64,000 bases of DNA from a bacterium (GCA_043798715.1 JAZDOK010000095.1:6284-70283), one strand, 5' to 3'; shown: positions 1 to 64,000, counted from the stretch's first letter. A program made the numbers and translations. Notes: generated by a model not told the origin, from the letters alone.

Positions 1-221
<221 letters not shown>

Positions 222-243
222 GAGTCGAAAACCGGAAACCGCC

Positions 244-272
244 TTGACTTTTAATCCACATTTGGATAGAAT
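244..272 (+). promoter_or_regulatory. sigma70-type promoter for tRNA-Ala
   Basis: TTGACT(244-249)-17 bp-TAGAAT(267-272), 12 bp before the tRNA. Confidence 0.75.
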
Positions 273-284
273 AGTTTCACTAGT

Positions 285-360
<76 letters not shown>

Positions 361-378
361 TCATTTTCCAACGATTCT

Positions 379-2988
379 TCAGGCTTTTTCCGATGGATCC
401 GTCACTTTAACGATTTCCAGAGTATCATCCCGGGCCGGTATGAGCTCTATGGTGTCTCCCTCCATGAAGCGGCCGTCCAGCAGTTGAAGAGCGATCGGAT
501 CCTGGATGTACTTCTGGATCGTCCGCTTGAGAGGCCGGGCGCCATAAACCGGATCATAGCCTTTTTCGGCCAGGAACTTGCGCGTCTCCTCAGGAATAAG
601 GAGAGTGATCTTCCGCTCGGACAGGCGTTTTCTGAGAAGCTCCGTCTGGATGTCCACGATTTTTTCTATCTGTTCGCGGCCCAGGCTGTTGAAAATGACG
701 ATTTCATCAACCCTGTTTAAAAATTCAGGCCTGAAACTCTGCCGGAGAGCCTCCATGACCCTTCGCCGCATCTCGGCGGGATTGCCTCCGCCCAATTCCT
801 GGATCCACTGGCTCCCGACATTTGAGGTCATCACCACGATGGCGTTCCTGAAATCCACCGTCCTCCCATGCCCGTCCGTAAGCCTCCCGTCGTCCAGAAG
901 CTGAAGAAGGACGTTGAAGACATCCTGGTGGGCCTTCTCTATTTCATCGAACAAAATGACGGAGTAAGGCCGGCGCCGGACAAGTTCGGTGAGCTGTCCT
1001 CCCTCCTCGTAGCCGACATAGCCCGGAGGGGCTCCGATCAGCCTGGAGACTGAATACTTTTCCATGTACTCGCTCATGTCTATTCGAACCATGGCCCGTT
1101 CGTCATCGAAAAGAAATTCGGCCAGGGCCCGGGCCAGTTCCGTCTTGCCAACGCCGGTCGGCCCCAGGAAAATGAATGATCCCATGGGCCGGTTCGGATC
1201 GGCGATTCCGGCCCTGGAACGCCGCACCGCATTGGCGACCGCCGTAATGGCCTCATCCTGCCCTATGACCCTCCTGGCAAGCCGCTCCTCCATGTGGACC
1301 AGTTTCTGCATCTCTCCCTCCATCATTCTGGATACGGGAATGCCGGTCCACTTGGCGACAACTTCGGCAATGTCCTCTTCATCCACTTCTTCCTTCAGAA
1401 ATTTCTGCTTTTCCTGGATTTCAGCCAGCCTAAGGTTCTCCTCATCAATCTTTTTCTTAAGGTCAAGAAGAAGCCCGTAGCGAATCTCGCCCACCCGGGC
1501 CAGGTTCCCCTGCCTCTCAGCTTCGACTTCCTCCCGGCGGGTATTCTCAACTTCTTCTTTCAGCGCCCGAATCTTCTGAATGACATCTTTCTCCAGAAGC
1601 CAGTGGGCCTTCATGGCGTCCGATTTCTCCCGGAGCGAGCCCAGTTCCGCCTCCAGACGGTTCATCCTTTCTTTCGACGGCCCGTCGGTCTCTCTCGACA
1701 GAACCTGTTTTTCTATTTCGAGCTGCATGATTCGCCGCTCGATTTCGTCTATTACGGTGGGCATTGAATCTATCTCGATCCGAAGGTGAGAGGCCGCTTC
1801 GTCAATCAGGTCAACCGCCTTGTCCGGGAGAAATCTGTCCGCGATGTAGCGGTTGGAGAGGACGGCAGCGGCCACCAGGGCGGAATCCTTAATCCGGACC
1901 CCGTGATGAATCTCATATTTCTCCTTTAAGCCCCTCAGGATGGCAATCGTGTCCTCCACGCTCGGCTCCTTGACATAGACCGGCTGGAAGCGGCGCTCCA
2001 GGGCCGCGTCCTTCTCTATGTGCTCACGATATTCATCGAGCGTGGTCGCGCCTATGCACTTTAGCTCCCCCCTCGCCAGGGCGGGTTTCAGCATGTTGGC
2101 GGCATCCACCGCCCCCTCGGCGGCCCCGGCTCCGACCATGGTGTGCATCTCGTCTATGAAAAGGACGATCTCGCCCTCCGCTCCCTGCACTTCCTTGAGA
2201 ACCGCCTTGAGCCTGTCTTCGAACTCGCCGCGGTACTTGGTGCCGGCCACCAGGGAGCCGATATCCAGCGCGATCAGCTTTTTATCCTTGAGGCTCTCCG
2301 GAACGTCGCCCAGGTAGATTCTCTGGGCCAGGCCCTCGACGATGGCGGTCTTTCCCACACCAGGGTCCCCGATGAGGACTGGATTGTTCTTGGTGCGGCG
2401 GGAGAGGACCTGGATGACGCGGCGGATTTCGTCGTCCCGGCCGATGACCGGGTCCATCTTGCCCTTCCGGGCCAGGTCGGTCAGATCCCGTCCGTAGCGC
2501 TGAAGGGCCTGGTATTTCTCCTCCGGCGCCCGATCGGTCACTCTCTGGCAGCCGCGGATTTCGGTCAGGACCTTGTAAATTCCGTCGGCGTCAACCCCGC
2601 CATCCCTTAGAATCCGCGGAGCCGGGCCTTCCCTGTCCCGGGCGATGGCCAGCAGGATATGCTCAGTGCTGAGGAACTCGTCCTTAAGGCGCTCGGCCTC
2701 TATCCATGCCGAATCCAGCACCTTCTTGGTCCGTGGTGATATATAGACACCGGTCGTACTTCCGTGGACCCTGGGTATTTTATCAATTTCGGAAATAAGC
2801 TGCCTTCTTAAGGATTCCGGCTCGACTCCCAGCTTTTTCAGGATGGGGATGACCACCCCGTCGTCCTGCTCCAGCAGGGCGTAGAGGAGGTGCTCGACCT
2901 CGACGGCCTGCTGGTTGCGCTTGTCGGCCATGTCCTGGGCCGCCTGAAGTGCCTCCTGCGCCTTGATGGTCAGATTTTCAAGTCTCAT
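379..2988 (-). CDS. clpB: ATP-dependent disaggregase ClpB
   Basis: 869 aa; Clp-N domain; two AAA+ modules ([16 protein letters not shown]); long coiled-coil M-domain. Confidence 0.95.
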
Positions 2989-3079
2989 GGCAACCTCCTG
3001 ACTGCAGGGCAGGGTTTCAGCCCTGTAATAAGGCCTGTCTTATAAAAATTACATTTTTTCGATGAGATAAAATTCTGTA

Positions 3080-3982
3080 TTACGGCTGGATTTCAACCCT
3101 TATTTCCTTGATGCAGTAGTTGGTCCGGGCATCCGAAGATAATTGCCAGAGGATTGTGTTCTGGCCACGGACGCAGTACTGCGTGATGTCGTAATCCATC
3201 GTGGGAAAATTGTTACTCCCTATATCCTGATGGAAGATCAGGTAATTCCCGTTGATCATGATGGAGATCGGGGCCCATCCGGGAAAGTCCCCGCTTCTGG
3301 ATGTCATGTGTTTAAGCTTGAGCGCCACGTTTTTAGGCTCATCGGCAATGGAAAAGTTCGCTTCCAGAGAGCTGGAGGTCGGGTGGACCACTCTCAGATG
3401 AAAGGATATATCATCCTGGTCGGAAAAAAAGCATCCGGGATAGCTGACGGAAAGATTGCCGAGCACGGATTGTCCGGAAAAATCAGCAATAAAAAGATTC
3501 TCTTTTTTTACTTGTTTTTTTATCTTCCTGGGCTCCGGGGGCACTGCTTTCAGAGCCTCTCCGGCCAGTTCGAGAAATGCCGAGATTATCATCGGCGAAT
3601 ATTCGCGGGGGCCTTCCAGGCAGGTGAGCCTCTTTCCTGAGGGAAGGGCAACCAGGAAAGCCGGAAATGCCTTAATCCCGTACTCTCGGGCCAGATCCTG
3701 ACTCTCGTCACTGCCTACTTTAAGGCAGGAGAATTTTTTCGTCAGGGCAATCAAGCCGAGATCGTAAAAACTGTCTTCAATCCTGTTTGTCTGTTCCTTC
3801 TCACCGCTCTGGAAATACAGTAATATGAGCTTCCCGCTCGATGAGGACGCTTCCCGCGCCTCCTTAAGAGACTTCTCCCATAGAATCATCTCCCCGGCTG
3901 AAACCTGGCGGAAGGAAGATACGAATAAAATCAGGATCAGCGACAGGAGAAAAGCGATGAATTTGCGCTGATTAATTCTCAT
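3080..3982 (-). CDS. Exported protein with thioredoxin-like fold (no CxxC) and C-terminal beta-rich domain
   Basis: N-terminal signal peptide; W..SLKEA..ASSSGKLILLYF and LAREYGIKAFPAFLV resemble Thioredoxin_7-type domains. Confidence 0.55.
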   Translation of the reverse strand: MRINQRKFIAFLLSLILILFVSSFRQVSAGEMILWEKSLKEAREASSSSGKLILLYFQSGEKEQTNRIEDSFYDLGLIALTKKFSCLKVGSDESQDLAREYGIKAFPAFLVALPSGKRLTCLEGPREYSPMIISAFLELAGEALKAVPPEPRKIKKQVKKENLFIADFSGQSVLGNLSVSYPGCFFSDQDDISFHLRVVHPTSSSLEANFSIADEPKNVALKLKHMTSRSGDFPGWAPISIMINGNYLIFHQDIGSNNFPTMDYDITQYCVRGQNTILWQLSSDARTNYCIKEIRVEIQP

Positions 3983-4067
3983 CAGAATACTCCGATATTT
4001 CCTGGCTCATGATTAACAGGATTCCGCATGGCTGCCTTATTGAAGGCAACCCTGCAGAATGGATGGT

Positions 4068-5387
4068 TCAGCTTCCTTTTTCAACCTTGGTAAGCGCCTC
4101 ATCCAGGACCTTAAGAGCCCTGTCCGCATCAGACTTATTTATGATCAGCGGGGGTTTCAGGCGGATGACGTTCCCGTCGAGTCCTCCCTTGCCGATTAGG
4201 ACTCCCCGATCCTTGCAGATTTCCATGACCTTTTTCATCTCGGCGGTGGCGGGGGCCTTTTTCTCCTTTACCAGTTCGATGCCGATCATGAGGCCCTTGC
4301 CTCTCACGTCCCCGATTAGAGCGTGTTTCTTCTTGAGTTCCCCGAGGCCATCCATGAGATAATTCCCCACGACCCGGGCGTTTTTGGCCAGGTTTTCCTT
4401 TTCTATGTATTCGATATTGGCCAGGGCCCCCACGCAGGAGATCGGGTTCCCCCCGAAGGTGCTGAAATGCTGACCCGTCTTTATGGAAGAGGCGACTTTG
4501 GAAGTGGTGATGAAGCCCCCGATGGCCAGGCCGTTGCCCATCCCCTTGGCCAGGGTCATCATGTCGGGCACGACGCCCCAGTGCTCGATTCCGAACCACT
4601 TGTCACCGGTGCGCCCGAATCCGGTCTGGACCTCGTCTGAGATCAGGAGGATGCCGTATTTGTCCAGGATCTCCTTGATCACCTTGAAGTATTCCGGAGG
4701 AGGAACGATGACCCCGCCGTTGCCCTGGATGGGCTCGGCGATCATGGCGGCCACCTTTAAAGAGGTGCAGGTCCGGATGATGTTTTCCAGGTCCCTGGCG
4801 CAGACCAGGTCGCAGGAGGGATAGGTCTGCCCGTATGAGCAGCGGTAGCAGTAGGCGCTGGATATGAAATTAACCCCGAAGACGTAGGGATTTCCCACCC
4901 GCCAGTTGTGCTGGCCGGTGAAGCTCATACCCATTATGGAACGGCCGTGAAACGAGTTGCGAAGGGCTATGAATTCATGGGAGCCGGTGTGCAACTTTGA
5001 AAGAAGCGCCGCTCCTTCATTGGCCTCGGTTCCGCTGTTGCAGATAAAGGACTTGTTCAGATCGCCGGGAGCAATCTGGGCCAGCTTTTCCGCCAGGTCC
5101 ACCATCGGCGAGGTCAGGTACAACGTCGTGGTGTGCTGAAGGGTCTTCACCTGCTGAATGATTTTCTCGGCGATCTCCGGATTGCAGTGACCCGAATTGA
5201 CCGTGACTACGCCGGCGAAAAAATCCAGGTATTCTTTGCCCTTTTCGTCATATAGAAACTGCCCCTTTCCCTGCACGATGTGCGGCGGGGCATCATAGTA
5301 GTGACTGACACAGGGAAGGAGGAACTCTTTACGTTTTCTGAGCACCTCTTCAGCCGAATATGTCTTTTTTTCATCAATTGTCTTCAT
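4068..5387 (-). CDS. Class III PLP aminotransferase (AGXT2/4-aminobutyrate aminotransferase-like)
   Basis: SGTEANE, FHGRS, EPIQGNGG, DEVQTGFGRTG, TLAKGMGNG, STFGGNP; start moved to ATG 5387 with a GAGGG SD. Confidence 0.9.
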   Translation of the reverse strand: MKTIDEKKTYSAEEVLRKRKEFLLPCVSHYYDAPPHIVQGKGQFLYDEKGKEYLDFFAGVVTVNSGHCNPEIAEKIIQQVKTLQHTTTLYLTSPMVDLAEKLAQIAPGDLNKSFICNSGTEANEGAALLSKLHTGSHEFIALRNSFHGRSIMGMSFTGQHNWRVGNPYVFGVNFISSAYCYRCSYGQTYPSCDLVCARDLENIIRTCTSLKVAAMIAEPIQGNGGVIVPPPEYFKVIKEILDKYGILLISDEVQTGFGRTGDKWFGIEHWGVVPDMMTLAKGMGNGLAIGGFITTSKVASSIKTGQHFSTFGGNPISCVGALANIEYIEKENLAKNARVVGNYLMDGLGELKKKHALIGDVRGKGLMIGIELVKEKKAPATAEMKKVMEICKDRGVLIGKGGLDGNVIRLKPPLIINKSDADRALKVLDEALTKVEKGS

Positions 5388-5499
5388 TGTTGAATCCCTC
5401 CTCATAGTGATTTCATACAATAGTTCGTCCGCTCAAAGCCAAAATCCTGTTAGAAGCTAGTTTGGCGTAAGAGGAAAGTCCATTCTCGAGGTAATTGGG

Positions 5500-5528
5500 T
5501 TGAAATCTACCAGGGAAAGTGCTAGAAT
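5500..5528 (+). promoter_or_regulatory. sigma70 promoter upstream of M-box
   Basis: TTGAAA-17 bp-TAGAAT with extended -10 TG, about 7 bp before the riboswitch. Confidence 0.65.
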
Positions 5529-5534
5529 GTTGAC

Positions 5535-5682
5535 ACCTCGGTAGGTGAGGCTCCTGCAGGGATACGGGTTGCTGCCGCAAAAGGTTGGAGACAACCTGAG
5601 CTGGCGAACAGATTTTGTCGAATCTCAAGGCCCAATCTAATGCAACTTCAGCGCCTTGTGGTGCCAAAACTTGGACGAGAGC
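5535..5682 (+). ncRNA. M-box (ykoK leader) Mg2+ riboswitch
   Basis: Hallmark segments TAGGTGAGGCTCCTG, GATAC, GCTGCCGCAAAA, AACAG..TCGA..AAGG..CTAATGCA, GTGCCAAAAC..ACGAG; lies upstream of Mg-transport genes. Confidence 0.9.
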
Positions 5683-5697
5683 GAGATGCGCTTTTGC

Positions 5698-5737
5698 CTT
5701 CGCTCCGTTTTATATCTGGGCGGGGGTTTTGTTTTTC
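5698..5737 (+). terminator. Probable intrinsic terminator (riboswitch expression platform)
   Basis: CTTCGCTC...GGGCGGGG stem with G-U pairs followed by TTTTGTTTTT. Confidence 0.5.
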
Positions 5738-5752
5738 AAGGAGGGATGCTCG

Positions 5753-7003
5753 ATGGTCAAAGCAATTTCGACTCTCTATCTGAGCCGAATCCTCGGGAAC
5801 CCTTTTTACTCTAAAACCGGCGAAATGCTTGGCCGTCTCCAGGATTTAGTCGTGGATGCGGATGAAATTCGCCCCAAGGTCATCGCCGCCAAGGTTAAAA
5901 TCGGCAAAGACAACCGGCTCATTGATTTTTCGGCCTTCGAAATCTCCAAGGTCAGCAACCGGTATATCCTCCGCTGCGAGGAACTTCGGGAGATGGGGGA
6001 ACTCAAGGAGAATATCCTCTACCTTTTTAAAAGCATCGTGGATAAACAGATCGTGGACATGTATGGGCGGAAAGTCGTCCGGGTCAACGACCTCCGACTG
6101 GCCAATCTGTCTTCCGGCACTTATCTGGTAGCGGTGGACGTGGGAATCGAGGGCCTCTTGAGGCGGCTCGGGGTGGCCAGGACCATCAAGTCATTTTTAA
6201 AGCCGTTGGGAAAGAGCATTCCCAGCAAGCTTATCCTCTGGGACGAAGTGGCGACGATAGGTTTTTCAAACCTGGGTCTCAAGCTATCCAAAACCGACTC
6301 CAAGCTCTATACACTCCATCCCTCCGACCTGGCTGACATAATCGAGGATCTCGATCGTAAGACCCAGGCAGCCGTGTTCGCGGCACTAGACGAAGAAAAG
6401 GCCGCGGATGTCATGGAGGAGCTGGAGACGGATGCCCAGATCAGCATTCTGGGGAGCCTCACGGTCGAGAAGGCAGCCGATCTTCTCGAAAAAATGCCGG
6501 CGGACGAGGCGGCCGACATCCTGGATGAATTGGACGACGAAGAGGCTGAAAAGCTCCTCCGGGAAATGGAGATAGAGACCTCCGAAGAAGTCCGGGAACT
6601 CATGGAATACCCGGAGAATACCGTCGGAAGCTTCATGTCCACGGATTATTTCTCATTCAGGGAAAACCTGACGGTTAACCAGACAATTCTCAGCCTCAGA
6701 CATCTAAGGCCCGAGGCTAATAACATTTATTACCTATACGTGGTGGATGAAAAAGAGCGGATCGTCGGGACCGTCTCCCTCAGGGACCTGATTGTTTCCG
6801 AGCCGGACGTACAACTTGAGGCCATCATGAACCGGGAGGTAGTCCTCGTTCACGACAGCGACAAGCTGGATTCCATGGTGGAAATCGTCTCCAAGTACAA
6901 TCTGCTGGCCATCCCGGTGGTTGATGATGATATGAAGATGCTGGGAATGGTCATCATTGACGACCTCGTCCACAATCTTCTTAAGGCAAGAAAGAGACAG
7001 TAG
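5753..7003 (+). CDS. Soluble MgtE-type cytoplasmic protein (PRC-barrel + MgtE-N + CBS pair, no TM domain)
   Basis: LHPSDLADIIEDLD, acidic MgtE-N helices, CBS motifs (YYLYVVD..GTVSLRDL; YNLLAIPVVD); start at ATG 5753 after AAGGAGG. Confidence 0.85.
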   Translation: MVKAISTLYLSRILGNPFYSKTGEMLGRLQDLVVDADEIRPKVIAAKVKIGKDNRLIDFSAFEISKVSNRYILRCEELREMGELKENILYLFKSIVDKQIVDMYGRKVVRVNDLRLANLSSGTYLVAVDVGIEGLLRRLGVARTIKSFLKPLGKSIPSKLILWDEVATIGFSNLGLKLSKTDSKLYTLHPSDLADIIEDLDRKTQAAVFAALDEEKAADVMEELETDAQISILGSLTVEKAADLLEKMPADEAADILDELDDEEAEKLLREMEIETSEEVRELMEYPENTVGSFMSTDYFSFRENLTVNQTILSLRHLRPEANNIYYLYVVDEKERIVGTVSLRDLIVSEPDVQLEAIMNREVVLVHDSDKLDSMVEIVSKYNLLAIPVVDDDMKMLGMVIIDDLVHNLLKARKRQ

Positions 7004-7014
7004 GCGGAGGGAGC

Positions 7015-8265
7015 ATGGAGGCTGTCAGACCCCGGAAAATAACCTTCTGGAGAAATATTCTCATCTTCCTGGCCATTCTCGGACCCGGAATCGTAACCGG
7101 CAGCGTGGATAATGACGCCGGCGGCATAACCACATATTCAGTAGCCGGCGCCAATTACGGCTACCAGCTTCTCTGGACCTTGATCCCCGCCTTCATAGTC
7201 CTGCTGGTTATTCAGGAGATGAACGCCCGCATGGGCATCGTGACCGGAAAGGGCCTGGCAGATCTGATTCGGGAAAATGCGGGAGTCAAAATCACCTTTT
7301 TCATCTTCGTGGGACTCCTCATTGCGGACATCGGCAACACCACTACGGAATTCGCCGGGGTGGCCGGCAGCATGCAGGTCTTCGGCGTCAGCAAGTACAT
7401 ATCCGTACCACTGGCGGCCATTGCCGTCTGGTTCCTGGTAGTCAAGGGAACTTATCGTTCCGCTGAAAAAATCTTCCTTGTATTCAGCGTCTTCCTGCTC
7501 TCCTACGTCGTCTCGGCCATCCTTGGAAAACCCCATTGGGGTGAGATCGGCACAGCCATGATCCACCCGCAGATGAAAATGGATTTCGGCACCATCTCCA
7601 TCGTAATAGGGATAATAGGGACGACCATAGCGCCCTGGATGCAATTTTACATGCAGTCCGCGGTCATCGAGAAGGGCCTCAAGATGGAGGACTACCGGTA
7701 TACCCTGTGGGACGTCGTCATCGGCTGCATCATGACGGTGGTCGTGGCTTTCTTCATCATCGTGGCCTGCGCCGCCACCCTGCACGTGAACGGGATTCGA
7801 ATAGAGGAGGCCAAGGATGCGGCCATGGCCCTCCGCCCCCTAGCAGGAGCTTTGGCATCGCAGGTGTTCGCCTTCGGCCTCTTAATCGCCTCGATTTTCT
7901 CGGCCACCATCCTGCCCATCGCGACGGCTTTTTACGTCTGCGAGGCCTTCGGCTTTGAGGCCGGGATCGACAAGACATGGAAAGAGGCCCCCGAATTCTA
8001 CGTGCTCTACACGGCCATCATCGCCATTGCCGTCGGCATTGTCCTAATCCCCAACGCCCCGCTCATCACCATAACCCTCTGGTCGCAGATCATCAACGGA
8101 ATTCTTCTCCCGGTCGTCCTGGTCTGTATGATTTTCCTGGTCAACAACCGCGACGTCATGGGGGAGCATGTCAACAAGCCCATCGTTAACATCATCGGAT
8201 GGGCCACCGTCGTCATCCTGGTCTCTCTCTCCGCCCTGCTCCTGATTCTATCACTGGTTCGTTGA
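7015..8265 (+). CDS. Nramp-family divalent metal transporter, NRMT (Mg2+) type
   Basis: GPGIVTGSVDNDAGGITTYS, QEMNARMG, GTTIAPWMQF; about 11 TM segments; DAGG replaces DPGN. Confidence 0.85.
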   Translation: MEAVRPRKITFWRNILIFLAILGPGIVTGSVDNDAGGITTYSVAGANYGYQLLWTLIPAFIVLLVIQEMNARMGIVTGKGLADLIRENAGVKITFFIFVGLLIADIGNTTTEFAGVAGSMQVFGVSKYISVPLAAIAVWFLVVKGTYRSAEKIFLVFSVFLLSYVVSAILGKPHWGEIGTAMIHPQMKMDFGTISIVIGIIGTTIAPWMQFYMQSAVIEKGLKMEDYRYTLWDVVIGCIMTVVVAFFIIVACAATLHVNGIRIEEAKDAAMALRPLAGALASQVFAFGLLIASIFSATILPIATAFYVCEAFGFEAGIDKTWKEAPEFYVLYTAIIAIAVGIVLIPNAPLITITLWSQIINGILLPVVLVCMIFLVNNRDVMGEHVNKPIVNIIGWATVVILVSLSALLLILSLVR

Positions 8266-8318
8266 CAAACGTCATGATCGATTGGCGGGAATAAATTACT
8301 GAAAAAGGAGTACTTAAG

Positions 8319-9608
8319 ATGCAGGGAATTCAGGAAATAAACTTTATCACGAAGAGCGACTTTTCCAGCCTGGTGCACTTTGCCCAGGAACTGATTCAAA
8401 TCAAGAGTCTCTCGGGGCAGGAAAAGCCCGTTGTGGAAAAATGCATTCGGGAGGCGGCCCGCCTCGATTTCAACGAATCATACTTCGACCGGATGGGAAA
8501 TTTTATAGGAAAGATCGTAGTCGGCGACGGTCGGGGTAAAAAAGTCGTCCTCACCGGACACCTGGACACGGTCAACGCCGACCCCTCCCGCTGGGCGGAG
8601 GAGACAAGACCTTTCTCCGGTTCCGTGAAGGAGCGCCGGCTCTACGGACGCGGCGCCTCGGACATGAAGGGGGCTTTCGCCGCCATGTTCTATGCCGCCC
8701 GGCTCCTTGGGAGCTTGCCTCCCGAAGAATACGGCGGGGAGATCTACGTCGTGGGCACAGTGGTGGAAGAACTATTCGAGGGAGTCTGTTTTCTCGAAGC
8801 CATCAAAAAAATTCGCCCCGACTACGTGATCGTAGGAGAGGCCAGCGAGTGCCGCATAAATGTCGGCCAGCGGGGACGCGGAGAGATACTGATCGGCATC
8901 TACGGTTACGGAAAGCACGCTTCAGTGGGCCGAACCACCATAAACCCCGTAGAGCAGGTGGCTTACATTATAGACGCCTTTCACCGCTGGTATCGCTCGG
9001 AACCGGTCGCTCTTCTTGGAAAGCGCAACATCGTTCCCACCGACATCAAGATTCCCGAAGGCGGCGGGGGCGGCCTCGACGGTCGGGGCGGCAACTCCAC
9101 CGTCCCCAACGAGGTGGAACTTACATACGATGTGAGAACCCTGCCGGGAGACACGGAAAAGTCCATCATCAAGCTCATCCGGGACAACCTTAAGCCCGTA
9201 GTCCGGAACGGAAAGAAAAAGCATCCCTCCTTCATCGATCCCACGATCGAGTATGCCAGCGAGGAATGCACCACCTACACGGGAGTGAAGATCAAGCAGA
9301 ATAAGTTTGCCCCGGCATGGAAGACGGAAGAGGGAGAGGAAATCGTCCTTAAGGCCGTCAGGGGCTTAAACAAGATTGGACTTCCAGCCGAAATCGGGGC
9401 CTACAGCTTCTGCACTGACGGAAGCGCCGTGGTCAAATACCGGGAGCTTTTCCCTGAGGCATCCTGCCAGATAATAGGTTTCGGACCATCAAACGAGTCC
9501 CAGGCACACACCACCAACGAATCCATATCCTTAGATGAGATACAGAAGGCCTACCTGGGTTACAGCGCCATCATTTCTGAACTTCTGAGCAAGAAGGGGC
9601 AGGACTGA
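8319..9608 (+). CDS. M20 family metallo-hydrolase (YgeY/DapE-like)
   Basis: GHLDTV, GRGASDMKG, VVEE, GE, FCTDG, GFGP..AH motifs. Confidence 0.85.
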   Translation: MQGIQEINFITKSDFSSLVHFAQELIQIKSLSGQEKPVVEKCIREAARLDFNESYFDRMGNFIGKIVVGDGRGKKVVLTGHLDTVNADPSRWAEETRPFSGSVKERRLYGRGASDMKGAFAAMFYAARLLGSLPPEEYGGEIYVVGTVVEELFEGVCFLEAIKKIRPDYVIVGEASECRINVGQRGRGEILIGIYGYGKHASVGRTTINPVEQVAYIIDAFHRWYRSEPVALLGKRNIVPTDIKIPEGGGGGLDGRGGNSTVPNEVELTYDVRTLPGDTEKSIIKLIRDNLKPVVRNGKKKHPSFIDPTIEYASEECTTYTGVKIKQNKFAPAWKTEEGEEIVLKAVRGLNKIGLPAEIGAYSFCTDGSAVVKYRELFPEASCQIIGFGPSNESQAHTTNESISLDEIQKAYLGYSAIISELLSKKGQD

Positions 9609-9951
9609 CCGGGGATAAACATATCCAGTTGTTTTTAAACAGCTTTTGATTCTCTTTATGCCACTTGAGGAAAAGCCTGTCGAAATCGGGCTTGTTTTTT
9701 TTGGATGAAAGAAAAATGAAAACGGTTACTTCGTCCGGGATTTCTTCAACCTGGGATTCCCGCCACTCCTTCCAATGGGGATGCTTCAAAATCTCTTTCT
9801 TCGATACCAGGCATTCCTCCACGGAAAAGCGGAGATTCTCCCGATTGAAGAATTCGATTAGTTTGTCAGCCGGGTTCCCCGGTTCACGCGCCTGTTCGGC
9901 CGTGCAGGTGATTTCCGCAATGACAGCCTTAAACTCATTAAAAAGTCTCAT
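9571..9951 (-). CDS. Hypothetical protein
   Basis: 126-aa ORF whose ATG abuts the corA stop. Confidence 0.55.
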   Translation of the reverse strand: MRLFNEFKAVIAEITCTAEQAREPGNPADKLIEFFNRENLRFSVEECLVSKKEILKHPHWKEWRESQVEEIPDEVTVFIFLSSKKNKPDFDRLFLKWHKENQKLFKNNWICLSPVSPAPSCSEVQK

Positions 9952-11142
9952 CTAGATCCAGCCCCGCTTCTTGAACCACAAAAGCATCCCGACGGCGATG
10001 CTCGTGCAGATGGTCCAGAAAATCGGGTAAGTCAAGTTAGATTGATTTTCCGGAATGGGCATGTTCATCCCGTAGACCCCCGCCAGGAAGGTGAGGGGGA
10101 TGAAGATGGTGCCGATTATGGTGAGCACTTTCATCACTTCATTCAGGCGGGTGCTCATCGCGGTCATGTGGGTTTCCGTGAGAGCCGTGGCCACTTCGTG
10201 GTAGGTTTCGATGAGATCTATGAGCTGCACCGTATTGTCGGACACGTCACGCAGGTACATCCGCGTCGTTTCGCTCAGAAGTTCGCTCTGCTCGCGCATA
10301 AGCGTATTAATGACCGTGCGCATCGGCCAGATGGTGCGGCGCAGGATGAGGAGCTCCCTCTTAAGGTGGTGAATCTCGTGGCTAGTCTGCCGGTCGGGGT
10401 TTTCCAGGATACGCTCTTCCATCTCCTCCAGCTGGTCCCCGTAGTGTTCCAGAATGGGGAAACACTGATCCAGAACGGCGTCAAGGAGCGTATAGATGAG
10501 GTAGCTGGGGTCGTTTACCCGAATCCTTGAGCCCGCCTGGGCGATCCGCTGGCGGATGGGGTCCCACACATCTCCCCGGGTCTCCTGGAAGGTAAGCACC
10601 GTCTTATGCCCGAGGAACATGCTGATTTGCTCGCTGTGGAGCTTCCCCTCGATGAGTTGGATCATGCGGGCCACTATGAAGAGGCGGGGCCGAAGGCCGC
10701 TCTCCTCCGTGTAGGCCTCCACCTTGGGGCGCTGGGGGACGCAGAGCATGTCCTCCAGCGCCAGAGGATGCAGTTCGTACTTTTCCGCAAGGGCCCGGAT
10801 GACTGAATGATCCGTGAGGCCGTCCACATTTATCCAGCGAACGGAGGACCATGGCGGCCGATGGCCGGCGATGAACTCGTCGACGTCCTCCACGTCGAGG
10901 CGCTGGTATTGGTCGGGGCTGTAGTCTATGCAGGTTACGGAGCAAGGCCCTTCCTGTCCGGGGGCCTGGAAAAGCTGGTAGGTCTCGATGCCGGGGGAGG
11001 TCCCCGGCGGAGCTGAACTGGGGCGCGGAATCTCAAGGCCGAGGGGCTGGATTGCCTCCTCATCATCCTCCTCTATCCGCTTTTTTTCTTCTTCGAGATC
11101 ATCCTCGCATACGGGAGTCTCCCGAAATCTTTCTTTTTCCAT
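9952..11142 (-). CDS. corA: Magnesium/cobalt transporter CorA
   Basis: WINVDGL, LHPLALED..QRPKVE, FIPLTFLAGVYGMN signature, two C-terminal TMs. Confidence 0.93.
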   Translation of the reverse strand: MEKERFRETPVCEDDLEEEKKRIEEDDEEAIQPLGLEIPRPSSAPPGTSPGIETYQLFQAPGQEGPCSVTCIDYSPDQYQRLDVEDVDEFIAGHRPPWSSVRWINVDGLTDHSVIRALAEKYELHPLALEDMLCVPQRPKVEAYTEESGLRPRLFIVARMIQLIEGKLHSEQISMFLGHKTVLTFQETRGDVWDPIRQRIAQAGSRIRVNDPSYLIYTLLDAVLDQCFPILEHYGDQLEEMEERILENPDRQTSHEIHHLKRELLILRRTIWPMRTVINTLMREQSELLSETTRMYLRDVSDNTVQLIDLIETYHEVATALTETHMTAMSTRLNEVMKVLTIIGTIFIPLTFLAGVYGMNMPIPENQSNLTYPIFWTICTSIAVGMLLWFKKRGWI

Positions 11143-11182
11143 TAAGAAGGATTTTCAACGCGGGAAAAAGGATCCCTTTGAT

Positions 11183-11437
11183 CTAATGTTTGAAATGCAC
11201 AAATATTTTTCCGAAGTTTTTATCGTCTTTTTCTACACGATGATAAAGTTTCTTAATCTCTGCCTGCGCCAGAAATCGCAAAACGTGCTTTTTAAGCTGG
11301 CCGCTGCCCTTGCCGGGAATAATCTCCACCAGAGAAATCTTTTTTGAGACGGCCTCTTCGATAACCCGATTAAGCTCGGAATCAATCGAGTTTCCCTTGT
11401 TGTAAATGTCATGCAGATCCAGCTTTATTTTTGCCAT
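11183..11437 (-). CDS. Stand-alone Smr/MutS2-C domain protein
   Basis: KLDLH...VEIIPGKGSGQLK...NFG. Confidence 0.85.
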   Translation of the reverse strand: MAKIKLDLHDIYNKGNSIDSELNRVIEEAVSKKISLVEIIPGKGSGQLKKHVLRFLAQAEIKKLYHRVEKDDKNFGKIFVHFKH

Positions 11438-11518
11438 TTTACTTTAATTTTATGATTCAAATATAACACCATCAGCTAGTTCTGACAAGATAGTTCACTA
11501 AGCCTCTTAAATATAGAA

Positions 11519-12253
11519 TTAATTGAGAATTCGGGTCTTGATAAAATAAACTGTTGCATTTTCTAATATTCCTTTTTTTTTGACTTTATTAATGGAAAAT
11601 ATTTCGGCCTCTTTAAAGTCAAAAGACAAGGTGTACTTTTTTTGGAACCACCTCGATAAAAAACGCTTAGAAATAAAAAAGACAGTCAAATTAATCAGAA
11701 GGATGGTCAGTATGGAAATTCGATCCAATTCCAGTACACCAAAAGCCGCGACGGTCAATGTCAGTAATAAAAGTGAAAAACCTTGTAATGCAGGTATTCT
11801 TGAGCCACAAAAGTCGGAAATTGCGATGGCCTTGCTTTTATTTCTCAGAGCTTCCCGAAACTTTCCAAATGCCTGATGAACATCTTCAGGCGATACCTTC
11901 CCATGGATTCGAAATCCATCAGTCAGGGCCGAGCCTCCAATTCTTTTTCTCTCCCCATGCAGCTCCTTTAAAAAATATATTGTTCCATGTTCCAGTACAT
12001 GATTGACTTTAACGTCTTCACTCATGAAATCTGTCTTGAACATGAGGTGCAGGATAGGCAGGTTTAAAACAATTACAATGATTAGAAACCAGGGAAAAAG
12101 AAACGAGCCTAGAAAAAACGAACTTTTCCCTGAGAGTCCGATAGAGGCCACGAAAAGAAAGACGATGAAAAAAGACAAATCAGGATTGAAAAGGAACCTG
12201 ATTATACTTTTAAAAATCCGTTTGTTAAAATCAAGACCGCTTTTATTAGACAT
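11519..12253 (-). CDS. Membrane protein, DUF6391-like
   Basis: NHVLEHGTI motif, CG pair, several TMs; AT-rich. Confidence 0.5.
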   Translation of the reverse strand: MSNKSGLDFNKRIFKSIIRFLFNPDLSFFIVFLFVASIGLSGKSSFFLGSFLFPWFLIIVIVLNLPILHLMFKTDFMSEDVKVNHVLEHGTIYFLKELHGERKRIGGSALTDGFRIHGKVSPEDVHQAFGKFREALRNKSKAIAISDFCGSRIPALQGFSLLLLTLTVAAFGVLELDRISILTILLINLTVFFISKRFLSRWFQKKYTLSFDFKEAEIFSINKVKKKGILENATVYFIKTRILN

Positions 12254-12342
12254 GCTGGTATGAGTGAGATCCGGGGTCAGGCAACACTTTTGACATAATT
12301 TGCCAGTAGTGTGGAACTGAACCCTTAACTCTCAAAAGTTCT

Positions 12343-12669
12343 TCAAGGGAGCTGCTCTTCATCTGCACTGTAAATGATCTGGCCGGTCTTAAGAACCTCT
12401 TCCACAAAGCCGCTTCTGTCGCGCGTTTCATCCAGGAGAATCGGCTCGATATGAAGGTCAATACGGCTTCTGATCTTGTAAAGCTCGGCCGCTACATCAA
12501 GGAAATTTTCATCCAGGCCATGGAGGATAACAGCAATATCAATGTCGCTGTCCTCGTGGGCGATATCGCGGGCGTATGAACCGTAAAGTACCACCTTCCT
12601 CACCGGCAGGTACTTGCGGACATCATCTGAATATCTTTTTGCTATTTCGCAAGCCGTTGCTTTATCCAT
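12343..12669 (-). CDS. Minimal nucleotidyltransferase (MNT-type)
   Basis: LYGSYAR..HEDSDIDIAV. Confidence 0.85.
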   Translation of the reverse strand: MDKATACEIAKRYSDDVRKYLPVRKVVLYGSYARDIAHEDSDIDIAVILHGLDENFLDVAAELYKIRSRIDLHIEPILLDETRDRSGFVEEVLKTGQIIYSADEEQLP

Positions 12670-12680
12670 TTAACCTATAA

Positions 12681-14015
12681 TTACTGAACTTTCTCTTTTT
12701 GGGAGCATAATTTGGTAAGTTTTTCTACAATCCGCTTTCTCTTGTCTTCAGAAATAACCTCATCATGCCATACATTCCCCAGCTCATCTGGTAAACGCTC
12801 CAATGACCAAACAGCTGTTGCAGGATTTTCTACAGTCAAAGAGCTTTCCTTATTAGCCCAGACAACCGCTGGCGTAACCCATTGTTTGATTCCATCCACC
12901 TTCAAAAAGTTAGATAAATGAGCAGCATTAGCGTTGGCTTGACGACTTGGACTTTTTGTTGAAAGTTTCCAGCGATTGCCAGCACGATACTCCCAATGCT
13001 CGCCAATATTTCTATATTCTCCAGTTAAGGTCTTAACTTCTAATGCCCAAACTCCAGATGAACCAACAAGCACTGCATCCAGATCCATTTTTTTCCGTCC
13101 CGGAAGGGTAATATTCCGAAACAAAAACCAGTTTCCGTCCAGGGATTGGCGCATAACTTCTACAACTCTATCTTCCCCATCCTGTCCCACGCGGTAATTC
13201 TCTATTTGCTTGTCTAACCTTTTCATAAACCAATCGAATAGAAAATGAAACAGCCATATCAAACCAGCAATCAGCACCAATAATATTGCCAAAATTACTA
13301 TGCCTAGAGGGGATGTAAACAAATCTGGAAAAGGCTTGCTTGGATGCGTCGTTAATTGCCTCGTCGAGAATAATAATATGGACGGAATGAAGCATGATGC
13401 CAATACAATGCCAAATATCAACCCCTGAAATAAAGTCAGAAGAAAACGCATTCGTTCCATAAAGCTTCTTCCACCGGACTCTACGTGCAAAAAGCCTGCA
13501 GATACTAGCGGTTCTTTTACTGCCTGATTTAAACGTACTAACATCAATGCAATTGATGCCTGACGAACTCTTTCTTTCCAAGCATTTTCGATGGCATATC
13601 CCAAATCCTTGAGCGATAACCGCCTCGTTTCCACTAACATACCCATCGCCTGGCCTCTATAAGGTCCAGGAAGAGGCCACACGGTAGCACGGGCCTGTTC
13701 AATGGTAATGCCAACAGGTAACTGCGTGTCAGAAGGCTCAGACGGTAAAGTTATCGCCTTTTTGTCAATCGGTGGCTCTGAAAAAGAGTTCTTCTGCCAA
13801 TCTAACAAGACTTGCGCCGCTTCCTTAAGTCCTGGGTCATCAGCTTTCGCAGCCGCCCATTCCAGCCTGCCCTGGTCGAGATATCCTTCATCTAAAAGCT
13901 CCCCCAAGGGTCTGAAGTTATTGCGAAGCCACATTACTTTCCGAGCCTCATCCAGACTCATTGGCTTAGAACGTGGAGCGCCCTGATTTGTTGCTTCGTT
14001 CGCAGGCATATTCAT
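12681..14015 (-). CDS. Membrane-anchored NERD-domain nuclease
   Basis: Two central TMs then GQDGEDRV...DLDAVLVGSSGVWALEVK...SPSRQA (NERD PD-(D/E)xK). Confidence 0.8.
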   Translation of the reverse strand: MNMPANEATNQGAPRSKPMSLDEARKVMWLRNNFRPLGELLDEGYLDQGRLEWAAAKADDPGLKEAAQVLLDWQKNSFSEPPIDKKAITLPSEPSDTQLPVGITIEQARATVWPLPGPYRGQAMGMLVETRRLSLKDLGYAIENAWKERVRQASIALMLVRLNQAVKEPLVSAGFLHVESGGRSFMERMRFLLTLFQGLIFGIVLASCFIPSILLFSTRQLTTHPSKPFPDLFTSPLGIVILAILLVLIAGLIWLFHFLFDWFMKRLDKQIENYRVGQDGEDRVVEVMRQSLDGNWFLFRNITLPGRKKMDLDAVLVGSSGVWALEVKTLTGEYRNIGEHWEYRAGNRWKLSTKSPSRQANANAAHLSNFLKVDGIKQWVTPAVVWANKESSLTVENPATAVWSLERLPDELGNVWHDEVISEDKRKRIVEKLTKLCSQKEKVQ

Positions 14016-14074
14016 ATGGTCTTTCCTTTAAGCAAAAACTTAAGATAAATGAATCCTGGCACCTTTTTCCTAAG

Positions 14075-15043
14075 TTACTCTTTGCCTTTTAGTATTTTTA
14101 AAATCGCATCTTGAGTCAACTTCTCTTGAGTTTTCTTTTCAACATTTTGCCAATCATATCCCGAAAGCGTGTCGCATATATTTTCGAACCAGCGTTTATA
14201 GCTCGCCATTTCTGGAGAATATACTTTAAATCTATTAAGTTTAGCTGTGATTGATACGCGAAAAACGATCACATGAAATCTCTTAATATCAGTTGTAGCA
14301 TCCTCCAAAATTCCCCATAAGCCTTGTTGTAGTGGCATACTTGCCGTCCACAATACCTTTATCGTTAATGCTAAAAAGGGATTATTAATTATTATAGTCC
14401 GGGATTTATTTTGTTCGTTTGCTTCAGCTTTCAACATGCTTTTCGGCGGAAGACAAATGTCATTACCGCAAATGACATCGTCATACTGAATAAGCTGGTT
14501 ATGCTTGAAAATCATTCTTAACTCAGATAGATTAATTTTTTCAACTTGAAGGTTCTCCCCTCGATCACATTCGAGGGATGTTGCCCCCGGGAACCTGTAA
14601 TGGTTGGGAATGAAGTCCCATTGCAATGGAAATTCTAAAATCAATGATTGTAAAATACCCTTTTCAATCAAATTTAAACCTTTATTTCCCATTAATTCTT
14701 GTGGTTCTTTCGACGAAAGCGAGTCTGGGTGGTTCGTGAGGTTAGTAAACATTTCTCGATAAGCCGCGATGTAGGGGTTATTATTATTATTACCAGTCGT
14801 AATTTGGCTGAGCTTGGAGTCATAGAGCAAAATGAAAGTAAATTTTTTTTCTAGCTTTACTGCATTAATATAGGGTAAGATTGAGATCAAAACAGGAAGA
14901 ATGGAAGCTAAGACGATCCCAGCGTTCTTTAAAGAGTCTGAAGCTGCAGCGTTTTGCCATAGTAACACCACAGAAAAAATTGCAATAAGACAGTATAAAA
15001 TGAGGGCTCCTCTGACGATCTGTGATTCAAGTAACATGCCCAA
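14075..15043 (-). CDS. Hypothetical membrane protein
   Basis: 322-aa AT-rich ORF, two N-terminal TMs, GGAGG SD. Confidence 0.65.
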   Translation of the reverse strand: MGMLLESQIVRGALILYCLIAIFSVVLLWQNAAASDSLKNAGIVLASILPVLISILPYINAVKLEKKFTFILLYDSKLSQITTGNNNNNPYIAAYREMFTNLTNHPDSLSSKEPQELMGNKGLNLIEKGILQSLILEFPLQWDFIPNHYRFPGATSLECDRGENLQVEKINLSELRMIFKHNQLIQYDDVICGNDICLPPKSMLKAEANEQNKSRTIIINNPFLALTIKVLWTASMPLQQGLWGILEDATTDIKRFHVIVFRVSITAKLNRFKVYSPEMASYKRWFENICDTLSGYDWQNVEKKTQEKLTQDAILKILKGKE

Positions 15044-15113
15044 GGTTAGCCCTCCTTTGTGCTGTCAGCATCACTTCAAAATAATTTGCTTTAATTGGGT
15101 GCTAGAAGCTATT

Positions 15114-17093
15114 CTACCACGAAAAGAGCATGAGGGCGACGGCTTTGGTCCAGTAGGCGATGGCCTGGTCGAGCTTTCCCTTCTGGTAGAAGAGGCATCC
15201 CAGGTTATGAAAAACGTGCCAGAACTTGGGGTTTAAGGTGACGACTTTTTCCCACTCCATGATGGCCAGCTCCACCTTGCCCTGGTTTAAGTAGGCGTCC
15301 CCCATGTTGTAGTAGGACTGCCAGTGGTCCGGCACGATGGTGGTAACCTTCTGCCACTCGGTTAAGGCGGGCTCAGCGGTGTGTTGATCGTAATAAAAAA
15401 CACTGGCCAGGTTCCAATGGGCCTGCCAGTAATCGTCCTTGAACTGCACGGTCTTCTGCCACTGCGAGACGGCCTCGTCCAGGAGGCGCTTCTGATAGAA
15501 GGCGTTGCCCAGGTTATAATGGGCCTGCCAGAATCCGTATTTGATCTGGACGGCCTTCTCCCACTCGATGATGGCCTTTTCGGCTTCCCCCGCCTCGTAA
15601 TACTTGTTGCCGATATTGTAGTGGGCCTCGGCGAATTCCGGGTTGACGGTGAGGGCCTTGTTCCACAGCTCGATGGCCCCGTCCACGTCCCCCTTCTCGA
15701 TGGCCATGGACCCCATGTTGTATATGGCGATGGCGAACTGCGGATCCGTCTCAAGCGCCCGCTGCCAGTGCTCCATGGCCTCTTCCTTGCGGCCCTTCAG
15801 GTAATAGGCGTTTCCCAGGTTATAGATGACCTCGGCGAACTGGGGGTTCAGGATGAGCGCCTTCTGCCATTCCTCGATGGCGGCGTCTATCTTGCCTTTT
15901 TTAAAATACCCATTGCCCAAGTTGTAGTATGCCGGGGCGAATTTCTGGTTCAAGACGACGGTCTTGCGATATTCCTCGATGGACTTGTCTATTTCTCCTT
16001 TTCGATAGTAGGCGGAGCCCAGGTTGTAGTGCGCCACAAAGTTATTGGGATTGAGATCGACAGCCGAGCGGTACTCGGAGATGGCCTCGTCGAGCTTGCC
16101 GACGCCGTCGTAGGCCGTACCCAGGTTGTTGTGGGTGAGGGCGTTGTAGGGATCCAGCTTGGTCGCCTTCTCCCACTCGAGGATGGCCAGGTCCAGCTTG
16201 GACTGCTTGTAATAATTGTTTCCCAGAATATTGTGAAGAGCCGCTTCCTTGGGGGAGATCTGGGTCTTGTAGATGTCGGGCGGCATCTCATCGATGGTCA
16301 GGTCCCGTACCAGATCTTCGGCCGTCTGATAGTGATCGGCCGGATCCTTCATGAGGCACTTGAGGACGGCCGCCTCCACCTTCTTGGGAATCTGGAGGTT
16401 GTGAATGGTTGGCGGCTGGGGCTCGGCGGTGAGGTGCATCTGGATGAGGGCCGCCGGGTTGTCGGCCCTGAAAGGCACCTCGCCGGTCAGCATCTCATAG
16501 AGCATGCAGCCCAGCGAGTAGATGTCGGCCCTCCGATCCACCTTCTCTCCCCGGGCCTGCTCCGGAGAAAAATAGAAGAAGGAGCCCAGGATCTCCCCGG
16601 GCTGAGTGATCGTCTGCGAGGTTTCCACCCAGGCGATTCCAAAGTCGGCCACCTTGACGGTTTCCAGGTCGGTTATAAGCACGTTGGCCGGCTTTACATC
16701 CCGGTGCACGATTCCGTGCTGGTGGGCGTATTCCAGGGCCTGGCAGGTGGGGATGAAGTACTTCAGGGCTTCCACCGTCGGTAAAATTCTTCGCTCTTTG
16801 AGGATGACGTCGAGGCCCTTTCCGGAGATATATTCCAGAACGATATAATATATGCCCTCGTGTTCGTTTATGTCATAGATGCCGGCTATGTTGGGGTGGT
16901 TCAGGCGGGCCGCAGCCTGGGCCTCCCGGATGAAACGCTCCTTGCTCTCCGGGTTGGAGATGAGCTGCTGGGATAAAATCTTGATGGCGACCGGCCGCTC
17001 CAATACGGGATCGTGGCCGCGGTAGACGATTCCCATGCCCCCGCGTCCCAGTTCCTCCAGGATGTGATACCTGCCGATTGTTGCGCTGATCAT
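15114..17093 (-). CDS. Hanks-type Ser/Thr kinase with C-terminal TPR array
   Basis: LGRGGMG, VAIK, HRDVKPAN, DFG, SPE, DIYSLG; about 11 TPRs (AHYNLG...AI.EW.KA); no TM. Confidence 0.92.
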   Translation of the reverse strand: MISATIGRYHILEELGRGGMGIVYRGHDPVLERPVAIKILSQQLISNPESKERFIREAQAAARLNHPNIAGIYDINEHEGIYYIVLEYISGKGLDVILKERRILPTVEALKYFIPTCQALEYAHQHGIVHRDVKPANVLITDLETVKVADFGIAWVETSQTITQPGEILGSFFYFSPEQARGEKVDRRADIYSLGCMLYEMLTGEVPFRADNPAALIQMHLTAEPQPPTIHNLQIPKKVEAAVLKCLMKDPADHYQTAEDLVRDLTIDEMPPDIYKTQISPKEAALHNILGNNYYKQSKLDLAILEWEKATKLDPYNALTHNNLGTAYDGVGKLDEAISEYRSAVDLNPNNFVAHYNLGSAYYRKGEIDKSIEEYRKTVVLNQKFAPAYYNLGNGYFKKGKIDAAIEEWQKALILNPQFAEVIYNLGNAYYLKGRKEEAMEHWQRALETDPQFAIAIYNMGSMAIEKGDVDGAIELWNKALTVNPEFAEAHYNIGNKYYEAGEAEKAIIEWEKAVQIKYGFWQAHYNLGNAFYQKRLLDEAVSQWQKTVQFKDDYWQAHWNLASVFYYDQHTAEPALTEWQKVTTIVPDHWQSYYNMGDAYLNQGKVELAIMEWEKVVTLNPKFWHVFHNLGCLFYQKGKLDQAIAYWTKAVALMLFSW

Positions 17094-17097
17094 GCTG

Positions 17098-17400
17098 TCA
17101 CCACGCTATTTCAAGGACGGTCTGCCCCACTTTGAAGCGGTCTCCGTTTGAAAGGAGAATCCGACCCTTCAGGCGGTCGTCTTTAATAAAAGTTCCGTTC
17201 GTACTATCCAGATCCTCCAGGAAGCATTCGGGCTCGGCCACCAGAATCCTTGCATGCCTCCGCGAGAGGAAGCGGTCGAGGGGGAGACCGAGGGGGGCCG
17301 CGGGGTCCCTCCCGATGTCCGACGACTTCGTGATTGTAAAAATTTTCCCGTCAAAGGGGCCGCTCAAAACCTCAAGCCTGATGTTCATTGGAATGCTCAT
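17098..17400 (-). CDS. Stand-alone FHA domain protein
   Basis: IGR...SRRHA...DLDSTNGT. Confidence 0.92.
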   Translation of the reverse strand: MSIPMNIRLEVLSGPFDGKIFTITKSSDIGRDPAAPLGLPLDRFLSRRHARILVAEPECFLEDLDSTNGTFIKDDRLKGRILLSNGDRFKVGQTVLEIAW

Positions 17401-19594
17401 CCTTCTTAAAAACGATGCGGCCGCCCTCTTCGGTCGCCGTAACGACCTGGCCTCCCGTCAGGGTTCCCTCCAGAATTTCCGCCGCCAGGGGCTTGGCGAT
17501 GAGGGTCTGGATGGCCCTCTTGAGCGGTCTGGCCCCGTAGGCCGGCTCGTATCCCTCCTCAATCAGAACAGCCCGGGCGGCCTCGTCCACCTCAAGCGTC
17601 AGATCCTTCTCACGCAGGCGGCGCCTTAGATCTTCGAGGTTGATTTCTACAATCCGGCCGAGGCTCTCCCGGTTCAGCGGGTTGAAGATGATGAGTTCAT
17701 CAATCCGGTTGATGAACTCCGGCCTGAAATGCTTGCGAACCGCCTGTAGAATCTCCTCCTGCACCTCCGGGTTGTTGGTATCGGCCAGGAGCATCCGCCC
17801 CTTGTCGTCCACCCGGCTGGAGCCGAGGTTGGAAGTCATGATAATTACGGAGTTGGCGAAATTGACCGTCCTACCCTTGGAATCGGTGAGACGGGCGTCG
17901 TCAAAGACCTGCAGGAAGAGGTCGAAGACCTCCGGGTGGGCCTTTTCTATCTCGTCCAGCAGGATGACCGAGTAGGGCTTGATGCGGACGGCGCCGGTGA
18001 GCTGTCCTTCTTCCTCATGCCCGACATAACCCGGCGGGGAGCCGATGAGTCGGGCGATGGTGTGTTTTTCCATGAATTCCGACATGTCGAGGCGGATCAT
18101 TTCCTTTTCGCCGCCGAATAAAAATTCAGCCAGTGCCTTGGCCAGCTCGGTCTTTCCGACCCCGGTCGGCCCCAGGAAAAGAAAGATGCCTCCTGGACGG
18201 CTGGGGCTCCCCAGGCCGGTCCGCACCATCCGAATCGTCTGGGAGACTTTTCTGACCGCGTCCTCCTGCCCAACGACGCGCGCCCCAATAAGGGTCTCCA
18301 TATCCAGGAGCCTCTTTGATTCCTCGTGGGTGAGCTTGGAAACCGGAATCCCGGTCCAGAGGGAGACGACGTCGGCGATGTCCTCCTCCTCGACCACAAA
18401 GAGCAATTCGGAAACCTTGCTCCCGGAGGCCGAGCGCATCTTGACCCTGGCCGCCGCCTCGTCCACCAGGTCTATCGCCTTGTCAGGCAGGTGGCGATCC
18501 GGGATGAAACGGACCGCCAGTTTTACCGCAGCCAGGAGGGAGGCCTCGCTGAACTTGACTCCATGATGTTTTTCATACTTTTCCCGGATGCCCTTCAAAA
18601 TCTCCAGGGTCTCCTCCTCGGAGGGCTCATGTATTAGAACGGGCTGAAAACGGCGTTCCAGGGCCGGATCGGCCTCGATGGATTTTCTGAATTCGTCGGT
18701 GGTGGTGGCACCGATGCAGGGGAATTCTCCCCGGGCCAGGATTGGTTTCAGAATGTTCCCGGCGTCCATGCCACCCTTGGAATCTCCGGCCCCCACGATG
18801 GTGTGAATCTCGTCTATAAAGACGATGGTATCGGGGGAGGCCGACACTTCCTTAATAATCTTCTGCAGGCGTTCTTCAAATTCGCCCCGGTGGCTCATTC
18901 CCGCCACCACCGAAGGCAGGTTGAGATCGATGAGCCTTTTCTTCTTCATGACCTCCGGCACCTTGCCCTGGGCGATGCGGAGGGCCAGCCCGTAGACCAC
19001 GGCGGTCTTGCCCACTCCCGCCTCCCCGATCAGCACCGGATTGTTCTTGGTCTTGCGGGTCAGGATCTGCAGGACCCGGCTTATTTCGCTGTTTCTTCCG
19101 ATGACGGGATCAATCTTACCATCACGCGCCATGGCCGTCAGATCCCGCCCCAGCTGCTTAAGAAGGGGCGTATCCTTGCCGGACTGGGCCTTGGCTGACT
19201 CCTTCGGGGGAATTTCGGGCGTCAGAACCTCCTCCGCCAGCGCCGCAATATTGAGCCCCATCCCGGAGATAACCCGGGCCGGGATGCTGCGCCCCTCTTT
19301 CAGGATTGAAGAAAGAAGGTGCCGGGTGTCCGGATAGGTTTCTCCCAAAAGAAGCTTCAGCCTCGGGGAATGCACGATTCCCTGCCAGAGCGGCTCTCCG
19401 CCAGGTCCCGCCTCCTCAAGGATTTTCTTCTTAAGTTCTTCCCTGTCCACTCCCCGGGAGGAGAGAAAGGGAGTGAGCCACGGTTCGCTCATGAGCAGGG
19501 CCAGAAAGAGGTGCTCAACCCCGAGAAAGAAGTGCTTTTCTTCGCGGGAAATATTTTCAGCAGCCGAGAGAATCTCTTTAATATTCACAGACAT
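17372..19594 (-). CDS. Hsp100/Clp class 1 ATPase (ClpA/ClpC-like)
   Basis: Clp-N (GVEHLFLAL), [22 protein letters not shown]; start ATG 19594 overlaps the rlmD stop (TGATG). Confidence 0.9.
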
Positions 19595-20978
19595 CAGGAG
19601 GACGCTCTTTCTTCTCCCAGGCAAATCCTGGCCACGCATTCCACGTGGGCCGTCTGGGGGAACATATCAATGGGCTGTATTTCGAGGACGCGGTACCCCG
19701 TTTCGGAAAGAAGAGCCAGGTCCCTGGCCAAAGTGGCCGGATTGCATGATATATATATTATGTCGGGCACTTTCATGGCCGCCAGGGTCAGGAGCACTTC
19801 TTTTTCGCAGCCCTTGCGGGGCGGATCCAGAACAACCAGGCCGGCCTTAAGGCCCTTGTCCGAGAGACTGGATAGAACCTTCTCCACTCTTCCGGCATAA
19901 AAAGTGATGTTTTCAAAGGAATTGAGGACGGCGTTCTCCTGCGCATCAGAGATGGCATTCTGATTTTCATCAATGCCGATCACCTGACCGGCCCGGCGCG
20001 CCAGCCAGAGAGAAAGGGCCCCCACCCCGCAGTAGGCGTCCACCGCAGTCTCAATCTTCTCTTTCTCCAGATAAGATTCGAGCACGCTGAGGAGTGCGCG
20101 GTGTTGTTCGGGATTTACCTGAAAGAATGATGTCGCGGAAATCTTGAAATGGAGATCATCAATGTCCTCGACGATGTGGTCCCGGCCCCACAGGGTTTTT
20201 GTATGAGAGCCGAAGACAACATTTGTCTTCTGGGAGTTGAGATTTTCGGCGATGCCCTTTATCTGGGGCACCTTGCCGCGCAAAGCTTGTATGAATTCAC
20301 GGGACTGGGGAAGAGATGCCTTGGCGGAAACGACGACGACCAGGGCTTCTTCCCGGGAAGCGCTGACTCTTGAGATTATATGGCGGACCTGGCCCTTGCC
20401 GGTCTTCTCGTCGTAAACTTCCCAGTTGAGTTTTCCCAGAATGTCTCCGGCGGCCTTGATCACACGGTTGTTAAGGCGGTGCTGAATGGCGCAGGTATCC
20501 ATTTTGACGACCTGGTGCGTTCTTCTGGCATAGAGGCCCAGATAGAAGTGGCTCCTGCCATCCTTGGTCTTCAAATAGGGCTTTGATGCGGCCACCAACT
20601 GCACCTTGTTCCGGTAGAACCAGGGATCAGCGGCTCCGATACACTCCTTGACGGGCACCTCCCGCAGGTTGCCCAGGAACTTCATCGCGTTTTCCACCAT
20701 GGACCTCTTGAAGTCAAGCTGGGCCGAATATTCTATATGCTGGAGATGGCAGCCGCCGCATCGGGAAAAAATCGGGCATCGAGGCTCGATTCGATGGGGC
20801 GAGGATTTGACGATTTCCAGGATTTTCCCCCGGGCGTAGCTCTTCTTGAGTTCCTCCAGTTCAACCTCAACTTCATCTCCGGGAATCCCGAAGGGCACGA
20901 AATAAACGAGGCCGTCTTTTTTCCCGACGGCTTCCCCGCCGACCGCGAGATCCGTTAATTCCAGGCGTATCTTTTCCT

Positions 20979-20982
<4 letters not shown>
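19594..20982 (-). CDS. rlmD: 23S rRNA m5U1939 methyltransferase
   Basis: TRAM domain, C..F..CGGC, SFFQVN, DAYCGVG, LDPPRKG, YISCNPATLARD, DMFPQTAHVE. Confidence 0.92.
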
Positions 20983-24295
<3,313 letters not shown>

Positions 24296-24296
<1 letters not shown>

Positions 24297-26623
24297 CAGA
24301 CGCACTCCTCCTGTTTGATGGCTTTCAGGCCGACGCCCGGAAAGGCTGCGACCAGAGATGTTCCGACCTGTATAAGGATGCCCTCACCCCAGAGAGTATG
24401 ACAAACCTTGTCTCCCGTGCGGTATTGCGCATTTTGTGCGGAGCCGTTCTTCTTGACCAGGAAGGAGGCCTGAATGAGTTTTTCGCCTTTTTCCGGGAAG
24501 AGAACCTTAATTTCCTCCCTCTGGGCGGAGAGCACCGTACCCTCGCCCCAGAGTTTGTGCACGACGGCATCCCCGGTATGGAAAGAAGGCACGGGCTCCG
24601 TTGAGAAGGATGGAGCGCCTCTTTTTTTACCCCGCGGTACCTGCGCGGAGGCCGATGCAGGGGCCGGCGCGGGAACCGGCTCGACATACTGAGACCAACC
24701 AAGACTTTCCTGCGCATTCAGCCGCTCCGGCGGAATTTCCCGAAGGAACCGGGAGGGGAGCGTCTCCATCGTGCGGCCGAAGATGCTACGGCAGGAGGCC
24801 CGCGTGAGATAAAGCTTCTCGCGGGAGCGGGTCATCCCGACGTAACAGAGGCGGCGTTCCTCCTCTATTTCCTGGGTTGACTGCAGGGAACGGCTGTGGG
24901 GGAAGAGCCCCTCCTCGAGGCCGCAGAGGAAGACCACGGGAAATTCCAGGCCCTTGGCGGCATGGAGGGTCATTAAGGTGACGGCCGGTTTGCTTTCATC
25001 CCAGGTGTCCATATCGGTCAGAAGCGAGATTTCGGCCAGAAAGTTTTCGAGGGTGCATTCCTCGGCGTTCTTCTCGAATTCCATCGTGACCGTATAGAGC
25101 TCTTCCACGTTTTCCAGGCGGGCGATGGCCTCGGCGGTCATCTCGGCTTCGAGGCTCTGCCGGTAACCGCTCTCCTCCACCACCGTCCGGATGAGAGCGG
25201 TGAGGCCCGCCTCGGCCGCCTTCAGTCTCCAAGACTGAATCTGGCGGGAGAACTTGCGAAGTTTCTCCCAGGTCTTCGGGGCGATCCCCTCCGGGGCCGG
25301 CTCCTCCTCCAGAATTGAAAAGAGGCTTTTATCCTCGCGTCCGGCCGCCCCGGTCAGGCGTTCCAGGGTAACGGCCCCGATGCCTCGCGGCGGCACATTT
25401 ATAATACGCCTCAGGTTTACGTTGTCATCCGGGTTGGCGATGACCCGCAGGTATGCCAGGACGTCTTTGATCTCTTTACGGTCGTAGAATCTGACATTCC
25501 CGATAAGCTTGTAGGGAAGGCCCTCGCGGATGAGCCGCTCCTCAAAAGCCCTGGACTGGGCGTTGGTGCGGTAGAGAATGACGAAATCCCCATAGGCCCT
25601 TCCACGGGCCAGCAGGCTTTTTATTTCATCCGTCACCCAGGCGGCCTCGTCCCGCTCGTCAATGGCGCAGTAGGCCTCTATTTTCTCCCCCTCGGCATTT
25701 TTGGTCCAGAGAGTCTTGGGTTTCCGGCCCTCGTTGTTCCTTACAACCTGGTTGGCGGCATCCAGAATCGTTTGGGTCGAGCGGTAGTTCTGCTCCAGCT
25801 TGATGATGCGGGCCTCGGAGAAATCCTTCTCGAAGCGAAGGATAAGCGAGACGTCGGCCCCCCGGAAGCCGTATATGGACTGGTCGTCGTCTCCCACGGC
25901 GAAGAGATTGCGGTGTTTTTGGGCCAGCATCTGGATGAGCACGTACTGGGAGTAGTTGATGTCCTGGTACTCGTCAATCAGGACGTGCACGAATTGCTCC
26001 TGGTAGCGGGCCAGGATTTCCGGGTTGTTCTTAAGTAGTAGGACGGTCCTCATGATGAGATCGTCGAAATCCAGGGCCCCGTTCTGAGCCAGCTTCTTTT
26101 GATAAAGGGGATAGATTTTGGCGACGAGATCCTCAAAGTACCCGGAGGAGGCGCGAGCGGACTCGGCGGGCTCCACCAGGCGTCCTTTGAGGCGGCTTAT
26201 GACGGCCAGGATGGCACTGGCCGGGTGGGCCTTCTCGTCGAGGTCGAGTTCGCGCAGGCACTCCCGGACGACCGAGAGCTGGTCGGAATGATCGTAGATG
26301 GCGAAGCTTTTTTCCACGCCGGCCGCTTCGTTTTCCCGCCGCAGGATGCGCACCCCGATCGAATGAAACGTGCCCAGCCAGGGCAGAAATTTAATGCTGA
26401 GGAGATTTATTATCCGCTCCTTCATCTCGCCGGCGGCCTTGTTGGTGAAGGTGACCGCCAGGATCTGGTGAGGTTTGACTATCCGGTCGTGGATGAGGCG
26501 GGCGATGCGGCAGGTGAGGACGCGGGTCTTGCCGCTTCCGGCACCGGCCAGCACTAAAAGAGGCCCCTCTCCATGAAGGACCGCCTCTTTCTGACGCTCG
26601 TTGAGAGAATCGAGGAATTCCAC
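24296..26623 (-). CDS. pcrA: SF1A DNA helicase PcrA/UvrD
   Basis: AGAGSGKT, TFTNKAA, DEYQD, VGDDDQSIY, QNYRS, HAAKGLEF, EEERRLCYV. Confidence 0.95.
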
Positions 26624-26682
26624 GGCTCAGGATTTCTCGCCGGAGAGGCTTATTTCCTGTTCAGCTTTCAGGGAGCGTTCCG

Positions 26683-27471
26683 CTAAAACCGGTAGAGCAG
26701 ATTGAATCCCCAGCCGTCCACGTCCACTTTCAGGGGGAGATTGCTTTTGCCCTCGATGTTGTCTTTTGTATAGACCACCTGGGCGGACAGGTGGGATATA
26801 AGCTGCTGGGTCAGGCCCAGGTTGGTCTGGGTGTGAGCCAGGGTGAAATCCGGCTGCCCCTGCAGAGTCGGGAACCATATCGCGTTAACAAAAAACGAGG
26901 TGCTTTTCCCAAGGGCCAGGTTCGCGTTTAACCCACCGCCCCACCCCGAGGCGTCATAATTTTTTCTTCTCACGTAATCCTTGACATTCTCGAAACCAAG
27001 CAAGAGTGACAGGCTGTTCTTCCCTCTCCTATAGAGGCTGTAATTTATAGATGGCTGAAAAATTTGCATGTCAAGATCGGTGCAGATGGTGTTTTTGTAG
27101 TAGAGGCCGATCCCCCATCTCCGGCTCACGTTCACCAGCGCCTGAGCGGAGGTGCTGGTGTATTTAAAGGCGCCATCCCCGGCCGAAAAGGTTTTGGCCT
27201 CTATGAAACTCTGGTGCATAAAGGTATATTTGGCCCGGTAGTAGAGGTCATTCAGTTTATGGCTGCTTACAAACCTGTTGAAAGTAGCCAGGTACTGATA
27301 GTTATAGTAACCTGCACCCAGAGTCAAATCCCCCAGCATTATTTGAGCACCGCCCCCCTGATGACTCGACGATGATTTCACAGACGCACCGGCTCCATCG
27401 GCATAGGCCGCACCGGTGAAGAGCATTAAACTTATTAACAAGACAATCCAGATCTTAAAAATTCGATTCAT
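26683..27471 (-). CDS. Probable outer-membrane beta-barrel protein
   Basis: Signal peptide (AYA), alternating aromatic beta-strands, C-terminal ..LLYRF. Confidence 0.65.
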   Translation of the reverse strand: MNRIFKIWIVLLISLMLFTGAAYADGAGASVKSSSSHQGGGAQIMLGDLTLGAGYYNYQYLATFNRFVSSHKLNDLYYRAKYTFMHQSFIEAKTFSAGDGAFKYTSTSAQALVNVSRRWGIGLYYKNTICTDLDMQIFQPSINYSLYRRGKNSLSLLLGFENVKDYVRRKNYDASGWGGGLNANLALGKSTSFFVNAIWFPTLQGQPDFTLAHTQTNLGLTQQLISHLSAQVVYTKDNIEGKSNLPLKVDVDGWGFNLLYRF

Positions 27472-27566
27472 GAACCCACCCCCCTGTTTAAAAAATTCGC
27501 TATAGAGAGGCGAAGTCCTTGAAGTCTTAACTTGCGTTTAAGTAATTTTAGGGTTAAACTTACGGC

Positions 27567-27833
27567 GTGAACGTCGAAGAAAAACAGGCCCTTATCGAAA
27601 AGCTGGCCCGGGCGGTCGTGAGACGCAGAATGACCACCCCGGCCATTTTATTCCTGGAATCGGTAAAACCACTGAGTTTCGTCGGAAACCAGGTCCTGCT
27701 GGCCCTGGACCCCATTATCAAGATTTTCGCCACCATCGAGGACTACGGCCAGATCGCCGCCCTGCTGGAAGACCGCGAAAACATCGAGACGCTCATCCTC
27801 AAGATAGAGAGAATGGAAAGCGAACACGAATAA
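27567..27833 (+). CDS. Hypothetical protein (possibly leaderless)
   Basis: 88 aa, PAILFLES.KPL..LLEDREN.E; TTGCGT-17-TAAACT (27532-27560) ends 7 bp before the GTG. Confidence 0.7.
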   Translation: MNVEEKQALIEKLARAVVRRRMTTPAILFLESVKPLSFVGNQVLLALDPIIKIFATIEDYGQIAALLEDRENIETLILKIERMESEHE

Positions 27834-27889
27834 GAAATCTCTTATTTGTCCGCGTATTTCGCATTGCCCTGGATGAATTTACGGATATT

Positions 27890-29071
27890 CTAATCCGGTT
27901 GTTCTATGGTTCCTAATTGCTTGACCTGGTCGTCTTCAATGAAATAAACGCTCTTGCCGCTGCCAAAGTAAACTTTACTGCCATCAGTGCCCAGGCTCTC
28001 AACGAGGCGGTTGCCGAGGTCCTTGATGCCGGTCCCGGTTGTTCCGTCAGTAGACAGAATGATAGAACCGATGAGGACATAGACCTTCACTCCCTGGCTG
28101 CAGATTATTTTGATATTTCCCTCGCTGAAGGTGTAATAGGTACCGGCGGATTCCCCGTCGGTCCAGAAAACCGAGTTCCCTATGGCGGCAAAAACCCGGC
28201 GGCCGTCCCCGGGGGAGATTGAGGTGATCGCGCCCTCCCCGAAGGTGTAATAGGTACCGGCGGACGCTCCATCCGACCATAGAACGGAATTGCCGATAGC
28301 GGCAAAAACCTTTTCATTATTGGCGGCGAGAGCCTTGATATTTCCCTCGCTGAAGGTATAGTATTTCTTCGTGTAGTTGCCCTCCGAGACGTAGACGGTA
28401 TTATTCACTGCCAGAAAGATTTTTTCTCCCGCTGAGGCCATCGCCGATACGGAACCGTATTTCAAGATGTTACGCAGCGAGGGGCTCCCTTGATCGAAAT
28501 TGTAAATCATACCGTTTTTCAACACATAGAAATGACCATCGGATGAAGCGATGAGGAGTGGCAGCGAAATCGCGTTCTGAGTGGCAGGGGTTGGGGTTAC
28601 GGCCGGAATGGCCGGAACATCCGGAGCGGCTGAAACGGCTGGCTTTACTGGCTTCAGCAACGCAGAGATTTTCCCTGATATTTCATCCGCGGCGGAATCG
28701 GGATCCTGGATTTTTTTACATGAATAGAGCATTTTGACCGGGGTTGCTATTTTTCCGACTTTTTTCAGGCTTACCACTCCGGCAAATAGAACGTCCTTAT
28801 AGGTTATTCCCAGATTCTTACTGCAGAAATTTCTTTCATTGAGAACGTTAACATGGTAGGTATATATTGGGAGAGATAATTTCTTTTTCTTCAGTTCTTT
28901 CTGCAGTTCAATAAAACGCTGGCGAATGATTTCCTCATTCTGAGACACATCCTTATTGAGGCTGTTTCCCACGATCACGAGACCGGTATTGGAAAGGTCG
29001 GCAGCATAGGCAAACTGCAGGACCAATACCGAACAAACCAGGAAGAACAGAATCCGAAGCGCCGTTTTCAT
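27890..29071 (-). CDS. Exported protein with Pro/Ala linker and ~38-aa tandem beta-repeats
   Basis: Signal peptide; repeats YYTFSEGNI...VFAAIGNSV.W.DG.SAGT. Confidence 0.7.
   Translation of the reverse strand: MKTALRILFFLVCSVLVLQFAYAADLSNTGLVIVGNSLNKDVSQNEEIIRQRFIELQKELKKKKLSLPIYTYHVNVLNERNFCSKNLGITYKDVLFAGVVSLKKVGKIATPVKMLYSCKKIQDPDSAADEISGKISALLKPVKPAVSAAPDVPAIPAVTPTPATQNAISLPLLIASSDGHFYVLKNGMIYNFDQGSPSLRNILKYGSVSAMASAGEKIFLAVNNTVYVSEGNYTKKYYTFSEGNIKALAANNEKVFAAIGNSVLWSDGASAGTYYTFGEGAITSISPGDGRRVFAAIGNSVFWTDGESAGTYYTFSEGNIKIICSQGVKVYVLIGSIILSTDGTTGTGIKDLGNRLVESLGTDGSKVYFGSGKSVYFIEDDQVKQLGTIEQPD
28112..28358 (-). repeat. Intragenic tandem repeat, period about 114 bp
   Basis: gaaggtgtaataggtaccggcgga at 28127 and 28241; gatatttccctcgctgaaggt at 28112 and 28338. 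Confidence 0.75.
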
Positions 29072-29264
29072 AATTATTACCTCCCGCCACTTTATGACAA
29101 GTTGTTTTTCCAGAAACGAATTTCATAATCCTGCCGGTTCGATAAAGAACCCTCCTCGATGAAATGTTCCCACCGCTCCGGACATATCAGCCAGGACGAA
29201 GTTTTCGGCAGGATTTGCGGCCTTCCGCGTCTAAATTTATCTCTGCCGAAGGAGTGACGAGCAG

Positions 29265-30398
29265 ATGATTCCAAGCAAGAATTTCGACAAACTCACCGAA
29301 GAAGATCTCTACGAGCTCATCGATCAGCAGATGGCCGAGGGCTTTCTGCTGGAGTACAAAAGGGATTTCCCCAAGACCAATGTGAAACTGGCCAAGGGCA
29401 TCGCCTCCTTCGCCAACACCTACGGCGGCCATATTTTTCTGGGCGTCGAGGCCGATAAAGTCCAGAATAAACCGGTGGAGATCGTCGGCATTGCCCTTGA
29501 AAACGGGCTCAAGGAGAAGGTCAAAAACATCATCCGGGATTACATCCAGCCTCTCCCCCTCTTCCGAACCCGCCTCATCCCCCTCTCCAGGATGCCGGGA
29601 CGCGGGGTCCTGGTCATCCACATCCCGGAAAGCTCCATCACCCCTCATTTCGTCAGGGGCCAGATCTACATCCGAACGGCTGAATCCGCCGAACCCATCC
29701 CCCTCTCCGAGCGCTTCGCCATCGAAAAGCTCATTGAAAAGCAGAAAGACGCCAAGGAGACCGTCCGGGCCTGGCTGGCCCAGCGGGACAACGGCCTCCA
29801 CGCCCCCGAGATGGAACATGCCTACTGGCTCTCCTTCATCTGTTCGCCGACGGTGGTCAACGAGGCGCTGATCCCGGTTTTTAAGGAAAATTTCTGGGAC
29901 TTCCTGAGGAAGGCGGCCACTCCGCTGGTGGGAGGCGTTGACGAAATCACGCAGAACAGCTTTCTCCGCTTCGTGGATAAAAAAACGCCCCGCAACCTCC
30001 CCACGGAATTTCTGGAAGTCTGCACCAACGGCCTGGTGGAATACGCGGTCGAGGGCAGCAAGGCGGAGGCCAGAAAGAGCCTCTCCAAGGCCTGGGTCAA
30101 CGGGAAGCTGATTAAATTTTTAAGAACGGTCCGGGAGATTTACCTCCACCCCGCTGTTGATTACTACGGGGAGCTCCGGCTGGTCATCGCCCTTAACCGC
30201 ATCAAGGGCGTCCACTATGTCATTCATGAGCCGCTGAACGGCTCTTTCGTCGAAAACTCCCAGGCCTACCAGAAAATATTTCTTCTGATCAAGCGGGAGA
30301 TCGACGTCCCCTCCATCGAGAACAACGCCGACGAGATAATGGACTCCATCAACCGGGAAATTTACCGGAGCTTCGGGGTCAAAGTCTTTGAGAAATAG
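29265..30398 (+). CDS. Schlafen/AlbA_2-domain protein
   Basis: EGFLLEYK...IASFANTYGGHIFLGV...YIRT. Confidence 0.85.
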   Translation: MIPSKNFDKLTEEDLYELIDQQMAEGFLLEYKRDFPKTNVKLAKGIASFANTYGGHIFLGVEADKVQNKPVEIVGIALENGLKEKVKNIIRDYIQPLPLFRTRLIPLSRMPGRGVLVIHIPESSITPHFVRGQIYIRTAESAEPIPLSERFAIEKLIEKQKDAKETVRAWLAQRDNGLHAPEMEHAYWLSFICSPTVVNEALIPVFKENFWDFLRKAATPLVGGVDEITQNSFLRFVDKKTPRNLPTEFLEVCTNGLVEYAVEGSKAEARKSLSKAWVNGKLIKFLRTVREIYLHPAVDYYGELRLVIALNRIKGVHYVIHEPLNGSFVENSQAYQKIFLLIKREIDVPSIENNADEIMDSINREIYRSFGVKVFEK

Positions 30399-30413
30399 TT
30401 TCGTCACCGGCGC

Positions 30414-32210
30414 ATGAAGAACAAAGAAGAAATTTCCAGCATCCTGGCCACGGACTGCGGAAGCACCACCACCAAGGCCATCTTAATTGAGAAAAGGGGC
30501 GGGGAATTCCGCCTGGTGGTGCGCGGAGAGGCGCCGACCACGGTTGAGGCCCCGGTGGAGGATGTGACCCGCGGGGTCATAAACGCGGTAACGGAAGTCC
30601 AGGAGCTGGCCGGACGCCCGCTTCTTTCAGGCGACCGCCTCATCAAGCCGCGCCGTGAGAACCAGGGGGTGGATGCCTACCTGTCCACCAGTTCCGCCGG
30701 AGGGGGCCTCCAGATGCTGGTGGGCGGGGTGGTCCGCGAGATGACCGCCGCCTCTGCCCAGCGGGCGGCCCTCGGCGCCGGGGCCGTAGTAATTGACGTC
30801 ATCGCCTCAAATGACCGCCGCCTGCCCCATGAGAAAATAGAGAGAATCCGCGCGCTTCGTCCCGATATGTTCCTGCTCTCGGGCGGAGTGGACGGGGGAA
30901 CGGTCACGCACGTGGTGGAAATAGCGGAGCTCATCGCGGCGGCCGATCCGGCTCCCCGCCTGGGCGCCAGCTACCGCCTCCCGGTAATCTACGCCGGAAA
31001 CATTCTGGCCCGGGATGCCGTGCAGGACATCCTGGGAGGGAGAACCTCGCTCGTCATCACCGAAAATATCCGGCCGGTGCTGGAGCGCGAGAACCTGGGA
31101 CCGGCCCGCCAGGAAATTCAAAAGCTCTTTCTCGAACACGTCATGGCCCATGCTCCCGGCTACCGCACGCTCATGGAGTGGACCGATGCCGACATCATGC
31201 CCACCCCGGCCGCGGTCGGCCTCATCATGCAGAAGATTGCGGAAAAATACGGAATAAACGTGCTCGGAGTGGACATCGGGGGGGCGACCACCGATGTATT
31301 CTCCGTCTTTGGGGGCCGCTTCAACCGCACCGTAAGCGCCAATTACGGCATGAGTTACAGCATCTCCAATGTCTTTGCCGATGCGACTCTTCCGGGAATC
31401 AGGCGCTGGCTGCCTTTTGAGGCCGATGAAAAGACCCTGAGGAACCGGGTAAAAAACAAGATGATCCGCCCCACCACCATCCCCCAGACCCTGGAGGACC
31501 TGATGCTGGAGCAGGCCATAGCGCGGGAGGCCCTCCGCCTGTCCTTCATCCAGCACATGGAGCTGGCCACTGAATTGACGGGCGTTCAGCAGGAGCGCAC
31601 CATCGCGGACACCTTCGATCAATCGGAGAGCGGAAAGGCACTGGTCAGCCTGATGACGCTCGACATGCTCATCGGGAGCGGGGGCGTCCTGTCCCATGCC
31701 CCGGACAGGAAGCAGGCAGCCCTGATGATGATGGACGCCTTTCTCCCCGAGGGGGTGACGCAACTGGCGGTGGATTCCATATTCATGATGCCCCAGCTCG
31801 GTGTGCTCTCTCAGATTCACCCGGAGGCGGCCACCCAGGTCTTTGAGAAGGACTGCCTCATCCTGCTGGGCACCTGCATCGCGCCCGTGGGGGCCATAAA
31901 AGAAGGCCGGAAGGCGCTCACCGCCTCTTTCGTATTTTCCGACGGAAAGCTATTGGAGGCGGAGGTCCTCTCCGGAGACATCATGGTCGTTCCGCTGGCC
32001 GAAAACGAGACGGCGAAAGTCGTGCTGGAGCCGGCCCGCGGCCTTAACCTCGGCGCCGGAAAAGGACAGAAGCTGGAGGCGACCGTCCGGGGCGGCGTGG
32101 CGGGGATAATCCTGGATTGCCGGGGGAGGCGCCCCTTCCCGCTTGCTGAAAACCCCGCCTCTCACAGCGAAAAAATCATGGCCTGGAACAAGGCCCTGGG
32201 GGTATTTTAA
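30414..32210 (+). CDS. GlmL/MutL-like (glutamate mutase accessory) actin-fold ATPase
   Basis: TDCGSTTTKA, SSAGGGL, LLSGGVDGG, IMPTP, VDIGGATTD, GSGGVLSH. Confidence 0.8.
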   Translation: MKNKEEISSILATDCGSTTTKAILIEKRGGEFRLVVRGEAPTTVEAPVEDVTRGVINAVTEVQELAGRPLLSGDRLIKPRRENQGVDAYLSTSSAGGGLQMLVGGVVREMTAASAQRAALGAGAVVIDVIASNDRRLPHEKIERIRALRPDMFLLSGGVDGGTVTHVVEIAELIAAADPAPRLGASYRLPVIYAGNILARDAVQDILGGRTSLVITENIRPVLERENLGPARQEIQKLFLEHVMAHAPGYRTLMEWTDADIMPTPAAVGLIMQKIAEKYGINVLGVDIGGATTDVFSVFGGRFNRTVSANYGMSYSISNVFADATLPGIRRWLPFEADEKTLRNRVKNKMIRPTTIPQTLEDLMLEQAIAREALRLSFIQHMELATELTGVQQERTIADTFDQSESGKALVSLMTLDMLIGSGGVLSHAPDRKQAALMMMDAFLPEGVTQLAVDSIFMMPQLGVLSQIHPEAATQVFEKDCLILLGTCIAPVGAIKEGRKALTASFVFSDGKLLEAEVLSGDIMVVPLAENETAKVVLEPARGLNLGAGKGQKLEATVRGGVAGIILDCRGRRPFPLAENPASHSEKIMAWNKALGVF

Positions 32211-32211
32211 G

Positions 32212-33336
32212 ATGGCGCACGCCTATACTCCCGGCCTTCGCATTTCGGAGAACAGCCTTTTTAAAAAAGAACGCCGCCTTCCCCTCAAGGGCGAAGTGCT
32301 GGTTTCCTCCGGCGATCATGTCGCCTGGGATACCGTCGTGGCCAGGACGCACCTTCCCGGCAGCGCGGAACTCGTAAATATCGCTAACAAGCTGGGGGTG
32401 GACCCGGAAGAGGTCCCATCACGCATGCTGAAAGAAAAAGGAGCGGCGGTGCAAAAAGGCGAGGAGCTGGCCCGCTCGCGGGGCCTCTTCGGTCTTTTTT
32501 CCTCCTCCGTCGCCTCTCCGGCCTCCGGTACGATTGAGTCCATATCCACGCTGACCGGACAGGTGATCATCCGCCTGCCCTCCGTCCCGGTGGAGGTCCT
32601 GGCCTACGTGGACGGCGTCGTCGAGCGGGTGCTTCCGGATGAGGGCGTGGTGCTTCGCTCCTTCGGCGCCTTTATCCAGGGCATCTTCGGGATCGGCGGC
32701 GAGAGGAGCGGAGAGCTTCTCATAGCGGTCCCCGACCCGGGAGCGCTTCTGGATGCCGCGAGGATTCTCCCCTCCCACCGCGGGAAAGTTCTGGTGGGAG
32801 GCTCCCGGGTCACGCGTGAGGCCGTTCAGGCCGCCATCCAGGCCGGGGTGTGCGGCATCATCTCCGGCGGAATAGACGACCTGGATCTGAAAGCTCTTCT
32901 GGGATACGATATGGGCGTGGCGGTGACCGGCTCCGAAAAAATCGGCCTGACCCTCATCATAACGGAGGGCTTCGGCGAAATCCGCATGGCGGAACGGACC
33001 TTCTCCCTCCTGAAAAAATATGAAGGTCGGCGAGCCTCCATCAACGGGGCCACGCAGATTCGGGCCGGAGTCATCCGCCCCGAGGTTCTCATCTCTTCTC
33101 CGGATGCAGCCGGGCTTTCCGGGGAGGCAAATGAAGATGCCGGCGGCATTGCCGTCGGAAGCCCGGTCCGCATCATCCGCGAACCATGGTTCGGAATACT
33201 GGCGAAGGTTTCAGCCCTTCCCTCCGAGCTTCAGCAGATAACGACCGGGGCCCGGGTGCGGGTTCTGGAGGTTGAGCTTCCCGATGGAAGACGCCTCACC
33301 CTGCCCCGCGCTAACATCGAGAGGATTGAAGGATGA
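32212..33336 (+). CDS. Conserved protein with barrel-sandwich hybrid-like N-terminus and C-terminal KOW-like segment
   Basis: GEVLV..GD.V, V.KGEELA..ASP.SGTIE; ATG 1 nt after the glmL-like stop. Confidence 0.7.
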   Translation: MAHAYTPGLRISENSLFKKERRLPLKGEVLVSSGDHVAWDTVVARTHLPGSAELVNIANKLGVDPEEVPSRMLKEKGAAVQKGEELARSRGLFGLFSSSVASPASGTIESISTLTGQVIIRLPSVPVEVLAYVDGVVERVLPDEGVVLRSFGAFIQGIFGIGGERSGELLIAVPDPGALLDAARILPSHRGKVLVGGSRVTREAVQAAIQAGVCGIISGGIDDLDLKALLGYDMGVAVTGSEKIGLTLIITEGFGEIRMAERTFSLLKKYEGRRASINGATQIRAGVIRPEVLISSPDAAGLSGEANEDAGGIAVGSPVRIIREPWFGILAKVSALPSELQQITTGARVRVLEVELPDGRRLTLPRANIERIEG

Positions 33337-34562
33337 TACGCCTGAGCGCCCCCCTCATTTACTCCCTGGAGATCACGGCGGCCTGCGACTCTCTTTGTCC
33401 AGGCTGCGGAAACGTCTTTGAGCGAACTGACAAGGAGGAACTCTCCCTTGGGCAATGGGAAACCGTCATCGGAAAAATACGCCCCTTCGCCGGAGAAGTG
33501 CGGGTCACGGGAGGCGAGCCGACGCTCCACCCTAAATTTTTCGAGATTCTGACTCTACTTGAGGAGGCCGCCCTCCCCTTCCATGTTTTCACCAACGGAC
33601 GCTGGCAAAATACTGAGGAACTTGTGTCGCGTCTTAAAGGATTCCGCCGCCTGGGATCGGTTCTCCTCTCCCTTCACGGCGCCAGATGGGAGACCCACAA
33701 CGTATTTTCCGTAAACACCACCCCCGAAATCTTCGAGCGCATCAAGGGAAATATTTCGGCTCTCAAGCAGGCCGGAATCCCGGTCAATACCAACACGGTC
33801 ATGGGGGCCTTCAACCTTCAGGAACTGGAAGAGATCTCCACTTTATCCCATGCTCTGGGAGCTGATAACGCCGCCTTTTCCCGATATATCGGGCCGCCCT
33901 CGGCGGCGCTGGGTTTCAGCGATGAGGCGCTTAAAAGCGCGCTGGGCCGCCTGGAGAACCTGCAAAAAAGAGGCCTTCCGGTCATTCTTGGAAACTGTAT
34001 CCCCAACTGCTTTTATCCCTCGAATGCCTCCGGCTGCCTGGCCGGAATCTCCTTCTGTACGATCGATCCCTTCGGAAATCTCAGGCCCTGCAACCACGCT
34101 CCGGGCTGCTACGGCAATCTTCTGAAGGAGAACATCCGGAAAATCTGGAACGGTCCGCAGATGCAGGCTTGGGCTGAACATCTGCCGGAAGAGTGCGAAG
34201 CCTGCGTATTAATATCAATTTGCCCCGGCGGCTGCCGGGCGGCCCGGGAATTGCTTTCCGCCGCCAAGGATCCCCTGGTCACCGGCGCCATAACGGCCTC
34301 AGAAAGGGGCCCCGAAAAGCCCCATCAGATCACCCTCGATGAAAGCCTCCGTCCCGTTCCCCACTACACCATGCGCCGGGAGCCCTTCGGCCTGGCCCTT
34401 ATCTCCGGTAATAGTTTTCTTCCCGTTGACGCCGGTGCCAAACAAATTCTTAAAAAAATTGATGGGAAAACACCCTTGCGGGAATTCGAAAAAATGTTCG
34501 GAGAAGAAGGCCTCGTCTTCATCTGCCGCCTGGCCCAGAAAGGATTCGTCGAGCTGCGTTAA
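33333..34562 (+). CDS. Radical SAM/SPASM enzyme with C-terminal PqqD/RRE-like domain
   Basis: CDSLCPGC, TGGEP, SPASM Cys set (CLAG..C.IDP.G..RPC..CEAC...CPGGC). Confidence 0.85.
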   Translation: MIRLSAPLIYSLEITAACDSLCPGCGNVFERTDKEELSLGQWETVIGKIRPFAGEVRVTGGEPTLHPKFFEILTLLEEAALPFHVFTNGRWQNTEELVSRLKGFRRLGSVLLSLHGARWETHNVFSVNTTPEIFERIKGNISALKQAGIPVNTNTVMGAFNLQELEEISTLSHALGADNAAFSRYIGPPSAALGFSDEALKSALGRLENLQKRGLPVILGNCIPNCFYPSNASGCLAGISFCTIDPFGNLRPCNHAPGCYGNLLKENIRKIWNGPQMQAWAEHLPEECEACVLISICPGGCRAARELLSAAKDPLVTGAITASERGPEKPHQITLDESLRPVPHYTMRREPFGLALISGNSFLPVDAGAKQILKKIDGKTPLREFEKMFGEEGLVFICRLAQKGFVELR

Positions 34563-34564
34563 AG

Positions 34565-34628
34565 GTTGAACGGTGCGGGGCAGCGGCGCGAGCGACAGCC
34601 AGCGTCCGCCTGCAGCCGCTGGTTATGC
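34565..34628 (-). mobile_element. attC site
   Basis: Minus strand GCATAAC-cagcggcTGCAGGCGGAC...CGCGCCGCTGC...GTTCAAC, 64 bp imperfect palindrome overlapping the cassette stop codon. Confidence 0.75.
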
Positions 34629-35396
34629 GTGTGACATATACCAATTAATATCATCTATTTTCATCCCCAAGCAGGATGCCAAAGGAAATAATATACTTCT
34701 GGTCTCTTTAATTGCTGCATCCACTTCTCCTATTGATGGACGATATGCAAGTTTATGAACAACATTGTTTCTTAATTCACATATTTTTGTATTTTTGAGA
34801 TTGATGAGTAGTTCTGATAGATGTGCATCTTGTATGTTTCCAATCATGATGTCGGAAGGTGTAGTTGTTAATGAATTCAAGTCTTTTATTATTTTTTCTG
34901 CATCATCAAGGGATTTTGTAGGCTGATTAATTAATAATCGATTTAAGAAAATGTTTCGAAGTTTTACGAAAGGATAAGTCTTAATTTTCTCGTAGAGCTG
35001 TTTTGATAATTCATTCATGTGATTGAGGCTGTCTTTTCCTTTTTTATGTTCAATGCTGAATGGTTTGTATAATAATTCGACTCGAAAATATAAACTAAAG
35101 AAAACCTCAAATGCTTGAGCTAAGTTCAATATGCAGTAAGAATATCGTTTTTCTTGTTTGAGATCACAGCAATCAAACACTAGCATTTGAAAGGCAGGAT
35201 TTATTGAATCGCCATTAATGTTAAATTCTTTGCCACAAATATCATTCAGGCATTTTACTTTCATGAATCCAATTGCTTCTGTTGTCTTAAGATCAGTAAT
35301 CCGATTATAAATATTTTTATAGTCGCAGTCGGGGCACCAAGCGATAAAATTTTCATAGCTCGTTTCTTTCTTTTTTGCATAAAGAAGTTTGCTCAT
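34623..35396 (-). CDS. Cassette-encoded protein with Zn-ribbon-like Cys pairs and a HEPN-like RxxxxH motif
   Basis: CPDC...C-x4-C at the N-terminus; RNNVVH near the C-terminus; AT-rich. Confidence 0.7.
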   Translation of the reverse strand: MSKLLYAKKKETSYENFIAWCPDCDYKNIYNRITDLKTTEAIGFMKVKCLNDICGKEFNINGDSINPAFQMLVFDCCDLKQEKRYSYCILNLAQAFEVFFSLYFRVELLYKPFSIEHKKGKDSLNHMNELSKQLYEKIKTYPFVKLRNIFLNRLLINQPTKSLDDAEKIIKDLNSLTTTPSDIMIGNIQDAHLSELLINLKNTKICELRNNVVHKLAYRPSIGEVDAAIKETRSILFPLASCLGMKIDDINWYMSHA

Positions 35397-35420
35397 AGTT
35401 CACTCATAATGTAGACGCAT

Positions 35421-35696
35421 AATGGCGGAATTGAGTGGCTACCGCAGACAGTACGTAGTTCGAAGCTAATGTCGTACGCCGTACGCCCAGAATTCCTCGA
35501 ATTATTCTCCTGAACATTTTCACTCCTTAAATTTTCACTATAACATCTATTTTATGCCTGTCAAGGGAAAGGGCAAAAAACAGGCACTTCTCTTCCTGCC
35601 CGCTCAATTGCCAGGGCAGAGCCTTCGGTGGTGAATTACCGGACCGCCGTGATGATTTCCCCCGTTTAAAAATTGTCAACAATGACGATGCGACCC
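35421..35696 (-). repeat. Promoter-bearing non-coding module, copy 1
   Basis: Colinear with 37484-37735; TTGACA(35564-35559)-16-TATAGT(35542-35537) on the minus strand. Confidence 0.85.
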
Positions 35697-35841
35697 TGTT
35701 ATCGACGCGACCCCGTTACCACATGACGTTCGCCTCCCGCAACACCTTTTCAATCTCAGCATCCGCGGTCAATAAACGTCCAGAAAACGCCAAGTAATTC
35801 GAACCGCGCGGTTGCTTATCAGAGTGCAAGCCGTTGTCCGG

Positions 35842-36927
35842 TCATAGCTTGCGTCCAAGAATATCATGGATTATGTGGTAGCTCAATTGTGTCGCGCGGC
35901 TCTTAGGCCCCAAGTATCGCTTCATATCCAAGAAGATGTTGTCGAGGTTAGCCAAGTCAGAATCAGTGTAAATCAATACGAAGATCCCATATTTCCGAAA
36001 GAAGTTTTTGTGCTTCCGCATTTCACGTTCAAAATTGTCTTGGGCCATCTTGTTAATTTCGACCTGTGTGAGCTCCTTCACCTTGGAGAGGTGGCCATGG
36101 GTGGACCATGGCGACAATTCGAATCCTATCTTGGTCAGCTCAAATGGGTCAATGACAGTAAAGTCGAGACGGTATCGATGAGATGCGGACAAACCCTCAT
36201 AGCGGAATTCTGGAACTAGAAGGGGAACACGGTTGGGATCTGGAGTTGAAAGCACATACTCGCGATAGGTGCTTGCAAGCGCATACTCATACTTTGATCC
36301 GCTATTTCTTACTATTACATTCAGGAAGAAGTTAAGATACTCCTCTGGTCCATTAAACATTATTTTTTCGTCGCGGCCAGGAATGACCAATCCAGTCTCA
36401 ACAACATGGCCAATGGACCAATAAAGGGGACCGAAGTGACGAATCTCACTCATGTCATTCTCCCATTGACTTGTACTACGAATAAACCGGGGCGTAACAA
36501 GAAGCCCATAGTTAGCGTTATTCTGTCCGATCCACAACGCTGCATCCTCAATGCTTGGGCGCTTCTTCGAGAGAGCTTCCAAGTTTCTTAAATAAGTACG
36601 CTTTAGAAAAATGAAGAGATAATCTTGAAGCTTTGGATATCTCCGTAGCAGTTCGAGGTTTTGTGTGTGAGCTCTGACTGGAGCTGACACCTCTGCTTTC
36701 TCTAATAAGCCTTCTAGATACAGGGCTACGAAGTGTTCGGGAGAATAAATTACCTCATTCTTTATGTCTATGTAGTCAGCAAACTTGCCACCGTATAAAC
36801 CGTTCAATGAGTGTTCGGAACGTATACCCGTTTCGGCAAGAACATCTGGCAGCAAAATCTTAAGCTGAGTGGAAAGATCTGCAATGACTTTGTTCCGTGC
36901 CGTTTTCTCAGGGTCTCGCTTTGCCAT
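35842..36927 (-). CDS. Cassette-encoded protein with C-terminal PD-(D/E)xK/Vsr-like nuclease motif
   Basis: PEFRY..YRLDFTVIDP..KIGFELSPWSTH; preceded by GTTCGGT and followed by a truncated attC (ACCGGAC..TTGCAC). Confidence 0.7.
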   Translation of the reverse strand: MAKRDPEKTARNKVIADLSTQLKILLPDVLAETGIRSEHSLNGLYGGKFADYIDIKNEVIYSPEHFVALYLEGLLEKAEVSAPVRAHTQNLELLRRYPKLQDYLFIFLKRTYLRNLEALSKKRPSIEDAALWIGQNNANYGLLVTPRFIRSTSQWENDMSEIRHFGPLYWSIGHVVETGLVIPGRDEKIMFNGPEEYLNFFLNVIVRNSGSKYEYALASTYREYVLSTPDPNRVPLLVPEFRYEGLSASHRYRLDFTVIDPFELTKIGFELSPWSTHGHLSKVKELTQVEINKMAQDNFEREMRKHKNFFRKYGIFVLIYTDSDLANLDNIFLDMKRYLGPKSRATQLSYHIIHDILGRKL

Positions 36928-36947
36928 TCATTCCACACCTTCTTGTG

Positions 36948-37010
36948 ACCGAACGCCAGAGGTCAGCAATGCGGGCATTAGTCTACATTCCCTGGACCGA
37001 TTTATTCGGC
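36948..37010 (-). mobile_element. attC site
   Basis: Minus strand GCCGAAT-aaatcg-GTCCAG...GCTGAC-ctctggc-GTTCGGT, 63 bp. Confidence 0.7.
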
Positions 37011-37015
37011 CTGAA

Positions 37016-37459
37016 TCATCCAAGGTCGGACGCAGCTTGTGCAAAGGCGAGTATCCTCCTCAGATGCGGCTCAGGATGCCAGCCATAATCTCGGACGGAA
37101 TCGATAGGCTTCTGGGTCTGAGTATTCTGCGCAATCAGTCCCATACTCATGTCGATGCGGTCAAGCAAGCGATCAACTTCCGCCGCTGGATCATCGTGGT
37201 CAGGCCCATGCCATACCCAAAATTGGCTCTTGTCACCTTCATATTCGTCCCAAGCCTTCTTGATGAAGTCGAAAACCTGATCATCCGTCACGTATCCCTT
37301 TAAGTGAAGCCATGCTGCTAAGGATGGGGAGTGGGATATTTGTTCGTGCGCTCCCGGGTCAAGCTCTCGGATGCGCCTCTTTGCTGTCATGAGGCGGTCA
37401 TGTGCATCGATCAGAAATTCGATATCCTTTAGAAGCTTAGTTGCTACTGATTCATTCAT
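37016..37459 (-). CDS. Cassette-encoded hypothetical protein
   Basis: 147-aa ORF with AAGGAG SD, between module copy 2 and an attC. Confidence 0.65.
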   Translation of the reverse strand: MNESVATKLLKDIEFLIDAHDRLMTAKRRIRELDPGAHEQISHSPSLAAWLHLKGYVTDDQVFDFIKKAWDEYEGDKSQFWVWHGPDHDDPAAEVDRLLDRIDMSMGLIAQNTQTQKPIDSVRDYGWHPEPHLRRILAFAQAASDLG

Positions 37460-37483
37460 TTTTGTGCACTCCTTTTGCTGTCG

Positions 37484-37735
37484 AATGGCGGAATTGAGCG
37501 ACGACCGCAGACGGCGCGTAGTTCGAAGCTAATAGCATATGCCGTACGCCCAGAATTCCTCGAATTATTCCCCTAAACATTGTCACTCTTTCAATTTTTA
37601 CTATAACATCTATTCCATGCCTGTCAATCTCTTCTCCTCTACCCAATTTACAGGGCAGAGCCATCGGTGATGAATTATCGGATCACCGTGATTATTTCCC
37701 CGTTTAAAAATTATCAACAATGAAGATGCAGCCCC
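37484..37735 (-). repeat. Promoter-bearing non-coding module, copy 2
   Basis: Colinear with 35421-35696; TTGACA(37627-37622)-16-TATAGT(37605-37600). Confidence 0.85.
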
Positions 37736-37742
37736 GACCACG

Positions 37743-39194
37743 TTACGCATGTTGTTGGACTGAGCCCTTTGTCACTTTGGTGTGGTCAGAGATTACCTCG
37801 AAACCTCCATGCGGCCCTGGGTCCATTAGGGATGCAAAGTGGAGTGCCGCAGTCAGCCGTGTCTGTCGGTCATTCTTCTTGTGACTGATAATATGCCCAC
37901 CCTTGATTCTGGCAAATACATCATTGCCGTTATCAAAGATAAGCGCATCCCTCATCCCAGCTTTAATAGCTAACTCCTTTGCGTCTCGTATGGTAATCCC
38001 TGATCGCCCGCTGAGACCGCATATGCTGAGGTTGGCCACACGGCCGTCTTCGAAGATGCCCACAATATGGTGAGGGTAGATGGCCGGAAGCAACCACACG
38101 CTGACCTCGTGGCGGTCCATGTCGACGAAGAAGTGGCCGGGAGCAGATACGCCCGCTCGCGATTCCTCTGACACATAGTCCGTCGCCAGAAAGTCATCTG
38201 AGAGTTCGTCGGCACTGAACTTGAGTGTGTGGTTCTGTACTCCACCAAACTCAGCCCATAGATCAGTCTCAGAGATCTGGCATACGTTGCACATAGTCTC
38301 CAACCATTCCTGGGTCATAGCGAGTTCCATCGGCAAAGTGACAGGTTCGTCACGTGTTGCATAAACGAAATTCCTTTTCTCGCGTATCTCGTCAAAACCG
38401 AAGTAGAACTCAATCCGACCAATCGCGTCCGCCTTAATCCGGGAAATCTTCGCGATGCGACTGACAAGAGACTTCTGTAGTTTCGGTAGCCGCCATACGT
38501 GCCTGAAGTCGCTAACGTTCCGGGCGGTCATTTCAAGGGATACTTTCCGCCCGTCGATTACCAACGGATAGCCGCTGACAGCCCATCTTACTTTGTCCTC
38601 ATACTTTGGCGAGGCATCACTCGTGGCCTTCACTGGCTCGTCGAAATACGTCTGCTTGTCCACCTTTTGGCATCCCCCTAGTTCATTGAACAGGAGGAGT
38701 TCTACACCGACACGCCCCGAGTGTTCAGTGTCTTGTGCATACTCCACGAGGCACGCGTAGGGAGGGGGATGATCGGGTCTTTCGCCAACCACCATGTATG
38801 GTGCCCGATCGACATAGGCAAGGGCTCTGAGATTCTGCAGTACGTTGCCAAGACCGGTTGAAAGCTCAATTGGGACCCGTCTGTGACGTCCATGCTTGAG
38901 GTGTTCCTCCGTCGCAGCATCTGCTCCAAAGACGGCCTCATGTGTCTCGACGCTCCATTTGTAGCCATGGAGTTCCTCAGGGTCGGACAGCAGTCGTGCG
39001 GCGTCGTTTCGGAAGCGGCCAAAGGGAATTCCGTAACTGCGCTCAATCAATGTCAATGGGTAGTTACGCTGAATCGAAATGCCGATCTTTATTCGCTCCG
39101 GATCCGCAATTGCTGCGACGATGGGCATTGTGTCTTCTGGAAGGTATGTGCTGACGTGCTGTTTGGCAAGTTCTAGCAGTGTCTTAGCGTCCAT
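37743..39194 (-). CDS. Cassette-encoded protein with divergent phosphodiester glycosidase (NAGPA-like) domain
   Basis: AVSGYPLVIDG and YPHHIVG...SGITI.DAKELA..AG.RDALIFDNG resemble NAGPA motifs; start ATG 39194 after GGAGGGGAG. Confidence 0.55.
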   Translation of the reverse strand: MDAKTLLELAKQHVSTYLPEDTMPIVAAIADPERIKIGISIQRNYPLTLIERSYGIPFGRFRNDAARLLSDPEELHGYKWSVETHEAVFGADAATEEHLKHGRHRRVPIELSTGLGNVLQNLRALAYVDRAPYMVVGERPDHPPPYACLVEYAQDTEHSGRVGVELLLFNELGGCQKVDKQTYFDEPVKATSDASPKYEDKVRWAVSGYPLVIDGRKVSLEMTARNVSDFRHVWRLPKLQKSLVSRIAKISRIKADAIGRIEFYFGFDEIREKRNFVYATRDEPVTLPMELAMTQEWLETMCNVCQISETDLWAEFGGVQNHTLKFSADELSDDFLATDYVSEESRAGVSAPGHFFVDMDRHEVSVWLLPAIYPHHIVGIFEDGRVANLSICGLSGRSGITIRDAKELAIKAGMRDALIFDNGNDVFARIKGGHIISHKKNDRQTRLTAALHFASLMDPGPHGGFEVISDHTKVTKGSVQQHA

Positions 39195-39241
39195 GTGCTG
39201 CTCTCCCCTCCTGCTATTGTCTTGTGGAATTGCTCCGATCC

Positions 39242-39378
39242 AACGATAAAATTGAGCGGCGACCGCAGACAGCGGCATTTTGCGAACGCTTGCGTTCTGG
39301 CATTCGCGCCGGCAAGGCGGCAGCCCCGCCCCCGTTTGTCGCTTACCTAAGTATAGAGGAAAGTCAGGCCATAGTCAA
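39242..39378 (-). promoter_or_regulatory. Third, divergent promoter + cassette-junction module
   Basis: TTGACT-17-TATACT (39378-39350); shares GTCTGCGGTCGCCGCTCAATT with copies 1 and 2; ends in G/TTGGAT. Confidence 0.65.
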
Positions 39379-39579
39379 GGGATCGGCTTACCGAAAAATA
39401 CTTAACAAAAGCTAATCTATACAGGATAAACATGCTGTTTTTGATACTTGATTATGACGCCCTGCAGAACTCCATCGAACTTGCCGCGTGAAGTTCTTTC
39501 GAGTGAAACTCGTAAACGCTAAAAATTGCTGAAAATGTCAGGGAATGTCAAAAACAAGACACCATGATTACCTGATTCG

Positions 39580-41016
39580 TCAAGTCATTTTCTTTGCCAA
39601 TTCTTGACAGACTGTAACAAATAGATCCATGTCGGCACGGGTAAGCCATACACAAGCATCGACACGCATAGGGCATGGGGTTGGAGCCGGCTCCCCGGTA
39701 GCAGGGTTTCTATTTGGTATGGAATGGAGTGGAAAAAAGTGTGCTTCCGGATCCGGTGGGCGGGTAAGTCCGGTCGGACCCAGCCCTCCGGCACCGATAC
39801 GAATACGGTGCTCTTCAAAAATGCGCTCTTGGAATTTCATCCCCAGTGTACCGTCCCGACGGAGTGATTCAGTGGGGAAAGGGTTAAAGGCGATAATCCC
39901 CGATTTTAACTCGGGGTCACGAGCAGGCTGTAATAGAGCCTGCTCGCCGAAAGTCCGGACAATCGTTCTTCGAGTATAATCAGCTAAAGCCAGGATATAG
40001 TCCTGAATTCGCTTTCGCCCGACAGCTTCCCATAGTTCACATGCCTCTCCCAGTGCACGCCAGTCAGCAGACTCAGGAAAACCATAGACACTCAATGCAG
40101 CGCCAATATCAAACCCGGAAGAGCGGGAACCGTCAGTTGGAGCGTCAAGGGCACCGCTCCGCAGCAAATAAAAAGGTGGAGGATTATTGGGATTGGCTTT
40201 GTTGGGCCGGTTACGCACATATAATACTCCGGTTCCGCCCGGACCGCATTGCCACTTGTGACCTGAAATACCCCAGAAATCTATCCCTAATTCGTTAAGT
40301 TGCGGGTCAAACTGCCCCCCGTAATGGGCTCCATCAACAATGGTAATAATACCGTATTCCTGAGCGAGCTTTGCGATACGGCGGGCGGGGAAAAGCATGC
40401 CCGAGGGCTGACAGGGGCAGGAAAAAAATATAGCCTTCGTTTTGCCCGGTTTGATACTGCGGCGTACAGATTCCACCACTTCCTCTGCGGTTGCATCGCG
40501 AGCCATGGGCACAGCAAATTGACGGATGCGTATGTTGAAACGCCCGGCTACACGCAATATGGTCGCGACGCAATTGGGATATTCGAGCGTAGAGGTGAGC
40601 AGTTCGTCCCCTTGCCGCCAGTCGATTCCCCAGAGAATTTGAGTTATTGCGTCAGTCGTATTACGGGCGATGGCGATCTCATCCAGATCGGCACCATAGC
40701 AGCGCGCTATTTTTTCACGGGTCTTGTTCGACGGCTCCAGATACACGGGAAAAGGGTCTTTGGCAATCTGATCTAGTCCCTCCTTATAGTGCTGTATGAT
40801 CGGTTTTGGCATGGAGCCTTTCTGTCCAATAGCGTAATAGGGAGGGTCTTTATCCAGCGTAAAGGTTTTCGAAAAGGAGTGGAAAAAGGGCTCCTCGGCT
40901 TCAAGGTAGGCATCGAAACCGTGTCTCGCCGGATCGGGAGGTGGGGAGGAAGAAGAGCTCGACACCTCACTGGCAGATCGCTGTTTTTCCGTGAAATCGT
41001 CTTTTTCGTGTTCCAT
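39580..41016 (-). CDS. Class V PLP aminotransferase (isopenicillin-N epimerase-like)
   Basis: RNTTDA, VDGAH, SGHKWQCGPGGTG. Confidence 0.85.
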   Translation of the reverse strand: MEHEKDDFTEKQRSASEVSSSSSSPPPDPARHGFDAYLEAEEPFFHSFSKTFTLDKDPPYYAIGQKGSMPKPIIQHYKEGLDQIAKDPFPVYLEPSNKTREKIARCYGADLDEIAIARNTTDAITQILWGIDWRQGDELLTSTLEYPNCVATILRVAGRFNIRIRQFAVPMARDATAEEVVESVRRSIKPGKTKAIFFSCPCQPSGMLFPARRIAKLAQEYGIITIVDGAHYGGQFDPQLNELGIDFWGISGHKWQCGPGGTGVLYVRNRPNKANPNNPPPFYLLRSGALDAPTDGSRSSGFDIGAALSVYGFPESADWRALGEACELWEAVGRKRIQDYILALADYTRRTIVRTFGEQALLQPARDPELKSGIIAFNPFPTESLRRDGTLGMKFQERIFEEHRIRIGAGGLGPTGLTRPPDPEAHFFPLHSIPNRNPATGEPAPTPCPMRVDACVWLTRADMDLFVTVCQELAKKMT

Positions 41017-41079
41017 TTGTGCATCGTCTCGTTTCGTTCAATACTTAATATTTATCCCTATCTTCTTGATTTGGGATTT

Positions 41080-41592
41080 TCAGCGGTAGTATCCGGTGCC
41101 GACAACCCATCCGAATGGTTTGAACAGAAGCACGTAAGATCTCTTGGGCCGCGGTTGGCTCTCTCCTCTTTTGGGGAACCAGTACTCGGCATACCCGCCA
41201 CCGGCCGTTCCTTTTGCGAGCAATTCCTTAATGTAAAACGTGCCTTTAAGGTCCTTGTCCTCAAGGCGATTCCTGCCCTCCACGTCTTTTCTGCCGTAAA
41301 GAACCACATTGACACCTTTCGTCGTATCAGCCCAGAAATATCCTTCATTCCCGTATCTAAGCTCACGCAGAAGGTCGGCTCCAAGCTTCTTTGCCTGCTC
41401 AAGGGTCATTTCCCCGCGTTGCTGTTTTGTGAAGATAGCCTGGAGCATGCTGACCGCCGTTTCGACCTGACTTTTGATCAGCCGGTCCTGTGCCGATGAC
41501 TTTTCCAATTTTCCAGGCTGGGCGCCGGCAGGCAGACACAAAGCTACTACATTCAGAAGAACCACCAGTATCGTCACCAATGCCTTTTTCAT
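41080..41592 (-). CDS. Exported single Cache_2 domain protein
   Basis: Signal peptide; LRYGNEGYFW, D..G..Y..EL, GGY.EYWFPK..PK.SYV..FKPFGWVVGTGYY. Confidence 0.85.
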   Translation of the reverse strand: MKKALVTILVVLLNVVALCLPAGAQPGKLEKSSAQDRLIKSQVETAVSMLQAIFTKQQRGEMTLEQAKKLGADLLRELRYGNEGYFWADTTKGVNVVLYGRKDVEGRNRLEDKDLKGTFYIKELLAKGTAGGGYAEYWFPKRGESQPRPKRSYVLLFKPFGWVVGTGYYR

Positions 41593-41629
41593 ATTCTCTC
41601 CTCCTTGATTCAAAATCTCACACGCCGAC

Positions 41630-42841
41630 TCATTTTACCTTTGATCTTAAACCATCAAACCATTTACGTGCATCGAGCAGCGCAAATAGAAATGTTTCCG
41701 CATGGCCTGCCGACTTGCCGGCATTTACTAAAGATACGTCGGAGCCCATGTTTTTCATATATCCATATGCTGTTTGTGCGATGACCGGCGGCACCATGTC
41801 ATCAGCTTCACCATAATAAAAGCGTATCGGCACATCAGATTGCCACATATACACCTCGTTGTCATATAAAGCCCTGCAAAACGCGTCAGTGCCGACTAAT
41901 GAATCCGTTACAAACGTCTCCTGAAATAGTTCCCGGGGAGTCCTGCCAAATTGTTCAAAAACATCTTTGGGGATAACGTCCGTATCAAATATTTTTTGCC
42001 CGACATCCTGGTAGCGCGGTTTCAATGCCTCCTGACTTAACCCCGGCAGATTATAGTACTCCCCGTACGCCAAAATCACGTAAGCCATTATCGCCGGTAT
42101 CTTCGGCGACAGTGTATGTATCAGCCATTGCGCCCAGTTCAAATACATATCATATGGCCCGGCAACAGGAGCCGCAGCCCTGACTCCTGGGTACCTTTGA
42201 GTGCGAAGCAGCCGCAAAAAAGCCATTGTAGCATGTCCGCCCTGGGACCAGCCGCTCAGAAAGAGATCGCTAGACAGCTTTATGTCCATTTCGGAACATA
42301 TCTTTTTGCCGGCCTTAAGCATATCCCACGATGCCTGTGCTTCACCATCGGCCATAATAAATGTATGGCGTCCCATAGAGTCTCCCTTGCCAATATAATC
42401 CGGCATAAATATTACATAGCCATGTCCTGCAAAAGCGGCTATAACTGCTTGTGCTTCTAAACATCCGTCCGGATTTGATGGGATTTCGTGCTTGCTGAAT
42501 TCGGCACTATGCTGATACGATAGTACCGGCAACGAGCCTTGGGCTCCCATCGGCACCGCAAGTAATCCTGACACCGTCTCCACAGCATCGCGCCTGTAGG
42601 GATTTGCCGTCCGATACCGGACCTTATACAATGAAACCGGATATTTGGTGTACTCAAAACCATAAGAAGCGGGATCAACACCAAAAACAGTTTTACTTAA
42701 TGTTTTGTCCATCTTTTCCCGAGAATACTGGCCGACAGGTTGAGCATTTATCGCTTTTCCGATATCACTCGCATATACAACATTGGAAGCGATACACCCA
42801 ATCAAAAATATCGCAAAGAACATAACCGATAATTTCTTCAC
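41630..42841 (-). CDS. Secreted lipase/esterase (alpha/beta hydrolase)
   Basis: Signal peptide from GTG 42841; PDYIG.G, GWSQGG nucleophile elbow, D..VP, H. Confidence 0.8.
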   Translation of the reverse strand: MKKLSVMFFAIFLIGCIASNVVYASDIGKAINAQPVGQYSREKMDKTLSKTVFGVDPASYGFEYTKYPVSLYKVRYRTANPYRRDAVETVSGLLAVPMGAQGSLPVLSYQHSAEFSKHEIPSNPDGCLEAQAVIAAFAGHGYVIFMPDYIGKGDSMGRHTFIMADGEAQASWDMLKAGKKICSEMDIKLSSDLFLSGWSQGGHATMAFLRLLRTQRYPGVRAAAPVAGPYDMYLNWAQWLIHTLSPKIPAIMAYVILAYGEYYNLPGLSQEALKPRYQDVGQKIFDTDVIPKDVFEQFGRTPRELFQETFVTDSLVGTDAFCRALYDNEVYMWQSDVPIRFYYGEADDMVPPVIAQTAYGYMKNMGSDVSLVNAGKSAGHAETFLFALLDARKWFDGLRSKVK

Positions 42842-42932
42842 GAGTATCCTCCTCTCATAATCCCCGGAATCCGAAGTTGAAATCAATCGCGAGGTCACTT
42901 TGCATCCGAAGGTCACGAGATCGAAGCAGAAT

Positions 42933-43244
42933 CTATTTCCCATAAGCCTGATCATGCGGACCCAGGTCAATGAATTTTATCGTTTCATCCGGACATTTTT
43001 CGCAATCAAAACAGCGGACAGCTCCATCATCGCCTTTTTTCCGGCATGCTTTGCAATAAAGGTAAATCACCAGAAAATTCCTTCGAACAGGGAAACTGTA
43101 GAAGCCTCTAAAATTGCCTTTTAAAGGTTCTCCCAACGCAACCGGGTCCTTGATGATCATATCAACTTTATTTTTTATGGCTTTTTTGATGGAGCCGTAT
43201 TTTTTCAAGGACTTTACAAAGGCGTCGCTGAAAAGAACCTGCAT
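42933..43244 (-). CDS. RelE/ParE-family toxin with Cys insert
   Basis: F.KSLKK..DP..GEPLKGNFRGFYS...IDLGPHD..Y; start overlaps the antitoxin stop. Confidence 0.75.
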   Translation of the reverse strand: MQVLFSDAFVKSLKKYGSIKKAIKNKVDMIIKDPVALGEPLKGNFRGFYSFPVRRNFLVIYLYCKACRKKGDDGAVRCFDCEKCPDETIKFIDLGPHDQAYGK

Positions 43245-43495
43245 TAAAAGACCTCTTTATATTTTGACCATTTCATTTTGCCGGTTCTGACTTTCTCAAT
43301 GGTCTTTAAAAGATTCTCGGTAAAATCAGGGTCGGAAAGTATTATTTCAGTCGGTTCCTTCTCAATGACGCGCTTTAAATTCAGAACAAACTGGGTGAAA
43401 ATTTCGGAAATAGAAGTCCTCTGCCGCTCGGCATAAATCTTGGCAAAATCAATCAAATCCTTGTCCATCGTGATATTCAATTTGCTTTTTATCAT
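43244..43495 (-). CDS. RHH antitoxin (DUF6364-like)
   Basis: KLNITMDKDLIDFAKIYA....TSIS. Confidence 0.75.
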   Translation of the reverse strand: MIKSKLNITMDKDLIDFAKIYAERQRTSISEIFTQFVLNLKRVIEKEPTEIILSDPDFTENLLKTIEKVRTGKMKWSKYKEVF

Positions 43496-43515
43496 TGCAA
43501 ACCACCTCTGTTGTT

Positions 43516-43544
43516 ATTATACGCCGTTTATGCGTATAAGTCAA
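43516..43544 (-). promoter_or_regulatory. TA promoter with overlapping palindromic operator
   Basis: TTGACT-17-TATAAT; inverted repeat TTATACGC-N7-GCGTATAA (43517-43539). Confidence 0.75.
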
Positions 43545-43559
43545 ACAAGCCGGCTCAAA

Positions 43560-43615
43560 GAATATTGCCGCCGCCTGGCCGCCCTTGATGCCTTCGGGGC
43601 GGTTGTGAGTGATTC
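43560..43615 (-). pseudogene. ADP-ribosylglycohydrolase fragment
   Basis: Translates ITHNRPEGIKGGQAAAIF, like the family motif VTHNHPEGIKGAQA. Confidence 0.5.
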
Positions 43616-43630
43616 TGTCGGGTGTGCCGT

Positions 43631-44050
43631 CTACTCCAGGTGATGAACCTTAGCACCTTTGTGTTTGACCAGGTATTCCGCAACCAGCAGACGATGGCAC
43701 TCTACAACGCGCTTCTCGGCGCAGAGGAGACAAAACGGCCCGGGGATTTCCGTAAGTCCCGCGGTGAGAAACTCGCCGGATGAGTCGAGCAATTCCTGGT
43801 AGCGGCGCTGCCAGTCGGGATATTCGAGGAACACGTTCCCCAGCTCGATAAGAGAGCGATAACCGATGCCCGCATCGGAGAGCCATTTCTCGATACCCTT
43901 GTCGGGGGTCCTGGCCTTGGCCCAGATGCCCATGTATGCATGGTCCGGGCGAAGGCGGATATCGATGACCGTTCGAATATTATTTTGCTGCAAGAGGGCG
44001 AGAAATTCCTCCTGGCTGCGACCACCATAGCCGACCGTGAATACTTCCAT
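43631..44050 (-). CDS. DUF488 family protein
   Basis: FTVGYGGRS, IDIRLRP, CLLCAE...CHR. Confidence 0.85.
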   Translation of the reverse strand: MEVFTVGYGGRSQEEFLALLQQNNIRTVIDIRLRPDHAYMGIWAKARTPDKGIEKWLSDAGIGYRSLIELGNVFLEYPDWQRRYQELLDSSGEFLTAGLTEIPGPFCLLCAEKRVVECHRLLVAEYLVKHKGAKVHHLE

Positions 44051-44137
44051 TATTCCCTCCTTTGCCGCCGTAATGCCAGATAATAGATAATAGGGAGAGA
44101 TTGTTAAATAAAATGGGCGCTGGCGTCCCTATTTCCC

Positions 44138-45688
44138 TTAACTTTTTTCCTGGAGATGCTTAACGGGTTCCCCTGTTTTTTGATGGGGCTTTAATTGCTT
44201 CTTTTTTTCCTTTATCATTTCTTTCAGGATCATCTGAACAAAATAATTATTGGGATTAAGTTTAAGAGCCTCCCTGGCATGAATTATTCCCTCCTCAAAA
44301 TGCCCGGCGAGATAAAGTTCATAAGCCAGCCTGATATGTGATTCTTTAATATTGGGCGGCATTAAGCGAAGTGATTTTTTGAACTCTTCAATCGCCTTCT
44401 CATGGAGCCCATTCTTCCCATACACTATTGCCAGGCCAAAGTGAGGGTAATATGATTCCGGCGCCTTTTGGAGAGTATCGCTCCAGAGCAAGAAATTACT
44501 TGACCACAGAGTCGCCCTCTCCAGAGTCAATATCGAGAGGAATGAGAATATAAGCAGCAGGAGACCCTGGATAAACAGGAGCATTTTTACTTTTTGCTTT
44601 ATTATTGAGTAAAACAAACCAAAGGCCAGGCACAACCCGTATGAAGGCAAGAAGAGATAGCGGTCGGCAAGAAAGTAGTTTGAATTGAAGAAAATTCTCA
44701 GATATAGAGGAAGGGAGGACAAAAGAAACCAGCCCAGGGCAAAAAAAATCTTTTTGTCTTTAATAAAAGCATATACGAGGCCCCCGGTAAAAAGTAATAT
44801 ACCGATAAGTGACCAGATCACATTGGGATTTGCCAGGCTGGTTTCAACTTTCATCGGATAGACAGCGCAAAGATTGACCGGCCAGAATATTAATTTTAAA
44901 GTCTGCCCCATAAGAGAAACGGATGTCAGTAACTTATAATAAAACGGTAAATTTTGGGTCTCCACCATGCGCTCTCTGAATGCATCAGAGATGTAAAGTA
45001 GAAGCCCAAAACCAATGACCAGGAGAAAGAAGGGAACAACTGCCCTGAATTGTTCTCCGAATTTCTTGAGACTTCGGCTTGAAAAAAGATAGAGGAGGAT
45101 TAAAATCGGGAGAACAGCCGTGAGGACCTGGGTGAGAAGGGCGGAGATAAAGAGCAAAACCGAGCTGAAATAATAGAACAATTTTTTTTCTTTCTCCCAC
45201 CTTATAAAGAGGTAGAAAGATGCCATGCAGAATAAAGTTCCCAGAAGGTGGCACCGCCCTAAAACCCAGGCCACCCCTTCCGCGTGCACCGGATGAATAG
45301 CAAAAATAAACAAGCTCAATAGAGCAATTTCGGGATCCTTACACAATGCCAGGCTAACCAAGAGACACAGATAGAGAAGTACGACAAGCAAGAGCAGGTT
45401 TGTGATATGGTAGCCCACCGGATTCGACTTCCAGAAGATATAATCCACAGCGAGAGAAAGAAACAAGAGGGGATGGTAGTAGTTAGATGGATCAAAACCG
45501 GGCTTAAAGATTGCCCCGTAGTGCCCTTGTAACCCCCCAATCAAGGGAATGTAATAGTCGTCGTCCAGGGAGCTGAATTCTCCCTGCAGAGAGGGAGAAT
45601 AAAGTACAATCGCCACCAACACAACAAAGAGAAAACCAAAAAGCAGGAAAGCTCCAGGCGACTGACTTATAGAAGAATTTGGTTTCAA
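44138..45688 (-). CDS. TMTC-like GT-C glycosyltransferase with TPRs
   Basis: LDD, YHPL, YHITNLLL, HPVHAEGVAW..GR, ADRYLFLP; C-terminal TPRs. Confidence 0.8.
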   Translation of the reverse strand: MKPNSSISQSPGAFLLFGFLFVVLVAIVLYSPSLQGEFSSLDDDYYIPLIGGLQGHYGAIFKPGFDPSNYYHPLLFLSLAVDYIFWKSNPVGYHITNLLLLVVLLYLCLLVSLALCKDPEIALLSLFIFAIHPVHAEGVAWVLGRCHLLGTLFCMASFYLFIRWEKEKKLFYYFSSVLLFISALLTQVLTAVLPILILLYLFSSRSLKKFGEQFRAVVPFFLLVIGFGLLLYISDAFRERMVETQNLPFYYKLLTSVSLMGQTLKLIFWPVNLCAVYPMKVETSLANPNVIWSLIGILLFTGGLVYAFIKDKKIFFALGWFLLSSLPLYLRIFFNSNYFLADRYLFLPSYGLCLAFGLFYSIIKQKVKMLLFIQGLLLLIFSFLSILTLERATLWSSNFLLWSDTLQKAPESYYPHFGLAIVYGKNGLHEKAIEEFKKSLRLMPPNIKESHIRLAYELYLAGHFEEGIIHAREALKLNPNNYFVQMILKEMIKEKKKQLKPHQKTGEPVKHLQEKS

Positions 45689-45853
45689 TACAGGCCGCCT
45701 GAAGAGAGGAAATCCTCAATGTTTTTCCCCGGGATGTGGTAGCACTCCCATATGAGAACTATCTTCCTGAGATTAAATACTTCGACCACCCCGGGGAAAT
45801 TCTAAAGTGAGCAGGAGATTTCCTCCCGGCGGGGATGTCCGCTCGATGGAGAA

Positions 45854-46996
45854 TCATTTGCCAGTTTGTTTCTTAAACAGTTCCGGGGCCATGACCTTGA
45901 CAAGGGCGAAGTTAATATTGTCGGCTGCTCCTTCAACAGAGCTGGGATACCTGTTGATCAGCGTGATACTAGTGGATTTATAGGCCGGGAAGTAGTACAT
46001 CGATGAGTTGTAGCCCGGTACCTCTCCGGAGTGACCAAGCGCAATTCCCGCGTTCATCACGCCCAGCCCGTACGATTCGGTATTCGGTGCGGAGAACTTC
46101 ACCTGCTCGGTGTGCATCTGCCTGCTGAGGAGCTTGCCGGTAGCGAGCGCCTGCGCCCATAACTTCAAATCGTCCAGGTTGCTTATTATCCCTCCTGCCG
46201 TCCAGAAAGGCGTAGGGGAGCAGATGCTTAAGTCTTCAAGTTTGCCGGTGCCATTCTGTTCGCCCTCGGCCGGTACGTAGCCGTGCATGTACGGGCCGGG
46301 CAGGTCCGGGGTCATGGGGAAGGAGGTGTTCTTAAGGCCGAGCCGGTCTATTATCCTCGTGGTGATTTCGACGCCCGCCGTCCTGCCGGTCACCTTCTCT
46401 ATAATCATCCCCAGCAGGATATAGTTGGTATTGCAGTACATATACTTCTGTCCCGGTGGAAAGACCGCCGGGTGCGCGATGGCGATGTCCACCATCCGCT
46501 GCGGCGCCCATGCGGCCCCGGGACTTTTTTTGAACTCGTCCCAGAAGGCCCCGTCGTCAGTGTAGTTAAAGAGACCGGAGGTCATGTTAAGAAGCTGCCT
46601 GATGGTGATTCCGTCCGCGCCCGGCACCTGCGGCTCGTACTTGCTCAGCCTGTCGTCCAGCGAAAGCTTCTTCTCGTCGACGAGCTGGAGGACGACCGTG
46701 GCGGTGAAAGTCTTGGTGAGGCTCCCGATGCGCAGTTTGTCTGTTATCTTCGGGGCGGTACCGGTACTTATGTCGCCCTTGCCCGCTCCCAGAACCCAGG
46801 TGCCCTTGCCGGGAAACCACATCCCCACGATGGCCCCGGGCACCTTGTACTTCGCCATCTGAGAGTCGAGGGTCTTCCGAAGGGTGTCCCACTTACTGAG
46901 GGTGCGCGCCGAGGCGTACGAAACGCACGCGAACACGCACAGGCACAGCAGAACTGCGATAACAGGGTATCTGATATCATGTCTTATTTCTTTCAT
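45854..46996 (-). CDS. Secreted serine hydrolase, beta-lactamase/D-Ala-D-Ala carboxypeptidase family
   Basis: SLTK, YCN, HSG motifs; signal peptide. Confidence 0.87.
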   Translation of the reverse strand: MKEIRHDIRYPVIAVLLCLCVFACVSYASARTLSKWDTLRKTLDSQMAKYKVPGAIVGMWFPGKGTWVLGAGKGDISTGTAPKITDKLRIGSLTKTFTATVVLQLVDEKKLSLDDRLSKYEPQVPGADGITIRQLLNMTSGLFNYTDDGAFWDEFKKSPGAAWAPQRMVDIAIAHPAVFPPGQKYMYCNTNYILLGMIIEKVTGRTAGVEITTRIIDRLGLKNTSFPMTPDLPGPYMHGYVPAEGEQNGTGKLEDLSICSPTPFWTAGGIISNLDDLKLWAQALATGKLLSRQMHTEQVKFSAPNTESYGLGVMNAGIALGHSGEVPGYNSSMYYFPAYKSTSITLINRYPSSVEGAADNINFALVKVMAPELFKKQTGK

Positions 46997-47165
46997 CCTG
47001 AGTCCTTTTCTTCCGTCCCTATTTTCCTTATTATTCCTCCTTGGCATTCGTAGTCCTTCAGAAAGGCAAGCCTAAAAGAGTAGTTTGGCGCAACAAGGCT
47101 TACGCTGCAAGATGAAGAGGAATTTATCGGCCCATGAAGAACGAATGGGCTGGAGGTAGTATTCA

Positions 47166-47885
47166 GTGGAAAATAATGGATCAGTGACGTTTAAAGGCAC
47201 GCGGCATGGCATCCTGGTGAGCATTTCCGAGCAGGATGATTTTTTTTCGACCCTCGCTGAATTCAAATGCAAAATGGGGGAAAATCACTCTTTTTTCAAA
47301 AATTCGCCTCTGAGTCTGGACCTGGGCTGGAGGGAGCTTGATCCGGATGAACTGGAGGCCCTCCTAAAGATCATAAGGGATGAAGGAATCAATCTTCAGG
47401 GAATCATCAGCGCCTCCCAGGCTACCAGGGGGCTGGCCGAAAATAAGGGCATCAAGGTCATCATCGGGAGGCTGGGCCTCTCCGAACACCGGGGAAAGGC
47501 CCCGGGGCGAGGAAAAAGACCTGAGACGCCTAAACCCTTCCACACCGAAGCGGACACCCTTCTCGTCAAGCGCACGCTCCGCTCCGGACAGCAGGTGGAT
47601 TTCCCGGGAAATGTAGTAGTGGTGGGAGACGTCAACCCGGGCGCGGAAATCCGGGCGGGCGGGGACATCGTGGTGATGGGAATTCTGAGGGGCGTCGCCT
47701 TCGCCGGATCCTCCGGCAACCGGAACGCCCAGGTGATCGCCTACCAGTTGAAACCGTCCCAGCTTCGCATCGGGGATCTCATCGGGACGCCCGATGAAGT
47801 CAAGCCGTCTAAGCCCGGCCTTCCCATAGTGGCGCGGGTGAAGGGCGAGGACATAATAACCGCCCTCTTCGGGAGCAGAGATTGA
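47166..47885 (+). CDS. minC: Septum site-determining protein MinC
   Basis: TLRSGQ...GDVNPGAEI.AGG.I.V.G.LRG. Confidence 0.93.
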   Translation: MENNGSVTFKGTRHGILVSISEQDDFFSTLAEFKCKMGENHSFFKNSPLSLDLGWRELDPDELEALLKIIRDEGINLQGIISASQATRGLAENKGIKVIIGRLGLSEHRGKAPGRGKRPETPKPFHTEADTLLVKRTLRSGQQVDFPGNVVVVGDVNPGAEIRAGGDIVVMGILRGVAFAGSSGNRNAQVIAYQLKPSQLRIGDLIGTPDEVKPSKPGLPIVARVKGEDIITALFGSRD

Positions 47886-47898
47886 GGAGGTAATCGCA

Positions 47899-48702
47899 TT
47901 GAGCAAGGTAATTGTCGTGACCTCCGGGAAAGGAGGCGTGGGGAAGACCACCGCCACGGCCAATATCGGAAGCGGCCTGGCCCGGGCAGGTAAAAAAGTA
48001 GTTCTTATAGACGCGGACATCGGCCTTAGAAACCTGGACCTGGTGATGGGACTGGAAAACCGGATTGTATTCGACCTGGTGGACGTGGTCGAAGGAAGGT
48101 GCCGCACCTACAAGCAGGCCCTGATCCGAGACAAACGCTTCCCCGATCTTTATCTTCTTCCCGCCGCCCAGAGCAAAAACAAGGATGCAGTCCAGCCGGA
48201 GCAGATGGCGGATATCTGCCGGCAATTGAAGGAAGAGTATGACTTCGTCATAATTGACTGTCCGGCCGGCATCGAGCACGGATTCAAAAACGCCATCGCC
48301 GGGGCGGATGAGGCGATTATAGTTACCAACCCGGAGGTCTCGGCCGTCCGCGACGCCGACCGCATTGTGGGGCTCCTCGAATCCGAGGACCGTTTTTCCA
48401 CCCACCTCCTGGTCAACCGGATAAAGATGGAGCTTGTCCGAAAAGGGAAAATGCTTAACATCCAGGACATCCAGGAGATTCTGAATATCGCCCTTCTGGG
48501 AATTATACCGGAGGATGAGCGCATTTTGAATGCCAGCAACAAGGGAGAGCCGGCCATTCTAGACGCCAATTCCAAGGCCGGCCTGGCCTATGGCAAAGTG
48601 GTGGATCGCCTCCTCGACCCGACGATCCCATGGGATACCCATTCTAACAACGGGGGCCTCTGGGGAAAGCTGAAACGTTTCTTTACTGGCGCGAGAGCCT
48701 AG
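47899..48702 (+). CDS. minD: Septum site-determining ATPase MinD
   Basis: SGKGGVGKT, DIGLRNLD, C-terminal amphipathic helix. Confidence 0.96.
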   Translation: MSKVIVVTSGKGGVGKTTATANIGSGLARAGKKVVLIDADIGLRNLDLVMGLENRIVFDLVDVVEGRCRTYKQALIRDKRFPDLYLLPAAQSKNKDAVQPEQMADICRQLKEEYDFVIIDCPAGIEHGFKNAIAGADEAIIVTNPEVSAVRDADRIVGLLESEDRFSTHLLVNRIKMELVRKGKMLNIQDIQEILNIALLGIIPEDERILNASNKGEPAILDANSKAGLAYGKVVDRLLDPTIPWDTHSNNGGLWGKLKRFFTGARA

Positions 48703-48721
48703 AGAAGGAAGGTTTGAAGAG

Positions 48722-49171
48722 ATGCTGAAAGAGATGCTCGAATTCTGGACAAAGTTCGAGTTTATTCAAAAGATTTTCCGCAAGGAAGAGCAAACGGGGA
48801 AAATGGCCAGTGATCGGCTCCGGCTGGTGCTCATCCACGACCGTTCCAATTTTTCGCCCCTTATGATGGAGTCGCTGAGGGAGGACCTTATCAAGGTCAT
48901 CAGCAGGTACATGGATATAGACAGCGACAACATGGAGATGGGCCTGGATCAGAAGGACGGCACTATGGCCCTGGCGGCGAGCATTCCAATTTTGAAAATA
49001 AAGAAGACATTCAGCGTGGCGGCCCTGGAAGAGCGCCCGGAGAAGCAGGAACCTTACGAGGCGCCTCCCCTTCCCCACCCACACCGCCCGGTGACAACCG
49101 CCCCCAGGACCAAGCCCAAGAGCCGCTCCAAGAGCGCCCCTCCCAAGCGGCATAGAACCCGCAGGAAATAG
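48722..49171 (+). CDS. minE: MinE with C-terminal extension
   Basis: A.DRLRLVLIHDR...L..VISRY. Confidence 0.88.
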   Translation: MLKEMLEFWTKFEFIQKIFRKEEQTGKMASDRLRLVLIHDRSNFSPLMMESLREDLIKVISRYMDIDSDNMEMGLDQKDGTMALAASIPILKIKKTFSVAALEERPEKQEPYEAPPLPHPHRPVTTAPRTKPKSRSKSAPPKRHRTRRK

Positions 49172-49179
49172 GAGTAAAT

Positions 49180-50274
49180 TTGTTTCAGCATTGGTGGAAG
49201 AGAATCGACTTTCCACTGTTGCTGGCCGTTCTTTCACTGGTTGCCTTTGGATTCGTACTGATTTACAGCGCCACTGGAAGAGGACCTGAAACAACTGGTG
49301 AAGTCGATCGGCAGTTTCTCTGGTTTATCGCGGGTTTTTTTATGATGCTCCTCATGGCCCTGGTGGACTATGAGTTCTGGGGCAAGATGCATCGCTGGAT
49401 TTACGCGCTGAACTTCTTTCTTCTCCTCTTAGTCCTCGTTCTGGGACACGAGTCCGGGGGGAGCCAGCGCTGGCTGGCCCTGGGGCCTCTGACCATCCAG
49501 CCGTCCGAGATAGCAAAAATCTTTTTTATAATGACGCTGGCCCGATTTCTGTCAACCCGGATGGGGCAACTCACCATAAGGGACGTCGCCATTTCTCTCC
49601 TTCATCTTGCGATTCCGATGCTGCTCATTCTTAGACAGCCGGACCTGGGGACCGCTCTGGTGCTGCTGGCCATCTATTTTGTGCTCATGTTCATGGCCGG
49701 GGTCTCCCCGTGGTTTCTGGCGGGTCTGTGCGGCCTGGGCGGAGCCGTTGCTCCATTCGTCCTCAAGGACTACCAGAAAAAGCGTTTTCTGGTTTTCCTG
49801 AACCCCGAAGGAGAGCCTCACGGCGGCGGATGGAACCTCATCCAGTCGAAAATCGCCATCGGCTCAGGAAAACTTCTGGGGAAGGGTCTTTTTGCAGGAA
49901 CCCAGGGACAGTTGCGCTTTGTCCCTGAACATTCGACCGACTTCATCTTCACGGTCGTCGGAGAGGAGCATGGCTTTATGGGTGCCATTATTCTCCTGGC
50001 ACTTTACTTTTTCATAATCTGGCAGGCCATCCGAATTTCCTGCCAGGCCAGAGACTCCTATGGCAGCCTTATCGCCGCAGGAATCATGACGATGTTTCTC
50101 TTTCACGTAGTGGTCAACATAGGCATGACGATAGGCATCATGCCTATCACGGGGATACCCCTTCCCTTCCTCAGCTACGGGGGAAGTTCGCTTCTCACGA
50201 ACATGATGGCGGTGGGCCTCCTGCTTGGAATCTCATTCAGAAGGGAAAGTCATCTTTCGGAGGTCAGCCTGTGA
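49180..50274 (+). CDS. rodA: SEDS protein RodA
   Basis: QPSE.AK, QPDLGTA, QSKIAIGSG, PEHSTDFIF, PFLSYGGSS. Confidence 0.92.
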   Translation: MFQHWWKRIDFPLLLAVLSLVAFGFVLIYSATGRGPETTGEVDRQFLWFIAGFFMMLLMALVDYEFWGKMHRWIYALNFFLLLLVLVLGHESGGSQRWLALGPLTIQPSEIAKIFFIMTLARFLSTRMGQLTIRDVAISLLHLAIPMLLILRQPDLGTALVLLAIYFVLMFMAGVSPWFLAGLCGLGGAVAPFVLKDYQKKRFLVFLNPEGEPHGGGWNLIQSKIAIGSGKLLGKGLFAGTQGQLRFVPEHSTDFIFTVVGEEHGFMGAIILLALYFFIIWQAIRISCQARDSYGSLIAAGIMTMFLFHVVVNIGMTIGIMPITGIPLPFLSYGGSSLLTNMMAVGLLLGISFRRESHLSEVSL

Positions 50275-50789
50275 GCACAATGGTAAGCATGAAGCCCATC
50301 GGTTTTGTAAAAAACAGGATCCGGCCGCACGAAAATATTTTAAACTACCGGGAGGAAATCTCGGAAATAATCATCGAACCTTCCCTTGAGGAAGCGCTTG
50401 AAGCCCTTGAAGAAAATTCGCACATCCTGATCATATACTGGATGGACCGCGTTCCGGAGGATGAGCGGGGCCTCCTGAAAGTGCGTCCCTTAAGAAGAGA
50501 TGACTTGCCTCTGGTGGGCATCCTGGCGACCAAGGCCCCCAACCGGCCCAATGGAATCGGGGTTACTACGGTAGAGCTCCTCTGCAGAAATCGTAATGTT
50601 CTGAAGGTGAAGGGCCTCGATGCGTGGAATGAAACTCCGGTTCTGGACATTAAGCCGTTTACCCTCACCCCGGAGACCCTGCCCGTGATTAGAGGCCCCC
50701 GGTGGGCCCCAAAATCGGGAAGAAAGGAAGCAGTTGATGGCGCATATCGGGTTCCTCCTGACGAAGAGCCCCGTTCAATTCAGGTTTGA
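50271..50789 (+). CDS. trmO: TrmO/TsaA family tRNA methyltransferase
   Basis: G.LAT.APNRPN.IG.T.V, V.GLDA..ETPVLDIKP. Confidence 0.85.
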   Translation: MSTMVSMKPIGFVKNRIRPHENILNYREEISEIIIEPSLEEALEALEENSHILIIYWMDRVPEDERGLLKVRPLRRDDLPLVGILATKAPNRPNGIGVTTVELLCRNRNVLKVKGLDAWNETPVLDIKPFTLTPETLPVIRGPRWAPKSGRKEAVDGAYRVPPDEEPRSIQV

Positions 50790-51084
50790 TGAGACTGTAT
50801 ATCATCTCTCCCTCGCCCTCCTTAACTCGGGGCACTCTGTGTCGGTTTTTCTTTTTCTGGACGGCGTCCATGGGGCCATTAAACCTCAAATCAACCCTGA
50901 GATCAGCGTCCTTCCGAAGGATCGCATCGAAGAGTTGAACGGAAAAGGCGTTCGCTTCCTGGCCTGCGGGACCTGCGCGGATGCGCCGGAGGGGGACCAG
51001 GCATTTGTGCCCGGCGTAAAATTCGGGAGTTTTGCTGATTTCGCAGATTTATTGGGAGAGGTGGATCGCCTCATTTCCCTTTAG
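50737..51084 (+). CDS. DsrE/TusD-like sulfur relay protein
   Basis: VFLFLDGV, ACGTC. Confidence 0.75.
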   Translation: MAHIGFLLTKSPVQFRFDETVYHLSLALLNSGHSVSVFLFLDGVHGAIKPQINPEISVLPKDRIEELNGKGVRFLACGTCADAPEGDQAFVPGVKFGSFADFADLLGEVDRLISL

Positions 51085-51095
51085 GGAGGACATCA

Positions 51096-51446
51096 GTGGC
51101 TCAAAAAGCGATTGCAGTAATTCTGAATAATTTCCCGGCAAGTTCCGCTCTGTGCCCGGAAGGTTTGCGAGCGGCAATCGGACTGGCCTCGGGATTTGAC
51201 GAACATAAAATTTCCATTATTCTTACGGGGGATGGGACCTGGCTGGCGTTGAAAACACTGGACCGAAGCGTCCTGGGAAAGTACCTGATAAGCCTCAAGG
51301 CATTGGAAGTTCCAATTTATGCCGACAGAAAAAAAGTTATGGACCTGGGACTTTCCGAGGCAGATATTGCTGAGGACGTGACGCTCCTTGAAAGCGAACA
51401 AATAAAGAGAACGCTTCAGACAACGGATCTCGTGCTCACCCTTTAG
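51096..51446 (+). CDS. DsrF/TusC-like protein
   Basis: EGLRAAIGL, ILTGDG; follows the DsrE-like gene. Confidence 0.7.
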   Translation: MAQKAIAVILNNFPASSALCPEGLRAAIGLASGFDEHKISIILTGDGTWLALKTLDRSVLGKYLISLKALEVPIYADRKKVMDLGLSEADIAEDVTLLESEQIKRTLQTTDLVLTL

Positions 51447-51456
51447 GAGGCGCACC

Positions 51457-51714
51457 ATGCTCTACCTGCTTGGAAACGGAAGTAAAACGGAGGGAATTGA
51501 ATTTCTCATGGGGGATGCCTCGGCGATCGGGGTGCTCTTTCAGGACGGAATCTATCTGAAATGCGATCCCCTGGAGGGACGCGAAATATATGCCATCCGG
51601 GACGATGTGGACTTCCGCGGGATGGAGGGGCTGCTGCCGGGTTGGATTCGAAGAATTTCTTACGAGGAACTGGTACCTCTGATTGAGAACAACAGCGTGA
51701 TCAGTTTTATTTAA
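51457..51714 (+). CDS. DsrH/TusB-like protein
   Basis: LFQDGIY..YAIRDD..RG..ISYEELV. Confidence 0.75.
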   Translation: MLYLLGNGSKTEGIEFLMGDASAIGVLFQDGIYLKCDPLEGREIYAIRDDVDFRGMEGLLPGWIRRISYEELVPLIENNSVISFI

Positions 51715-51737
51715 AGTCATTTCACAGGAGGCGGACT

Positions 51738-52040
51738 ATGACGGCATTTGATGAGCTTAAGGAAAAAATTTCCGGTAATGTCCATAAGTATTCCCAGAAG
51801 AGTGGATACCCCCTCGATCCCGATCAGGAGACGGTCTCCATGATCATCGAGGGGCTGGCCAAAAACAAGGAACGCTACGGATATGCCTACTGTCCCTGCC
51901 GGGTGGTGACGGGCGATCCGGCGGAAGACCGCAAGATTATCTGCCCCTGTATCTACCACCGGGATGAGATCGCCAAGGACGGACACTGCCACTGCCATCT
52001 TTACACCGGAAGCGCCCCTCAGGTAAAGAAGCGGGATTAA
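51738..52040 (+). CDS. Ferredoxin-thioredoxin reductase catalytic-subunit-like protein
   Basis: YCPCR...ICPC...CHC.LY. Confidence 0.85.
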   Translation: MTAFDELKEKISGNVHKYSQKSGYPLDPDQETVSMIIEGLAKNKERYGYAYCPCRVVTGDPAEDRKIICPCIYHRDEIAKDGHCHCHLYTGSAPQVKKRD

Positions 52041-52595
52041 ATGACCATCAAAAGCGACCGCTGGATTAAGATCATGGCCGGGGAGCACGCGCTGATTGCC
52101 CCATTTGAAGATTCACAGGTGAGAGAAGGCATCATATCCTATGGTCTTTCTTCTTACGGCTACGACATACGCGTCGCAGACGAATTCAAGGTTTTCACCA
52201 ATATCCACACGACGATCGTGGATCCAAAAGCCTTTGACAACCGCTCTTTCGAGGACTTCAAAGGAAGTGTCTGCATCATTCCTCCCAACTCATTTGCCCT
52301 GGCCAGGAGCTACGAATACTTTAGAATACCCCGCAACATCCTGGCCATATGCGTTGGCAAATCCACCTATGCCCGGTGCGGCGTCATCGTTAACGTTACT
52401 CCGTTTGAGCCCGAGTGGGAGGGGTATGCCACTCTTGAAATCTCCAACACCACTCCCCTGCCGGCGAAAATATATGCCAACGAGGGAATCGCCCAGGTCA
52501 TCTTCCTGGAATCCGACGAGGTCTGCCGGGTCTCTTATGGAGATAAAAAAGGTAAATATCAGGGACAGAGCGGAATTACACTTCCAAGAATCTGA
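52041..52595 (+). CDS. dcd: dCTP deaminase
   Basis: [31 protein letters not shown]. Confidence 0.95.
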
Positions 52596-52603
52596 TGTAA
52601 TTG

Positions 52604-52636
52604 AAAGGGGAGCATTCATCACGCTCCCCTTTTTTC
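52604..52636 (+). terminator. Intrinsic terminator, probably bidirectional
   Basis: AAAGGGGAGC-loop-GCTCCCCTTT followed by a T-run, between convergent genes. Confidence 0.8.
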
Positions 52637-52658
52637 TGTAGTTTCTTTTCCCTTGATG

Positions 52659-52835
52659 CTATTTAGGTGTTATAGCGCTTACGGGACAGATATCTACACA
52701 ACTCCCACAATCCGTGCAGACATCGGGATTGATGTGGTATTTTCCGTCTGAGCCCTCTGCTATCGCTTCTACGGGGCACTGGCTGGCACAGGCTCCACAG
52801 GCGACACACTCTTCGGCATCGATTACATGCGGCAT
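52659..52835 (-). CDS. 2[4Fe-4S] ferredoxin (58 aa, missing from the ORF track)
   Basis: MPHVIDAEECVACGACASQCPVEAI...CTDCGSCVDICPVSAITPK; GGAGG SD. Confidence 0.93.
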   Translation of the reverse strand: MPHVIDAEECVACGACASQCPVEAIAEGSDGKYHINPDVCTDCGSCVDICPVSAITPK

Positions 52836-52904
52836 AAAACACCTCCTCTTTTATTCCCAACAGCGGCGGCCCGGGAAGGCCCGTACTCCGCAATTGGCAG
52901 GGCC

Positions 52905-52933
52905 ATTATACCATGCAGGCATGGTATTGTCAA
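52905..52933 (-). promoter_or_regulatory. Consensus promoter with palindromic operator for the ferredoxin gene
   Basis: TTGACA-17-TATAAT; ATACCATGC-AG-GCATGGTAT at 52908-52927. Confidence 0.8.
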
Positions 52934-53077
52934 AAAAATGAATTTTTTCTAAGTCACTCTATTCCAGCGCATCCTGCCAGACAGGAAAGAACCAGCATCA
53001 GTAATAAAAGCCAACGCACGCCCATTCTTCGCCTCCTCCCGTCCTTTGAATGATGATATCACATTTTTATTCATTTC

Positions 53078-54658
53078 TCAAGGCTTAAAGTCCCGGAATT
53101 TTGAACATCTGTTTACATATAGTTGGATGCCTTCCTGTTCAAACACCTTTTCATACCAGCCTCTTTTAATAATCTCCGGAAGTTGTGTGTCCCAATGAGC
53201 CTGCATCCGAAACCACTTGGAGGTCTCATCCACCAGAATAAAATCGCTGGACGGAGCAAATCCGGAGACGGCATGGAGGCGGCAGGAGAGGTGCTGAAAA
53301 ATATCGACCTGCGTGGAGACGGAGGCCTCCTTCGGAATTTTCCCGGCCAACTTAAGAACATTGCGCTGGTGGGGAGTGATTCCGGGAATTTTAAAGCCGA
53401 TTCTCAGTGGAGTATTGTTGATAAAGAGGGTGCACAGGATCGTCATGATAAAGAGAATTTTAAAAAGACGGCCAGCTCTTCCGGGCAGGCCTCCGGCGCC
53501 CCTTAAAATCGCCTGCCATGGTTTAATAAGGTTGATTCCTCTTTTAAGCTGCGGCTCAGGGACAAGCTTGCGAAAGGCGAAGACGGCCGCCGTGAAAATA
53601 AATGGAATGAGATACGCGGAGTATCGCCCTCCGGTATTACTCATGGGAGCATTCTGTGAAAGCATGTTTATGGCGAATTCCGGGATAGTCATCCAGAGAA
53701 ATCCCGGAGCAATAAAGGGTATGAAGGCCAGCGGCAAAAACATTTCAAAGAAATAGAGAACGTGGGCTTTCTCGAAAAGAATTCCCAGGACAATGGAGGG
53801 CCTGGTCAGAATGGTTTTAAGAACCTCGGGAAGACTGCTTCCCATGACTGCGTAGCGTTCGGAAAAAAAAGCGTAGCTTTTCCCCAGAGCCGGGAGGAAG
53901 AGATAAATATAGCTGTAAAGATAGAAAACGCCGACCAGAATCAGGGCACAGCCATGCAGGCGAAATTTCCAGGACTTATCTGATGTAAACGAGAGAAAAA
54001 GAATATAAATTCCGAAGAAGACAAAGATAAAGGAGGCATCTTCCTTGCAAAGGAGGACCAGCGTCATGCAAACCCAGAACGGCAGCATCTTTCTCCTGAG
54101 AAAAAAATAGACTGCAAAAGCCAGGGGCAGAACTGCGAAACTCAGTTCGTTGAACTGATCGTAGTTGATTCCATGGAGGGGATGATAGAGGAGATAGAGT
54201 ATGGCGAAAAAAAGAGGCGCTTTCTCAAAAATGATTCCTGATGTATTGGCTTTCCCCTCCTCCGGAATCCCGCCGCCTCTTTGTCCAGCGAGAATTTCCC
54301 GTGCGATGAGATAGATCGGCCAGGCCCCGAGGCCCAGCGCGCAAGTCTGCATAATCAGTAAAATGGGGACCCCGGGTCTTAAGGCGTATAAAGGGAGAAG
54401 AAGATAAAAGATCGGCGAGCAGTGTATGGCAAAATGACTGTTGCCTTCAAAGGAATTGTAAAACGGCATCCCGTATTTCAAGGCGGTATAAAAGGACTGG
54501 TTGAAGATGGAGCAATCGGGGTCACCCAGGTAGGACGAGAGGTGACGCAGTAGGCAGAGGCCGGAAAAGACAAGAATATAGACGGCGATGCAAAGTACCA
54601 GCCAGAAACCGCCGCTATTCTTTTTCACAGTGCTAAAAGATCCTCCGCAAAAATCCAA
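53078..54658 (-). CDS. DUF2079 family membrane protein (GT-C-like)
   Basis: D..IFNQ, HF..H.SPI, CKED; many TMs. Confidence 0.75.
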   Translation of the reverse strand: MDFCGGSFSTVKKNSGGFWLVLCIAVYILVFSGLCLLRHLSSYLGDPDCSIFNQSFYTALKYGMPFYNSFEGNSHFAIHCSPIFYLLLPLYALRPGVPILLIMQTCALGLGAWPIYLIAREILAGQRGGGIPEEGKANTSGIIFEKAPLFFAILYLLYHPLHGINYDQFNELSFAVLPLAFAVYFFLRRKMLPFWVCMTLVLLCKEDASFIFVFFGIYILFLSFTSDKSWKFRLHGCALILVGVFYLYSYIYLFLPALGKSYAFFSERYAVMGSSLPEVLKTILTRPSIVLGILFEKAHVLYFFEMFLPLAFIPFIAPGFLWMTIPEFAINMLSQNAPMSNTGGRYSAYLIPFIFTAAVFAFRKLVPEPQLKRGINLIKPWQAILRGAGGLPGRAGRLFKILFIMTILCTLFINNTPLRIGFKIPGITPHQRNVLKLAGKIPKEASVSTQVDIFQHLSCRLHAVSGFAPSSDFILVDETSKWFRMQAHWDTQLPEIIKRGWYEKVFEQEGIQLYVNRCSKFRDFKP

Positions 54659-54727
54659 CTATAATGAAATTTTAATTTTATTTTCGGCAATTGCCTGAAA
54701 TCCCCTGCCATTCCACCCGGAGCCTGG

Positions 54728-56305
54728 TCAGTCGCTGATGACCGCTGAGGCCGGAATCTGTACTTCAAAGAGCCGGTGAAAGGGAAAGGCAAAGGGGCCG
54801 ATGGTGATCAGGGCTGCTTTTGCCCCGTATGGATTGGGCGGCAAGGCGACCGTGAAACTGTGGCAAAGCGCTTCCGTTTCGGAGTTTCCCTCCACCGCCG
54901 TTGACGTTCCGGTCTTGTCGCCTTTCGAAATATTAAAAGAAATTCCAAGCTCCGTAAGGCACTTTACCGTCTCCAGGCCGGCTACTCTGAGTGCTTCATT
55001 TTCCTTCTCCGGAGCCATCGTTTCGAGACTGTAGGCCGGAATATTCTCCTCGCCGGCCAGGCGAAGGTGAATTCGGTCAAGGTAAATGTAGTCGGAGGAC
55101 AGGCGCTCGTACAGGAAGGCTGTCCTGACGGCGTAGCTCTCCCGGTTCGGGCAGTAGAGCGAGGCAAGACCCTCGCACAGGGCCGTTCCCACGCTGTTGG
55201 TCCCCATGCCCCAGGCGGCGTAACCGGCCAGATTCGGGAATAAGCCCTGCCGGTACAGTGCAAGGAAGAAAGAGGCGCCGTCCTGACGGCTGGAAAATTC
55301 GGCGACGGCGACAGGTTTTATCTTTACCAACTGCCCAAGGCTCTCGATGAAGCCCGCCTGGGATGAAGCATCGGCAGGGTGGTTCACCGCGAGCACCAGA
55401 TCGGCCTCATCAGGTTCATAGACGAGTTGGGCTCCCAGGACCTCCACCATGTCAATGACGACCGACATGACGGGAGTAGCGCTGTAATGGTCAATGGTAA
55501 CACGGGCCGCCGCGATGTCGCGAAATTCCGGACAAACTCTGAGTTTCTGGGGACGATGAATGTTCAGCCAGCGAATAAAAAGGACCATCGCGGATTCGTC
55601 GATTCCCAGGCGAATTCTGTCAATATCCGGCAGGATGACCTTTTTCCCTATTCCTTCGCTCTCAACGTATTCCTGCATCAGTGAAATTTCCTGCACCTGG
55701 TTTGCGATGTCGGTGGCATCGTCGCTGGAGACACTTAATAAATCTATAACTTTCTCCTTGACAAGGGCCAGCAGCGCCAGGTTTACCGCCAGGTTCCGCT
55801 CCCGGTGCTGAGCTTCTTTTCTGGGGATGCTGGTAAAAACATGAATTGCAAGTTTTGGAAACTTCTTCCTGACGGTGCGGAGCAGTTTGACGTTATTCAA
55901 GGCATCTTCCATGGAGAGGGGGCTCTGCCTTGATTCGATCAGCCCTCCATAAACAAAAGAGTCGGATGAAAGGATGAGAAGCGGACAACGTGCGTCCAGA
56001 GTTTTCATAAGCCAGAACCAGATATTCCACTGCTTCCTGTAGGTGACGTCCTCCGGGTTGATGTTCCCCATCATCTCCCTGGGCGGAAGATTCGGCGTGT
56101 ACCCGCAGATGCGTGTTATGTAGCCGACGTAGTCATAGGTCTGATTCCTGGCATCCAGCGGAAGAATTGTAACCGGCTTCGAGGTCTCCGCAGAAGCAAA
56201 AGGGGAAAAAACGACGGCCGAAAAAAAAAGGCATAGCATAACCGCCATAAAAATGGCAGTCCTTCTCCTTATATCAGTCCCTGGGTAAATTGCTCTATCT
56301 TCCAT
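54728..56305 (-). CDS. DUF4127-like exported protein
   Basis: Signal peptide; ILPLDAR, S.D..VYGGLI.SR, YAAW...NSVGTAL. Confidence 0.7.
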   Translation of the reverse strand: MEDRAIYPGTDIRRRTAIFMAVMLCLFFSAVVFSPFASAETSKPVTILPLDARNQTYDYVGYITRICGYTPNLPPREMMGNINPEDVTYRKQWNIWFWLMKTLDARCPLLILSSDSFVYGGLIESRQSPLSMEDALNNVKLLRTVRKKFPKLAIHVFTSIPRKEAQHRERNLAVNLALLALVKEKVIDLLSVSSDDATDIANQVQEISLMQEYVESEGIGKKVILPDIDRIRLGIDESAMVLFIRWLNIHRPQKLRVCPEFRDIAAARVTIDHYSATPVMSVVIDMVEVLGAQLVYEPDEADLVLAVNHPADASSQAGFIESLGQLVKIKPVAVAEFSSRQDGASFFLALYRQGLFPNLAGYAAWGMGTNSVGTALCEGLASLYCPNRESYAVRTAFLYERLSSDYIYLDRIHLRLAGEENIPAYSLETMAPEKENEALRVAGLETVKCLTELGISFNISKGDKTGTSTAVEGNSETEALCHSFTVALPPNPYGAKAALITIGPFAFPFHRLFEVQIPASAVISD

Positions 56306-56435
56306 AGTTATTAGATTTATTCATTTTGAAATGAATAAAATCCTTCATTCTTGAATGTGTTTTATTGCAATTTCATTTGCACAAACGCCCGCAATACTGT
56401 AAAATGTCTTTTAATATTCATTCAGGAGAAAACGG

Positions 56436-57443
56436 ATGATGCTTGAAAAAATCTGGAAAAAAGGGAAAGATTTTCTGGGGGTCAGGTACCCCGTCATTTC
56501 GGGGGGGATGACCTGGATCAGCAATTACGAGCTGGTGAAAGCAGTGAGCGAGGCGGGGGCTTTCCCGGTGCTGGCCGGCGGAAACATGCCTCCGGAGATA
56601 TTCGAATCCGAGGTGGATCGCTGCCTTGCGGGTCTCAAGGCCCCCTTCGCCGTCAACCTCGTCACCCTTGCCCCCAATTTCCGGGCTCACTATGAAATCG
56701 TCCGATCTAAAAAAGTTCCATTCGTGGTTTTCGCGGGGAACTTCCCCCGAAAACAGGACATCGCCGGGATGAAGAAGGCCGGGGTCCGCACCCTTTCTTT
56801 CGCCTCGGAGCGTTCCATCGCCGAGTGGCAGATAAAGATGGGGATTGACGGCCTTCTCCTCGAAGGGAGCGAGGCGGGGGGGCACATCGGCTACGTCTCC
56901 CTCATCGTGCTCCTCCAGCAGGTGCTTTTCCACTTCCGCGATTTTCCCGTCTTCGTGGCGGGCGGCCTGGGGAGCGGGCGGATGATGGCTCACCTCCTCC
57001 TCATGGGCGCGTGGGGCTGCCAGTTCGGGACCCGCTTCGTGTTGAGCGAGGAGTGCACCGCCCACCCGAACTTCAAGAAAGTCTTTCAGCAATCCCGCTC
57101 CCGCGAGGCCGTCGCCACCCCGCAGTATGACTCCAAGCTCCCGGTCGTGGCCGTGCGGGCCATCAAAAACAAGGCCCTGGAGGACTTCGGGAAGCTCCAG
57201 CTCGATCTTCTTAAAAAGCTGGAATCAGGCAAAATCTCAAAGACGAAGGCTCAGTACGAGGTAGAGAACTACTGGGTGGGCTCCCTGCGGAAGGCGGTCG
57301 TCGAGGGGGACGTGGAATGCGGCTCCCTCATGGCCGGGCAGAGCGTGGGGCTCATCCGTGACATCAAACCTATAAGCGAAATCCTGGCGGAGCTAACCCG
57401 TGACGCCGAAGATGAACTTCAGCGAGTGAAAGGGCTATTTTAG
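56436..57443 (+). CDS. FabK/nitronate monooxygenase family flavoprotein
   Basis: GGMTWIS, EGSEAGGH.G, AGG, GTRF, GSLMAGQSVG; TTGCAC-17-TAAAAT promoter at 56377-56405. Confidence 0.85.
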   Translation: MMLEKIWKKGKDFLGVRYPVISGGMTWISNYELVKAVSEAGAFPVLAGGNMPPEIFESEVDRCLAGLKAPFAVNLVTLAPNFRAHYEIVRSKKVPFVVFAGNFPRKQDIAGMKKAGVRTLSFASERSIAEWQIKMGIDGLLLEGSEAGGHIGYVSLIVLLQQVLFHFRDFPVFVAGGLGSGRMMAHLLLMGAWGCQFGTRFVLSEECTAHPNFKKVFQQSRSREAVATPQYDSKLPVVAVRAIKNKALEDFGKLQLDLLKKLESGKISKTKAQYEVENYWVGSLRKAVVEGDVECGSLMAGQSVGLIRDIKPISEILAELTRDAEDELQRVKGLF

Positions 57444-57453
57444 CTGAGAGCTT

Positions 57454-57480
57454 TTTTTTATTCCTCCTCGCCCTTGACCT
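57454..57480 (+). repeat. 27-bp direct repeat, left copy
   Basis: TTTTTTATTCCTCCTCGCCCTTGACCT identical to 59349-59375. Confidence 0.9.
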
Positions 57481-57534
57481 TGGCACCCTTGACCTCGGTT
57501 GTTGACAAAAGGCACACAAAATGGTATCATTCGA

Positions 57535-57813
57535 ATGAAGATGAAATTATTTGAATGGGATAATGATAAAAATAAAACACTTAAAAATGAACGAGGGATT
57601 TCGTTTGAAGAGGTGGTGTTTTATATCGCCAATGATTATATCCTGGACATTGTGCCTCATCCCAATCAAGATAAATATCCCGGTCAACAAATGTTCATAG
57701 TGAATATAGATAACTATGCCTATTTGGTGCCTTATATAGAAAAAGAAGAAACTGTTTTTCTTAAAACGATTATTCCTAGTCGCAAAGCAACAAAGAAATA
57801 TTTAAAAGGATGA
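57535..57813 (+). CDS. BrnT-family toxin
   Basis: FEWD.DKN..L..ERGISFEE...LKTIIPSRKAT; TTGACA-17-TATCAT promoter at 57502-57530. Confidence 0.85.
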   Translation: MKMKLFEWDNDKNKTLKNERGISFEEVVFYIANDYILDIVPHPNQDKYPGQQMFIVNIDNYAYLVPYIEKEETVFLKTIIPSRKATKKYLKG

Positions 57814-58091
57814 TGAATATGAAATTAAATAAGGAAGAAAATGAAATTCTTAAAGCCTATGAAAAAGGGGATTTCTCTTCTATTCCTAATGTTAAACGAG
57901 AGGCTGCAAGGTATCGGGAATATGCCAAAACTACCTTGCAGAAGAACAAACGCATCAATATTCGCATTTCGGAACGCGATCTTGTTCACATTCAAAGAAA
58001 AGCTGTAGAGGAAGGCCTGCCTTATCAAACCTTAATATCCAGTATCTTACATAGATACATTGGCGGAAATTTTATTGAGAAACCCTCGTGA
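57810..58091 (+). CDS. BrnA-like antitoxin
   Basis: K.KRINIR...KA.EEGLPYQTLISSILHRY; ATGA overlap with the toxin. Confidence 0.85.
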   Translation: MMNMKLNKEENEILKAYEKGDFSSIPNVKREAARYREYAKTTLQKNKRINIRISERDLVHIQRKAVEEGLPYQTLISSILHRYIGGNFIEKPS

Positions 58092-58093
58092 AG

Positions 58094-58136
58094 CTCTAAC
58101 AACTCATTCGAGCGGACAAAGGATGGATCAGCTCAA
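58094..58136 (+). mobile_element. Degenerate attC remnant
   Basis: CTCTAAC-aactca-TTCGAGCGGAC...GCTCAA; the R' GTT end is absent. Confidence 0.5.
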
Positions 58137-58162
58137 ACGCGGAATCTACAATAAAGTACTAG

Positions 58163-58356
58163 GATGGGGAAGGAAGTGAGTCGGTTACAAAATGTAACCG
58201 ACTGAAAATGGAAGCCGCAGACGGAAATAAATATCTGACCACCAGACCGCAGACCTCGACCCCCAGACCTCTTGGTTTAAAATAAAAATTCTGGTAAAAA
58301 GCGAGGATGGGCTTGAATTGTCGACAATCTGTCGACAGTTGAAAATTTTAGCGGCT
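58163..58356 (+). pseudogene. Two Bro-N domain gene fragments
   Basis: EGSESVTKCNRLKMEAADGNKYLT (58163-58240) and WFKIKILVKSEDGLELSTICRQLKILAA (58273-58356). Confidence 0.6.
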
Positions 58357-58557
58357 TGTAAATGGGGTCAACAGACATTGGAATAGTCTTCACTTTACAA
58401 GAATTTAATCCAGGTTTACAAATGAAGGAAGTTTAGGTGGTATGAGACGAGTTGGATGGTAATAAATAGAGAGATATAGAGACTACACCATACATCTCAA
58501 AGCCAATTTAGAAAAAAAGACCTATTCCATCTAATAAGGAGTTGGGACAGAGGAGAG

Positions 58558-58962
58558 ATGATGGGGATAAGGATCAACTACCGGAAAATCGCGTTCGATG
58601 CCTACGGCCCTCTGTGTGCCCACTGCGGATTCGGCATTTCCGCTGTGCTGGAGGTTGCCCACATTGACGGTAATCGCCAGAACAATGACCCGAAGAATTT
58701 GATCGTGCTGTGCCCGAACTGCCACAAGATGCACGACCTTGACCTGATCTCAACCGAGACAATCATCCAGATGCGAGACCGACCGAAGATCGTGAAATGG
58801 GCCAAACGGATGAAGGACGCCGGAAAGAAGGCGGCACTCACGCGAAAGCACAGTGCGGCCGGTCGCAAGGCCGCCGAGACAAGAAAGAAGAACCGGAGTC
58901 CCAACAACATACCAGACGGTATTCGTCAACCCGCGGACGATTTACCGAAACCGTCAGTGTGA
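58558..58962 (+). CDS. HNH endonuclease (gene cassette)
   Basis: CAHC...HIDGNRQNN...N..LCPNCH; basic KAA.TRK repeats. Confidence 0.85.
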   Translation: MMGIRINYRKIAFDAYGPLCAHCGFGISAVLEVAHIDGNRQNNDPKNLIVLCPNCHKMHDLDLISTETIIQMRDRPKIVKWAKRMKDAGKKAALTRKHSAAGRKAAETRKKNRSPNNIPDGIRQPADDLPKPSV

Positions 58963-58971
58963 CCGTTGGAC
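58899..58971 (+). mobile_element. attC site
   Basis: TCCCAAC...GACGGT.TTCGTC/GACGA..ACCGTC...GTTGGAC; GTCCCAAC is the exact complement of GTTGGGAC at 58541. Confidence 0.75.
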
Positions 58972-59009
58972 GGACATGAAAGGTCGACGACCTCTGCCGA
59001 TAAAATATA

Positions 59010-59099
59010 ATGCAAACAATTAGCACGATTACGACGAAAGACGGCACGCAGATCTATTACAAGGACTGGAGCACAGGACGGCCTGTGGAGTTCATACCA
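59010..59099 (+). pseudogene. Non-heme haloperoxidase-type alpha/beta hydrolase N-terminal fragment
   Basis: STITTKDGTQIYYKDW.TG.PV.F. Confidence 0.7.
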
Positions 59100-59348
59100 A
59101 GTTGCAATCCTTTGACAACCTGATAATACGCAGATTGCGCAGAAAGAAGGGGAGGAGGGGTGTTTCCCTAAGAAAGGCGTTGCGGAGGCCGAGCGGGCAC
59201 GGTGTCCCGCCTTTGGCGGGACGAGCGAGGCTGAGCACCGAGTCGCGATTTTCTCGCTGGGGAAATCGACGGCGTACTTTCGTGGGGAATACCCCCGACA
59301 GCCCCGAACCAGATAACGCTTAAACGATCATAAATAAAGCCGAAATCC

Positions 59349-59375
59349 TTTTTTATTCCTCCTCGCCCTTGACCT
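59349..59375 (+). repeat. 27-bp direct repeat, right copy (glyA-gcvT 3' end)
   Basis: Identical to 57454-57480; includes the stop codon of the fusion gene. Confidence 0.9.
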
Positions 59376-62300
59376 CGGCCGTGCGGGCAAAGGAACCGGG
59401 CCGGGGGTAGCGGTTGAGGATTATGGCCGGCTCGGCCAGGAGGACTTTGTCCCCGGGTTTTAGGCTGTCCTTGCGCTTCTCCTCGGGGGCCGTACCCTCG
59501 CGGGAGAGAATGAAGACGGAGAGGCGTTCGCCCTCATTGGCGTACTCAGTGCGGATAAAGCAAAGTCCTAGCTGGAGGCCGTCCACCGCGGCGCAGGATG
59601 TGACCTCTCCGATGGCCTCTCCCCGGCGATTGACCACGGGATCGCCTGATTTCACCACTCTTATCCCGCGGGAAAGCATCGTGAAGCGGGCCACTTTCAT
59701 CTTCCTCTTCTCAAGGCTTTCGATGAGTGGTTTTCTACCGATGAAATACGGTTTGTGGAACTTGACGAACCCGGCATAGCCGGCCTCGATGGGATTTATC
59801 CCGTGCTTCCCGGCCAGTTCGTGCCCGTAGAGCGGAAGGCCCGCCTCGGTGCGCGTGGAATCCCTTGCGCCGAGCCCCGTCGGGATGACTCCGAAGGGCT
59901 TTCCCTTTTCCAGGATGAGCCTCCAGAGCCGCGGCGCCTGGTCCGGATGGAGGTAGAGCTCAAAGGCGATATCCTCGCCGGTATAGCCCGTGCGGGAAAG
60001 AAGGACCGGGATCCCGGCCAGCTTCGTCTCAATAAACTCCGTCCGGAGCATACGCCGGATGGCCCTTTTGACCCCGGGTCCATCGGCCAGAGCCAGAATC
60101 GTGGGAAGCGAGGCCGGACCCTGAAGAGCGATGTCCAGCCGCATTTCCGTCCCGCAGGACGGATCCTTGAGATTTCGTATGACGGCTTTCCCCTCGGGCT
60201 CCTTCCAGGGATGTTCGCGGTCGATGAGAACCTCTCCTGAGTTAACGGCGAGGAGCCAGGCCAGGTCCTTTTCCGCATTGGCGGCGTTTACCACCACCAT
60301 GAAACGATCCTGTGCCCGGCAATATACCATGATGTCGTCAATCACGCCCCCGTCGGGATTTAACAGGTAGGAGTAGTGGGACTGCCCCGGTATTAGGCGT
60401 GGGACATAATTGGCCGCCACGCTGTCGAGGAAACGGGCGGCGTGTTCTCCTTCGACCTCCAGGACTCCCATGTGGGAGACGTCGAAGAGGCCGGCCGCAT
60501 TCCGCACCGCCCGGTGTTCCTCCCCGATGGAGGTGTACCAGACCGGCATTTCCCAGCCGGCGAAGGGAATGATCCTGTTCGTGAGCTTTTTGTGCTCTTC
60601 ATAGAGGACTGTTCTCCTGAGGGGAAGCTCATCCGGTTCCCATCTGAATTCTTTCTTCTTCGATTCCGGGCGGATGTCTTTAACGATTGCGTTCTGTCCC
60701 ACGAAGAAGAGCTTGGAGAGGTCGAACCAGGAAGCAAAGCCGTTTTTATAGAGCTCGACCGGGGTATTCTGAATAGGGATGTTTGCCTCCCCCGACTGCT
60801 CGGGGAGGCCAGGAGTATCTTCCTCCACGGGTTTTATCACCGCCGGGCCTTCCACCTTGGCCAGGAGATCGCTCTCCTCGAACACGATATAGCCGTCTGA
60901 TAGATATTTAAGCCACCGCACCGCCTTTACGGCGTCCCCGGAGGTGATTCGGAGAAGGAAGCGGGGGGGCTCTCCCGCCGAAGAAGACCGCTTGAGGAGG
61001 ACGCTCCCCAAAACTTTCCCAGCCGGCCCCAGCAGAAAGCAGGGGCGGGAGTCGCCGGGTGCGAGCGCGGCTACGTTTATGCTGAGGGCCCCCTGGAGCA
61101 AAAGGGCGGCCCGTTCCCCGGTCACTTCCAGGGCTGCCGTTCTCCGGGGTTCATCCGCCTGGCGGCGGGGAGCGCCAAAACGAGTAGCCAGCTTTTCCAC
61201 CCGCTCCCGGGCCTCATCCAGCACCTCCATATCCGCCTTCCCGCGGAAGACTTCGCTGCGCATGTCGAGGTAAGAAAATGTTTTGGTCTGCAGGAGAACG
61301 CCGTGGATGATGTCCGCTACTTCCTCCATCTCGGCGGGACCCATCCCACGTTGGGTTAGCCAGGTGGTTCCCAGGCGGATGGCGCTTGGGTGCGCAGCGG
61401 AAGTATCTCCGGCGATCGTGTTCTTATTGCAGGTGATCCCCGCCAGGTCCAGGAGACGGGAAGCGATCTCGCCTTTGAGAGAGACGGAGGTGGTCGTCTT
61501 TACGGCTTTAAGGTCAATCAGCAGAAGGTGCGTATCGGTGCCGCCGTAAGCCAGCTTCAAATCCCTCCTCTTCAGGGCTTCCGCCAGGGCCTGAGCGTTC
61601 TCCAGCGTGCGCCGCTGCATCTTTTTGAACTTTTCGGTGGCGGCGATTTTAAAGCAGACGGCCTTCCCGGCGATCTGGTTTATGTGTGGGCCGCCCTGCT
61701 CTCCGGGAAAGACGGCGGTATTAATCTTTTTCGCTATTTCCGGATTCGTAGACAGGATGGCCGCCCCGCGCGGCCCGCAGAGGGTCTTGTGGGTGGTGAA
61801 GGAGACAGCGTCGGCGATCCCCACCGGGGAAGGGTAGAGCCCGGCTACGACCAGACCCGCCGGGTGGGCTATGTCCACCAGAAGGTAGGCCCCCACCTCG
61901 TCGGCGATCTCCCGGAACTTCGTCCAGTCTATCGTCCAGGGATAGGCGGAGGTGCCCGCTATGATCATTTTCGGTCGAAATTCAAGCGCCAGGGCTCGAA
62001 TCTCGTCGTAGTCCAGGAGCTCCGTCCCGGGATTCACCCCGTAGGAACAGACCGAGTAGCGCTTCCCGGAACGGTTGGCCGTCCCGCCGTGAGTGAGGTG
62101 CCCCCCGTGGGCGAGGTTCATCCCCATCACCTTGTCCCCGGGCGAAAGGAAAGCCTCGTAGACGGCGTTGTTGGCCGCCGCCCCGGAGAGGGGTTGAACA
62201 TTGGGGAATATTTTTTCGGCAGGATAATCCGGCGTGGCGAAAATTTCAGCCAACCGCCGCCGGGCCACGGCCTCAATGAAATCGGCATAGTCGCATCCCT

Positions 62301-62610
62301 TGTAATAGCGCTTGTCCCCGTAGCGGCGGTAGTAGGCGAGATGACGGGGATAATCCAGCAGGGCTGCTTCGTCTTCCATCTCCATGCGCCACTGGGGGTA
62401 GCCCTCGGCATAAATGTTTGAGAAATTGGAGGCCAGGGCCTCCTGCACCGCCGGAGGGCAGATTGATTCGGAGGCAATCATTATTAACTTACGCAGCTGC
62501 CGCTCATCCTCATAATGGATGATATCAGCGATATCGGAATCGAGTGCGGATAAGTTTTCCTTGAAAAGGAAATCGGGAGCGGTTTTTTCTTCCATAACGG
62601 CGCGACTCAT
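59353..62610 (-). CDS. glyA: Serine hydroxymethyltransferase-aminomethyltransferase (GlyA-GcvT) fusion
   Basis: IASE, YAEGYP, GGHLTHG, TTHKTLCGPRG then PFAGWEMP, FDVSHMG, RTGYTGE, GLGARDS.R.EAG; start at ATG 62610 after GAGGTG. Confidence 0.92.
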   Translation of the reverse strand: MSRAVMEEKTAPDFLFKENLSALDSDIADIIHYEDERQLRKLIMIASESICPPAVQEALASNFSNIYAEGYPQWRMEMEDEAALLDYPRHLAYYRRYGDKRYYKGCDYADFIEAVARRRLAEIFATPDYPAEKIFPNVQPLSGAAANNAVYEAFLSPGDKVMGMNLAHGGHLTHGGTANRSGKRYSVCSYGVNPGTELLDYDEIRALALEFRPKMIIAGTSAYPWTIDWTKFREIADEVGAYLLVDIAHPAGLVVAGLYPSPVGIADAVSFTTHKTLCGPRGAAILSTNPEIAKKINTAVFPGEQGGPHINQIAGKAVCFKIAATEKFKKMQRRTLENAQALAEALKRRDLKLAYGGTDTHLLLIDLKAVKTTTSVSLKGEIASRLLDLAGITCNKNTIAGDTSAAHPSAIRLGTTWLTQRGMGPAEMEEVADIIHGVLLQTKTFSYLDMRSEVFRGKADMEVLDEARERVEKLATRFGAPRRQADEPRRTAALEVTGERAALLLQGALSINVAALAPGDSRPCFLLGPAGKVLGSVLLKRSSSAGEPPRFLLRITSGDAVKAVRWLKYLSDGYIVFEESDLLAKVEGPAVIKPVEEDTPGLPEQSGEANIPIQNTPVELYKNGFASWFDLSKLFFVGQNAIVKDIRPESKKKEFRWEPDELPLRRTVLYEEHKKLTNRIIPFAGWEMPVWYTSIGEEHRAVRNAAGLFDVSHMGVLEVEGEHAARFLDSVAANYVPRLIPGQSHYSYLLNPDGGVIDDIMVYCRAQDRFMVVVNAANAEKDLAWLLAVNSGEVLIDREHPWKEPEGKAVIRNLKDPSCGTEMRLDIALQGPASLPTILALADGPGVKRAIRRMLRTEFIETKLAGIPVLLSRTGYTGEDIAFELYLHPDQAPRLWRLILEKGKPFGVIPTGLGARDSTRTEAGLPLYGHELAGKHGINPIEAGYAGFVKFHKPYFIGRKPLIESLEKRKMKVARFTMLSRGIRVVKSGDPVVNRRGEAIGEVTSCAAVDGLQLGLCFIRTEYANEGERLSVFILSREGTAPEEKRKDSLKPGDKVLLAEPAIILNRYPRPGSFARTAEVKGEEE

Positions 62611-62796
62611 AAAAAACACCTCTTTATAAAATGTTTCAACCCCGCCGTTGGCGGGACTGTCAGCTGATAGCTTACAGCCGTCGTCTTTTAATTCTCTCTT
62701 CCTCTTTTTTTCCCTTGCCGACACAAAGAGATGTCGTTCGACCGAGCGCCGCAAAAGAAGGAAAATATCGGCAAAAGGTGTATTACTTGGAGAATT

Positions 62797-63965
62797 ATGA
62801 ATGAAAGTGCTGTGCAACCCACGAAGGAAACCTTCCTTTCGTGGGTTGAAATTAGTCAGGAAGCCCTGGTTCATAACCTGAGGCAGTTCCGCTCCCTGGC
62901 CGGGAAAAGAAAGTTCTGGTCGTCGTCAAGGCAAATGCCTACGGGCACGGCATGCTTGAAATATCCAGGATTGCGCTTTCCGCCGGGGCCGACTGGCTTG
63001 GCGTTCATTCCGGTGAAGAGGGGCTCATCCTTCGCAGAGGCGGGATAACCGCCCCCATCCTGGTCATGGGCTACATCCCCATGGCCCTTCTCCCCGAAGC
63101 AGTGGCGGCGAATCTCAGTATCGGCGCCGTCAATATGGAAACGCTTTCCGCCCTCCGGAAAATCCTCCGCAAAACCGGCGGTATAGCCCGCGTTCACCTT
63201 GAGGTGGAAACCGGTTTGAACCGCATGGGCATCCGGAAAGCCGACCTTCCGGAGACCCTGGAAATCGTCCGGGCCTCCGGCGGGAGTCTCATTGTTGAAG
63301 GCGTCTACACTCATTTCGCCAACATAGAGGACACGACTCAGCACGAGTTCGCCATGGAGCAGCTTCGCCGCTTCATGGAAATCTGCGAGCACCTCAAATC
63401 ATCTGTCCCTGAACCCCTCCTGCGCCACACCGCCTGCACCGCGGCGGCCATCCTGTTCCCGGAAACCTATTTTGATCTTTTACGCGTGGGAATCGGCGCC
63501 TACGGCTTATGGCCGTCCAAGGAAACCCTGATTACGGCCCTTCAGGGGCAGAAGAAACTGCTCGACTTAAAACCCGTCATGACCTGGAAGACGCGGGTGG
63601 CACAGATAAAAAGCGTGACCCCCGGCGAAAGTGTCGGGTACGGAAGAAGCTACCGGGTCACCCGCCCTTCCCGAGTCGCCGTCATCCCGGTCGGATATGC
63701 TGAGGGCTATGACCGAAGCCTATCCAACCAGGGCGCCGTGCTAATCCGTGGAGAGGAGGCCCCGGTGGTGGGCAGGATCTGTATGAACATGTTCATGGTG
63801 GACGTTACTCACATCCCTGAGGTCGCTCTCGAGGACGAAGTCGTTCTTCTGGGCCGTCAGGGCGTCTGCCGGATTCCGGCTGAAGCATTGGCCGAGCTGG
63901 CCGGAACCATCAATTACGAAATCGCGTCCCGGGTCAATCCAAATTTGCCCCGCATCGTCGTCTGA
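62797..63965 (+). pseudogene. alr: Alanine racemase split by a -1 frameshift near 62905-62913
   Basis: WVEIS..AL.HN in one frame; VVKANAYGHG, ETGLNRMG, YTHFA, GYAEGY, GRICM in the next. Confidence 0.85.
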
Positions 63966-64000
63966 GAATATTTCTGGAGGTTGAAATGGTTGAAGATAAA

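Follow-up and report, generated by a model that had tools for sequence, protein, structure and literature searches.

A probable integrase-less integron cassette cluster with repeated, putative gene-less promoter cassettes in a bacterial genome

Introduction

The usual spacing threshold for a CALIN is 4 kb. The attI site is not known to be related to attC in sequence beyond the core. IntegronFinder 2.0 (PMC9024848) is said to use the categories CALIN and SALIN. In the portion of Loot et al. (10.1101/2022.09.11.507474) drawn on here, CALINs and SALINs were described as clusters of attC sites and single attC sites without an integron integrase, and genomic insertion at attG was given the consensus GWT, in which the G is conserved. 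Most of the gene-less cassettes tested had sense-strand promoter activity according to the excerpted text of Blanco et al. (10.1101/2023.11.21.568050).

The locus described here lies in a 64,000-nucleotide stretch of bacterial DNA (hereafter the window, with positions counted from its first letter). The original prediction was an array of cassettes without an integrase, in which a portable unit of promoter (Pc) and attI-like landing pad had been multiplied. According to the present analysis, the island is probably a decayed integron cassette cluster without an integrase, i.e., a CALIN, and the repeated module would be a gene-less promoter cassette that ends in an attC site. The module type was best read as a kind already described in Vibrio.

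Results

The four minus-strand genes of the original prediction were recovered as described. They occupied a 4.8 kb island flanked by two convergent (tail-to-tail) genes, one for a radical-SAM protein and the other for an aminotransferase.

34623-35396, minus strand: g1, orphan gene, 257 aa, GC 0.32 (open reading frame and translation)
35842-36927, minus strand: g2, 361 aa, GC 0.45, member of a large, widely scattered family
37016-37459, minus strand: g3, orphan gene, 147 aa, GC 0.51 (open reading frame and translation)
37743-39194, minus strand: g4, 483 aa, GC 0.53

The GC content of the flanks was approximately 0.58-0.63 at 30-34 kb, on the radical-SAM side, and 0.47-0.53 on the other side. 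The translated N-terminus of g1 was a Cys-rich stretch. Neither g1 nor g3 was assigned to a Pfam or NCBIfam family in the profile searches, and the sole PADLOC row, a match of g1 to REase_II (12.7 bits, E 0.0082), was at noise level. The start of g4 was set at an internal ATG behind an AGGAGG-type site. Its match to Pfam PF09992 (20.3 bits, under the cut-off of 25) and its feature-based atlas score of 0.95 pointed weakly to the phosphodiester glycosidase (NAGPA) family. The label "topoisomerase" attached to the g2 family in some sources was an atlas lead only. This family had 947 relatives at E ≤ 0.001, which were among attC sites in six of the 80 genome loci scanned; the attC was at most 25 nt from the gene end in five of these six. 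The bases after G/TT (the slash denotes the crossover) were the complement of the cassette's own R'' box in four of the five cassettes and differed by one mismatch in the fifth. The g2 of the window had the same anatomy as its relatives, with one mismatch. In these loci elsewhere, the g2 family has the status of a cassette gene.

No IntI was found in the genome (97% complete), where the best TIGR02249 match reached 73.8 bits (cut-off 265); the 64-kb window contained no intI, in agreement with the prediction. None of the 401 phylum genomes matched IntI at 1e-40. The positive control of the search gave 435 and 404 bits in two of five genomes holding attC arrays. Two close attC sites, attC3 and ModC, were called 2.2 kb apart by home-built models, and no integrase was nearby. 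The prediction of an integrase-less cassette array was therefore upheld by the absence of IntI, by attC3 and ModC, which scored as attC, and by the g2 relatives in attC arrays.

The attC3 site was detected with a model built from 12 class 1 integron attCs (R1), which gave 39.9 bits for the held-out control orfD.

36948-37010, minus strand: attC3, site in the g3-g2 spacer, with its terminal G/TTCGGTCA 24 nt ahead of the g2 start (R1)

The R1 score of attC3 was 23.7 bits (E 8.7e-4 for the whole window) over the full model length and on the right strand. It was the best of six R1 matches in the 64 kb, both strands included, and fitted all 14 pairs of the model.

The non-coding parts between the genes contained two long modules and, at the head of the array, a further promoter joined to an attC.

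35421-35696, minus strand: ModA, ORF-less promoter module; promoter at 35564-35537; family F-like 3' end at 35416-35514, CCA/TT
37484-37735, minus strand: ModB, the second such ORF-less module; promoter at 37627-37600; attC-like end at 37479-37568, CCA/TT
39237-39356, minus strand: ModC, 5'-truncated attC of family F, ending TCG/TTGGAT (58.5 bits, E 5e-14 with the family F model R3)
39350-39378, minus strand: head promoter, TTGACT, 17 nt, TATACT (10/12 consensus), abutting the truncated attC of ModC

ModA and ModB were colinear, as predicted, with 78.6% identity over 276 aligned columns, and their first 144 nt were 88% identical without gaps. A conserved inverted repeat was located upstream of the ModA promoter. 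Additional copies in this genome had gone unnoticed in the original prediction: a full module copy at C92:43869-44098, the left half only near C92:45960-46090 (C92b), and a ModC-type copy at C13:826-911. ModA, ModB and the full C92 copy are best read, from their alignment, as diverged copies of one ORF-less unit of ~250 bp. The ORFs within the copies (51 aa, 70 aa) were at differing places, and a frame of 38-43 codons that ModA and ModB both have downstream of a ribosome-binding site was stopped after seven codons in the C92 copy and crossed by a 7-nt indel between copies (both by eye). There was no conserved ORF, as in a gene-less promoter cassette.

The similarity between copies stopped at the crossover as had been stated, i.e., at CCA/TT in ModA and ModB and at TCG/TT in ModC. 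Five copies of the terminal motif, two of them partial, were present on three contigs of the 3.06 Mb genome in the same register, (G/A)/TT, each before a different gene. The fixed breakpoint held for the five genome copies with their different genes. For the body (promoter, inverted repeat and left site), there were 0 matches among 160 loci, 0 real matches among 60 relatives and 400 phylum genomes, 0 exact-pattern matches in the metagenome or genome collections and none in 72,556 plasmid records. Because it was not found outside this genome, the module body was never met in an integrase-bearing integron.

A sigma-70-like promoter faced the cassette in each predicted module (11/12, 11/12 and 10/12 consensus positions), and those of ModA and ModB were TG-extended. 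Twelve sigma-70-like sites were found in 34400-39700, compared with 7.3 +/- 2.3 in shuffles, and the three best (ModA, ModB and the head promoter) all faced genes. The module promoters are predicted to fire.

Contrary to the original prediction, the third copy was not a module copy but a 5'-truncated family F attC joined to a different promoter piece. It shared the 25-nt end of the module copies at 39250-39274 (92%), which confirmed the common terminal motif; its R'' box and most of its L'' box were replaced by promoter DNA. ModC was 75.6% identical to C13:826-911 over 86 nt. The head promoter piece was 82.7% identical over 52 nt to C92:41307-41358, where it heads the C92 island and stands without any attC.

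The terminal motif of the modules was present in at least 120 metagenome stretches, and the 80 that were read yielded 86 matches. Five metagenome contigs had two to three copies, which were 0.66-1.16 kb apart in one such contig (equal to two overlapping loci). The surrounding ~130 nt were conserved in these members, termed family F. At their 5' end, 5 nt separated an R''-type box from an L'' box, and the 3' end consisted of L', a spacer and (G/A)TT. The shared motif covered the final portion of the variable region and continued through the L' box, spacer and R' box; family F sites were found inside multi-cassette arrays. R1 matched 23 of the 33 full-length members at E ≤ 0.1 and detected further short attCs in several family F contigs. 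In one metagenome locus (L148), a family F attC was followed by a XerA-like gene that occupied a cassette position.

The model R3 was trained on the 33 metagenome members only. It gave 35.9 bits for the C13 copy, 18.8 bits (E 0.0048) for the ModB end and 15.4 bits (E 0.04) for the ModA end, the last two scores being partly circular since the motif used to fish for the family came from these modules. Only the R3 matches of ModC and C13 and a flank-only test were free of this circularity. In the latter, a PWM scored just 22 positions outside the fishing motif. ModB reached 21.7 bits, a value attained by one of 6.1 million genome positions (ModB itself); the full C92 copy (C92a) reached 19.1 bits (nine genome positions), and ModA 13.2 bits (146 of 6.1 million). 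By BLAST, the module end was homologous to family F over ~45-55 nt. At the sequence level, the module ends are accordingly homologous to this attC family. In both ModA and ModB, R3 placed an L''-type box ~60 nt 5' of the L' box, and the alignments, judged by eye, had no clear R'' AAC box.

These results did not support the reading of the module end as an attI-like site or a new Pc and attI pad, because the end was the 3' part of a family F attC, found inside arrays, and its likeness to attC extended beyond the core and outside the fishing motif. Moreover, an attI would be one site next to intI at the array head; there were five motif copies and no intI. The A/TT crossover noted in place of G/TT was indeed read in two copies of the window but was not peculiar to the locus, since 22 of 69 distinct family F members had ATT (a rough count).

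Three further stretches completed the array.

34565-34630, minus strand: array end (attC1), degenerate and attC-like; R''-like box overlapping the g1 stop codon
35697-35841, minus strand: g2 3' spacer, comprising an R''-like box where g2 stops, a relic of ~100 nt carrying a short ORF tail, and the conserved left site, ending G/TTGAC
37700-37770, minus strand: ModB left site, short attC-like stretch overlapping the g4 stop and ending G/TTGATAA; homologous to the left sites of ModA and C92

The spacer may represent a relic plus a small attC. The predicted truncated attC beside the long modules was recovered as a conserved block of ~35-45 nt, which was also present alone on contig C92, but none of the three attC models scored the left sites before ModA and ModB in the window. 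The lone C92 copy gave 12.2 bits (E 1.4) with a local model, and its similarity to the other left sites extended 5 nt beyond the canonical G/TT. The module started directly after this short site ending G/TT in four copies. At the array end, 2 nt separated a GTT-type box from the stop codon of the radical-SAM gene that converges on the array, and an inner stem of 7 bp was seen by eye; attC1 failed every attC model. Overall, attC models scored attC3, ModC and the ModB and ModA ends, but not the left sites or attC1.

The claim that the 5' flank of each cassette complements the R'' box at its own 3' end was supported above chance for two of the four genes. The 8-mer after the ModA junction was the exact reverse complement of that at the g1 stop (8/8, P=0.0013), and g2 had 7/8 (P=0.031), whereas g3 (5/8, P=0.93) and g4 (6/8, P=0.37) were at chance level. 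The combined Fisher value was 0.004.

The bottom-strand fold z of 13 true attCs was -1.3 to -7.4. None of the 12 folds of the proposed sites (six stretches, both strands) was better than shuffles, with z from -0.81 to +0.74. The values were -0.6 and -0.2 for the array end, +0.33 and -0.81 for the ModB left site, and +0.26 to +0.74 for the module ends, with -0.35 for the ModB end. If the module-end attC ever worked, it probably no longer does so.

Other attC-like sites were found behind accessory genes in the same genome, on C93 (32.9 bits), C84 (21.7 bits) and C107 (39.7 bits, local model), and at 58094-58151 of the window. Other islets were flanked by duplicated host sequence of ~195 bp on C84 and ~32 bp on C92.

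Discussion

Along the minus strand, the island would read as follows: the head promoter with the truncated family F attC of ModC, g4 with a short attC-like end, ModB, g3 with attC3, g2 followed by what is left of a decayed attC and by a relic, ModA, and g1 with a degenerate attC. Each module carries a near-consensus sigma-70 promoter directed toward the downstream cassettes and ends in a shortened family F attC. The following genes start exactly at the R' crossover of the module attC, (G/A)/TT, as at a normal cassette-cassette junction; the module itself is a putative cassette. Because no integrase is present now, the cassettes would owe their assembly to an integron integrase that worked in a donor or was supplied in trans; the route of the array into this genome is likewise one that we infer. 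As in the gene-less promoter cassettes of Vibrio superintegrons, transcription from the promoter units may run across the attC of the unit and on into the cassette that follows, so that g1 and g3 would be expressed independently of the head promoter. The in-array promoters are predicted to free cassettes from position effects, in line with what Blanco et al. (10.1101/2023.11.21.568050) describe for gene-less cassettes.

It is unlikely, though conceivable, that the modules were resident promoter or leader DNA. Foreign array pieces starting inside an attC would then have been acquired by ordinary or illegitimate recombination, followed by segmental duplication of the module with its attC remnant and exchange of the downstream genes by homologous recombination through the remnant. 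In favour of this origin, both ModC and C13 clearly join an attC truncated at its 5' side to promoter DNA of unrelated sequence. The piece with the head promoter occurs again, attC-free, on C92, and C92b retains the left half of the module only. Furthermore, an integrase would not produce the duplicated host sequence around the C84 and C92 islets, and the module body was confined to this genome in the searches. However, the L''-type box that R3 aligned in both modules points to an entire, though shortened, attC instead of a fragment, and the start of the module right after a conserved short site ending G/TT in four copies also argues against this origin.

The portable Pc and attI-like unit, a double-stranded landing site multiplied into several entry and expression points, is very doubtful. 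Five copies end in one register before different genes, a strong promoter is predicted in each long copy, and the consulted portion of Loot et al. (10.1101/2022.09.11.507474) reported that an integrase can place cassettes at simple sites in a genome and that nearby promoters can then drive their expression. Nevertheless, the conserved end is homologous to array-borne attCs with their own R'' and L'' boxes, there is no integrase gene beside any copy or elsewhere in the genome, and three copies read A where that portion of Loot et al. reports the conserved G of GWT. The similarity break at N/TT is not special because any repeated cassette shows such a break at its attC; no special site is needed.

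Scarcely probable is a shortened family F module end that serves as a live double-stranded target for a trans recombinase or a non-IntI tyrosine recombinase (e.g., XerA-like); were it so, an integrase-less genome would keep several promoter-equipped entry points for cassettes. An IS end, or a miniature transposable element targeting attC sites, is extremely improbable: the long copies adjoin short attC-like blocks, and some IS and group II introns target attC sites, but the module ends showed no terminal inverted repeats (by eye and by repeat search), just five copies, two partial, were present in 3.06 Mb, the 72,556 plasmid records gave no match, Rfam was empty in 33000-41000 with one sub-threshold match elsewhere, and family F accounts for the 3' end.

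The preferred reading, a decayed CALIN with promoter cassettes, was compared with the known systems. An attI and Pc platform likewise has a promoter upstream of an N/TT junction that joins different cassettes, whereas the module was multicopy, not beside intI, and homologous to attC with L'' and L' boxes. Insertion at attG, as described in the part of Loot et al. (10.1101/2022.09.11.507474) used here, also places cassettes outside a platform and near a promoter with a minimal junction requirement; in contrast to its GWT consensus, three copies here were ATT, and the recipient sequence was itself attC-derived. The island resembled CALINs and SALINs in its attC cassettes, small size and lack of intI nearby or in the genome, and in the further isolated attC-bearing cassettes scattered in this genome. 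It differed in that the sites were called by home-built models and several were truncated or decayed, and in a host phylum without IntI in 401 sampled genomes. Compared with the gene-less cassettes of Vibrionaceae superintegrons, the promoter here was predicted from sequence, the attC was shortened and probably inactive, the 5' boundary was putative, and three diverged paralogous copies were present in an integrase-less genome outside the Vibrionaceae. Within the portion of Blanco et al. (10.1101/2023.11.21.568050) considered, both share a short ORF-less unit inside the array, a sense-strand promoter toward the next cassette and an end at the attC crossover.

Organization of the Island and Its Modules

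The island of approximately 4.8 kb held four ORFs (g1–g4), two ORF-less promoter modules (ModA and ModB) and a third site (ModC). Module copies were also located on other contigs (C13 and C92) of the same genome.

33333–34562, plus strand: radical-SAM/SPASM gene, one flank of the island
34623–35396, minus strand: g1
35421–35696, minus strand: ModA, non-coding, colinear with ModB
35842–36927, minus strand: g2
37016–37459, minus strand: g3
37484–37734, minus strand: ModB, non-coding, colinear with ModA
37743–39194, minus strand: g4
39237–39356: ModC
39580–41016, minus strand: class V aminotransferase gene, other flank of the island
C92, 43869–44098: full module copy (C92a), preceding a BrnT/BrnA-like pair
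C92, near 45960–46090: left-half module with the -10 box kept, preceding a Fic gene
C13, 826–911: ModC-type copy, on a third contig

The flanking genes were convergent, tail to tail. For g1–g4, no Pfam or NCBIfam match passed the cut-off, and PADLOC gave only one noise-level row. The GC contents of g1–g4 were 0.32, 0.45, 0.51 and 0.53, with approximately 0.58–0.63 on the radical-SAM side (30–34 kb) and 0.47–0.53 on the opposite flank; the differing values of the four ORFs fit separate foreign origins. Relatives of g1, g3 and g4 were sought in 160 outside loci and none was found; the same protein search recovered BrnT relatives in five of these loci. Rfam returned a single sub-threshold, unrelated snoRNA match in 33000–41000.

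ModA and ModB were 78.6% identical over 276 aligned columns, and ModC had just a 25-nt end (39250–39274) in common with them. In the gene-strand alignment, the likeness stopped at CCA/TT, CCA/TT and TCG/TT in ModA, ModB and ModC, respectively, and unrelated sequence followed. The original observation that similarity ends at the N/TT crossover held for all three. The top three sigma-70-like sites of the region fell within ModA, ModB and ModC and were oriented toward the genes, in agreement with the predicted promoter of each module. Upstream of the module promoter (35610–35645 and 37650–37685), an inverted repeat of 7 bp around a conserved loop of 10 nt was seen by eye, with a single compensatory change, G-C to A-T, between ModA and ModB. 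This repeat may act as an operator or form a hairpin.

Several other identities of the module were discarded. Of two candidate small-protein frames, both read by eye, the one of 38–43 codons on the minus strand was interrupted in the C92 copy; the one of 15 codons on the plus strand, which spans the terminal motif, was without a ribosome-binding site, and its conservation is accounted for by the attC. A transposable element was rejected because a repeat search and visual inspection revealed no terminal inverted repeats. Neither the promoter nor the inverted repeat nor the left site (a short attC-like block before the module) had a match beyond this genome in relatives, phylum genomes, metagenomes, genome collections, plasmids or the 160 outside loci. 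An exact pattern of the long-module leader matched nothing (0 hits) in either the genome or the metagenome collections, and the module was unmatched in the plasmid collection. Among 60 relatives and 400 genomes of the phylum, module DNA matched only stretches of 22–38 nt in coding, mostly GC-rich sequence, and these matches were judged to be chance.

attC Sites and Flank Complementarity

A covariance model (R1) was built from 12 attC sites of class 1 integrons, taken from seven plasmid records. Both box pairs (R''/R' and L''/L') were recovered in its consensus structure, which had one bulged base, and the held-out site orfD scored 39.9 bits. Over the entire window, on both strands and with filters off, the top of six matches was 36948–37010 on the minus strand (23.7 bits, E 8.7e-4), a stretch that separates g3 from g2; no other match in the island exceeded 6 bits. 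The folds of the six proposed sites on both strands (12 folds) were no better than shuffles, and the bottom-strand z of 13 true attCs used as the control ranged from -1.3 to -7.4. A model of three local sites (R2) gave only noise-level matches in the island, at module ends (ModC 4.8 bits, ModA 5.7 bits). Together, R1 and R2 detected attC-like sites 3' of accessory genes on C93, C84, C107, C7 and C92 of the same genome, those on C107 and C7 and two on C92 being added by R2. A search of the genome with an nhmmer profile of the C93 and C84 sites gave no further significant match. A MAFFT alignment that mixed class 1 and local sites had misaligned GTT columns, and hence no model was built on it.

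The relatives of g2 numbered 947 at E ≤ 0.001, and 80 genome loci were retained from 97 confirmed. R1 matched in 6 of the 80, and the attC began at most 25 nt from the gene end in five of the six. In these five loci, the bases after the upstream G/TT complemented the cassette's own R'', exactly in four and with one mismatch in the other, which validated outside the window the logic that the 5' flank of a cassette is the complement of its own R''. The claim that all four window genes show this complementarity stood for g1 and g2, and g3 and g4 were at chance level.

Complementarity between flank and R'' of the window genes
g1: 8/8, P 0.0013
g2: 7/8, P 0.031
g3: 5/8, P 0.93 (chance level)
g4: 6/8, P 0.37 (chance level)

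An attC Family in Metagenomes

A metagenome contig scan located the 21-nt terminal motif in at least 120 stretches. Among the matches listed, 86 motif matches were distributed across 80 loci, and five contigs carried two or three copies; on one multi-copy contig (two overlapping loci), the copies were spaced 0.66–1.16 kb apart. Conservation extended approximately 105 nt upstream of the motif. At its 5' end, the consensus had an R''-type box separated by a 5-nt spacer from an L'' box whose complement, L', lies within the motif; it closed with a 5–6-nt spacer followed by (G/A)TT. This conserved stretch of approximately 130 nt is an attC family, named family F. Its alignment comprised 33 of 35 full-length members, two odd-length ones (150 nt and 80 nt) being left out. 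R1, whose training data were disjoint from family F, matched 23 of the 33 aligned members and detected extra short attCs on several family F contigs.

The crossover box of 69 distinct members among the matches listed, read with a rough regular expression, was ATT in 22, GTT in 34 and unclear in 13. A/TT at the crossover, as read from these boxes, is a family F trait, carried by about a third of the members among the matches listed. Paired with an R'' ending in AAC, ATT would form a G·T wobble when the bottom strand folds and a C·A mismatch when the top strand does; the wobble may explain the tolerance of ATT.

Recombinase genes were present in two family F loci. In one (L148, 468–1313), an XerA-type tyrosine recombinase started 22 nt past the attC, which is a cassette position; it scored 233 bits with NF040815 and 198 bits with TIGR02249, under the cut-off of 265. 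The other (L124, 591–1112) had an ORF with the IntI N-terminus alone (73.9 bits). As candidates from the tblastn search for an integrase beside family F, both were rejected, neither being a complete IntI.

Identity of the Window Sites

The sites were scored with a family F model (R3) trained on 33 metagenome sequences. The family had been fished with the motif from ModA, ModB and ModC, and the R3 scores of ModA and ModB are therefore partly circular. As a remedy, scoring was restricted to 22 flanking positions outside the motif and was compared with every genome position.

R3 scores (partly circular for ModA and ModB) and flank-only scores
ModC: R3 58.5 bits, E 5e-14; flank-only -5.8 bits, immediate flanks no match
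C13 copy: R3 35.9 bits
ModB end: R3 18.8 bits, E 0.0048; flank-only 21.7 bits, equalled at 1 of 6.1 million positions
ModA end: R3 15.4 bits, E 0.04; flank-only 13.2 bits, reached at 146 positions
C92a end: R3 9.9 bits, E 1.3; flank-only 19.1 bits, reached at 9 positions; core fails the motif pattern

According to R3 and the flank-only test, the module end belongs with attC-type sites, namely family F, and the proposal of a new kind of attI or landing pad was not supported. The support for ModC came from a long upstream stretch and not from its immediate flanks. ModC had no R'' box and had lost most of L''; the missing DNA was replaced by a promoter piece of 52 nt, which is also present at the head of the C92 island. 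Hence, ModC, originally taken as part of a third module copy at 39242–39378, is a truncated attC of family F. The L''-type box that R3 placed in ModA and ModB, approximately 60 nt 5' of L', suggests that the module end is a complete attC whose middle part is shortened. The part of the modules matching the 160 outside loci was the last 45–55 nt only.

Absence of an Integrase

No intI was present in the window, as predicted, and the whole genome (97% complete) was also without IntI, its top TIGR02249 match being 73.8 bits versus a cut-off of 265. None of 401 phylum genomes matched IntI at 1e-40. The control built into this phylum-wide search gave no signal; in a separate positive control, TIGR02249 detected IntI in two of five genomes with attC arrays (435 and 404 bits). 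The tallies of the phylum-wide IntI search and of the phylum-genome module search take in the unpublished genome G370, on which no claim rests.

Other Cassette-Like Islets

A second cassette-like islet of the window (57450–58160) had a promoter (TTGACA-17-TATCAT) and a BrnT/BrnA-like pair (~57536–57813 and 57810–58091). An attC-like site (58094–58151; family F model 16.3 bits, E 0.022) directly followed the stop codon of the pair, and an HNH endonuclease gene (58558–58962) came next. On C84 (6143–6875), a 333-bp insert consisted of a small gene and an attC-like site (21.7 bits). It was bracketed by a direct duplication of ~195 bp covering the 3' ends of a convergent pair of host genes, both of which remained intact; an integrase would not make such a duplication. 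On C93 (6560–7960), a Uma2-like gene (named by eye) and a HigB/HigA-like pair lay between two sites with the same 22-nt start, the second being an attC that overlapped the stop codon (32.8 bits). A second mosaic island on C92 (5300–11450 of its locus) was headed by the head promoter piece. There followed, in order, a gene of 260 aa whose attC-like site scored 18.6 bits, a gene of 530 aa, the full module, the BrnT/BrnA pair, a left site standing alone (12.2 bits), a lipoprotein gene, the half module and Fic. The lipoprotein-to-Fic segment was enclosed by a direct repeat of ~32 nt.

Discussion

The island is a decayed cassette cluster without an integrase, and the similarity break at N/TT is an ordinary cassette boundary. 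Most simply, the repeated module would be an ORF-less promoter-bearing cassette in diverged copies. As a true cassette it is putative, its 5' boundary being unsupported; the similarity of the left sites to the lone C92 site continued 5 nt past G/TT. A non-cassette origin of the module is unlikely, and it was given appreciable weight because other islets of the same genome were flanked by duplicated host sequence, which indicates recombination routes besides an integrase.

The promoter-cassette reading moves the finding from a new kind of attI toward a testable, mostly known phenomenon: integron cassettes, likely including promoter cassettes, in a lineage without IntI among 401 sampled genomes. 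If the promoters are active, the concept of the gene-less promoter cassette would reach beyond Vibrio, and such cassettes would be shown to persist in several copies after integrase loss. A by-product was the definition of an attC family of ~130 nt that is widespread in environmental metagenomes. The island matches the isolated or small cassette sets without an integrase discussed by Loot et al. (10.1101/2022.09.11.507474), and the module, with its predicted promoter, matches the gene-less promoter cassettes reported for Vibrio superintegrons (Blanco et al., 10.1101/2023.11.21.568050).
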